Assembly: GCA_012295275.1 (NCBI GenBank)
Contig: CM022676.1
Coordinates: 15,686,001 to 15,750,000 of the forward strand
DNA from: Chrysomallon squamiferum
Lineage: Eukaryota; Animalia; Mollusca
DNA length: 64,000 nt
Direction of reading: 5' to 3'
Below the pieces are notes generated by a model that saw only the letters and a program-made list of their open reading frames with translations, ran no database searches and was not told the origin of the DNA. Of this stretch, positions 1 to 64,000 are shown one piece after another (position 1 is the first letter of the stretch; the number at the start of each line of letters is the position of its first letter). The position numbers were made by a program, and so were the translations under genes.

Positions 1-146
1 TGTGTGTGTGTGTGTGTGTGTGTGCGCTTATATATATTAGAAGTATGTAGATGTGTGTGTGTCTGTGTGTATGTGTGTTTTTCTGTGTGTGTGTGACTTT
101 TTTCCTTAGATCAAGTTCATCAAACATGTGAGAACGACGACTGCAA

Positions 147-738
147 TTAGTTTATGCATTTGGTTTCAAGTGATCTGATGATGTACTTCCTCGATATATG
201 CAGCAGACAGGCGACATTCTCGCCTATTAGGACGACGTCATCCGTGTAAAGATATCTGTGTAAAAGAAATATAATAAGACTTTGAAAAGTGAGATAACTA
301 TGTGAGATTAATTAATTAGAAAATAATTACATTACTAAAAAAAACTCTATTGTTATCAACGTTACTGTCCGTATGTCTCTCTTACTCACTGTTTTCGTAC
401 GTGTGTTTCCATGTCTGTGTGTGTATGTGTGTGCGTCTGTCTGTGTATCTCTGTGTGTGTGTGTGGGGGGGGTTAACATACTTTAAGAACTCTGAGAAGA
501 TTTCTCCCTGCACATCCGGTATTATAATATCTGATTTTTCGCGAAGTGCTCCAGCCAACATCGGAATGAAAACTTCGCTTCGAATGATCAGAATAAACTG
601 ATGCGCATCAACAGCCGTTTTATGTTCCCCAACTAAAAATCTGACGTCCGTGTGAGTTCTTGTAAGAAAAACGTGTTCAACGCATTCTGTCAGATTCTTC
701 CCTGTGTGCCAACCTGAGACTGCAGATGAGGTGGCCAT
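147..738 (-). pseudogene. BTB/POZ-domain gene (BTBD1/2/3/6-like), two exons 738-482 and 255-147, premature stop just after the BTB domain
   Basis: Exon 1 reads MATSSAVSGWHTGKNLTECVEHVF...TDVRFLVG...AHQFILIIRSEVF...IIIPDVQGEIFSEFL. Donor GTATGT at 481 and acceptor TTACACAG at 256 join in phase 2. Exon 2 reads KYLYTDDVVLIGENVACLLHISRKYIIRSLETKCIN*LQSS, with TAA at 149-147. No BACK/PHR domain is seen in the window. Confidence 0.8.
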
Positions 739-754
739 GTTTTCACTACTAACA

Positions 755-823
<69 letters not shown>

Positions 824-1018
824 CATAATAATAATAATAATAATCATATTAACAACAATAAAAATAATATTATTATTATGGAGTAGGGACAGAAATGGAA
901 AAACAAACTGTTCACACATGGAACTGTAATAATTCAAGGAAAAAAATAATAAAAAGTAAAGTCATCAAAAAAAATCAAATAAATATCAATCAAATTAAAA
1001 TATAACATCAATAACTCA

Positions 1019-1066
<48 letters not shown>

Positions 1067-1439
1067 TGTTTATGCTCCAAAGTTTTCGTTTCTTTCTTTA
1101 TTTTTTCTAATTCCACGATATTACATAACTTTTGTTTTTGTTTTTAATCCAAATCCACAATAAATTAAGAATAAATTCGAAACACCAAAGGGAAATAACT
1201 TACGCTTTGTATTCATGGAAGTGGTAAAGGAATTATCTCCCACTGTATCAGTAAACACTTTTCTTGTCTGCTCTATGAAAATAGTTAAACACGATGTATT
1301 TGTTACTGAACATTTACTATGAACAATGATAATTAAACAACATAATTAAACAACAACAACAACAACATAATAATAATAATAATAATAATAATAATTATTA
1401 TTATTATTGTTATTATCATTATTATTATTACTGTCATTA

Positions 1440-1491
<52 letters not shown>

Positions 1492-1823
1492 CCTGATTTA
1501 TTAAAAAAGATTACTCTATAAGGCCGTGTTCTATAATAACAAACTGATGGAGTAGAATAAACTATATGTAGTATACACCAATATGCAATACTGCTCTTGC
1601 ACTTTATACTTCTAAAAAATGTTGGTTTAGGAAAAATAAAAATAACAAACTATGATGGATACTGTTAAAAACAAGGCGGAGATCTGGATACTCCACTTTT
1701 AAATATAGCCTCGTAATTGCATGCACGTTTCTTTGTGCGTATGTCTGTGCTTGTGTTTTTATATGTATAATTTAGCACTGACTATTCTTATGTACGTCTA
1801 ATTAGCCTGTAGACAATATTCAG

Positions 1824-1965
1824 AGGGGCGCTATCACAGGTGGACAAAGTCCAGTCATGATTTGACCAACCTGATCAGATGCCGCTGTCGAGACTCGAAC
1901 GTATGGCTCTCGTTCGCCCGCAGTCCGAAGGGAGACAACGCTATCGTTGGGCCATCAAGCCAAGC
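1824..1965 (-). mobile_element. tRNA-derived SINE-like head
   Basis: GC-richer island. On the minus strand an A-box-like TGGCCCAACGATAG (1954-1941) precedes a B-box-like GTTCGAGTC (1900-1892). No complete cloverleaf. Confidence 0.45.
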
Positions 1966-2790
1966 TTGAAAAGGTTGCTCAGTAACCGAGGGTAATCATC
2001 GCTTCACACGAAGGACACTGTTTTTTGCATGTCGAAATTTTCGTGTGCATCTAATTTTTTCTCAAAACCTGCCAATGGCAAGTATGTGTCGTCTGCTAAT
2101 TTGTGTGTACGAGTGTGTTTGTGTGTGAGTGGGTTTTATTTATGTATGTATTTATGCATGAATATATATTTATGTATGTATGTCTGTCTGTATGTATGTA
2201 TGGATGTATGTATGTATTTATGTATGTATGTATGCATGTATGTATGTATTTATGCATGTATGTATGCATGTATGTATGTATGCTGTATGTCTGTCAGTGT
2301 GCTCGATGATTTATTCATTGGAAAGTCAGAACTATCTCAGATCTAAATAATAAGCTTCTGCATATCATTTACACAATTAATATTTCTTCTATTTCGTTTC
2401 AGTTTTCAAGCTATCTGCTTTAAATTTTGAATCGTCATGTGTTCTTCAAGAAATCTAGACTATAAAGAGAAGAACTCTTTGTCCATATAATTTGTGTTTT
2501 TCATTTAAATATAAAACAAAACCGAGATGACAGATCTAGAAGCGATATAGTTGTAATAGTAGTATCATACTGGTAGCACTAGTACCATAGGTAATAGTAG
2601 TAGTAGCTGCAGCAGTAGTAACAGTAGTAGTAGTAGTAGTACTGGAAAGACTAGGGCTAGTAATAACAGTAGTAGTAGTAGTAGTAGTAGTAGTTGTGGT
2701 AAACTGGTAATAGTAGTTATGGTAGTATTAGGAGTAGTAGTTGTATAGTAATAGTAATAATAGTAATAGTGGTATTAGGAGTGGTAGTAG

Positions 2791-4210
2791 TCCATGCATT
2801 AAATGGAACGGCTTACCTCAAGATGTGATTAAAATCCCAGTTTTGGCTACTAAAGATTTCATCAGTCGACTGAAGCTGTTTTGGGTATCTGCACCTCCAA
2901 AGAACGCCCCTGCTGTATTTGAAAATGGACCGAGGAAAACCCTGCTGGTAAATTAATCAATCTGAAGAAACGTCAAATGACTGTCCATCAAACATTCGTC
3001 ATATGCACATCGTATGCTATAAGACGGGTAACGAAGCATCTGTCGCAAAGGACCAGCAGTATCGTGGTGTGAAGAAGTTTGCTGAGAAAGTTGGTCTGAG
3101 CGTTGCCTCTGCCAAAGTTTGTTCGATTCCTGGTACATCTTTATGGGATCTTACGATTTAGCTTTTCCGGTTGAATATCGTGTAGCTTTGTCTAAAGCAC
3201 CTGTGATGACGCTAGAACAAACTCTAGGAAATATACTACCACCAGAAGAACGATCAAAAGATTCAGAAGAAAAAGACGAATGGAGTAAATGGAGGAAGAA
3301 CGTTCAGTCTGATCGATGAAAACCTGAGACAACTGCATCGGATATTCTTGCCCAGTACATCTCGTTGAAAGGAGAACATGAAGCGATTCAACAACAACAC
3401 CGAGAAAAAACAATCCTCTGAACGAAAATCGACATCTCGATATGCAGAAAAAGTGATCAACGCTATCACCAGAGAAGAGAAGAGAAAAGTCGTGTAAGCT
3501 GCCGAACGAGAGGAAGCTAAAACATTGAAAGTAAGTTCTAAAGGCATGAAAATGACAGAAATAGCTAGTAGATTATTAGTTGTTAGTGTGGCAACAACCA
3601 GAGAACAATTAATTACTTGGGTTAGAAATTACAAACAAGAAGCAAATGAAATTTGTACAATACCTGGAGAAAATCAACCACTTGGTTGGTTCACTTTTAT
3701 CATGAGTGAGATTTCATTTCACAGAGTTTTGAAGTTACAACTTGAAATTGTGAATTCTAAAGTAGATCCGAAAGTGTCCCTTATTGACTATTTGAGAACA
3801 TGGGAACCTCCAAATGATTTAGATTTGGCTGAACCTGAAGAAAGCATGATGGATTTTTTATATTGGTGTTGTCATGCTCAAATTGTTGCACGAAAAATAG
3901 TATCCATTCTTCGAAAACGTGATACTGACCGTTACTGTGTCTGCTTGATTGGATAATCCACAACAGGTAAATCGTATTGGATGATTGAACCATTCACGAT
4001 TTTACAATCATCTGTAGTTGGACGTGCACGTAAAGACGCTGATTTGGTTTCGAGTCCTGCGCGAACAAAAATATTATTCTTGTTGATGAATGTAACATTT
4101 ATCAACCAGCTATGGACACCAACAAATCTTTGTTATGAGGTAATAAGGTGGAAGTTGTAAGGAAACAACGTATGGTGATCCATAAAACTGTTAGTTTTGT
4201 GTCCAGAGAT
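2791..4210 (+). pseudogene. Endogenous parvovirus/densovirus-like NS1 (Rep): HUH endonuclease + SF3 helicase, multiply disrupted
   Basis: HUH motif HMHIVC at 3000-3017. Walker A CLIG*STTGKS at 3951-3974 (TAA inside the motif). After a frameshift: GFESCANKNIILVDEC (Walker B 4073-4090), then MDTNKSLL*GNKVEVVRK (B' motif). Order and spacing match parvoviral NS1. No introns. Confidence 0.8.
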
Positions 4211-4389
4211 GAAAAACAAATGATTATAACACACAATTTTATGATTTTGTATTATTATAGACACTGTGATGCGGTTTACAAATTTCGGAGGACTGTTTTG
4301 TATTTTCTGCTTTTGCTTTAATACAAATTAAAATAAGATAAAAACAAATTTATTACTATTTATTTTACGTTTCTAAAAGCAGTGCGTTT

Positions 4390-5330
4390 TCCAGTACCAC
4401 CATTAGAACTCGCCCTAATATTTCCAGTATTGCTGTTATTACTAGCTTTACTTTTTCCATTTCTATTATCACTTTTAGTACTAGCCCTAATATTTCCAGT
4501 ACTACTACTATTATTACTAACTCTACTACTTTTGACATTTACCTAACTTACCTTGATATCCACCTGAACTTACCTTAATTACCGACATCACCTGAAATGA
4601 AAAATCAAATGCAAATTATCAGAGCATACAAGGATTCGAACTCCAAGCAGCGAGCGTAGCGAGCGTGAACGCTAATCACGACACCATCCGATCTCGGACA
4701 ATCAACATACGAAAATAACTTCTAGTCAATCCTGCGATCGATGTTGTGCAGTCGATTTTGGGTTATCTCCAAACATGGCGATTATCTGCAGAAGCCGTCA
4801 TTTTCATTTTATTTGATCTCACTCTTTTAAATATAAATCCACACACTCGTTAATATTTAGCATATAAAATAAAATATTTAATAAAATAAACATTTATATA
4901 AAATTTAAAAAAATTGCATTAATAGTTTCTAAAAATAAAAATGATGTCATTATTCCCGGAAGTTTTCTAACTCTTATAGTATTGCAGGATATTATGCAAA
5001 TTCAGAAAATGGCGGCTTCTACAAATAATCGCTATGTTGGGAGGTATCACCAAATCGATTGCACAACATCGATCGCAGGACTGACTAGAAGTTATTTTCG
5101 TATGTTCCTCGTCCGAGATCGGATGGTATCGTGGTTAGCGTTCACGCTAGCTACGCTCGCTGCTTGAGTTCAAATCCTTGCTCAGATAATTAACCTTTCC
5201 TTTCTCGTTCCAGGTGATGTCGGTCATCAGGTAATTAAGGTAAATAAAGGGGAACATAAAGATAAGTTAGATAAACGTAATAATAGTAGTACTGGAAATA
5301 GTAGGGCTAATAATAATAGTAGTAGTGCTG
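4390..5330. repeat. Long imperfect inverted repeat (arms ~4390-4805 and ~5005-5330, ~200 bp AT-rich spacer); each arm has a tRNA-like Pol III head
   Basis: The reverse complement of 4621-4805 aligns by eye with 5005-5185, e.g. CACAACATCGATCGCAGGA.TGACTAGAAGTTATTTTCGTATGTT. B-boxes: GGAGTTCGAATCC (minus, 4644-4632) and GAGTTCAAATCC (plus, 5166-5177). Confidence 0.85.
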
Positions 5331-6465
5331 GAAATAGTAGGATTAGTAATAATAGTAGTACTGGAAAGAGTAGGGCTAATAATAGTAGTACTGGAAATAG
5401 TAGGGTTAGTAATAATAGTAGTACTGGAAATAGAGGGGCTAATAATAGTAGTAGTACTGGATATAATAGGGCTAATAATAATAATAGTAGTGCTGGACAT
5501 AGTAATAGTAGTACTGGAAATAGAAGGCCTAATAATAGTAGTAGTACTGGAAATAGAAGCGCTAGTAATAATAGTAGTCCTGGAAATGATAAGACTAATA
5601 CTAGTAGTAGTAGTAGTACTGGAAATAGTAGGGCTAATAATAATAATAATAGTAGTAGTGCTGGAAATAGAAGGGCTAGTAATAATAGTAGTGCTGGAAA
5701 TGATAGGGTTAAATAATAGTAGTATTAGTACTGAAAATAGTTCGGCTAATAATAGTAGTACTGGAAATAGTAGTGCTGGAAATATTAATAATAACAGTAG
5801 TGCTGGAAATAGAAGTGCTAATAATTGAAGTAGTACTGGAAATAGTAGGGCTAATAATAATAGTAGTAGTACTGGAAATAGTAATAGTAGTGCTGGTAAT
5901 AAAAGGGCTAGTAATAATAGTAGTGCTGCAAATAGTAGGGCTAATAATAGTAGTAGTGCTGGAAATAGAAGGGCTAGGAATAATAATAGTAGTACTGGAA
6001 ATAGTAATAGTAGTGCTGGAAATAGAAGGGTTAGTAATACTAGTAGTAATTCTGGAAATAGTTCGGCTAATAATAGTAGTGCTTGAAATAGTAGGGCTAG
6101 TAATAATAGTAGTGCTGGAAATAGAAGGGCTAGGAATAATAGTAGTGATGGAAATAGTAATAGTAGTGCTGGAAATAGAAGGGCTAGGAATAATAGTAGT
6201 GCTGGAAATAGAAGGGCTAGTAATAATAGTAGTGCTGGAAATAGAAGGGCTAGGAATAATAGTAGTGCTGGAAATAGAAGGGCTAGTAATAAAAGTAGTA
6301 ATGGAAAGAGTAGGGTTAGTAATAATAGTAGTACTGGAAATAGTAGAGCTAGTAATAATAATAGCAGTACTCCTTCGGAAAGAGTAGGACTACTAATAGT
6401 AGTATTAGTAGTAGTAATAGTAGTAATAGTAGTAATAGTAGTAGTAGTGGAAATAGTAACAGTAG
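5275..6465. repeat. Minisatellite, ~27-33 bp unit AGTAGTGCTGGAAATAGAAGGGCTAGTAATAAT
   Basis: Dozens of tandem variant copies are directly visible. It explains ORFs 5267..6487, 5325..5828 and 5773..6387. Confidence 0.95.
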
Positions 6466-7704
6466 AACTACATTTACCCACACACACAGTAGTAAATTCT
6501 TGTCATTATCTGCAGAGACAGATATGTAATTGTAGAGACAGATCGATAAACTGATCAATAAATAAACAGGTAGTCACAGAGGCAGACATATTGATATCTC
6601 AAACTAGTAAATAAACTTTCCTGATAAATCAAAGTTTTGAAACCTGTACACTGTAAATGTTATTTCTTAAATACAGCAGAGCTCTATATTGCTACTATAA
6701 TAATTATTACTTAAATATTTATTTTTGTTTTTCTTGCTTTAAATATTTCTTTTCGTTTACTATGTATACACACATCAGAAGATCTGGACAACCAAAAACG
6801 TTAGAACCTTTGACTGCATGAACTAAAACAGTCTTAAAAGAAATAAACAGAAACATTAAAATTTGTTCTAAGATATAGAACTGCACATTTTAATATAAAC
6901 TAATTTTGAATATTTGAACTGACAGCAGCCAGAATGTGGGATGTACCTACTGTTTCACCATCTTCCTGTTATTAATTTATGTAGTGATTTTGTTATCGAA
7001 AGTGGAATATAATAAATATACTGCTGATAGATAACAAACAGATATTGACAAATTTGGAGGAACATGGTCTATTGTTAGAAATAAATTATCAAATATAACC
7101 AGCATTTATTCAGTTACACAACTCAGAAATTTGAGTTTTCTTGTTTTCGCAGTTGTTTCCTAAGCAGAGACAGCTCAGTGAGTTGTTATTTAATTTACGT
7201 GTAAATTACGTTTTCATCAAAGTGTGGTATCATCTACTTTACATAGATTAAATATTTTGTCATTGTATTGTAAATTAATACAACCTCAGCAATATACAGG
7301 TTACTTAAACTTTATTCAGTTTTTTAACTAAATTTATAAATATCTACAGCTAAATACAGACACACACACAAATATATATGTGTAAATATAATGAAAATAA
7401 TTCTAATATGTTTGTAACTCATAATGTATGGTGTTGATTTTTCAACTCAGATTATGTAACAATTTATTTTATTAATTTGTTTTCTGTCACACAACATTTT
7501 ACGTTTACAACTAATTTTTCCACTTGATGGATTTGCTTTAAAAGGACTGGCATTTCGTAGTCAGAAGAAAAAAAAACACAGATGTGATAGCCAATATTCA
7601 GGCAGGAAAGCAGTGTTTTCAAATGACATTTTCTTTATGTAAGAGTATGGTAAGCCATTGTCTGTTCTTATGCTGATAGGGTATAATGTATACATTAACA
7701 TGAG

Positions 7705-7790
7705 TTGTGTTTATGTTTCTAGTGGATGGATGCAATTATTGTTTCATAGAGATTGCTGTCGGTTTATTTTTAAAGTTCCTTACCAGGTAT
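7705..7790 (+). mobile_element. Short fragment resembling the Gypsy LTRs at 58286-58967 and 61641-62110
   Basis: CTAGTGGATGGATGCAATTATTGTTTCATAGAGATTGCTGTC resembles CTAGTGGATAGATAAACTTATTGGTTTATATAGATTGCTGTC (58830). Confidence 0.35.
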
Positions 7791-7925
7791 GGACACTGTG
7801 ATGTATATAAATTACACATACAGCTATATACACACACACACACACATACAAACACACAGATAGTCGATAGTGTATATATTATACATACAGATATCTATAA
7901 ACACAGATACTCTGTGTGTGTGTTG

Positions 7926-7967
<42 letters not shown>

Positions 7968-8077
7968 CACCTATACACAGATAATCTGTGTATACATATC
8001 AGTTTATGCATTACATATACATCAACAGATATGTGTGTGCTTACAAGTGTACATATACATGTAGACACATATCTCTT

Positions 8078-8160
8078 GATATTAGCATAATCATTGTTCA
8101 TTTCTGACGTCCGCAATCTTTTAGTTGTAAAAAAAACACACAATAATAATAAATAACAAA

Positions 8161-8216
<56 letters not shown>

Positions 8217-8486
8217 TAAAAAAATAAATGAATACAAAAATATAAATATACAAATAAATATATAAATATATAAATACAAATAAAAATAAAAAACATATAA
8301 ATAAACCGGATGTTTGTGAAACAAATGTTGTCATTCCTCAGTTTCATTTAACTGATACCAGTAACTGAATTACAACTGTACATTTAGCTGAAAACCAGTT
8401 GGTTTTAATCTTATCATCATTATATATATGCGGTTACATAGATAGATAATGGATTATGCATGGCAACTGCAAATAATGAAAATAAC

Positions 8487-8554
<68 letters not shown>

Positions 8555-9017
8555 CATCTCACAATCACCACCTTTTACAGACACACACCTCACTCACAAA
8601 ACACAAACACACATAGAGGATATTCATGATGATCCTTTCATGTAATATCATTCAATTAACACTAAGTTAGCTGACGTCCGCCAGATCTAAAATGAACACA
8701 TAAATAATTAAATAAATAAATGAATTAGAAACAATTTCACTTTTTTACAAGATTAGTTTTGAGTTCAAATTTTAGTAAAGCGCTCCATATTTTAATCTTA
8801 ATAAATAAAGTAATAATAATAACAAAAGTAAGAAAAACAAATGAAAATAAAATGTTTGTTGGTACTTGAAGTATCAAAAGCAACTCTGATAAAATATTCT
8901 TAAGAATTTACAAGTAAATTGCGAAATATAAATAATTAATAATTTTATAATTAAATACATCAGGAAGAGAGCGGCCATTTCACTGATCTTGTACCAGTTC
9001 CAAACGCTCCTTTAGAC
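8078..9017 (+). mobile_element. Non-autonomous interspersed repeat with internal microsatellites, copy 1
   Basis: Both ends and internal blocks match 20762-21800 in inverted orientation, e.g. GTACCAGTTCCAAACGCTCCTTTAGACT vs AGTCTAAAGGAAGTGGTTGGAACTGGTA and AAACAAATGTTG vs CAACATTTGTTT. Strand is arbitrary. Confidence 0.65.
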
Positions 9018-9070
9018 TAGATTGTCTAGTATATCTTGCGTATGTGTTCGATGATGTGTGAACATTATCT

Positions 9071-9270
9071 NNNNNNNNNNNNNNNNNNNNNNNNNNNNNN
9101 NNNNNNNNNNNNNNNNNNNNNNNNNNNNNNNNNNNNNNNNNNNNNNNNNNNNNNNNNNNNNNNNNNNNNNNNNNNNNNNNNNNNNNNNNNNNNNNNNNNN
9201 NNNNNNNNNNNNNNNNNNNNNNNNNNNNNNNNNNNNNNNNNNNNNNNNNNNNNNNNNNNNNNNNNNNNNN
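9071..9270. other. Assembly gap (200 N)
   Basis: Run of n. Confidence 1.
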
Positions 9271-9335
<65 letters not shown>

Positions 9336-9337
9336 CA

Positions 9338-9385
<48 letters not shown>

Positions 9386-9529
9386 TAATAAAAATAAAAT
9401 TAAAGGTATATTTTATCAATTACCATTATTTAATATAATAAATGTTGTGATATTTGTTTACCAGGTCATCTCATAGTATTTTCTGTTTGTTTTGTGTGTG
9501 TTTGTTATTTCAGTACTTGTAATTTTTAT

Positions 9530-11045
9530 TTAAAATTTTTTGTTTTTAGGAAATGCAAAAGATGAACATGTGCATGAAACAAGGTAACACTGACTCATAG
9601 TAGGAATTAATATACTTTATTATTTTTTGTAACAGTGTATGTGTTGATGAATATGTGTTAATGTATAACAGCGACTGTACATTTTATTGCTCACAAATGA
9701 ATGAATATATTTATTATGGAAACGAAACTTAAGAGTCTACTGATAAAATATCCTTTTCCAGTCGGTTATTTTTGTGTTGAAATGAAGCTTTCAGTTCTAA
9801 ATAATGAACACAGTTCAGAGGTTCTATAACCATTGAATCTTAACCGTACGTAATTCCCGATTGATGTCCAAATATTTCTGTCTAGTAGCCTCTGGTCTCT
9901 TGACTATTTTGGGAGTGATGACACATTTTGTCTGGACATAAGTTCTCACTCTCGAGGCAACATTGGGCTGTAGTCGTCAATGTTAGTTACTTTTACACCG
10001 TTTTAGACGTATCTTAAATGTGTTGATTGATTAATACATCTTTCTCTGAATGAGAAAACTAATCCGTTCAGATCCAGAATGTATTATACTGATCATATGA
10101 TAACCATATTATGTAATGGTCACATACCTTTAACGGATCTTTTATGATATGATGTTTCCTGCTGTCAGTGTCCAATCTTAACCACCCAGTTTTCTTTAAC
10201 AGAATGACCGAAGGAGTACATCACTATTTGGATTCCGTTTTTCTATTCAGACAATTCGCTTGACTTATAACGGAACCTAATATCTTCAAACTTCACTGTC
10301 GAATTTATCTTTTTGTTTTTCGTTTGATATATTTCCAACCAAGAGTAAGTGTTTGTATCTCAGTATATGTAGGCATGCTATGGACCATCTTCTTAACAAA
10401 GAGTGTCTGCCTATGTGTCTGTATTTGTGTATTTCTGTTTGTGATGTGTGTTTATTTGTTTATGTATATGCATGTATGTAAGTCATCTGTCCATTTTTTT
10501 GTTTGTACGTGTGGGTATATTTTATATGTGTATGTGTGTATACATATATGTCTATGTGTGATGTGTGCATTTGTTTGTGTTTGTGTGTGATATGTATATG
10601 ACGTCTGTCTGTACGCCCCTTTTTGTCGTGTTTTCATATATAAAGATTGAACTGTATAAGAAAGCAAAATCACATAAAATAGAACGAGTGTCTGTTCAGT
10701 AGTCATCGTGAAGAATGATCGGCTATGATTATTTCATGTAACGCCTTTCATATTTAATGTCGTTCATATAAATAATGCGGATACATCGAGTTGGTTGTCT
10801 TATAGCATTTGCTTTATGTATGGGCACGTAAATATGTTAATGTGTGTGGGTTTGTTTGTGTTATTATCCAAGAATCCATAGTTACATTATTCAGTAATTA
10901 CCTTTTAATTAACTATTATTTACTTTTATATAGTTATTTATTTTGTTAAATATATTCTTTTTCTCTCATTTTCTTATGTATGTTTTATTTTAACGTATTA
11001 GTCAATAACTGTATTGCTCTTCTTATTATTTTTATAAATGTTTTT

Positions 11046-11079
<34 letters not shown>

Positions 11080-12047
11080 AAATTATTTAATTTTTTATTT
11101 GAATTTTTTTTTTCAGTTTTAATTGTAAATAGTTATAAATTTATAATTAAAACTGAAAAAGCTACCACTTAGAACACTTGTCTCTTTCAAATCACAGGAA
11201 CGTTTCTGAACCGCAGTCTCGAACGTACGACAATCTTGCTTTTGAGCCTGGTAAGTGCAACATTTTCTAAATGTTTATTTGAAGACTTACTTTACTGAAA
11301 GCTGTTTAAATTCTGCTCGTTCAATACATATTAAGACGTCTGTGAATCAGGAAAATGAATGAAGCTAAAAGGAAGTGATCAATGAACAAGAAAATAAAGG
11401 ACTATGAAACAGAATGGTGAAAAGTAATAATGAAATAATAATAATATAAAAAGTTTTCATTTATATACTGGGCTAAGAACGTGTGAGTTATTTTGCATAA
11501 CGTTAATGAGATAAGATCTAATTTATATTATCTCCTCAGATATGCAAAGTTTAATATTTGTCTGTGATAAATACAGAGTGTTTATAAACTAATGTTTGTG
11601 CAGTATGACAGGTTGTTTTATAAGCACCATAAACCAATTTCTATCTTAATAGCTGAGTAAATTAGAATCTGGTGAAGTTAGGCTGTATATCGCGTTTGAC
11701 ATTGTTTTCTCTCTGTCACTTCTGTTTTTTTATTTTTTATTATTTTTTTTTTTTTTTTTATGTATGTATATATATATATATGTATACACACATATATATT
11801 ACTTTATTTAATAATCTGTTGTTGTTGTTTTTTGTTACTTCTACGTTTAATTGTTAATGTATGACTTACTGTTTTTGAAACGAAACATAAATACGTATAT
11901 ATGTTTTTACTATGTCTTGTAGGGAACAGTCCAGAACCGAATCTGTATGAAGTACTTAGTGTCAAGGATAATGGACGAAGAAATTAATATATCTCTTTAT
12001 TAATGTGTTTACTTATAACATCGAAACAGCTTATTTTGTCACTTTTA

Positions 12048-12122
<75 letters not shown>

Positions 12123-12250
12123 TACACACATATATGCATTTATAGGATCAAATATTATAACACCTATTCACCATTATTGAATTTTATTATTCAGGAAAGC
12201 TAGTTAAATATGTACCTTTTTCATTTTCATACAATAACGCCTTTAGAGCC

Positions 12251-12283
<33 letters not shown>

Positions 12284-13095
12284 CAACAACTAAAAAACGT
12301 ATATGGGTTCGATACTTCTGTTATGTTTACATGTGTAGTATACAGTATTTGTTGGTATATTTTATGTGCTACAACTACAGTCTAGTAAAAGTGTGGCTAA
12401 CTGTGTCTATTATGATTCTGCTTAAAGTATATCTAATAGAATTGTGATTAAGTGTGTCTAGTAAGATTCTCATTAAACAAAGTCTAGTAACAAAAATGTG
12501 TGGCGTTGATTTTTTGTGCAGACACATGCACTAAACTCTCGGACTTGAGGACAGTAAATTATAATGATGATGAGTTATTATCGCACAGAACAATAATTTT
12601 TTTAAAAAAGAGACTTGATTATTATCCACCGAACATAATGCAGTTCAGCAAACATGTTTATAGTTTGTTGTTTGTCGTCATAGCAAAATACAATTGAAAA
12701 TGAATAAAATAAAAATAAAAACTCAGTGATGAGCATTATAACAAATTTCCTTTCTTTACTTACTACAAGAGTTGTGTAACGACATCTCACCTAAATGTGC
12801 CTGTAACAGCAATATGTCCTAAACATTTCTACAACAATCAAATTTACAAAATGTTCTGCCCTTCTTAATCCAGTTGTGCTTCTCGCATGACTATTGTCTT
12901 CAAGTCGATGCTATTTAAATATCACCTCATCTAGCGGACGTCAAAACAATCAACTAAAGACTGAATTACATCACTGGTGAAAACAGGTCTCTACAGTGAT
13001 ACTCAATTGGTTTAGTATAATCAGTTATATGTTACACATATATTTGTATGCCACATTTGTCTACATAATAATCTATAGCTTCATCATTTAAAAAT
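9530..13095 (+). repeat. Segmental duplication, paralogous to ~42960-46320
   Basis: Colinear shared exon, intron and 3' blocks, e.g. TTCAGAGGTTCTATAA, TTCTCACTCTCGAGG, TCGCATGACTAT.GTCTT.AAGTCG.TGCTATTTAAATAT and ATTTGTCTACATAATAAT. Confidence 0.85.
9550..11987 (+). CDS. Three cytoplasmic-tail exons of an Ig/FN3 receptor (9550-9583, 11198-11250, 11923-11987); upstream exons missing or lost in the gap
   Basis: GT-AG exons in consistent phase give GNAKDEHVHETR-NVSEPQSRTYDNLAFEP-GNSPEPNLYEVLSVKDNGRRN*. They are paralogous to 42989-45091; the first two exons have identical sizes (34 and 53 nt). Confidence 0.7.
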
Positions 13096-13099
13096 AAAT

Positions 13100-14605
13100 A
13101 GACGATTTATTATAAATGTGCAGTGAAACTTTAAACAAGGACGTATTTTTAGAATATATTCAGGATAAGTTTTAACAAAAACTTATAATTAGAAAATATA
13201 GGATATAACTTTAAAAACGTATTATTAGAAAATATACAGGATAAATTTAAAAAAACAAAAACAAAAAAAAAACACTTATTATTAAAAATATACAGCGAAA
13301 CTTTAAACAAAAGCGTCTTATCAGAAAACTAGAAACGGTAATTTTAAACAAAAACGTATTATTACAAATACACAGTAAACGTATTATTAGAAAATATACA
13401 GGATAACTTTGAACAAAACACGTATTGTTAGAAAAGATAAGGTTAACTTTAAGCAAAAACGTATTATTAGAAATATGCATGGTAATTTTAAAGGAAACAC
13501 GTATTATTAAAAGATATAGATGGTTATTTTTAAACAAAAACTTATTATTAGAAACATACGGTGAAACTTAAACAAAAATGTCATATTAGGAATGTGTAAT
13601 GCAACATTAAATAAAAATGTGTTATTAGAATTGTATGTGGTATCTTTAAACAAAAATGTATTATTAGAAATAGGCAACGTAACTTTAAATACAAATGTAT
13701 TATTGGAACTATATAGTATAACATTAGACAAAAACATATTGTTAGAAATATACAGAGAAAGTTAAAAAATTATACTATTTTTGATGGTATGTAGGTATCT
13801 TTAAACACACTTAAGCGTATTGTTAGAAATATGCAGAGTACGATTAATAATAATAAAAAAGGATTATTAGAAATATATAATGAAATGGCTAAAAAAGAAC
13901 CTATTTTCAGAAATATGCAATGATTTTAGAACGGTACTGTGGAACTTGAAGAAAACAATAACAACAACAACAACAAAAGAATACAACCCCCCCACAGAAA
14001 AACAACAACAAATAAAAAAAAAAAAAAACACACACACACAAAAAAACACAAAAAAAACGCATTTTTGAAATATACAGTGCAACTTTATACAGAAATATGT
14101 TTCTGGAATTACACAGAGTAACTTTAAACAGAAACGTATTATTAGAAATATGAACTGTAACTTTAAACAAAAACTAATTAATAAAACCATGCAGTGCAAA
14201 TCGATGAAAAATTAAACTAGAAATATACAGTGCAATTTTAAACAAAAGCCTTTCAGGAATATACAGAGTAAATTTAAACAAAAATGTATTATTAGAAACT
14301 CACAGGATAACTTTAAACAAAATCGTAGTATTAGAAAGTACACAGGATAACTTTAAACAAAAACATAGTATTAGAAAATATACAGGATAACTTTAAACTA
14401 AACACGTATTAATAGAGATATGCAGTGTAACTTTATAAAAACCGTCTGATAAGAATTATGCAATTTAACTTTAAACAAAAATTATTTATGAGAAATATAC
14501 AGAGTAAATTTAAAAAAAAAAAAAAAAAAACAACAACAACAACGTATTATTAGAAATATACAGTGTGACTATACACAAAAATGTATTATTAGAAACACAC
14601 AGTGT
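13100..14605. repeat. Degenerate tandem array, ~37-38 bp unit AAACGTATTATTAGAAATATACAGTGTAACTTTAAACAA
   Basis: Repeated units are visible throughout, interrupted by A/CAA runs. Confidence 0.9.
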
Positions 14606-15000
14606 GACTTTTAACAGCAGCAAGATAATCAGCATCATCGTCACCGTCTTCATCACCATACTCGTCTGAATCTTCTCTGCAGTTGTTGTGTGACTGTTTT
14701 AAGCACAAACTGGCGAGGCAGAGATTTTTTTTTCTGATAAAATGTTTACTTTGAACAACTCTGTGAAATAATAATAAAAAAACACCAACAACTTAAATTC
14801 ATTTTTACTCTGACTGATTGAGAACCACAAAGTAAATTATGATATATGTGAGCCCGTATTTGTGGTGATTGTGTGTACCAGTTTTAAGATTATATTATAT
14901 TTATTTATAATTTGTGTGTGGTTGTATGTCTGTGTCTTTATATATAATACGTACACGTGTACGTTTGAAAACATTAAAAGAAATTGATAACTGTGATTAC

Positions 15001-17324
15001 TTGTTTTCTTTCTTCTTTACTTTTCTCTGCTCATTTGGTGACTACTTCTTCTGTCACTGCTAAATGCTTCTTTTCTTTGTCCCATCACAGTGTCGTCTGT
15101 ATCAGGAGAATCGAGTCTGGAGATACTGTCTGAGTTTCCCTGGATATAATCCCTGGGTGTGTTGGTTACTGGATAATCCAGTTCTGATGTAATTTTCGGA
15201 TGATCCTTTAAGTTCTCTCCTCCTCGATAATAGGTGTACGTTTTTGGTCTAATATAATCCTTGGCTTTAGTTACTATGGGATAATTCTTGAATCTCTTTT
15301 CTCCTTGGTAATCGCTGTGAAATTTTGCTGTAGGATAGTCCCTCATTTTAATTTCTTTGGGATCATTTTTCTCTTTATTTGTATTCTGAAAATACTCGTC
15401 TCTCTTTGTTTTAGGATTATATCAGTCTTTATCTGCTCTTGGATAATCGCTCTCGGATTTTCTTCTGAGATGATCTTTCTCCGTATTTGCTTTCGTAACA
15501 TCTCTTTCTCTGTATGCTTTGGAATTATTTGAGGAATTATTGCTGTTTCGAATTGTTTTCCAAATATACTTGGTTTTTACCGTTCTTGTATAATGGCTGT
15601 CTGAACGTGTTCCGTGTGATTTATCCACCTTAATATCTGAAAGTGTGATTTTAGCCTCCACTGTGGATGACTCTCTATCTGACGGCTTACTGCTGGCAAA
15701 TCCTTCTGAGGCCCTTCTTTTAGTACATTTGTCTGATGTCCTTGTGTTACTGTCTTTGTCTACAGGCCTACTGCTATTATATTTCTCTGACGTCCATCTG
15801 TTACTATTTCTGTCTGACTTTCTTCTGTTGATATCTCCCGCTGACGCCCTTCTATTAGTACCTTTCTGTGATGCCGTTCTGAATAACACTTCACTGTCAC
15901 GATGTCGATCTGTCGTCCTTCTGTTACTATCTTTGTCTGTCGCTCTGCTATTAGCATCTATCTCTGTCGTCCTTCTGTTACTATCTTTGTCTGTCGCTCT
16001 GCTATTAGCATCTCTCTCTGTCGTCCTTCTGTTACTATCTTTGTCTGCTGCACTGCTGTTAGTATCTCTCTGTCGTCCTTCTGTTAGCATCTATCTCTGT
16101 CGTCCTTCTGTCGCTCTTTGTCTGTTACTATATCTCTTTCTGTCCGTCCGTCTGTTGGTATCTCTATCTGACGTTCTTCTGTTGGTATTTCTCTCTGTCG
16201 TCCTTCTGTTACTATCTCTTCTGACACCTCGCTTTCTGTTAGTCTCTGATGTCTGACGTCCTTCTGTTACTATCTGCGCCCTTCTGTTACCATCTCTCTC
16301 TGACGTCCATCTGAACGTATATCTGTCTGATCTGTTAGTATATGTCTGACGTATATCTGTCTGATCTGTTACGTCCCATCTATGTTAGTATATCTGTCTG
16401 ACGCCTGCTGTCTGACGCCCTACTGTTACTGTTAGTGTTAGTATATCTGTCTCCATCTGACGTCCCTTCTGTTACTATATTGTCTGTCTGTCTGCCCACT
16501 GCTGTTAGTATCTCTCTCTGACGTCCTTCTGTTACTATCTTTGTCTGTCTGTCCTTGTTAGTATATCTGTCTGTCGTCCTATCTTGTCTGTCTGCTGCAC
16601 TGCTGTTAGTATCTGTCTATCTGTCTGTCCCTCTATTAGTATATCTTCTGTTACTATCTTATCTGACACCCTGTCTCTGTCTGACGTCCTTGTTAGTATC
16701 TGACGTTTCTGTCTGACGTCTTGTTAGTATATCTGTCTGACGCCCTACTGTTAGTATATCTGTCTGACTGTGTTAGTATATATCCTGCTGTTAGTATATC
16801 TCTCTGTCGTCCTGTCTGACGCCCTACTGTTAGTATATCTGTCTGACTGCCTGACTTGTTAGTATATCTGTCTGACTGCTAGTATATCTGTTAGCCCTAT
16901 ATCTGTCTGATGCCCTACTGTTAGTATATCTGTCTGATGCCCTACTGTTAGTATATCTGTCTGATGCCCTACTGTTAGTATATCTGTCTGATGCTCTACT
17001 GTTAGTATATCTGTCTGACGCCCTACTGTTAGTATATCTGTCTCACGCCCTACTGTTAGTATATCTGTCTCACGCCCTACTGTTAGTATATCTGTCTGAC
17101 GCCCTACTGTTAGTATATCTGTCTGACGCCCTACTGTTAGTATATCTGTCTGACGCCCTACTGTTAGTATATCTGTCTGACGCCCTACTGTTAGTATATC
17201 TGTCTGACGCCCTACTGTTAGCATCTCTGTTGGACGTCATTTCGGAGGACGTCACATTTTTTTTTTGTACTGGAACAGATTTCGCACTCTGCATTCTTCC
17301 CGAAATAGTCAAAATAAATTTGAC
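15001..17324 (-). pseudogene. Large low-complexity exon continuing the ZNFX1-like gene
   Basis: Acceptor TTTCAG at 17325 (phase 1) gives GQIYFDYFGKNAECEICSST. After an A10 run come NSRASDRYT-type 9-aa repeats and a DYP-rich segment (ORFs 17070..17333, 15422..16090, 15017..15346), with stops and frameshifts. Candidate donor GTAATC at 15000. Confidence 0.55.
15690..17225. repeat. 27-bp coding-type minisatellite CTACTGTTAGTATATCTGTCTGACGCC
   Basis: Near-perfect copies at 16895-17222, scrambled copies at 16256-16890 and diverged copies at 15690-16255. Confidence 0.9.
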
Positions 17325-17803
17325 CTGAAACAAAAATATGATTCAAGAATTATAATTTCTGTCAAGGTCTTTTTTCGATTTTTTTTTTCTTTTGTATAAT
17401 CCTATGGAATAGCTGGATATAGGGACTAAACCATCATTAAACGTAAAAGTTACTAGATCTAGGTCGAAGGCAACAGGAAAAAATAATTAATGGTGAATAT
17501 AAAAATAACATAAAGAAGTAAAGAAAAATATAAAGAAATAAAGAAAACAAATTATAACTGAGAAATAAGTAAATAAATAGACAAATAAATAAAATTATTT
17601 AGATAGAACGGAAATATGTAAGATCTGGATATATGCGAATCAGCCAAAAATGAGATACATAAAGGTAATAATTTAATAACAAATACAAAATATTTCGATA
17701 TTAATATAAAACCATTTGACGTTGTTTTAAATATGTAAATTTGGACAAAGTCATCTATACGTTTTTAATTAAAAACAGAGATACACAAATACAGTGTTCT
17801 CAC

Positions 17804-19276
17804 CTGCTTCACATTTCAGCCAGCCTTCCGTACTGAAATTCATGGTAACTTTGTCTGTAGAAACGTAACGAAGAGATATTTCACTTGAAGGAAGGAAAGG
17901 AGCCCGCGATTTAACTATTTCTTGACGTTCTGGAGTAAAGGCATTTCCATCCATAGCGAACTTTTTAATTACATCAGTAACATCATTTGTATTGTCTGTG
18001 ATTTTCTGTGACTGTTTGGCGTTGTCTGAAGCTGATTTTAGATCGATTAGCAGTTTCAGTCTTTTCGTTTCATTGTCTGCATCGAATTGCTCCTGCTTCG
18101 TAAATATTCTTCTGTCCTTCGATATCCATGTCTCGAAACGATCCACGTCTTTCCCATGTTCACTGATCCCCATCTTACGAAAATATGTTTTAAACGTACG
18201 ACAGTTATTTTTTAGAGCCATAAGCATCTGACGCAAACTGATTAAACTTTGTCTTTCGCAATAGTCTTTTCTTTCCTGCTTTATTAATTCAAGCTTGATA
18301 TAATCTACGTCCAGTAAAGTCTGTTTGATGACGTCTCTATATCTTCCACTATGTCCAATGACCACGTTGCAGCGTGGACAACGTTTCAACTGGATTGTGT
18401 TGGATTTCGACTCCATCAGCTCGTCGAGAGCTTGCACCTCAAAGATATGTCCGCAGTCTTCGAGCTGCACAAACAGAGAGTAATTTCGTTTATCAGACTG
18501 CAAAGCTTTCTCTTCATCTCTGTTACAGACTCGACAAAGATCAGGACACTTTTCTCCTGCCAGACCAATGCATCTGTGCTGACACGACAGGTTTTTCATA
18601 CACCGCTTGTTGGAGCATGGCATATTCCATACATCACAACATCGTCTACGAATGTTCATTCCCTTGTACCTGATGACGCAGTTTTCACGGCACACATACA
18701 GCGGTCACCACACGACCTTTCACAGCACAGATGGACACAGCTGTTCTCACACGGCAGAGGACAAAGTGGACACGTAGAACAGTCACTGACATATTCGTGT
18801 CCACACAGCAGACGTTTCCTCCATTTATCCTTGCAAGCAACGTGAAGTCGACCTTGAACACATCCGTGACAACTACCATGACAAATATGACCACATTTCA
18901 AAAGGGCGCTACACTTTACATTACAAACTGCTTTGTCTCCTTCATGACAAACCACTTCAATTTCATGATCACATTTCAAAACGGCGCTACACTTTACATT
19001 ACAAAGTTCTTTGTCTCGTTCAAGACAAACCACTTCAATTTCATGACCACATTTTAAAACGGTCAGGCATTTCGCATTACAAACAGCGCTGTCTTGTTCG
19101 TGGCAAACTACCTCAATTTCGTGCCCGCAGTACAAACCAACATGCTTTACTTGCTTCATGCATTTGATTGTACTTGCATCGGCAGAGCAAGGAATTTCTT
19201 GTTTGTGTCCGCACGCTGGTATCACCTTGGTAACGGGAGCGACACACTCTCTGCAATCTTCTTGTTTATGTTCCAA
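17804..19276 (-). pseudogene. ZNFX1: ZNFX1-like (NFX1-type zinc finger protein 1) C-terminal exon, 5'-truncated, with a frameshift near 18695
   Basis: NF-X1-type Cys/His repeats (KVIPACGHKQEIPC, CGHICHGSCHGCVQGRLHVACKDK), then CQHRCIGLAGEKCPDLCRVC, FVQLEDCGHIFEVQALD, IQLKRCPRC...RY and WLKCEAG|GTGAG, all typical of the ZNFX1 C-terminus. Two overlapping ORFs need one frameshift. No helicase exons upstream in the window. Confidence 0.85.
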
Positions 19277-19335
19277 TTTTAATTTTTATAACTGAAATTT
19301 TCTTTTTCTACTTTAGGCTTGACAAAACCTAATAT

Positions 19336-19502
<167 letters not shown>

Positions 19503-19857
19503 TATGAAGTTATCTTTTTACTAAAGTGATCTTTATCTCAGGGTAATAAATTTGAGACATCTAAGTAAACTTTAGTCTAGACAAAAAAAAATTAGTACAT
19601 CATGTTATCACTCACACGTTTCTCAATAATCAACTGATCAGAGAGGACAGACATTTTAAATACGGATCGTAAAAATATTCGAACTTTCAGTATAGAATCT
19701 ACTTATTCATATGCAAAAAAAATTAAATATATGAAACAGGATATTTATAGTACAAAGCGATAAACTGTATCATAAAGGAATTGTTATTATTATTATTACA
19801 TAGATTTTTTTAACAAAATGTTCTCTCTATACCTAATATTATCAGGAATACCAACAA

Positions 19858-20026
<169 letters not shown>

Positions 20027-20088
20027 GTTCCTATTATATATCTCTCTCTCTATATATATATATCTCTCTCTCTATCTCTCTATATATA

Positions 20089-20145
<57 letters not shown>

Positions 20146-20761
20146 GTATGAATGTGTGTATGTATGTATGTATGTATATAGTAAATCAATAAGTGCCTCG
20201 AAGCTGAAGGGGATAAAAAATCTAAATGATAATAATAATAATAAATATATAATAACAACAACAACAACACTAATAATAAATCAATTAATTATGTTTATTT
20301 GCGTGTTATGCTCCTAGTTTAGAAAAATAAATACTGGAACAAATAAAACAGAAGAGAACAAAATGTGTGTTTAATTAGTTTTGAAATAAAAAAGTCGACA
20401 TACCAAACATTTGCAGTCAGCTTCAGCGGATGTATCTGATGACGTGGTATAGACGCTGAGTTTTTATTTACTGCTGATGTAAACATTAACGTTTCCACGA
20501 AATTAACTGATAAGTGTACTTTCACTTTAATTACCGTATACACCACAGTACAGGGGACAAAATGTAGAAACATTTTTTCGGTTAAGAAAAAGAAAAATAA
20601 TAATAAAATGGCATATAAATACCTTACGGTCAAACCCTTTTACATACGCATATAAAAACGCATAAACAAATATATGTGACGCATACGTAAATGTATAAGC
20701 CAGAAACACATACAGATAAGACTTCTGCGCTTCCGCACACATATGTTACACTAAATAATTC

Positions 20762-21800
<1,039 letters not shown>

Positions 21801-21967
21801 ATATAAATTACTGTTCACAGGAAACTGTAAAGCTAATTAGATGGTGGAAGGTTCACTGATGAAATCAGGTGAGAAGAGGCGACATTTGTTTCAGAGGTTC
21901 ATGTTTCTTTCTCTGTTTAAACACCAACTCGACCGTCGTCACCATCATTCGGACGAAGACAACAAAG

Positions 21968-22181
21968 ATGAAGGGAGTCGCTTTTCAGTTTGTCTTAGCG
22001 TTTCTTTGTCTGCTATTAGCGTTGGCCCAGTCTGTGCAGGTGTCTGACTCAGATGTTGAGACTGTCGAGTCGAAGAGAAGCCACTCAGGACAGAATCACG
22101 GCTTTGATCCGAAGTCGCTTTCTAAACGAGACATCATCCACCCGAGTAAAGTAGGAGATAAAATATTCCAGCCGAAACTGG
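21968..22181 (+). CDS. Secreted prepro-protein, exon 1 (signal peptide and propiece)
   Basis: MKGVAFQFVLAFLCLLLALAQS signal-like segment, acidic stretch, two KR sites. Donor G|GTGAGT, phase 1. Confidence 0.85.
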
Positions 22182-23386
22182 GTGAGTTTGTTTTATTTCC
22201 TTCTCCTGTAAAACATCATCATTATCATTATGATCATCACCATCACCATCATCATCATTATCATCATCAGGATATATAATTTGCGAAATTCCTAAAAGCT
22301 ATCTTTAATCTGTCATGGAAAATATAATGCCTAATTCGGATATGCATTTTAGTTCTTTTTTTTTTGTTATTATATATCTGTAATGCATTTTTCTCTGTAC
22401 TGTTTCCTATAGTTTATGATTATCAAATCATTTCATTGTACACTTCGGACTTCGGGTGTAAATTCCAGAAAATAAGAAAAAGAAAGACAAGTTATATAAT
22501 ACTTAGTTTGTCAACAATTTTCCAAGGACGATCACATCTGAAAAAACTGACGGCAGTTTCCGCGTAATTAGGTTACCATGTGGTATGAAATGATCGCCAT
22601 TCTTTGAAAGCTTAACAAATAATGATGACATACATCTTGTAGTTACTATACTGAGCTAAATGAACAAAATTATTATTAGTGTTGAAACACTCATTTAGAG
22701 TCAGAAGCAGAAATCTGTATAAAATACGTATGACGCACACTTTTCACTGTCTTATTGAATTGGTCGCAATCAGAGAACGAACTTTCTAAAACAAAATTAA
22801 TAGAAGATTTTCCAACAAATCCACTGTGTACAGAGAAAGATTTATCTCTAGACAGATAAATGACACTTTGTCAAAGCAAAATGAGACAATAACACATAAC
22901 CAATCATTTGTCACAAAGGTAAAATTAAATGTCTACATGTATACATGTTATGTATCTAATAAAACAGGGACTTTAACAACATATTTTATACACATTCATG
23001 GCATAAGTGATAAAATGATTTAAGAAAAGTTTTATTCTGATGTTTGTTTAATACTACTGATAGCCTACTTTCTCAAATTTTCACCTCTGCGTACTGGGTT
23101 TCTTAATTCTAATCTTTACCATGTCATTCTGTTCAGTCCATCTGAGTTGATTCAGTTTGTACACAAATTAAAAAAAAAAAAAAAAAAATCAATACCTGTG
23201 TTGATTGTCAATTGCTGTTAACACAAAAACAAGGCATGTCAGCAGCTATTCTTGCACTTTTATTACTAAATATAATTTCGGTGCCCGACTGCAAAACGTG
23301 TTCAAGTCATCTTTGGACAAAATAGAGGCAAAATGTGTCAATAGTTTCAACTTCCAAGTGATATATATATTGTATTTTTTGAAAGA

Positions 23387-23476
<90 letters not shown>

Positions 23477-23737
23477 AATAAATAAATAAATAAATGCCAC
23501 TTAGACTTTGCCGCGGGTTAAAAGAAAGACGAAGTTTTGTATAAAATGGTGAACATTTCAACCAGGTCAACTTATCGGCAAATCAACGCGTAATCACTGG
23601 CAAATCTCAGCTAGATATTTAACTGTAACATTTGTAATAAAACATATTCAATTTTTTGGTGGTTTTGATCTTTATAAACTGTCACTCTGTATTTAACTGC
23701 GTAGCTCTTTCATCCCAAGGGAATCCGGTGTTGACAA

Positions 23738-23847
<110 letters not shown>

Positions 23848-23939
23848 CTCTCTCTCTCTCTCTCTCTATCTGTGTGTGTGTTTATTAATAAGACAAAACA
23901 TCAATTAATTATTATCATTATGTTATTTATTTATTTATT

Positions 23940-24040
<101 letters not shown>

Positions 24041-24054
24041 TTTTTCACTTTCAG

Positions 24055-24213
24055 ATCTTTGGTCTGCTAGGAGGCAGGTAGAGAACGAAACTACTAGAAG
24101 CAAGAGGCTCTTTTATTTGAGGAAATATATTTGGAAAGCCCTTCTTCGCACATTAAAATTCATAAAGAAAACATGGAGTGGAAGGCGCATGACAATACAG
24201 TACTCTAAACAAG
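24055..24213 (+). CDS. Secreted prepro-protein, exon 2 (furin site and cationic amphipathic peptide)
   Basis: Acceptor TTCACTTTCAG, open in phase 1: DLWSARRQVENETTRSKR|LFYLRKYIWKALLRTLKFIKKTWSGRRMTIQYSKQ. Donor AAG|GTGAAA. Confidence 0.8.
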
Positions 24214-24425
24214 GTGAAATACGTCTACTTCTTTCTGTTTCAAGGTGAAACGGTTTTTTAAATTTAGAGTGTTCATATTTCAACTTTTCGTTGCGGTTTA
24301 AAAAGTGATATTAACACACACAAATATTCAAATACACGAACAAACAGGCATAGAGACATGCACATAAATTTGGATTTCGTCTTAATATTTTTGTTTTGTT
24401 TTTCGTTTTATTTTATATTTTAAAG

Positions 24426-24640
24426 GTGGTTACTCTGCAGCTTCAAGTGACTACAGTAAACTAAAAGTGGAGGGTAGCAGGCCAATCAGCGGTAAGAACG
24501 GACTCCAAGGAAACACGGGGAAGATTGGTGACTGGAAAATTACGGTCCGGAACAAGAGCTCTGGCAAAAATCCGAAACCAACCCTGTCATTTACGTCAAA
24601 GGATGGTAGAACTGTAATAAAAATCAGATACAAAAATTAA
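24426..24640 (+). CDS. Secreted prepro-protein, exon 3 (basic domain resembling bacterial polymorphic-toxin C-termini)
   Basis: Acceptor ATTTTAAAG, open in phase 1: GGYSAASSDYSKLKVEGSRPISGKNGLQGNTGKIGDWKITVRNKSSGKNPKPTLSFTSKDGRTVIKIRYKN*. AATAAA at 24685. The toxin similarity comes from motif recall, not a search. Confidence 0.75.
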
Positions 24641-24722
24641 CACGTATTTCTCTATTCTTGGTTTTACTTAAAGAAAAGTTCTTCAATAAAACAAATAAAT
24701 TATGTTTAAAAAATTGATCTGA

Positions 24723-25217
24723 TGTTACGTTATAGTTATTCTTAAACTCATAACTGACAGGAGTTTTAACATTGAAATAGACTGTGGGATGAATAGCTTC
24801 AATATTAAGAGCAGGATTAAGTATGTAGTGAGCGTCGTCTTAAGGTATAGGCACAATGGGTGTTGTGTATGGGGACCCCTGGTCAAGTAACACGTGCAGT
24901 CAGTGTATGCGTGTATGTACGAGTATGTACGAGTCCCAGTATGTATGCAGTCAGTGTATGCGTGTATGTACGAGTCCCAGTGCTTTGCTTCTTCCAGGGC
25001 CAATGACGCTGATAAGATGATCAAAGAAAATATCTAGCGACACTGAGACACGTATAGATGAATTGTGTCTGTTCGCAGCAAAATGTCTAATAGACTGAAA
25101 AATGTTCTTCTTTTCCATACATGTTTTACAAAACACTGAACATTAAGTTTACGCAGACTGACCCGTGTTACTGAGTATCGAGCGCTCGATACCAATCTAC
25201 CATAAGGGAGGTAACCC
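24723..25217. mobile_element. Possible solo LTR or TE relic with an internal ~53-bp duplication
   Basis: Bounded by TGTTAC...GTAAC. GCAGTCAGTGTATGCGTGTATGTACGAGT occurs twice (24896, 24947). Confidence 0.25.
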
Positions 25218-25449
25218 ATATTAACTATTGAATGCGGAAGTTATGCGTTAAGTGTTCACTTGATCGCTCTGCTTGTCACGTTGCATTTAAATCGATCTAA
25301 TACTTATGATTTCAGAAAAGAAATTGCTGACTTTGTCAGCCACGTCATCAAAGTAAGTGAATGAAATTTTCTTTTTACATATGGTTATTCTTCTGTCTGT
25401 CGTGTATACATTTTTTGCTAATAACAGGTAACTTGTCGCGTTCCTCGCA

Positions 25450-26179
25450 TCTCAAAATCCGAAATATTCCTCACTTCCGGTCCCAAGGATTTCGAGTAAA
25501 AATATCCTCAACCTGAATTTCTGAGAATGACAGAAGAACGAAGAAAGGAAGACAGAATAGAAACAAGTTTTTATGAAAAAAGTATACTGTTACTAAAACA
25601 AAAAAACAAAACAAATAATACTGATTTGAGATCATTTATTTTATAACTTTACATTACAACATATTATAACCGTGTTTATTTTTGTCTTTGGCTATTTTGC
25701 TGTACAACTAACTACTTTGGGGAATGGACTCTGGGAGCAATGGAGTCCAGTCTAAATATAAAAATGAAAGTGAGAGGAGCCGAGTTCCGAAGTGTTTATT
25801 TCTGGTCAGCCAAGTGCGTTGTAACTGGACACTGGTCTGTGCGTTATTTTATAGCACTCGGCTCATATCGTTACGTATTAATGTATTTAGGTATTTAATT
25901 TACTGTAAGGATTATTGCCGTAATCAGTCTACTCGAAATAAGACATATTTTGTTTAGAGCTGTCCTAGTGTTAATTACAGTCATACTGTCACAATTTTAA
26001 ATAATTGTATATCTGTTGTTAGATTGGATGGATTGTAACTTGACGACTTTGGCTTTATAACTTACGTAGCTACAGTTAAATATACTTTATTTTAAATGAA
26101 TGAATTTTAATCCTTGTTAAACGTATCCTTGGATCCTTTCTAACTGTATTTTAAATCATGCATATTCACACACACACAC

Positions 26180-26252
<73 letters not shown>

Positions 26253-26896
26253 CACACGGGCATGTGCGCTCTCACTATCTCTCCTACACACACGCATCCA
26301 CCTCCACCTGCACGCGTGCGCGCTCGCACACACACATTTATTCATATATCGATATATATTCATACATAGATTCATATGCACATATATAAATATACACAAT
26401 ATTCCTCTCTATACACCTATAAGAAGGAAGTTTCACAAAATCTTTCTTATTTAATTAGTTTTAAAATATATATAAATAACTTTGTCTTAATAGAGAACTT
26501 CACACACACACACACACATACCACATCAACACACATACACAGACTTTTAGTCAGACAAACACACAATCAGACACATACACACAGATACAAACAGACAGAA
26601 ATACAGACACAACGCTCGGAGACACACACAAACACACACATACACACAGATACACTTACATTAGGACTCAAAAGTGATGTTCGTCTTGGAAGAAATACAT
26701 TTATATGGACAGACACACACACGCACACTCTCAGTCTTTCTCTTATACACACATACACACACACATTTCTAAATATATATTCATACACACATTCATTCGC
26801 ACATATATACATATACATTATAAACCTCCCTATACACAAATAAGAAGGAATCTTCAGAGAATCTCTGTTTAATTAGTTTTAATAGGGAACTTTACA

Positions 26897-26935
<39 letters not shown>

Positions 26936-29600
26936 ACACACAGAGACACACAGACACAGACAGACAGACATACTTATATTAGGTACCCAAAAGTGATTTT
27001 CATTTTGCAAGAAATAAAAGGTTTGATTTCTAACTATAATTGTATATGTTTTTTTAATCCTGAATTCAGTGATTTCAGTTTGGGAAATATAAGGCTGACT
27101 CCTATCTAAAACTGTAGATCTGTTTATGCTCATTTCAGGGATTAAAGACATTTACAGTTGTCAGTTAAACGGTTCAGTTATATCTGTATTTATATTTAAT
27201 GTGTTGGTGCGGTTGACGGATGTTTGTTATGTTGAATGAATCTCGATTTTTAAGGGTTCTTTTCCAAGCGAAATTTTCTCTGACAAAGTTTATTTGAGAA
27301 TATGTTATGCTAAGTGTTCAAAGCATATTCACACGAACAATAACAAGTACTTTATAACCTGTTTCCTTTTTAAAACAATGCAGCTTGTTGAAATACATAA
27401 GTAGACTGACTTCCTTCTTCTAGTTAAGTTTTGCAAAAATTTCATTGGCTGCTCTAACAGGAAGAAGAAAAACTGTAGACTAAATAAAGAAGAATATTTC
27501 ACCAGTTAGTTTTGAAATAATTCATAATTTCTTTTTTTCTGACTGAATCGATTTTTATAGTTATTGTTATTTGTTTTGTATTTCTACTGATGTTTATTTC
27601 ATATTATTATTATTATTATAAAACAATTAGAATGTCTCTCGATAACAAAAGGCAGCTGGTTTTATTTATGTTTGTATGATGCTATTTATTATTAAATTGC
27701 TATTATTATTATTATTAATTTGTATTTTGCCTCAACCTTATTAATTATTAATTATTTGTTCAGCCACAATACTAAACATTTCATTACATCATAAATGTCA
27801 GACACACAACTTATTTTTAAATTATTATTTGTAGACTGATTACAATTATTATTGTTGTTTTTCAAATTTCAGATTTTTGATATCCATTGTGAGAATAATT
27901 CAAACATGCGGACAGACATTTTTTTTTTCTGTATTTTTCCTATCATCTTTGTATTCTCATTCTGCACTCGAGTCTCTGGTTCCAAGTTGAATCTAAACTA
28001 ATTTCATGTAGTTGTTTTAGTTTTCCTTTAATTCTTCTTTCATCAAATAGTTTTTTAAATGTATTTTTCAGCATCATTAATATTTGTAAATGTCATTGTA
28101 ATTTGTCTAAAAATAAATACTGTATAGTTATCCCATACAAACTAATGACGTGCAGTTACTGGAACAGTTGAAATGGTTTCCCTCTGCATTTTATTTGGTA
28201 ACTAACAACTAATCTAATTTTAAAATAGAGGTCACAATGCCACTCTCCCATAAAAACAATAATAATAAAAAAAAAAAATAAAAAAAATAATAATAATAAT
28301 AATAAAACTAATATTCATAAAAACACTATTATTATTTTATTTTATTTTAATAATAATAAAATAATAATAATAATAAAATAATAATAATAATAATAAAAAA
28401 GTTGGAGACAACTTTTGACATAAGCCATGGCCAGCGACGACATGCACAGTTGGAAAAAGTTATAGTGCCCTTCCTAACTGTTCTGAAAAGAACACTAAAG
28501 CGACTTTTGTAGTTAAGTCAGGTAATGCATAGAGACAGAAATTTAGGACGTTCTACTAAACATAGTGCATTTACATCACCACGTTTAACACTGTCGTAAA
28601 AAGGATTTAAAACCCAACAAAAAAAAAAAAAAACCACCATTTAAAAAAAAAAAAAAAAAATACATAACCTGCAAATTTTAATAGCTTTGTCCACTGATTT
28701 TAGTTAGGCTGCCATCACATAGTATTAACAGTGGATGTTGATGTAGCAGTAGTACTGGTATTATTGTTAGTATAGTAGTATATATTAGAAGTGTATCAGT
28801 AGCTATAGTGTAGAGAAGTAGTAATAGCCAAAATAAAAATCATAAACAGTAGTAATAGTAGTAGTAGTTTTAGTGGTACTAGTAATAGTAATAGTAATCA
28901 TAGAGGTAGTAATTATTATAGTATTGTCATGCTAGTAGTAACAGTACTACTGGTAGTAATAAAATAGTTGTAATAATACAAGTATCATTATTAATAAATA
29001 CAGACAATGTTATTAAATCATAACTACTATCACGACTAAGCTGAATGATTTATTAAAAAAAAAAAATAAATTATCTGCAAAATAAAAATTAATGATTTTT
29101 TGTTTCAGTTCTAGGAGTAAAGTTTGGATTATATCAAGTGATACCAGTACTAAAAGGTGAAATGATGTATATGATGATTATGACGTGTCGTGTACACAAG
29201 TCTCAGAATCTGAATTCTGATATAAAGTTTATACATAAAACACAAACTGATAACACTACAGTGTGTGACTGTGTACAGAGACAAGACAGGTGTAACTGTA
29301 ACAGTACACAAAGTTACATTTGTACATGTGCTGGAAGGACAAACACCGCCAACAACAGCGAGTACAAAGATTACACAGTTTACAAGGATCATTCAACTGA
29401 AGATGACACTGGGGTCTGGTTTTGTGGATCTGATCAACTTGAAGTGTGGAGTGAACCAGAAGTTTCAGTTATTTGTAAGAAAATATTTCTCATTAGTGCA
29501 AAAAACAAACACATACTCACACACATGAGAGAACAGGTGGACACAAAGCAGCAAATACAATACGCAGTTACATTTTGGAATAATGAATACACATACACAC

Positions 29601-29631
<31 letters not shown>

Positions 29632-30145
29632 TTGCATTGTTACATTATTATTATTATTAATTTTCATTGGCATATTATTTTTGTCGTTGTTATTATTCTT
29701 TATTATTATTATTATTATTATTATCATTATCATCATCATCATTATTATTATTTCTGATTATGTTGGTGTTGTTGTTGTTATTATTATTATTATTATTATT
29801 GTTTTCAGCTACAAATCCTGGTTTATCAGTATATTCCTGGACGGCTGTCATCAATGAAAATTTCACATTTGTTTGTTCTGTTATCAGAAATATTTATAAA
29901 GAAGATATCACATTTAAACGAGGTGATGAGAAAATTTGTACATGTAAATATAAAACACACACATGTGAAACACACAGAGAGTCGACAGATAACTACAGAT
30001 AGAAGTTTGTACAAACTTTGCTCACAGGTACACGTTATTTAACCACTTACAATTTGACTGTATCTTCATTTTCTGTCAACGACTCTAAGTCATGGACATG
30101 CAACACTGAAAAAAATAAGAGTGAATCCATTACACCAACACCTAA
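25450..30145 (+). repeat. Segmental duplication, paralogous to ~33000-37225 (upstream region + signal exon + two Ig exons)
   Basis: Long near-identical blocks starting CTCAAAATCCGAAATATTCCTCAC at 25451 and 33002, colinear through the exons. Confidence 0.9.
25661..26082 (-). mobile_element. Possible old solo LTR inside the duplicated segment (second copy ~33189-33607)
   Basis: Higher-complexity block with short imperfect inverted ends (TATTATAAC...GTTAAATA) and a minus-strand AATAAA just before its end. Confidence 0.3.
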
Positions 30146-30176
30146 GTACTTATTATTATTATTATTATTATAGTTG

Positions 30177-30212
<36 letters not shown>

Positions 30213-30753
30213 GCTGTACTACTACTAGTAGTAGTAGTAGTAGTAGTAGAAGAAGTGGTTATAATCATAGTAGTACTAGTGGAAGTAGTGAAAGTAATAG
30301 TAGTAGCAGTGCTAGTAATAGCAGTAATAGTAGTAGTAGCAGCATCAGTGGTTGTTGTAATAGAAATAACACTAGTGGTGATGACAGCTTTAGTAGTATC
30401 AGTAGAAGTGATAATGTAACACACGGTTAGTTTTAATATAAGTAATAATAGTTATATATTCAGTGCTACTAGTAGTCAGTACCAGGCATACTAGTAGTAG
30501 TAGAGTAAACGATGCCATGTAAGGAGTAGTAGTGGTTGTAACAGTAAAATATATGTTAGCAGTAGTAGGAGTTGTCGAAGTAGCAGTGTTATACTAATGA
30601 TAATAGTTATAGTAGTAGGAGTAGTTTTAGGTTAAGAGATAATAATAGTAGTGTACCTGTTTGAAAATGCTTATCAACAATAATGTGTATAATACACAAT
30701 GACATTTTCACATATTATTATTTTTATTGTTATTATTATTATTGTTATTATTA

Positions 30754-30843
<90 letters not shown>

Positions 30844-31344
30844 TAAATGTTGTGGTTCTTGATACCGTTCTTCTTGTTGTTTTTTTCTTTTTCAAGTTTT
30901 TATTTAAATTTTTTGTTTTGATAATAAAACTGATCACAGGTGATACTGATAATAATAATAAAAAAATAAGAACAATTACCTGGGTTGTGTTGTAACTGTG
31001 ATTAACCAAAACAATTTCGCTGTTTCTTAATTAAATTATTTTATTATTTACACCAGAAACAAATACTGTGACGTCTGACATGTCAAATCGCGTCACTGTG
31101 ACGTCTGAACCGTCAAGTGAAGCCACTGTGACGTCAGACCCGTCAAATGGAGCCACTGTGACGTATGACACGTCAAGTGAAGCCACTGTGACGTCTGACA
31201 CGTCAAGTGAAGCCACTGTGATGTCTGGTGAAAACTACAGTGATACGACTACTGTTTCCTCAGTCGAATTCACCAAGTCATCTAAACTTAGAAACAATTT
31301 TATAACATCTAGAAAGAAAACAGTGACAGTTGGAGACAATCATA
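27906..31344 (+). pseudogene. Ig-superfamily gene copy A: signal 27906-27978, Ig-D1 29109-29474, Ig-D2 29809-30141, S/T-rich stalk 31057-31344
   Basis: Phase-1 exons; D1 has TC...DDTGVWFC. D2 has TAG at 30000-30002 where paralogs have TGT, and its donor is GT>CT at 30142. The signal-exon donor is degraded (GTTCCA). No TM exon found. Confidence 0.8.
31065..31228 (+). repeat. 30-bp coding tandem repeat (TVTSDTSSEA), mucin-like stalk
   Basis: About 5.5 copies of ACTGTGACGTCTGACACGTCAAGTGAAGCC. Confidence 0.9.
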
Positions 31345-31425
31345 GTAAATATATTTAAAACTGAAGCATGAGGTTATGTCATAAAATATTAACATTTCGC
31401 CCGCATGCACACACACACACACGCC

Positions 31426-31459
<34 letters not shown>

Positions 31460-32303
31460 TATACATACATGCACACATATGTATATATATACATACACAA
31501 ACTGACACACACACACAGACACACACACATATATATATATACAGACACACCCACAAACACATGCACACACATACACATTTACATATTATCAATATGCTAC
31601 ACATTATTTGTTTATTTATTTATTATTATATACATTCTCTATTTTAGAACAATCGTATTATCTTAAATCTGAGTGTAACTTTAAACACAAGCATATTGAA
31701 AATATGTAATGTAAATATAATCTAAAACATGTCATTATAAATAAACACAGAAACCTTAGCAAAAAATATGTTTTGAGATATATCCAGTTTAACTCTAAAT
31801 ATAAATTTTGCTTCCACCCAATTAGTAACATGAACAAGTTAATGTAATTTCAGCATATTTTTATTTGTTTCTCTCAAAATGTGCATATAAAATATCTTAA
31901 CTGTGTTAACCGTCTTCCTTTCCGTGTACATTGCAACCGCGTTTGTTGATGATTTTACGTGACGTAATTCATGGCGCTTAAAAATAGAAATCACCAACAA
32001 AAGATACACAATACATTTATAATTATATTGGAAATATTGACACTAATTCACAAACAACTGTTATAAATAGTTGTTGCTAGCGATGTACTGTTCCTAATAT
32101 AAATCTGGTACATTCTTTAAACGTCGATAAAAGTAACGTCTTTAACTTTGTAAATGATTATTATTGTAATGTATTTATTTATTTATTTTCAGTTGCTTTC
32201 AGTTTTTCAATTATCGTTAATTATTTCAGTCAGTCAGTCTGTAGTTAAAAAATAAAAAAAAATGCATGTGTAGTTATAATTTTGCTTAGACCCAAAAGTC
32301 AGT

Positions 32304-32420
<117 letters not shown>

Positions 32421-35220
32421 AAATGATTTTATTTTTAATAATTTTAATATTAAATGACGTCAAATCTAATGACAGTTACTCTTAAAGAAATTGGATTTGT
32501 CAGACATCTAAGCTCTACTCACTGAATACAGTCAGTATTACAATTCAGTTGCCTTCAGCTCACACACACACACACAAACACATAAACACATACACATACA
32601 CACACACACACAAATACACACACACACTCATTTAAATACATATCACTACAGATGATAATTCCGATTTGCATTGAAAATCGCCTTGCGTCAGAGATTTTTT
32701 CCAACGGACCGACGTAAGGCTAGTTTTGAAGACACACCTGTATGTGTGTGTGTGTGTGTGTGTGTTTTGTTTATTTATTTATATTTTGAGGATCTGTCAT
32801 CATAACTTTTGAAATTGAGGAACTTAGGCTAGTAAACGAAATGTCCATACTCAAAGGTTTCAGATACTTTAGTATAAACAGACGTTATTTCATGAAGGAA
32901 ATTATCAAAATTATCATATAAAAAAATCTGGACAAGTTTATGAAATTTAAATTGAATCTGTTTTTTGATTGAAATCTTTTTCTCTGGTTATATCCTCATA
33001 GCTCAAAATCCGAAATATTCCTCACGTCCGTTCCCAAGCATTTCGAGTAAAAATATCCTCAACCTGAATTTCTGAGAATGACAGAAGAACGCAGAATAGA
33101 AAATGTATTTGTGAAAAAAGTTACTAACACAAGAAAACAAAAAATAATGATTTGAAAATGATTTATTTTATAACTTTACAATACAATATATTATAACCGT
33201 GTTTATTTTTGTCTTTGGCTATTTTGCTGTACAACTACTTTGGGGAATGGAGTCTGGGAGCAATGGTGTCTAGTCTAAAAAAAAAAAAAAAAGGAGAGAT
33301 GAGCCGAGTTTCGAAGTGTTTAATCCTGGTCAGTCAAGTGCGTTGTAACTGGACACTGGTCTGTGTTTTATTTTATAGCACTCGGCTCATATCGTTACGT
33401 ATTAATGTATTTAGGTATTTAATTTGTTGTCAGGATTATTGCCGTAATCAATCAACTCGGAACAAGACATTTTTTGTTTACATCGGTCCTAGTGTTAATT
33501 GCAGTCGAACTGTCACAATTTTAAATAATTGTATGTCTGTTCTTAGATTGGTTGGATTGTAACTTGACGACTTTACCGATTATAACTTACGTTGCCAGAG
33601 TTAAATATTATTTTATTTTAGTCCGCTTAAGGCATGTCCAAGCGAGGCGTTTTTCCCAACTAGGATAATATGCAGAAATAGGAATGGTTAACAAAAGAAC
33701 AATAAATCTGGTACATTTCCTCATACACAGCGGGTTTTGATAAATCTACTCTCATTACACTCATCTTTTACAATAATACACACACCTGATACCAGTCTGT
33801 TACATACAAATATATATATAACATACCTATTAATTATGATCATGAACACTTCTATTTTTTAAATTGTGATTTCTTTTTGTAGTAAATGATTGGATTTTAA
33901 TCCTTGTTAACAGAGCAGAAACGTATCCTTGGATCCTTTCTAAGTGTATTTTAAATCACATATATTGACACATACACACACACACATATACACATACCCA
34001 CACACACATATACACACATACATACGCACATTCAGACACATGCACACATATGCAAACAGAGAGAAGTAGACAGACACAACACTTCTGAGACACACACAAA
34101 CACACACATACACACAGATACACTTATATTAGCTACTCAAAAGTGATGTTCATCTAGGAAGAAATACACATATACAGACAGACACACGCACGCACACTCT
34201 CAGTCTCTCATACACACATACTTCCACCTCCTCCTACACGCGCGCGCGCACACACATGCAAATATATATTCATACACACATTCATACACACATATATTCA
34301 TATACATTATAAACTTCCCTATACACAAATAAGAAGGAATCTTCACAGAATCTCTCTTGTTTAATTAGTTTTAATAGGGAACTTTACACACACACAAACA
34401 CACACACACACACAGAGAGAGACACACACACACACATACATACATACATACTTATATTAGGTTCCCAAAAGTGATTTTAAGTTTGCAAGAAATAAAAGGT
34501 TTGATTTCTAAATATAATTGTAGATGTTTTTTATCCTGAATTCAGTGATATCAGTTTGGGAAATATAAGGCTGTAGATATGTTTATGCTCATTTCAGGGA
34601 TTTAAGAAATTCACAGTTGTCAGTTTAATAGTTCAAAGTTATATCTGTATTTATATTTAATGTGTTGCTGCGGTTGACGGATGTTTGTTATTTTGAATGA
34701 ATCTCGATTTTTAAGGGTCCTTGTCCAAGCGAAATTTTCTCTGACAAAGTTTATTTGAGAATATGTTATGCTAAGAGTTCAAAGCATATTCACAGGAACA
34801 ATAACAAGTACTTTATAACCTGTTTCCTTTACAAAACAATGCAGCTTGTTGAAATACATTAGTACACTGACTTCCTTCTGCTAGTAAAGTTTTGCAAAAA
34901 TTTCATTGGCTGGTCTAACAGGAAGAAGAAAAAACTGTAGACTAAATAAAGAAGAATATTTCACCAGTTAGTTTTTAAATAATTCATAATTTCTTTTTCT
35001 GACTGAATCGCTTTTATAGTTACTGTTATTTGTATTTCTACTGATGTTGATATTATTTTTATTATTATTATTATGTTGTTGTTCTTATAGTTATTATTAT
35101 TAATATTACTACCATTATTATTATAATTATTATTATTCTTACATATTATTATTTTACTATGATTATTAGTACTATTATTATTATTATTATCATCAGTATT
35201 ATTATTATTATTATTATTAT

Positions 35221-35255
<35 letters not shown>

Positions 35256-35318
35256 TTACTATTAGTATTACAATTATTATTGTTATTATTTCAGATTTCC
35301 CACTGGAATAATTCAAAC

Positions 35319-35385
35319 ATGCGGACAGACATTTTTATGTTCTGTATTTTTCCTATAAGTTTTCTCATTCTGCACTCGAGTACTG
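35319..35385 (+). CDS. Ig receptor copy B: signal-peptide exon
   Basis: MRTDIFMFCIFPISFLILHSST, donor G|GTAAGT. Confidence 0.75.
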
Positions 35386-36262
35386 GTAAGTTGAATCTAA
35401 ACTAATTTCATGTAGTTGTTCTTCTTTTCTTCATCTTCTTCTTCTTCTTAAGCAAACAGTTTTTAGCAAATGCTGTTGTTGTGTTAGTGTCAGTAGTGGA
35501 GGTCATTGTAATAGTAATAGAATAACGGAGTGTAGAAGTAACAGTAGCAATAGTAAAAGAAACAGCATTAATAGTTGTAAAGTTATACTAGTACTGGTAA
35601 TTATACTACTAGTAATAATAGTAGATAAAGCAAAAGCAGAATCAGTACTATTAGCTGTTCTGACAATAGTAGCTATAGTAGTAGCAGTAGTAGGTATAGT
35701 AGTAGTAGTAGTAGCTATAGTAGTAGTAGTAGAACAAGTAGCAAAAGAAGAAGAAAAAGACGTGTAAGTGGTAGTAGTAATTACAAAAGTAAGCATAGAG
35801 TAAATCACTAAACATATTTTTTAATGAAATATCAGTGGAGGTAGTAGTAACAGAAGTACCAGTATTATAGTTGGTACGAATAGTATGTATTAGTAGGAAT
35901 ATCACTAGTACTACTAGTAGATAAGTAGTAAAAGTAGGAATAATAGCATAATCAGCAGTAATAGTAATATTACTTTTAGTGATAGTAGTAATAGTAGTAG
36001 TAGCCTCAGTGGTAATGTTAATAATTATTATTATTAGTAGAAATACTAGAAATCGTAAAAGTAATAGTATTAGTGATAGTAGTAACAGTAATTATAGTAG
36101 TTGAAGTAGTTGTAATAATAGTAGTATCGTTATCAATGTAGCTACTAATTTGGAATAGTAAAATACTATAATGACTAAATTCAGTTTTATTAGAACACAG
36201 TTAGCTGATTTATTAAATAATTAACTGCAAATAAAAATTAATATTTCCCGTTTCGCCTGTAG

Positions 36263-36610
36263 GTGTAAAGTTTGGATTGTTTCAAGTGATACCTGTACTA
36301 AAAGGTGATACGATGTATATGACGTGTCGCGTACACAAGTCTCAGAATCTGAATTCTGATATAACGTTTGTACATAAAACACAAACTGATAACACTACAG
36401 TGTGTGACTGTGTACAGCGAGAAGACACGTGTAACTGTAACAGTACACAGAGTAACATTTGTACATGTGCTGGAAGGACAAACAACGCCAACAGCGAGTA
36501 CAAAGATTATTCAGTTACTAAATACCACACAACTGAAGATGACACTGGAGTCTGGTTTTGTGGATCTGATGAACTTGATGTGTGGAGTGAACCAGAAGTT
36601 TCAGTTATTT
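36263..36610 (+). CDS. Ig receptor copy B: Cys-rich Ig domain D1
   Basis: Open phase 1-1 exon: MTCRV...CDCVQREDTCNCNSTQSNICTCAG...DDTGVWFC. Confidence 0.85.
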
Positions 36611-36831
36611 GTAAGTTATTTATATACACAGAAAACCGCATCCACATTTTGGAAGAATGAATGTATAAAGTGAATATTAGTGCCTTACAGTTATAACACA
36701 GCATATATACATACGTATATACACACACACATATGTATAAACACACACATGCACATATACATACATGCACACACTTAACAATTATGTTGTTGTTGTTCTT
36801 CTTTTCTTGTTGTTGTTGTTATTATTATTAA

Positions 36832-36884
<53 letters not shown>

Positions 36885-36889
36885 TTCAG

Positions 36890-37222
36890 CTACAAATACT
36901 GGTTTATCAGTGTATTCCTGGACGACTGTCATCAATCAAAATTTCACATTTGTTTGTTCTGCTATCAGAAATATTTATAAAGATGATATCACATTTAAAC
37001 GAGGTGATGAGAAAATTTGTACATGCAGAAACGAAACACAAATATGTGAAACACACAGAGAGTCGACAGATAACTACAGATGTAAGTTTGTAGAAACAAG
37101 AAACAGAGGCAGAAGTTATTTTTCCAGTTACAGTTTAACTATATCTTCATTTTCTGTCAACGACTTGGAGTCATGGACATGCAACACTGAACAAAGTAAG
37201 AGCAACTCCATTACATCAATCC
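36890..37222 (+). CDS. Ig receptor copy B: Ig-like domain D2
   Basis: Open 333-nt phase 1-1 exon: NFTFVCS...ITFKR...ICTC...YSLTISSFSVNDLESWTC. Confidence 0.85.
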
Positions 37223-38648
37223 GTAAGTATTACTGTTATTCTTCTTCTTCTTCTTCTTATTATTATTATGATTATTATTATTATTATTACTATTATTATT
37301 ATTATTTGTATTGTTTTTATTAGAGGCAGTATTAGTATTATTGTCGTTGTTTGTGTTCTTGTTGCTGTATGAAAGACAGGTAACAGATTAAGCAATTTAA
37401 AGATATTTTGCCATTTCTTACCTGTTGATAGCAAATAGGTTTTCTTCATCAACATCCTTGTAGGAGACATTATGCGGCGTGATCTATGACGGTTTATCTT
37501 GTCCTACGTAAGAGAACAACGGCAAACAAGCTGGAGTCTTATAGCTCATCATCTCAAAGAGGGAGACTAGCTTGAAACAATATACAATTAAATATATATA
37601 TATATTTAATTCCTGTCATAAATTTCATCTCAGATGAACATGCTGCAATAAACAAAGTGGTGATTTACATTTTCAACACAATGACCTTTGTGCTTAGACT
37701 TGTCAAACGGATATTGTGTATTGACTCAATCCCCTTGGTGTCAGTGCAGTTTCAGAGCACCAGACTAGTGCTGAATCTTATTGAAGATTTAACCCGGCAT
37801 AATTAACACCGAAATGTATGACTCCATTCTACCTATTGGTAGTTTTCGCACTAATTTTAGGAAGGACACTTGAATTCAAATCTGCCTCAACTGAACTGGT
37901 TTGTTCCTCTTCAGGGTTAATAAATACACATGACAAAGTTTGTCTGGGAGATTTACCAATTGTAGTGGTACTAGTGTTGTTGCTAGTACTTGTAGCAGTA
38001 GAGGTAGTGGTGGTAGAACAGGTAGTAGTAATAGTAGCCGTTGTCGTGGTAGTAGTTATAGTTTCAGCAGTAGAAGCTAGCAGTAAAATAACTTATATAC
38101 AATGCATAAAGTTAACAAGAGTACTGGGGCCAACTTGTTAAATGAGCTTAATTTTTTGCATAGGTGTAAGTTTATCTGTATGTTCACAATAACATTAATA
38201 TTATTAAAAACTTAGTAAATTTTTAAAAAGTAATAATTTGCACTGATATAGTAGTAATTGAAGAAGTAGTAACAATAATAGTAATAGTTGTAGTGGTACT
38301 AGTAGTAGTACCATTAGAGGTAGTGGTGATAGTGAAGGTAGTAGTAGTAGTAGTTGTCGTAGCAGTAGTAGTTATAGTTTCAGCAGTAGAAGCCAGCAGA
38401 TAAATAACAGATATGTTAACAAGAGTGTTGAGTATTACAGTACTTGTATTAGTGGTAGTAGTAATTTATTATCAGTTGTAAAAGTAGTTGTAAAAATACC
38501 AGGATCATTATCAATCAAATTAAACTATACATTACTCATAACAAAAACTATAGTGACTAAATCAAATATGATGATTTCTATTAGAACAAAGTTAGCTGAT
38601 TTAATTAATCAATTAACTGCAAACAAAACGTAATGTCTCTTGTTGCAG

Positions 38649-38999
38649 TTCTAGGAGTAAAGTTTGAATTGCTGAACGTGAAACCTGTACTAAAAGGTGA
38701 AATGATGTTTATATGTCGTATGTTCGAATCACAAAATCTGACTTCTGATATAAAGTTTGTACATAAAACACAAACTGATAACACTACAGAGTGTGACTGT
38801 GTACAGAGAGGAGACACGTGTAACTGTAACAGTACACAATGTTACATTTGTAGATGTGCAGCACAGACAAACAATTCTAACAGCGAGTACAACGACTACA
38901 CAGTTTACAAGTATCAAACACCTGAAAATGACACTGGAGTCTGGTTTTGTGGATCTGATCAACTTGAAGTGTGGAGTGAACCAGAAGTTGGTGTAATAT
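38649..38999 (+). CDS. Ig receptor copy B: duplicated domain D1'
   Basis: Open 351-nt phase 1-1 exon homologous to D1. Confidence 0.85.
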
Positions 39000-39231
39000 G
39001 TGAGATAGTATTTATCATTACTGTAACACATACACACATACACAAAATACGTTTTGTGGAATGAATTCATAAACTGAATAATAGTACCTTACACTTATAA
39101 AAGACCATATATACGTAGTACGAACACTTAGTAATTTTGTTGTTCCTGTTGTTGTTGTTGTTGTTCTTCTTCTTCATCTTCATCTTCATCTTCTTCTTCT
39201 TCTTCTTCTTCTTCTTCTTCTTCTTCTTCTT

Positions 39232-39304
<73 letters not shown>

Positions 39305-39309
39305 TTCAG

Positions 39310-39642
39310 CTACAAATCCTGGTTTACCAGTGTATTCCTGGACGGCTGTCATCAATCAAAGTTTGACATTTGTTTGTTCTGTTATTGGAAATATTTATTA
39401 GAAACATATCACATTTATACGAGGTAATGAGAAGATTTGTAGATGTAGATATAAAACAAGAACATGTGAAACAAACACAAAGTTGAGAGATAACTACAGA
39501 TGTAAGTTTGTACAAAGAAGAAAGAAAACTGTATTGGGAGGTACAACTTACAGTTTAACTGTATCTTCATTTTCTGTCAACGACTTGACGTCATGGACGT
39601 GCAGGTCTAACAAATATGAGAGTAACATCGTAACACCAATCC
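39310..39642 (+). pseudogene. Ig receptor copy B: duplicated domain D2' with an in-frame TAG
   Basis: 333-nt exon with intact splice sites; TAG at 39399-39401 (NIY*KHITF). Confidence 0.8.
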
Positions 39643-39668
39643 GTAAGTATTATTATTATTATTATTAT

Positions 39669-39700
<32 letters not shown>

Positions 39701-40868
39701 TATTGTCATTGTTGCTGTTATGGGAAACAGGTAACAGATGAACCATTTTAAATATATTTGGCCATTTCCTAGCTGTTGATAGAAAACAGGTTTTCTTCAT
39801 CACCATCCTACAGCTCATCATCTCAAACAGGGAAACTAGCTACAAACAATATACAATTATTAGCATTATTCTTTTTTAAATTATTCTTTTTTAAATTCCT
39901 CTTATAAATTCCACTTGAGGTGCTCATGCTGTAATGAAAATCGGGTGAATTACATTTTCAACACAATGAGCTTTGTGCTTAGACTTGTCAAACGCACACT
40001 GTGGTATTAACTCACTCGTCTTTGTTTCAGTGCAGTTTCAGAGTCCCTAATTAATGCTCAATCTTATTCAAGTTTTAACACATCATAATTGACACTGAAT
40101 TGTGCGATTCTCTTCTGCTTTTTAGTACTTTGCGCAGCACAGAAACATCAACTAAAACCGAACCAATCTCAACTGATCTGATTTCATATTCGAGAGTATC
40201 AGTAAATACACATGACATAGAGTGCCTGAGAGATTCTTTGAGAAAGTTTGCTACAAAGTTCCCTTTTTCCATTTTTTGTTGTTGTGTGATTACATTGACG
40301 GAGTTAACAGAACTCAGATTTGGTGATACAATCACATGAACCGACTTCGTGTTTTTCTTCTGCAATTCTGCTCTGATCCTGTCTCTTTTCTTCTCTTTTC
40401 AACTGCTATGCGGTTTCTCACAGTGGCAGTGAGATTAAGGCTTTTTTGCCTTTTCCTTCAATTGTTCGGGTGTAGCCATCTATGCTCTGAAAATATAGTT
40501 TTGAGAAAAGTAATACCAGTATTCAAATATCTCTCAGAAAACATTCATTTATATTTTTGGAAAACAGTTTTGTTATGTTATCTTCTTCTGCTTCTTATTT
40601 TTTTCTTCTTAGTAGTAATAGTAGTAGTAGCAGTTGTGGTTGTAGTTTTAATAATAGTAGTAGTTGTAGTAATAATAATAATGGATGGCTGTTTTCATAA
40701 ATGAGAGTGAACTAGTATAATGAAATCAGTAGTATTGTAGCTGTCGTACTAGATATTAGATTTTGCTGTCATCGTGTTATTTCTATGTCTATGTGTATGT
40801 ATATGCATGTGCATGTATGTCTATCTCTGTGTATGTGTATTATATGTATCTATGTACGTATTTTTCAG

Positions 40869-40982
40869 GGTTTCAAACACCGGCTAGAAAGATTAACCTA
40901 ACAGCAATAACAACAACAAAAGCAACACTAACGTCTACTCTGTTAAATACATCCGAAACAACAAGTAATCGACCTACCCAAT
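40869..40982 (+). CDS. Ig receptor copy B: Thr-rich stalk exon
   Basis: TTTTTCAG acceptor, FQTPARKINLTAITTTKATLTSTLLNTSETTSNRPTQ, phase 1-1. Confidence 0.55.
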
Positions 40983-41726
40983 GTATTTAAGTATCTGTCA
41001 GTCTTTCTATCGATTATCCATCATGTTATCTTTCTTTGTCTCTTTCTCTCTACATATATGTACATACACACCAGTTTACACACATTTTATTGATACAAAA
41101 AACCTAAAGTAATAGTAAAAAGAGCAAGTAATAAGTTCACTAATACATACACATGCACATATATACACAAGCACGCTGACAAACATACACATATTATATA
41201 CATACTTCACTGGGTGCCAGCATGACTCTGAAGTTTTAGTTTCAAATTGATCTACTAGACAAAAATCTTGTAAATAATTTTGTAGTCATAATTTGCATTT
41301 GTCCATTAATTTTACCTTTGAATCACTTTTTGGTTGTACTTGTTATTCGTCTTTTTTTTAGCTCTTGTTGTTGTTCATAATCTTGTTCTTTTTGTCTGTC
41401 TTGTTTTAAAATGTACACTTTTTCTTTCTTTTTTTTGATGTGATCTGTTTTTTCAGCGTCAACTGACTTGACTCTCTTTTTTGCCTACAAGGTCCACCGA
41501 GCATTCATTCCAGTGTGAACGTACAAAGATTCAGCTCTTCCTCCATCTCATTGTGTTGGACAGAGATACATTCACAGATATACACATATACAGAGAAACA
41601 CATACATACACACAAACAGGGACATGCTCAGACACGCAGACATATACACACACGCACAAGCTTTTTCTTGTTGAAATGGTCATGTTTAACATCGTTTATT
41701 AGCTTGACTGTGTTTTTTCCTACAAG

Positions 41727-42026
41727 GTCCACCGAACATTCCTTCCAATGTGAAAATAAAGAGAATCAGCTCTTCTGCCATCTCAGTGTCTTGGACAGAA
41801 GAATTTCACGGCGGCTTCGTGCAAACATTCATAGTACAGTACAGAGAAAACACATCAACACAGTGGAACAACGTCACAGAGAAATTTCTTGAACGTTGTC
41901 TACATACAACACATACAACAGTAATAGCGCCTCTGAAATCAGACACGAAGTATGTTGTGAGGATCTTGGCTTACAACAAATACGGAGATAAAGGTTTTAC
42001 AGATGAGAGATATATTTTGACAGCAG
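41727..42026 (+). CDS. Ig receptor copy B: fibronectin type III exon
   Basis: PPNIPSNV...ISVSW..EFHGGFVQTFIVQY...W...LKSDTKYVVRILAYNKYG, a nephrin-type FN3. 300 nt, phase 1-1. Confidence 0.9.
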
Positions 42027-42530
42027 GTATGCATATTAATAATAAGGTAAAATGTACACTGAATCAACCATTCAGCCCTAGCCTCCGCACCAAGACCAAC
42101 AGATATGGGAACTCGCAACCAAACTTGTGTATTGTGTAGCAGATATTATCCATGACTAAATAAGGCGCCTCATACCAATGTTCAGCCCTGCACCATGACG
42201 AGGTTACGCTAAAAGCAGGGGTAAAGATTTGAAAACAAACAAAACAAATGATATAATTGTACAAATAATAATAAGGTTGATGTTGTGGCTTTTACACATT
42301 TTTGCTTTTCTTTCTATTTTTTCATATACTGGTATTTCGTATACATAATTTTATCTGTAGCACCTATTTAACTGAAATCCTTTTTCTTTCTTTTTCCCAA
42401 GATTTATCTTACTAATTTTCTGGTGTTTTTTTTTCTTAATTGCTTGAAAATAAATGGGTTTGAATATAAGTAATTTCTAGTACTTTTATTTATAGTACAT
42501 CTGTACTGAGTTTAACAACTGTTGTTTCAG

Positions 42531-42644
42531 ATGACGAGTCTAATGAAAATGTGATAGCAGTGACTGTTGGATCTGGATCAGTGATTCTCGTCTTAACCCT
42601 TCTTGTTATTGCAACTATTTTCATATGTCGTAGACTGAAAGAAG
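42531..42644 (+). CDS. Ig receptor copy B: transmembrane exon
   Basis: DDESNENVIAVTVGSGSVILVLTLLVIATIFICRRLKE: hydrophobic span followed by a basic stop-transfer. The donor GTTCAT is weak. Confidence 0.8.
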
Positions 42645-42865
42645 GTTCATACTTTTGTTTCTTTGCTGTGTTATTTGTACTGTGCGAACACGAGTTTGAG
42701 TGCGTCTTCCTCTGTATGTTTGTACGTGGCTATTCGTATGTACTAGTGCGAATGTATATGTGTGGGTGTGTGTGTGCGCGCGCGTGCGAAAGACACAGAG
42801 AGATAGATCGGGAAATGAAAATCAATAATACAATCATAATAATTATGTGCAGTTTCATCATCATG

Positions 42866-42933
<68 letters not shown>

Positions 42934-42988
42934 TAATAAAACAAAATAACAGATATTTTCTGATTTTTGTTTAAATCTTCATTTTCAG

Positions 42989-45091
42989 GAAGTGGAAAAA
43001 ATGAACATCACTATGAAAAAAGGTAATGCTAACTGATGGTAGAGATGAATATATTTGTTTGTAACTGTGTTGATGCATGTATGTCCTCGTGCATAGCAGT
43101 CATTACTTATTTCAATCCTTACACGAGTACATTTATTATGAAAATGAAAGGTTAAGAGTCTCTTGATAAAACATCCTATCCTGTTTCATAGTAGATGATA
43201 TTCTAACGTCAAAGGTTTAACTTTCCATTCATTTATTTGTGTGTTGAAATGAAACCTTTAATCCCAAATGACGTTCACAATTCAGAGGTTCTATAATCAG
43301 TGAATCTGTGAATCTGTGTGTTTAAATCTGGTTTATTGACGATCAAGGGAGAGTTGACACATCGCTGATCTGGATGTAGATTCTCACTCTCGAGGTAACA
43401 CTGGGTCGTCGTTTACAGTCGTGTTAATGAACTTCTCCACTGTTTTCAGGGTATTTTAGATCTGCATTTCATTAATACATCTTTCTCTGAACTGAGAAAA
43501 ATGATCCAAGATGCGTTACATTAATCTCCGTGATGAACGTATTCTGTGGCGGTGATCTACCAGTAGGCAATGTTTACATGATGTTTGCTGCTTTCAAACT
43601 CGAAGTTTTATCATCCAGTTTTCTTTAAGAGAGTGACCTAAGGAATTCATGACTAGTTAGATCCAGGTTTCCTATTTAGACCACGCGTCTGATTTGTACC
43701 TGAATCAAATTGTTTTAAACATCTCTGTAGAATTGATCCATTATTTTTCTCCATCTTTCTAGCAAAGAGTAAGTTCGTCTGTGTATGATATCTGTCTGTA
43801 AGTGTTTACGTTTCCTGTTTATGTGTGTGTCGTGTTTTCATTCAGAAAAATTCATCAGAGCAAGAAAGCGAAATTCGAGAGAAAGATAAGAACACTACCC
43901 TGATTGTGCCAGCTCGGTAATCATCGTAAAGAAAGATTGTTTACATTTATTACATCTAAAGCTATTCATATAAACACTGCAGATACATGCGAGATAGTTT
44001 AATCAATTATCTGATGAAGTTTGCTTTAGGTATGGGCATCTTTATATGTTAATATTTGTGTATTTTATGTTATTACCCACCAATCCAAAGTTACATTTTA
44101 CGGTAATTTCTTTTGAATTAACTTCAAAGTTTATTTCCTTTTATATAATTGATTAATGTATGTGTTGTTGTTGTTATTGTTTTTATTAATGTTGTTATTA
44201 TTATTATTATTATTATTAGTAGTAGTAGTAGTATTATTGTTATTATTATTATTAAATCACAGAAATCATTTGACCGTTAATTCTGAGTAGTTTGTCTGTA
44301 AATTTTATTATTAAAATTGAAAAATCAACTCATTTACAAATCTTGTCTCTTTCAAATCACAAAAATTGTTCAGAACAGCAGACACCAACATACGAAAATC
44401 TTGCTTCTGAACCAGGTAAGTGTAGCATGTTCTAAATGTTTATTCCAAGACACTTTACTTTACCAAAAGCGCTTTATATTCTGAAGGTTCAACAAGTATT
44501 ATTTTTTCTGGCAAGGCAATAAGGAGAGAATGAAGGAAGTAATGAATGAACAAATAAAGAAGGGGCATGAAACAGAAGGCCAAAAAATATTAAGAAATAG
44601 TAAAGATATAAAAAGGTTGTCATTTATATATTGGGCTATAAGCGTCTAATGTTATTTTGTATTACATGATTAACTAATAGAAATAATTTTAATTGTCTCT
44701 AAAGATATGCTAGTATGAAGTTCAGCATCTTTTTATGATAAATATAGAGTGTTTGTAAATTAATATTTTTCAGTATGACAACTTGTTTTATCAACACTGT
44801 ATGTTAATATTTGTCTGTGTGGTTGTAAATAGCAAACTGGTGATGTTACTCTGTCACTTTTCATATTTTTTTCTTTTTAAATCTGTATGCATCATATTAT
44901 TTATAGTGTATGAATGTGGTTTTGTTTGACTGTTTCTTCTACGTTTAACTACTGATGTATGAATTATTATTTCTGAAAAGTAACAAAACTATTTAAACAT
45001 GTCTTATTATTTCTGTGTAGGTAACAACCTAGAACAAAGTGGGTCAACTGAACATCATCCGTATGAAGTATTTGGTGTTGATGATAATTGA
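42989..45091 (+). CDS. Ig receptor copy B: cytoplasmic exons 42989-43022, 44363-44415 (acceptor mutated), 45021-45091
   Basis: GSGKNEHHYEKR-NCSEQQTPTYENLASEP-GNNLEQSGSTEHHPYEVFGVDDN*. The middle acceptor reads CACAA; the paralog at 11193-11197 has CACAG. Confidence 0.7.
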
Positions 45092-46799
45092 CCGAACGAT
45101 ATTCGTTACTAATGCATTTACTTAAAACTGCAACAAATAACTCATTTTAGTGTATCCACACGTACTTATGTAAGAATTAAGATAAACAAATTCAAAAAAG
45201 TAATTTCAGGAATTTCAGTATGCAAGATAACTAATTATATATGTATATTCCTGGTATATATGTATTTGTTTTCATACAAGAACTTTACTAGACATATTTC
45301 TTTGAAATGCAGTTTCATTCTTGTATTATGTTTATGTGAGAACAATTTAATATACAGTGTATGTTTGTGTACTTTTTATGTTCTAAAATGTTGTGTTTTT
45401 CTTTCGATGTTTAGAATTAACTGATACTGTACAGCATAATTTTATTTGTGGGAAATCTGTAAAACTGTAGATAGACTGTCTAGTCAAATTCTGATGAATC
45501 TATGTCTAGTAAAATTGTGATTACACTATGTTTTGTAAAATTCTAATTATCTGTATGCATTTAATTCTGATTAAACTATGTTTAGTGAAAACAACGCATG
45601 ACTTTGATATTTTACGCAAACATGTTATCGTCTTGGAAACATTAAATTATAATTGTGATGTGATACTAGAATCCAGATATTTTTTTTTTTTTTTTAAATT
45701 TACTTTATTATTATGCACCGAACATAAAACAGACCAAAATACTTATTTACAGTTTTATTATTACTCGTCAAAAAAAAAAAAAAAAAAAAAATACAATAAA
45801 AATAAATAAATAAATAAGTACAACTAATACAACAACAACAAGGACTACTATTACTACTACTAATAATAATAATAAAAAAACAAAATAAAAATAAGAAATC
45901 AGTCATGAGCATGATAACTGATTTCTTTCAATTACTTACTACAACGGTTGTGTAATCACATTTGTCACATAAATTTGTCTTTAGCAGTAATACGTCCTTA
46001 CCATGTCCACATCTATCAAATTTACACAATTTTCAGCGCTTCTGATATCAGTTGTGTTTATCGCATGACTATCGTCTTTAAGTCGGTGCTATTTAAATAT
46101 TAAGTTATCTAACAGACGCCAAAGAAATCAGCTAAACACTGAATCACATTCGAAATTACTACAACCTGTAAACATGACTGTAACTGGTTGTAGCTGTGTT
46201 AAAGTCACCAGTCTGTTCAAAAGATATTCCATTAATTTACTGCATTCAGTTATACATTACACATATATTCGTATTTCATATTTGTCTACATAATAATATA
46301 TGACTTCGTGATTTAAAAAACTAATTAAGTGTGGTATATATATATGATACTATATAGATTTTAAGACAGCAAAGAGTGAAATTAAGGAGAAATAAGCTCA
46401 CTTTATTAGTAATAATAAGAAAGTAAAATAAACAAGACACTAACTATATGTAACTATTACAATGAGTAATGGTGTAGCGTTGTGTTGAATAATGTATCTG
46501 AGCACAACATCTTGAATTAAAATAAAACCATAACATATAACTACATATATATATCTATAACAAATAACCAAGTAAAATATAACTGAAACACAAGAATGCA
46601 CGAGAAAAAATTCAAATGACGGCAGGTGAACATATAATAATTTGCAATATTATATATTTAAAATGTACTTAATGTCGGAGTTCTATAATTAACAAATATT
46701 TTATCTTTCCTTCAGCTTATATGTATTCATTTATTTATATATCATCATCATAATCATCATCTTTCTACTTATTCATTATTATTGTTATTACTAATTTAA

Positions 46800-47110
46800 A
46801 TAACTATCTCGGTTTCCTGTGAAAATACGTATCAATTTTAGACGATAATTTACATAAACGATGTTATCTGGTATGCCGTTTTTCAATATAGCATCTTTAC
46901 TTTCAAACAGACAATGACATTCATCTACAAATTCAACCAGATTACAAATATGACATTTTTTCTATTGTCTTACAATATTAAATCAGTTTTTGTAAGCAGG
47001 TTTAACATTAGAGTTCTAATTTTAAATAAGACATGAACATTCGCTTGAACACTGCTATTCTCTAGATTATTTGTGAATGACTTCACATTTTAGCGATGTA
47101 TCTTAAAGTT
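46800..47110 (-). mobile_element. LINE ORF2 3'-end relic
   Basis: Minus strand encodes FKIRT... and KCHICNLVEFVDECHCLFE, like the CxxC...DExH tail of CR1/L2/RTE-X-group LINEs. Confidence 0.55.
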
Positions 47111-48299
47111 TATTATTGACATGAGCTATAGAGTACAGAAACGAAAACTAACGAATAATTACAACAGTCTTGATAATCGAGGGTGCTGTTCCAGATTATT
47201 TTACTCTTTTAAAAACGTGTGCATCGTGCTCCAAAGTAAGCTCTTAAAAAGTCATCGGTATAGTGTTGATCGCTATATAATATGAGAACCCGTTTGACAA
47301 AGCGCTATAAGAATTTCCTAATTTCAATACATTTTTAACGTTTTATATGATTACTGCGCTTGTGAGGAAATACTGTTTTGACTTTATAAATTAGGTTCCA
47401 CGAAAAGGTTATTGTTTTTATTTTTATAGAAAAAGGCATATCGTCCTAGTTCAGCATAGATTTTTTTAACACATACTAAATTATTACACAATTTCATACG
47501 GAGTTTTCTATTAAATGTAAAAACAACTCTAATTTCAATACATTATATATTTATTTATTTATTTATTTTTTTGTATAATTATTATCCTCTGTAGATACTG
47601 ATAATTTAGCATTTTGGATACCGTTTCAAGTAACCATTTAACGCTATGACAGTTGTGATATGTCCATAAATGTTTTACACTACAAGCATCTAAAATGTTT
47701 TCTTCTTCACAAATGGGTCACAAGGAGAATCAATAATATGCGTTAAAAATATGGTTGTAAGGAAATCTTGTTTTCACTTTGCAAATTAGGTTCTCCCAAA
47801 ATGTTATGATTCTTACTTTTATAGAAGTTCAAAACGGAATACTTTCTTAGTTAACCATAGATCATAAAACCAGGAGTACATTCCAAACATTTTATTTTTG
47901 TCTGACACCGATTAGACAATAAAATCTATCAGATCAAAAATGTTTACAAATTTAGCCTAACGACCAAGACCGTCAAACATTAGGCCTAACATTTCCAGTA
48001 ATTAGCCCTAATCACTGGAGTTTCGTTGCTGTTGTTTGACATTCTGCCTAACAGCAGTTCTGGCAATCAGTCCAATGGATTTAATGCTTTGCTACCATCT
48101 CCTCATTGTAGAAATTAGTGATTCAGTTAAATTATTTATTATCGTAAGCTTTATAGCTTATTGATATTCTATGTCAGTAATTAAAATAATAATAATAATA
48201 GAAAAATAAAAAGCAATACAAATATTGGCACTATGATAATAAGAGAAAACAAATTCGAGAATATAAATAACAAATAATTTATATCTAAGTAATCAAAAC

Positions 48300-48980
48300 T
48301 TTTCTACAATGAATTGTTTTAAACAAATATTTTTTTACCATATTATATAGTGATTTATTATTTTCAATCTAATCTTTAGTCTCATCACTACTACGCAATA
48401 TGCATAGCTTTTCTGCTGTCTTAATATTCCTATTTCTTCCAGCAAGTCTCAGTTGCCATCTGATGTGCGCTTTTGTTAAGTATCTTTTATAACTCTTTGG
48501 TATAGATTTACTTAAACGAAACTGAATTGTTACACCATCTTTAACTTATTTATATAAACTGTCATATTTAACAGATTTATTTAGCTGAATTGGAAGACTC
48601 TGCTTTGATTGGTCATATATTCTTTGCTTAATTTTCCACAAATACGTTTTTTATATTTTCATTAGTATGGTTCTGGTTCATCAATATATAACCATATCGA
48701 AACTCATATAATGTTTCCCAAATAAAAGTCATTCAATTATTCTTCTATAATATCCAGTACAATGTTTTGTTCTAATTAACTTCAACCAATATTTAAACAT
48801 TCTATAATTAGGCTCATAAATTAATGGGAATCTGAGTGATACAAAATAGACCACAGTCTCTGTGGTTGACACTTTAACAATTACATTTTTTTGTTGTAAA
48901 TCCAAGTGAATGTTTTGTATAACATCTGCTTTTTGGAAATTCAGTATCTCACAACCATAAAACAGCACACTAGAGAAATA
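48300..48980 (-). mobile_element. LINE ORF2 C-terminal relic
   Basis: LFYGCEI...VKVSTTETVVY...RFPL...RMFKYWLKL matches the post-RT motif (YGCEVW...ST...VYGELGRxPL...KYWxKL). A decayed Cys motif lies near 48390. Confidence 0.7.
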
Positions 48981-49225
48981 TAATTTACAGTCTTCTTCAG
49001 AGCATATGCTGTCGTATTGTTGGGTTATCCAATGATTTTAATACCGGCAGTCAGCTTTGCTTACATCTGTTCACTGTAGGGATTAGCGGTTGAAGTATTC
49101 TTACACCAATTAGATGATAGTGTTACTGATGGGTAATCAGAAATATGTGCATGAAGTAAAACGAACTAACTTTATTCTGTACAAATAAACGTTTGTCCTT
49201 TGGTTAAAAACAAAAAAAAACAGAA

Positions 49226-49612
49226 GCTTGAACTGCTTTGCCAAGTCGACTACATGCACACCTCGCTCATTTTATTTTTGTCTATGAATTCAAGCTTTAA
49301 TTCTATGGACATCATCCGCTTCTTCTTCTCAGCAGCGTCGATTGCACTCACTTTCTTAGGATCCATAGCCAGAAAAAAAAAGAGAGGAAAATAATGCAGA
49401 AAACGCGAGCACAACACAGCGGAGATACTTCAGCGCCGAGGTAATCACGTGAAGTAAACGAGTGAAACGTGGGGTGCTGGCCAGATGTTATGTTGTTCGT
49501 TGCGCCAAATAGCGGCGACCTAACTGCAGCTCTGTCGTAACTTGGATGTTGGCTCGCGACTCAAATAACAACTGGTCGTAACTCGAAAAACTCGTAAGTC
49601 GAGGAACCACTG
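49226..49612 (-). mobile_element. Tigger/pogo DNA transposon 5' fragment
   Basis: Terminal inverted repeat CAGTGGTTCCTCGACTTACGAG (minus, from 49612) flanked by TA. Transposase start at 49366: MDPKKVSAIDAAEKKKRMMSIELKLEFIDK...ERGVHVVDLAKQF (HTH-psq type). Confidence 0.8.
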
Positions 49613-50218
49613 TATATTATTCCCATTAATCTTGATGCAGTAATCATACAGTGTAGGCTGCTTTGTATCTGTGTAGGTTGTTCGTTTAGTATACATAATT
49701 GATAGTTTAAATAAATATTATTTTTTTTATTCTCCAGTTACCGAATCCATCTTTAAATAAGGTTCTGATTCTGTATTTATGTTGGTTCCCTAACAATTTA
49801 GTTTGGTTTATTTTCTATTGTGTAGTTAGAAATATATTTCGGAAATAATTAATAAATAAGAAAAACAAAACAAAAAATAAAAATAATATTATTAATAATA
49901 TAATCAAAATAATAATGCATTTAGTTATTTGAGTCAAGTTGTGCTCTGTCTAGAGAGAGAAGTGACTTCTTCCAGTTTTTCCAACGTTGACCCTGCATAG
50001 CTAAATCTTTCTGTTTACACAGTAGATTTGTTGTAATCTCTTCTACAAATTTTGCTTTAGAAAGTTCGCTCTGCCATTGCGACAAATTCAATAAGACAAT
50101 GAAAAATGTGCATCCGGATTAAACAGGATGTTCTTCAAAATGCTCCTGAAGCAGTGATAAAAAATACATTGTTAGGTGCTGTTTTATTCTGCAGGTCTTG
50201 TTTGTTTCTTTTATTGTC

Positions 50219-50274
<56 letters not shown>

Positions 50275-50646
50275 TGGAGACGGATGTCTAATATTAATAT
50301 TCCCTAATAAAAGCTCCACGTTGGTTACTTTTCTTTCATTGTATGAGCATGTCACTAATATTTACTGAAACATCGGCCAATGGATGATGTCAGACTTTGT
50401 CTGTACCAACCCGCTACATATCGTAGGCCACCTACCCCCTGATTCTGTTCTGGTCACACACATACATATATGAGAAACAAACTAAAACCTCAGTGTGTGG
50501 AGCAGACAGATAGAAGACTTTCATGTAAAAAGAATCTTATGTTGATCAAAATGTTTTAATTATTTCTAAAATGTATACAGTTCTGAACGTTCAGTTAGAC
50601 AATTAATTGATGTGTTTATGATATTTTTATTTTCTTAACAAATTAG

Positions 50647-50812
50647 ACTATTCCAACTCAATGATCCCGTACAAACTGTTAGCGAATGCAGGAGGAATAC
50701 TAACACAAGGTCCAGTTGAAATTCAAGTAAACGGGAAGTGGGGAACAAACTGTGATGATGGTTTTGATGAGAAAGACGCTTCTGTTTTGTGTCATATGTA
50801 AGGATTTAGTTG
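50647..50812 (+). pseudogene. Isolated SRCR (scavenger receptor Cys-rich) half-domain exon with a stop
   Basis: QGPVEIQVNGKWGTNCDDGFDEKDASVLCHM*GF, TAA at 50799-50801. Confidence 0.8.
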
Positions 50813-52659
50813 GTGATTGTTTTATTTATTTGCTTATTTACTTATTTCTTGAATGAAAACATTTGATATGGATGCAGTTCATTTGATTCTGCTGACAAGC
50901 AGAGGGTAAGATACAGTGTGTGTGCTTGTTTTCGAAGGGACTGCTAATAATAATAATAATAATAACTCTAGCAGTAGTAGTAGTAGTAATAATAATAATA
51001 ATAATAAGAAGAAGAAGAAGAAGAAGAAGAATATTATCTTTCGTTGTATATTTATTTAATGACACCCCAACACAGAAACTGATTTTCATTTAAAGATAAA
51101 TAATACAATAATTTAAAAGTAGATATCTTTAAATAGTTGATGTACAATATATATTTCTTCTTTCTAAATAATAACCTCTTAAATAAAACCAGAAAAAAGA
51201 AAGAAAAACATTCTAAGAGAAGGAAATAAAAAAAAAAAACATTATTACTGTCCAGTATTTTGATTCTGTTGCAGATGTTTAAAGTTCAGCAATTAACCCA
51301 CGTCTTGCATGTTGTAAAAAATCCTTGGATCATATTGTCAAATATTTTGAAACACAGAATTTTTTCTCTGTTCCCAATGTTCAGTTAATTTTACAAATCG
51401 TTGTAAAACACCCGTGCTGTATGTTTGTACAATCAGATATTGGTAAAGGAAACATCACACCAACAACAACGATAATCCATTTCATCTCATAAACTGTAAG
51501 AGTACAATTAATATTACTTATTTTCTTTCAAACGTGAAATTAAAACAATTCCATACAATAGAGCTAACAATAATTCAGAAACATGACGCATAAACTCTAA
51601 TCTCATAAACTGACTCATAAAAGTTTTGGGTTAGCTCAAATGTTTACGTTCACACATTCTCTTGTATTTTTCATGCTAAGCCAGACTGAGTACTAAAACA
51701 GAGCCAAATTCCAGATAAATAATAATTTCATTTTTATCACACAAAACACATCACACAAACTCACACATACAACGAATCATTAGTCTGAAATGCCTTTTTT
51801 ATTTTCCTTTTTGTTTTCGTTTTTTTCTTTCCCTGGCGAGATAACAAAAACAACAATCTTCTACTCTGCCTACAGCTGATCTTAATCTGAAATAAATAAA
51901 TAAATGAATAAATAAATACATAAAATACTAGTACTTTTACTACCTTTACCATTACTAATGTTACTATCTTACTACTTACTACAATACGACTTATTACTTA
52001 CTACTACTGCTAACTGCTACTGCTAGTACCACTACTACAATTACTACTTCTGCTTCTACTACTACTACTAATATACGACTATTGCTTTTAGTACTACTAC
52101 TACTACTACTAATGCCACTACTACTACTACTACTGCTGTTACTACTGTTGATACCACTGTTACTACTAGTACTACTACTACTACTATTATCGCTACTTTT
52201 ACACTTACAACTGTTTCTGAAACTACTGTTACGTGTATTACTATTACTGTTACTGTTTACTCCTAGAGATACTACCAACATTAATACTAGTACTAAAATA
52301 ATAACTTGTACTTTAGTTTGTTCTGTTGATTCTACATTTACTATTACTAGGCCTATAAGTATTACCACTGTTATTACAATATATATTATTTTTGCTATAA
52401 CTGCTGCTACAACAGCAGCAGCAACAACAACTACTACTACTGTTCTACTACTATTGTTGTTACAACTTTACTACTTCTATCATTACTATCACTACAACTG
52501 ATACTACCACCACCAGTAATACTACTACTACTACTTCTACTACTAATAAATTTATGTTTGTGTAAAATTACTATTTCGAAAGATGACCAGGAAGAAGATG
52601 ATGATACATTCTGAAAGCAGTAACTAATTACAGTTTAGTTACCAAATGTATATACATAC

Positions 52660-53207
52660 CGTGAATTTTTGCAGAATTGTCGGAAAATGTAACGGTGTCA
52701 TACTTTACATCATTACTTCTCGGTGATGTTTCATCGTTGGGAGAGATGTTTAAATCAGAAATGATCTCACTACCTGTAACATTACAATCGTACAATTATC
52801 TGTCTGTCGGTCTAGGTGTGTGTGTGTGCGTGTGTGTGTAAGTGATATGTGTGTGTTTGTGCGTGATACATACTTTGAATGGACTGAAGGTCAGTGTTCT
52901 CTGAAATCGATTCCTGTTCCCCATGAGAATATCTGTAAAAAAACAAACAAACAAATAAAAAGAAATATATAAAGTATTAAGAACTACAAATAATGCGGAC
53001 AAAAGTTAAAACATGTTACCAACCATAGTCACCTGTTATGAGACTGGTACGAGAAAAAATAAATAAATACAAAAATAAAACCCCAAAACAAAACAAAACA
53101 AAAACAGACATACAGAGAGACAGAAAGACGTAAATAATCCCAAAAAAATATTTGTACAGATAATAGACTTTACGTTCTAGAATACGTGTGCTCTGGTTTT
53201 GATTTTG
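52660..53207 (-). CDS. Minus-strand Ig receptor: cytoplasmic exons 53207-53174, 52932-52874, 52773-52660 (terminal exon unresolved)
   Basis: Phase-consistent join: AKSKPEHTYSRT-YSHGEQESISENTDLQSIQ-SSEIISDLNISPNDETSPRSNDVKYDTVTFSDNSAKIH. Confidence 0.6.
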
Positions 53208-53253
53208 CTGGAAAAATAAATAAAATAGTATATTAACGAAAACATTGTGTGTG

Positions 53254-53320
<67 letters not shown>

Positions 53321-53647
53321 ATATAGGCAGACAAACTGACAGAAAGACAAAAAGTACGTCGATACAAATAGAAAGTGAGAACTGCAAACAAACATATAGA
53401 CAGACAGACTGATACATAGATAGTTATATAGACAGACTCATGCAGAAAGAGATGGAAATAAATAGGCAGATATACCAACACAGAGACAAAGAGACAGAAT
53501 GTAGACAGTTTAGTAGGTGTGCTGTTGGGTTGGTGCATAATATAATTATGAATGTAAACCCAAATAACAAAGTATGATATCAAACTAGATGAAAATAAAA
53601 TAAACAGAATAAATCAAGGAAAGCAGAAGAAAAACGAAAATGTTTAC

Positions 53648-53803
53648 CTGTTGTGTTTCGACGATAAATAAAAATGGCTAGAATGACGAGAAGAATAATG
53701 CCGACCATGATAGCAATTCCAGTAGCAATCCCAGTAGCAATCCCAATAGCAATCCCAGTAGCAATTCCTTCCCCTAACCTGTCCCCTGTTTTACTCGCAG
53801 AAC
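53648..53803 (-). CDS. Minus-strand Ig receptor: transmembrane exon
   Basis: GSASKTGDRLGEGIATGIAIGIATGIATGIAIMVGIILLVILAIFIYRRNTT, phase 1-1. Confidence 0.85.
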
Positions 53804-54448
53804 CTTACAACATATAAATAAATAAATACATACAATAAAACAAACAAACAAACAAAAAAGAAACAAATAAATAAATAAATGAATGACTAACCAACCAACC
53901 AAACAAATAAATAAATTAGAAAAAGAAAGAAGAAAGAAATTAATAAATACGTAAATAAATAACAACAAAAAAGGAACAACAATAACAATAATTACTTGTG
54001 TATATTACTACTCCTGGGAATGATACTAGTACTACGGCCATCATTATTGAAACAGAACGAAAGAAAATACGAAACAAAATACGAAAGAAAGAAAGAAAGA
54101 AAGAAACAAGCGAACAAAATATTCATTACTATTGTTACTAGTAGTAGTAGTAGCGAGAGTACTAGTATGTATTAGTAATAATACTACTAGCAGTAGTATG
54201 TTTATACGAGTATTAATATTATTAACTATTAGTGGTCGTATTGGAGTAATACTAGTAATGATAGTAGAATTGTCTTTAGAAACAGCAACAGTAGTAGAAT
54301 AGTAACAGTCGGTACAGCACAGGAAATAAAAATGACAGAAGTGGTAGTAATTTAGCAGTTGCAGTAGTAGTCGTAGGAGGAATAGTCAATGACTGAGGTA
54401 GTAGCAACAGCAGCAGCAGCAGTAGTACTTACGAACATTTTGAATTAC

Positions 54449-54754
54449 CTTTTTGAACCAGTGTAAAGTTAAAAACAAGTTTCTCTCCTTCGTCTCCATT
54501 CGCCACAATCACTTGGTAGTCACCAAAGTCTTTCTCTTGCACAGATTTTAAAACGTATTTTCCTTCAGCAGTCGCTTCAGTGTGTGAGTCTAGTCCACCA
54601 GAACCAACAACTGTCATCTTTCCGTCCGTCTGTCTGTACCAAGTGAACGTAGGAACTGGGTTGGCAATCACTGGTATTGTAAGTGTGACGTCATCACCGA
54701 TAGATGAAGCAAATCTCGACTCGAATGAAGCTTGAAGATTTAATCTTGGTGAGC
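54449..54754 (-). CDS. Minus-strand Ig receptor: Ig5 (lacks the canonical disulfide)
   Basis: CSPRL...IGDDVTLTIPVIANPVPTFTW...DFGDYQVIVANG, 306 nt, phase 1-1. Confidence 0.9.
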
Positions 54755-55349
54755 CTGTTTTTATGACATTTTGTTATTATATCGTTCAAAAAACAACAAA
54801 AAGATCAATAAATAATAATAAAAAATGTATATGTGAGGTTGTTTTCGACGGGATTGGTAATAAGAACAATACAAATAAAACAACAACAACAACAACAACA
54901 ACAACAATAATAATAATGATGTTTTAATACTGGTACTACTACTACTACTACTACTGCTACTACTACTAATAATAATAATAATAAACCTGGTAATACTTTT
55001 GGCGTCATAATATTTAAAAAAAGGACCATGTTTTACTAAATGACATCGTAATGAATAAAATTATATTACTGAAATACGTTACTTAGTCTTATATAGACAA
55101 AGGACACTGTGTTATAACTGTACTAATTATATTATCAGTGTGGAACAATTAACTGCTTATTAACACCATATCATAAATATTAAACAGGAGAGTTGATAAT
55201 GTCATATTAGGAGTGGTTCGTAACGATGTTAAATTGTTAATTACAACCGTTAACTCGCTATGTTATTTCCAATAATTACATTTCACAGAGAGATATATAA
55301 TTTCTTTCGCTTACAGTTTACAGAGAGATATATACTGTGTATCACTTAC

Positions 55350-55628
55350 ATTTCACAGAGAGATGTACCTTCCTCTCAACTCGAGGCTTGACTGTATTTT
55401 CGGCCTCACACGTGTAAAATCCAGTGTCCAGACATCCAGCTTTCATCTTTTTGTACTGAGTCGTACTAGCGTTTGTAACTTCACTCAGTAGGCGTGAGTT
55501 TTTCTTGAGTGTGATGTGAGATGGCGGGTTACTCGCTACGTCACATCTCACAGTAACGGGAGATAGTTCGTTAACAGTAGTATTGGCGGTCTGTCGGTTT
55601 AACGCGAAAAGGGTGATGTTTGGCGCGT
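55350..55628 (-). CDS. Minus-strand Ig receptor: Ig4
   Basis: YAPNI...VTVRCDVASNPPS...CLDTGFYTCEAEN. Confidence 0.9.
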
Positions 55629-56122
55629 CTACAAGAATATTATAATATACGAATGATCAAAACGAGTCTATGCAGAAACGAACGAACTAACATAAAGAAC
55701 AAAATAACAAATGAATAAATAAAATGAATGAAAGAACAAATAATAAACCTTTTGTCAAATAATGTAAACATTCCGTAATATCTATGAACAACAACAACAA
55801 TAATAATAATAATAATAGTACTACTACTAATAATAACAAAAACAACAACAACAATAATAAAAATAATAATAAACTGTTAAGAATATCTTGAAATAATTAT
55901 ACAAAAATATTTCTTAAATAACCTTTAAAAAAATTAATTCTAAAAATATTTTGTAACACAAAAAAAAAAATAACTGAACAAAAATACAACATAAAAAAAA
56001 AAAAAACAATCAAAACTAACAAACACAAAAACAACTTCGATGTGTATACACGTTATTTCTACATATTTAATAGTTTGTAGATGTATAATACTATGATGTG
56101 ACAACTGAGCAAATATACTTAC

Positions 56123-56380
56123 AGATGACATTGACAAACAGTGTTTTATTTGAAATCTTTGGGTACCACTCATTTTTCGCTACACACGTGTAATCTCCGG
56201 CTTCGTATCTGTTCACGTCACGCAAAGTCAGTAGAGAACTGCTCGAAATAACTTTGTTATTAAACTCCCATCTGAAGGAACACGATATGTAGCAGTCTGC
56301 GTCGCAGGATACTGTGACGTCATCTCCTTCATGAATATTCATTGGCGAGGACGTGTTTAGTTCTACTGTGTCTGGGCCAT
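56123..56380 (-). CDS. Minus-strand Ig receptor: Ig3
   Basis: YGPDTV...EGDDVTVSCDADC...CSFRW...EAGDYTCVAKN. Confidence 0.9.
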
Positions 56381-56929
56381 CTAGAGAGAAAGAACGTGAG
56401 AACAGACGAATGAACTTTTAAAATATATTTTAGTAAAGAGGAATATGGAAGGGTGTTTGTTTGTACGTGTTTCTATGAGTTTGTTTGTGTGCAATTTTAA
56501 ATTTTAAATCTACACTAACTGTCACAACTACTATTGCTACTGCTAATTGCTACTTATATTACCTTCATTATTATTACTACTACTGTAACTACAATTACTA
56601 CCATTATTTTGTATTAATGTTCCTATACCACTACCACTATTTCTGTTACTACTGATACTACTACTACTGGATACTAATATTATCATCACTATTTTTACTA
56701 ATACTATCACTAGTGCTACTACTACTACTACACATTTTTAATATTACCGTCTTCTTTATTACTATTACTATAAACGTAACTACAGCATTATTAGTAATAC
56801 TGTTCCTATGACTACTTCCATTATTACAATTATAAAACTACTGTTACTTTTCCTACTGCCACTACCACCACAATGAGAACCACCGTCACAAAGCAAATTT
56901 AAAAAAAAGAAAAAAAAAAAAAGACGTAC

Positions 56930-57196
56930 ACAACACAATCAGTTTGAAATCTTGACGCATGGACTTCGACGTGTGCGGGTTGGTTGCTGTGCACGTGTAC
57001 ACGTCATGTGACTGGTTTCTGTTCTCAACTTTTAGTACGAAAGAACCGTTCGTACTGATCTGCTCGTTGTGGAACTGCCACGTGTAGGTACAGCGGGGCT
57101 GGCAGTGAGCGAAACAGTAAATGTTTTTGCTGCGTCCAATCTCCAAGTAACTAACCACTGAAGGCGTGATTATGACAGATTCAGGCCCAGCCGCCT
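56930..57196 (-). CDS. Minus-strand Ig receptor: Ig2
   Basis: GPESVII...IYCFAHCQPRCTYTW...DVYTCTATN. Confidence 0.9.
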
Positions 57197-57519
57197 CTGA
57201 AACATAAAATTGTATACTTTTATCTGTGATGTTTTTTTGTGTTTTTTTTTTTTTTTTCATGAGACAGGAACACTTTATCTGTTTCAAGCAAAGAAGAGGA
57301 AGTGAAAAGATGACGAAGAAAGAATAAATTAAGGTAAGCATACATAGAAACACATACGCGCTCGTACACACACACACACATCCACGCACATACACACTAA
57401 CACAACACAAACACGGACATAAACACGCATACACAAACTAAAACAGATAAATGTGCAAACACGTATGTAGAGCAATCAGACATAACCTACAGAAGTAGAT
57501 AAACACGCGCATGTACTGT

Positions 57520-57832
57520 GACTCAACTAATCAGTAATTTAGTAAATCAACAAGTTAGTGAGTCAGGGATTCAGAAATTCAATCAGTCACTAATTTAGTC
57601 ATTCAGTCAGCTAGTACGTCACTCAGACGGTTAGTACATCAGTCACTGATTGATACCATTCAATCAACCATTCAGTCAAACACTCAGCAAATCAGTCACT
57701 CAGTAGGACACTCAGACAGTCATTCAGTTAAGTAAAAAGTTAGTCAGACAGTCAGTAAATAAGTTTGTTACTCAGTCATTCAATCACTCAGTAGGACACT
57801 GTAAGTCAGTCTGTTAGTTAATCACTTAGTCA
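57520..57832. repeat. Degenerate (CAGT/ACTC)n simple repeat
   Basis: Visible tetranucleotide periodicity. Confidence 0.7.
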
Positions 57833-57870
57833 CTTATAGAATTAATAAACAAATAAATATAATAACTTAC

Positions 57871-58224
57871 TGTTGAGGTCTAGATAGATGTCATTATCAC
57901 TGTATTTTCCAAGTGTCCGATGGAAACAGAGCCAACTTATAACATCAACGAGTGCGACCTTCTCAATCTCTAGAGTGTACATCTTCGTGGACGAGTGAAG
58001 ATCGTCAGTTCCTGCGCCACACGATAGTTTGTATCCTCTTTTTACATTAGGCTGGGAGCAGTCGTGTTTCGTGAAGCTAGCAAAGCCGTCATACGAGTAA
58101 TTAAAGTGTTGAACGAATTCTACTGAATTGTCCAGATTCGTCGCGTTCTCCACTTTACACGTTAGTGTGTAAGACTCGTTCAAGACCCCGTAAGGAGCTG
58201 ATCCCTTCAAAACCAGGCTCTGAG
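57871..58224 (-). CDS. Minus-strand Ig receptor: N-terminal V-like Ig1
   Basis: AQSLVLKG...YTLTCKV...CGAGTDDLHSSTKMYTLEI...DVISWLC, 354 nt, phase 1-1. Confidence 0.85.
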
Positions 58225-58232
58225 CTGTGTAA

Positions 58233-58278
<46 letters not shown>

Positions 58279-58285
58279 CAACAAC

Positions 58286-61200
58286 TGTCTCGGAATTAAG
58301 ATTGCATAAACAAATGTGTTACGTCAAACATCCGCTGCTTTTATTTGTTTCTGATGGATTTCAAATTTAATTGTAACTACAATCACATCCGCTTTTTTAT
58401 TGTTTCCACTAATTTGTCCCCTCCATGGCATTGTTTTAAAAGGGCTACGATCTGGTAATTAAACAAGGAGAGCGTAGGAAACGGTCAAGACGAGAATTCA
58501 GTCAGGCGAGGAAACCAAGTGTTTTCGAATGAAATTGTCTTTACGGACGAGTATGGAAAGCAATTGTCTCTTCTTATTTTGATAGGGTTTAATGTTCAAT
58601 TAACCTGTATCAATAACATTTATTATACCTAAAATTTTAATGTTTTAATATGTCCTGAATGCATATTCTTATTTTGTCTTGTTTACCCGTATGACCTTAA
58701 TCGTATCATCAATCAAAATTACTTAAACAAATATATTATATTAAAATATGTAATATATTTTTATCAAGCCAGTTCTATGATACAATTAAATAATTAACTT
58801 TTACCTTAACTGGTGTTGTGTTTATTTCTCTAGTGGATAGATAAACTTATTGGTTTATATAGATTGCTGTCAATTTAGCGTTTATATTCCTCGTTAAAGC
58901 ACATTCACACCCAAGACTGAGCCTTAAAAAAACGTACAAGACCTTTAAAGGTGTCAACCCCATGACAGGATTATAAAAGTTGGGGTTCTCGTCAAATTAA
59001 TTTCGGGGCTATTTTTTCTAAAATTCTTATGGAACTATTCCTTTAGATGTATTCAGTATTTTCTCAGTTTAATGACAGCTAATTTATATTTATATCCACT
59101 TGAGAAAACACAACACAGCAAAATAATAACGATATTGAAATAAACAAGATAACAACTGAGAAATAATTATAGATCAAGATACATTGAACAATCCTAGTGT
59201 AACTTTTATCGAAAGAGCCAAGAAGGCAAAGCTATTAGAGCTAGCAAATATTCTTAATATTTCAATTCCCCAGTCAAACAAAATAGAGCAAATCAGAGAA
59301 AGTTTAGCAATGGCTTCATTTCCAGATTCTGTAGCTAACAAGATTGGGGTGTGTAATGAAATAGGAGTAACTCCGAGTATGGCAGAATCAGTGGAATTAG
59401 AGGAATGGAAATTAACCTTCGAACAGACATTAGAACTTAAGAAGCTAGTCTATGAAAGTGATAGAAAGAAAATAAAAGAAAAGGAGAGACAGAGAGAGAG
59501 GTCAGAGATAAAGGGAGAGAGAGAAGACAGAAGAAAGATAATTTTAGATAATAAAATTGAAAATGGAACATGAACTTATAATGAGAGGAGATAATTCAAC
59601 TGAGAATGGTTGGTACAAGTCAGTTCCTAATTTTGATCAGAATGATGTTGAAATTTTCTTTCAACAGTTCGAAAGAGTGGCCAGTTTTAGCATTTGTTAG
59701 TTCAAAGTAAGCTGAAAGCAAAGGCTGCTCTAGCGTATAATGCTTTAGATAATACTCAGGTTAGAAATTACGAGGTGTGAAAATCAGCAGTGCTGACAGC
59801 GTCTCAGCTGACCAGCGAGGCATATCGTCAGTCTTTTCGGAAAATAAAAAAAATTAGATTCAGAAATGCACTGTGCATTGGTGTCCAGAAAACATATTTT
59901 TTTGACAATTGGAATAGATCAAGCGACATTGGGAATGATTAAGCCAAATTATGTGAATTAATAATTTTGGAAGAAGTGAGAAATAGTTTACCGGTAAATG
60001 TTCGGTTACATTTGGCAGATCAGGGCATAGAAGTTCTACAAGCTGCTGTAGCTGTTGATATCTATGTTCTCGTCCACAAGTCACAAAGTATTACATTTTG
60101 CTAGTAATCTTGATGGTAATCAGGGAAGGTTTTCTGGCAGGACTACATCACTTAGGCAGCATAACTATAATACTAGGTCCAATATGTCAGTAAACAGTAA
60201 TCTGTCGGCTACAACAAAACCTTTTCAACCACGTTGTTCATATTGAATAATCATGTTGTTTCAAACTGTTATGTCAGACAAAAGAACAATCAGAAAACTG
60301 TAGGTTTACTTAGAAGAATAAGCAATGTCTCAGAACTACCACAGATGCATATTCAGAAGAAATCTGTTAAATATATGTCAGAGGATACTATTGCTGACAT
60401 TCAACAAAATATGTATCCTCCTATGGTAATTTCCATTTTTCGAGAGACGGGAGTTTACCAGAGGCTGATTCTAAAAGATGCTGAGTTAGAAATGTCTGGT
60501 GATAAACTCCCTGGTGATAAACACAGTTTGACTGGAATAAAAAGAGCTGCTGTGAAGACAGAAATATGATCCATCTTTGCAAAAAAATAGTGGACAAAAA
60601 CAATTTTTTAAATGAGAATGAATGTTTTGTGTGCATAATGATGTGTTGATGAATAAAACCGTTAGTGAAATCATGACAGATGAACATGTAGTACCTAAAA
60701 TGGCAGGCGACTAATTTAGGCCAAAAACATTTAGTGAAAGTTCAGACTGAAAAAATAATAATAATAAATAAAAATATTTAAAAATTGATAGGAAAGCTAA
60801 AATAAGAAAATTGAATCCAGGTGACAAGGTACTAATATATTTGCTAATCACTAAATCATCTCTGCAAAGTAAATGTTTCGGTCCGTACATTGTAGAACGT
60901 AAAGTGGGTGACACAGGTTATATTGTTAATACACCAGATCGAGGTAAGTCGACAACGTTTTCCCATATTAATCTGTTGAAGACATATCATGATCGGGCTC
61001 CGGCGAATCCAACGATGTCTTTGGATGGTGACCAGATGGAAATGTCTGCTCATCAACCAGTGAAAAGTCTGACATTCAGCTGACTAACAGTCAGTCTAAG
61101 TTGGAACAGAAATTACATCACCTCGCAAGGGAGAGACAAAACGAAATAAAAAATAAATGAATATGAACTTCCCTAAATTGTTTCGAGAGGCACCAAGTAT

Positions 61201-61532
61201 AACCGACGCACCACCCAGGATGTGGAAGTAAGATATGTTCTCAAGCCTTCCTGGAAAGAAAGAATATGTTCTGTTCAAACTATGTAAAGGCAGCACCCAG
61301 TAACCAGCAACCATTCCAGCTGCTTGTACGTAATGATGTTGATTCCGGGCCAGTCTATTTCAAGAAAATCCCATTGGATGAACCACCCAGGCTATGGACT
61401 TGATGATGTCTACTGAACAACCCATGGCGAACCAGGAAAATAATTTTACTGAAGCTGAGCCATTGATAACGTTCCTATTTTTATTTGATGTATTGTTTGC
61501 CAAAAACTTTCAACTGCATGATATGCCAGTGT

Positions 61533-61572
<40 letters not shown>

Positions 61573-62110
61573 GTGTCATGTGATACCAGAACATTTCTAT
61601 ATCTTTGGTATGCTAAATTTTCGAAATTTGTGGAGGGGCATGTCACGGAATTCAGATTGCGCGACCAATTTTTTTACTTCAATCACATCCACTCCTTTTA
61701 ATTTTCAGCGATGGAAATGAAATTGCTAAACTTTAATTGTTACTTCAAACCACTTCAGCTTTTTTATTGTTTCCGCTAATTTTTCAACTCCATGGTGTTG
61801 TTATAAATGGGTTGTTATTTGGTAATTAAACTGGTTGTGGAAAAAAACAACAATGAAAAATGAAAAAAAGAGAGACATTCAGCGATATAATATATTATTA
61901 TCAATTCACCTGTATATTATAATTATATAATTAACATGAACCTTAACTTGTGTTTTCTGTCCTAGTGGATAGACAGATTTATTGATTTATATAGATTGTT
62001 CTCAATTTTGCTTTTATATTCCTTCTTAGGTGGCCATTAAAGCACCTTGTCACCCTAGACTAAGCCCTAATAAAACATCCAAAGTGTGTGAAGATGAGAG
62101 CCCCGTGACT
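58286..62110 (+). mobile_element. Old, internally deleted Ty3/Gypsy LTR retrotransposon (5' LTR 58286-58967, 3' LTR 61641-62110)
   Basis: The LTRs start TGTC(T/A)CGGAATT and end CC(A/G)TGAC(A/T). PBS-like TGGGGTTCTCGTC at 58981 (tRNA-Pro type). PPT GGAGGGG before 61641. Gag relics: VPNFDQNDVENFFQQFERVA, EAYRQSFR. Protease relic: IFRETG. Integrase GPY/F tail: PGDKVL...FGPYIVE...HINLLK. No RT/RNase H seen. Confidence 0.85.
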
Positions 62111-62151
62111 ATAGTAATAATTGAAATAATAATAATAGTAAGAATAATAAC

Positions 62152-62186
<35 letters not shown>

Positions 62187-63168
62187 TATAGCGAGATTAT
62201 GGTGAAATTATTTACACCTTTCGTTTGTTTAAGACTTGCTATGTAATTTTGTCTCGTATGACAAAGAATATCTAATATTATATATACCTTGTGTCTGTTT
62301 CTAGTTCACAGATATAAACTCATCTATAAACACATAGTTATAAACCATCTCTGACAGATACTCAAACTCACATACACGTACTCACATACTCATGTCAGAT
62401 ATATTTATTTTCAGAGAACGAGATACCAACCCCAGACAGAACAAATCACAGTTGTGAATCATAAAATGCTAAATAATGGTGAATAATTGTATGCTGCTTG
62501 TTGAACTAACTTTTCTAATGGTATTTTATGGCGCAAGTCTTCACTGATAGTACAGAACATAAGAAATGTGTATGAGTTATACGTGTTGTATCCATTTCAT
62601 ATGACTATATACATGTAAGTAAGTAGTATGTGTATGTATTTTGTATATATGTATGTATGCAAGATAATGTAAACTAATATAATGTATATCTATACATATA
62701 TGTATGTCGATATGTGTTTATTTATATATGCTTATATGTGTGAGAGTGTGTGTATGTGTGAGTGTGAGTGTGTGTCTGTGTGTTTTTTTTCTACATATGT
62801 ATGATTGCCTGGATATAGCTCTATGTTCTACGTGTATTTATCTGTGTTTCACTGTTTCTGACTGGTATACTTGTATGTAAGTATGTATGTCTATTTCTCT
62901 GTCCGGGTGTGTCTCTGTGTATAACTGAAACTGAGTTTGAACTTCAGAGATGATGCAAGAGAGACAGAGAAAGTATAAGAGAGGAAGAAACATATATTTT
63001 CTTTTACTTAAATAAAGATAATTAGACCTGCAAGTATATCTGTATATTTCTCTCTTTTTCTCTATCTGAGAGAAAGTGTAACAGAGGAAGAAACAGATAG
63101 GGAAAAGAGAGAAAAAACGATGAACAGATGATAATAAATTATAAATAAATAATTAAAAATAATCTTAC

Positions 63169-63241
63169 CTGTAACAGATTTCGACAGGTAAAATATTCCT
63201 AATAAGAAAAAGTCCACACGGAATAAAACAGAAAATTTCAT
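63169..63241 (-). CDS. Minus-strand Ig receptor: signal-peptide exon
   Basis: MKFSVLFRVDFFLLGIFYLSKSVT, donor G|GTAAGA, phase 1, compatible with Ig1. Confidence 0.75.
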
Positions 63242-63621
63242 TTTTGTTTCTCACTGAAGCCCGCACCCTTGTTTCAGTAACAGATAACGAAACACGAGTC
63301 ACACACGTGTTCTGGTGTTTTCTCGAAGGTTTTCAGTGAAACGAATGACAACTGACACACCCTGTACTGTATCGTGTTCCTTGTTACCCAGTCAACTCAG
63401 TCCTTTCACCGTTGACAAAAGAGAAGACCTCTGTGTCGCATTTTAAATGATCTAAATATACCTTCCCACTGAGCAACTTAACCACATATGTCATAATGTC
63501 AACATGAAATGAATACTTTGATCTTCAAAATCACGTGTTTTTTAGGATTACGGAGTTGAATGAGAAACCCTTGCATACCCCTTATTTGGCCGAATAGCGT
63601 GTCACTCCATATACACACACA

Positions 63622-63671
<50 letters not shown>

Positions 63672-64000
63672 AAACAAAATTAAAATATTTTGATAATAGA
63701 AATATGTAATAAGAATACATGTCTATGTTTAGTTGCTGTACAAGAGATTTTAGTAAAAATGTTTATGTATGGAAAGCTAGATGTGTGGACAGACGGACCC
63801 ATGACGTCACTGTTCAAGTGTTTTCACACAGGTAAATATATAGAAAGACAGATACATGCCAATTTATTTGGCTATTTATTTATTTATTTATTTGTTTTTT
63901 TTTTTTGTTTGTCTGTTTAATTAGTTAGTTAGTTAGTAATCTATATATGTAATCTCAAGTCAGAGTGAAACATATCTCTTTCTACATGAACGATATCAGA

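Follow-up and report, generated by a model that had tools for sequence, protein, structure and literature searches.

The window, that is, the whole stretch of 64,000 nucleotides analysed here, carries a three-exon gene (21968-24640, + strand) which, judging from open reading frames and sequence reading, encodes a 195-aa secreted precursor. A cationic 24-mer in this precursor is flanked by RSKR and GRR, and a sequence-only reading of the region took it for a hidden amidated peptide standing in front of a toxin-like domain. The analysis described here leads to another view: the 24-mer is probably the N-terminal helix together with the first β-strand of a 106-aa basic secreted protein, which would be freed by one cut at RSKR. 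To see a hidden amidated peptide here is most likely to read too much into a Gly-Arg-Arg that arose by chance within a conserved structural motif. Alignments place the protein in a gastropod family, hitherto undescribed, whose members are secreted, very basic and free of cysteine.

Gene structure and transcript evidence

The joined frame has 195 codons without a stop, and introns 1 and 2 are both in phase 1. The coding part of exon 1 (21968..22181, +), recognised from its open reading frame and sequence and from an RNA contig (run X2, record 9) on 21939-22181, contains the start codon (ATG at 21968), the signal peptide and the start of the propeptide, in which two KR pairs lie, and it ends in phase 1 before a donor GTGAGT. 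The signal peptide would correspond to about the first 22 codons (21968-22033), as judged by eye from the hydrophobic N-terminus. Intron 1 (22182..24054, GT..AG) is rich in microsatellites such as (CAT)n, (AAT)n, (CT)n and (TA)n. It is followed by exon 2 (24055..24213, +), identified by sequence, the RNA contig and alignments, which encodes in order the end of the propeptide, RSKR, a helix, strand β1, an S-G turn and strand β2. The end of the propeptide in this exon includes a D-L-W motif in common with the Gigantopelta homologs. Exon 2 also ends in phase 1, before a donor GTGAAA, and intron 2 (24214..24425, GT..AG) has canonical sites and a matching phase; the codon which it splits yields a glycine that is invariant in 18 of 18 homologs. 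Exon 3 (24426..24640, +), detected through phmmer matches to gastropod proteins and through alignments, encodes the remainder of the basic domain, which in the homolog model comprises one helix and five strands, and it terminates with the stop codon at 24638-24640. Two AATAAA hexamers of the polyadenylation type (24685..24699, +) lie 45 and 54 nt past the stop codon and may serve as such. Microsatellites abound in the window as a whole, which is animal DNA of high AT content, and exons of BTB, fibronectin-III (FN3) and immunoglobulin (Ig) type elsewhere in it point to an animal context. No paralog of any of the three exons was found by tblastn elsewhere in the 64,000-nt window.

The RNA contig of run X2 is 384 nt long; it covers 21939-22181 and then continues directly into the first 52 letters of exon 2. 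Because it bridges 22181 to 24055, the joint of exons 1 and 2 and the reading frame of the 24-mer are fixed. The splice between exons 2 and 3 was not seen in RNA, no RNA contig lying on exon 3 or across intron 2, and this predicted joint follows from the canonical sites, the match of phases and collinearity with the homologs. Read contigs were compared against the two repeat-free parts of the gene, over which RNA runs X3 and X4 gave no matching contig.

Over exon 1, 12 of 243 letters of the RNA contig are not those of the window, and the spliced transcript is at least 95% identical to the window. The 89 letters at the 5′ end of the contig were not found upstream of exon 1. Twenty tested letters of this part occur exactly at 44394-44413 and with 17 of 20 identical at 11229-11248; both places resemble short first exons with GTAAGT donors, and both lie inside a duplicated segment (9755-13094 versus 43222-46319, 73-85% identity). 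Because of the 12 differences and the 5′ end matching elsewhere in the window, the source of the contig may be an allele or else a close paralog in tandem. As for variants in DNA contigs, exon 1 has nine, each with an altered residue, and those in exons 2 and 3 comprise five synonymous and two nonsynonymous ones, which are small numbers with a possible paralogous source.

Homologs in gastropods and divergence of the window copy

A phmmer search with the translation of exon 3 against 1.84 billion representatives (E ≤ 1e-3) gave six proteins. Four of these are true relatives, the best with 49% identity and an E-value of 1.5e-10, and they are uncharacterised proteins of Gigantopelta aegis, Littorina saxatilis, Haliotis and Bradybaena similaris. 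The other two (P0005 and P0006) are long repeat proteins matching over short pieces and were dropped as relatives. A profile search gave 17 proteins, every named one of which is from a gastropod, and it added Physella, Nucella, Batillaria, Babylonia and five unnamed transcript-like records. An alignment of 18 homologs (A2) is the basis of all the conservation counts; P0008, P0010, P0012 and P0013, which are at least 90% identical to the Haliotis homolog P0004, were left unaligned, and P0009, P0011 and P0014 are in alignment A1 only. No match was found in Pfam, NCBIfam or PHROGs for the exons or the family members, and searches for longer proteins gave none. The literature searched, which did not extend to subscription journals and supplements, makes no mention of any family member.

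The members have a common layout: a signal peptide, a propeptide, a cleavage site of the type [R]-x-[K/R]-R and a cysteine-free, very basic domain of 105-113 aa (138 aa in Littorina). All the 19 mature regions, including that of the window copy, lack cysteine and contain 17-28 K+R and 2-7 D+E. Their pI is 11.5-12 in the homologs and 10.8 in the window copy, whose mature part of 106 aa has a mass of 12.1 kDa. Of the 17 homologs possessing a propeptide, 14 have an acidic one (pI 4.1-4.8); that of the window copy has a pI of 9.6 and is not acidic. Family-invariant residues include H, E, R, T and Y.

The window copy is divergent in its family. Thirty-nine columns are conserved in at least 16 of the 18 homologs, and the window copy keeps 27 of them, or 28 when the glycine of the split codon is included. 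At columns which are invariant in 17-18 of the 18 homologs it has the replacements H165W, E181S, R183T and R194I (P0004 numbering), to which R136S, at another column conserved in 17-18 of 18, is to be added. Should the replaced residues be catalytic or ligand-binding, the window copy would work differently from its relatives; that is, if the family is enzymatic, the window copy would act by binding and not by catalysis.

These five replacements and the loss of the acidic propeptide would also be expected if the window copy were a decaying or non-functional paralog with an intact frame, and the possible origin of the sole RNA contig from an allele or a paralog is in keeping with this explanation. 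However, the three exons are open and have canonical splice sites, 27 or 28 of the 39 conserved columns are kept, synonymous variants outnumber the others in exons 2 and 3, and a transcript at least 95% identical to the window is spliced. Decay of the gene is thus regarded as unlikely.

The cleavage site, the 24-mer and the Gly-Arg-Arg tripeptide

The translation of 24096-24188 (+) is RSKR, the 24-mer and GRR, letter for letter as the sequence-only reading gave it. RSKR (24096..24107, +) corresponds in alignment A2 to a furin-type propeptide cleavage site at which the precursor would be cut. Lysine at P2 is found in 17 of the 18 homologs and arginine at P1 in all 18, while arginine at P4 is found in 16 of them as well as in the window copy, both Haliotis representatives having leucine there. 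The residue right after the site is always hydrophobic. The earlier assignment of RSKR as a furin site is therefore well borne out by the family, the aligned site being kept in 18 of 18 homologs.

The 24-mer (24108..24179, +) was characterised by its hydrophobic moment, its charge, alignment A2 and AlphaFold models of P0004. It contains seven K/R and no D/E, as had been read before, and its charge is +7. The helical alternation of hydrophobic and basic residues which had been noticed in it was put to a hydrophobic-moment check and holds: the Eisenberg moment is 0.47 at 100 degrees, up to 0.66 in an inner 18-mer, and the angle scan peaks at 100 degrees. A moment as high was reached by 3.3% of 10,000 shuffles, so the amphipathicity is modestly beyond chance. 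Net positive charge and an amphipathic helix, which characterise linear cationic helical antimicrobial peptides, are both present in the 24-mer. Moreover, the segment after the cleavage site is basic and helix-prone in the family, with [K/R]-[A/S]-h-h-R as its conserved core, and this core is kept in the window copy.

GRR (24180..24188, +; codons GGA AGG CGC) shows quite another pattern in alignment A2. It is the G-x-R part of a nearly invariant motif, S-G-x-R-h-T-x-x-Y, in which x happens to be arginine in the window copy. The second arginine of GRR is thus the family-invariant one, and a basic middle residue is confined to the window copy. At this place the homologs have GSR, GTR, GNR, GQR or GAKNR, that is, S, T, N, Q or a three-residue insert, and none of the 18 has glycine followed by a dibasic pair. 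In one homolog GRR occurs at a different place. Dibasic pairs are present in every mature region, one to four in each, at unconserved places, and when the 106-aa mature sequence of the window copy was shuffled 20,000 times, 46% of the shuffles had at least one G[KR][KR]. By these counts RSKR is beyond what chance would give and GRR is not. Lack of conservation of GRR had been named in advance as counter-evidence by the sequence-only reading itself, and its role as an amidation and release signal is not upheld. Neither is there support for the upstream KR-flanked pieces as further products, because the part of the propeptide in which they lie does not align with the homologs.

The place of GRR in the predicted structure leads in the same direction. 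The Haliotis homolog P0004 was modelled with AlphaFold2 from the family alignment, and the window copy was mapped onto the models at 35-45% identity. The full-length model has a mean pLDDT of 84 and a pTM of 0.72, and the mature-only model a mean pLDDT of 84 and a pTM of 0.75. In the full-length model, strands at residues 110-117 and 120-128 form a hairpin with S117-G118 at the turn (pLDDT about 88-95). In the mature-only model, residues 1-11 have a pLDDT below 50 and a helix at residues 7-17 has values of 42-68, and a compact domain with a pLDDT of 86-94 begins at residue 18. This α+β domain consists of the β-hairpin, one helix and five more strands. The last eight residues of the 24-mer align with strand β1 of the P0004 model. 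The 24-mer would accordingly comprise, on the models, a flexible N-terminal amphipathic helix (residues about 4-14, 24117-24149) and then strand β1, which the homolog alignment places at about residues 17-24 of the 24-mer (24156-24179). The glycine of GRR is predicted to form the β-hairpin turn, and a cut there would split β1 from its partner. The hairpin turn is surface-exposed and cleavage at it is possible in principle. In addition, the full-length model has a propeptide helix at residues 54-82 with a pLDDT of about 95, which suggests that the propeptide packs on the domain.

An amidated peptide would require cuts at both RSKR and GRR, followed by trimming by a carboxypeptidase and amidation by PAM, and would give a 24-residue antimicrobial peptide plus a separate toxin domain. 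The elements are all there, namely RSKR, a glycine, a dibasic pair and a cationic amphipathic segment between them. The dibasic pair is unique to the window copy, in which four invariant residues are lost, and this is compatible with a new function; furthermore, an additional helix-like segment stands between furin-type sites in the propeptide of P0017, which makes a free helix peptide conceivable for this family. However, the signal is absent from all 18 homologs and is of a kind that arises readily by chance, unconserved dibasic pairs occur in every mature region, and the cut would part β1 from the other strand of the hairpin, in a domain that is predicted with confidence. As compared with amidated cationic peptides, the window precursor shares the signal peptide, the R-x-K-R site and an amphipathic helix of charge +7, but its Gly-dibasic signal is unconserved and is placed inside a folded domain. 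In other words, among the features of amidated precursors, the signal peptide and the upstream basic site are found, a conserved Gly-dibasic end is not, and the peptide does not lie in a spacer outside the folded domain, according to the P0004 models transferred by alignment. Release of an amidated 24-mer is therefore considered very unlikely. The dibasic pair and the four lost invariant residues, taken together, are what a shift toward a released peptide would be expected to look like.

The one-cut reading can be put as follows. The signal peptide would be removed and, within the secretory pathway, RSKR would be cut by a convertase; the cationic 12-kDa protein (pI 10.8) would then be secreted whole; and the attached amphipathic helix would likely aid binding to anionic microbial surfaces, the protein acting as a defence effector. 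That the helix might stay attached had been the second option offered from the sequence, and this option fits the data.

Predicted resemblance to bacterial toxin domains

The ESM Atlas structure search was made with the Atlas model of the Gigantopelta homolog P0002, residues 23-131, which are its mature part. All seven matches are bacterial. The first is a 258-aa cluster that is 100% MafB, with a TM of 0.82 over 100 aligned residues of query 23-131, beginning from the first residue after KR. It is followed by a 115-aa protein (TM 0.82/0.78), a CdiA fragment (0.75), a 130-aa protein (0.75/0.64), a PT-VENN cluster (0.74), a filamentous-haemagglutinin (Fil_haemagg) cluster (0.59) and an RHS/YD-shell cluster (0.61). 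Five of the bacterial clusters, MafB, CdiA and PT-VENN among them, thus have a TM of 0.74-0.82 to P0002, these being comparisons of predicted with predicted models, which come with no alignment or E-value. The matches begin at, or at most ten residues from, the first post-KR residue in five of the seven rows, so the helix looks like part of the ancestral domain and not like an added module. The earlier description of the helix as fused in front of the domain does not agree with this, the superposition including the helix. In the ESM Atlas feature search, P0004 and P0002 gave the same top three bacterial clusters with scores of 0.87 and 0.89, which count as leads only, as do all feature scores below 0.9.

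Sequence searches gave no such link: no bacterial protein was found by phmmer or the profile searches at their E-value cut-offs. Scanning 185,579 prokaryote genomes for the motif with alignment A4 gave 44 pattern matches and one tblastn pass, which was rejected as chance; the sole pass spans 34 residues and is off-frame in a GC-rich archaeal contig, overlapping longer ORFs. The best hit of a PDB sequence search was a designed repeat protein (E 0.017) and was likewise taken as chance.

As for solved structures, Foldseek at E ≤ 1e-3 found no match in the PDB with either P0004 model and none in BFVD. An exhaustive structure alignment of the mature-only P0004 model against the PDB, in which top hits commonly reach a Z of 7-8 even where no true relative exists, gave mouse teneurin-2 (9g42_B, residues 2570-2667; Z 7.5, rmsd 3.1 Å, 87 aligned), a fly teneurin (8fia_A; Z 6.5, rmsd 2.6 Å, 71 aligned), a de novo designed protein (8kc0_A; Z 6.0, rmsd 3.7 Å, 72 aligned) and a CdiA-CT (5t86_A; Z 5.0, rmsd 3.5 Å, 76 aligned). 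Bleomycin-resistance and glyoxalase-type proteins had a Z of 4.2-4.8, which, like the scores of the teneurins, is below a trustworthy level. A nucleotidyltransferase resemblance of the full-length model (Z 4-5.5) was set aside because of these low scores and because no conserved acidic pair is present in alignment A2. 5T86 is described as a BECR fold in the part of the preprint cited here (10.64898/2026.05.10.723254), from which an active-site pattern of D/E/N, H and R/K is taken for RNase toxins of this fold. A conserved H and a conserved E are present in the gastropod family, a comparison with BECR by residue type only.

The earlier label of a toxin-like domain can thus be kept in part: the predicted fold and its context speak for it, while there is no match in sequence and no clear match in the PDB. 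If the resemblance reflects descent, gastropods have domesticated a bacterial toxin domain of the MafB/CdiA/Rhs type, and the chance of this is judged to be somewhat below even. The C-terminal regions of MafB, CdiA-VENN and Rhs proteins are likewise small basic α+β domains, and the superposition extends over 90-100 residues with the helix included. They differ, however, in having no detectable sequence similarity to the gastropod family. The gastropod gene, unlike them, has introns and animal neighbours, and a signal peptide, a propeptide and a convertase site take the place of the delivery part. The matching bacterial toxin region is an un-named domain without a Pfam model, and the window copy lacks four residues of its own family. 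A combined proposal, in which the family is a domesticated toxin rebuilt into convertase-activated secreted immune effectors and the window copy has lost the H, E, R and R, gained a Gly-dibasic site and come to release the N-terminal helix of the toxin as an amidated antimicrobial peptide, is given hardly any weight; were it true, a toxin would have been caught turning into a peptide precursor.

The family might also be one of prohormones or secreted signalling proteins, with the basic domain as a ligand. A signal peptide, propeptide and convertase site are arranged in the same way in many prohormones, no enzyme family was matched, and the best PDB match, a teneurin region resembling an antibiotic-binding domain (ABD), is non-enzymatic. 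A basic, cysteine-free mature part together with an anionic propeptide is, however, typical of antimicrobial precursors, and this is the composition of most homologs. Moreover, every predicted-fold match is to a bacterial toxin region, and in Haliotis and Bradybaena the accession numbers point to tandem paralogs. A hormonal function is considered improbable. The preferred view of the family is that of secreted defence effectors, which would either descend from a bacterial toxin domain or have converged on one.

The teneurin match deserves a separate comment. In the parts of the sources cited, the ABD-like region of teneurins is placed just upstream of Tox-GHH and is not described as a nuclease (PMC5851990, PMC6425310). 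Residues 2570-2667 of teneurin-2 would, by mapping of the numbering, be this ABD region. It is the best match among solved structures, yet its Z is below 8, the identity is 14-15%, and it has no ligand or function in common with the gastropod family.

Known systems and significance

Dae amidases are bacterial toxin domains which have been acquired by animals. Transfers of polymorphic-toxin domains to eukaryotes have been catalogued (PMC3482391, in the part cited), and the same sources on teneurins attribute their C-terminal region to a bacterial toxin (PMC5851990, PMC6425310). Biomphalysin is described as another animal protein with a bacterial toxin domain (PMC8047071, in the part cited). The parallel with the teneurin C-terminal region, the biomphalysins and Dae would be that of a bacterial weapon domain put to use by an animal behind eukaryotic secretion signals, but the domain is a different one in the gastropod family.

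Big defensins, too, have a propeptide (prodomain) that is cut off. Those of molluscs are alike in layout and unrelated, having six cysteines versus none in the gastropod family. An N-terminal hydrophobic or amphipathic part is joined to a cationic C-terminal domain in big defensins, as stated in the part of the source cited (PMC3182236).

For experimental work the distinction has a practical side. The hidden amidated peptide is probably absent, and peptide synthesis would then target the wrong product. The reuse of bacterial toxin domains by animals is a known theme, and this family, so far confined to gastropods, would be a new example of it. If the toxin link is true, it would be a further case of animals turning bacterial weapons to their own defence, and the propeptide, mostly acidic and cut off by a convertase, might serve as a built-in safety catch. 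Members occur in abalone, periwinkles, whelks, land and freshwater snails and a vent snail. Since farmed abalone and a parasite-hosting snail group (Physella) are among these animals, new immune effectors in this family would be of practical interest.

Other exons and frames in the window

Other exons also lie in the window, namely a BTB exon (385-843, minus strand), an FN3 exon (41708-42136, plus strand) and an Ig exon (56889-57437, minus strand), and the assembly is interrupted by a gap of 200 N at about 9070-9270, which has (AAT)n and (TAT)n runs on its flanks. Three paralogous exons on the plus strand (29096-29857, 36235-36660 and 38609-39064) each code for a module with cysteines, alike in all three and roughly 130 amino acids long, and so constitute a gene or domain repeated in tandem. 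Among them 36235-36657 was the one tested, and it gave no Pfam match. On the minus strand, two long cysteine-rich open frames of 311 and 209 amino acids (17769-19285) have repeated C-x-H-x-C patterns. These frames, for which no Pfam match at E<=0.01 was obtained, resemble NFX1-type zinc-finger proteins.

A duplicated segment matched by the spliced RNA

A segment is duplicated in the window, with an upstream copy at 9755-13094, containing 11010-11621 (plus strand), and a downstream copy at 43222-46319, containing 44161-44791 (plus strand). A short exon-like piece is likewise present in two copies on the plus strand, 11229-11250 and 44394-44415, each of which ends with a GTAAGT donor. In the 5' terminal part of the spliced RNA contig, which joins exons 1 and 2 of the gene under study, the 20 letters tested are identical to the downstream exon-like copy. 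This match is a hint that a non-coding first exon is shared and that there is a tandem paralog, with its coding exons outside the window.

The propeptide in the gene and its homologs

In exon 1 (21968-22181), encoding the signal peptide and the propeptide, all nine variants found among RNA and DNA contigs are amino-acid-changing, and five of the seven in exons 2-3 are silent; the propeptide seems free to vary.

The propeptide of the Bradybaena similaris homolog P0017, a predicted gene model, contains in columns 201-290 of alignment A2 (18 homologs) an additional basic helix-like segment flanked by furin-type sites, as well as a short piece with a Gly-Arg-Arg end. The additional segment may be a duplicate of the amphipathic helix that begins the mature basic domain, releasable on its own.

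In the full-length AlphaFold model of the Haliotis homolog P0004 (m7fa0693c009f), residues 54-82 form an acidic propeptide helix with a pLDDT of about 95, predicted as if packed on the basic domain. This helix may serve as a built-in inhibitor up to the convertase cut.
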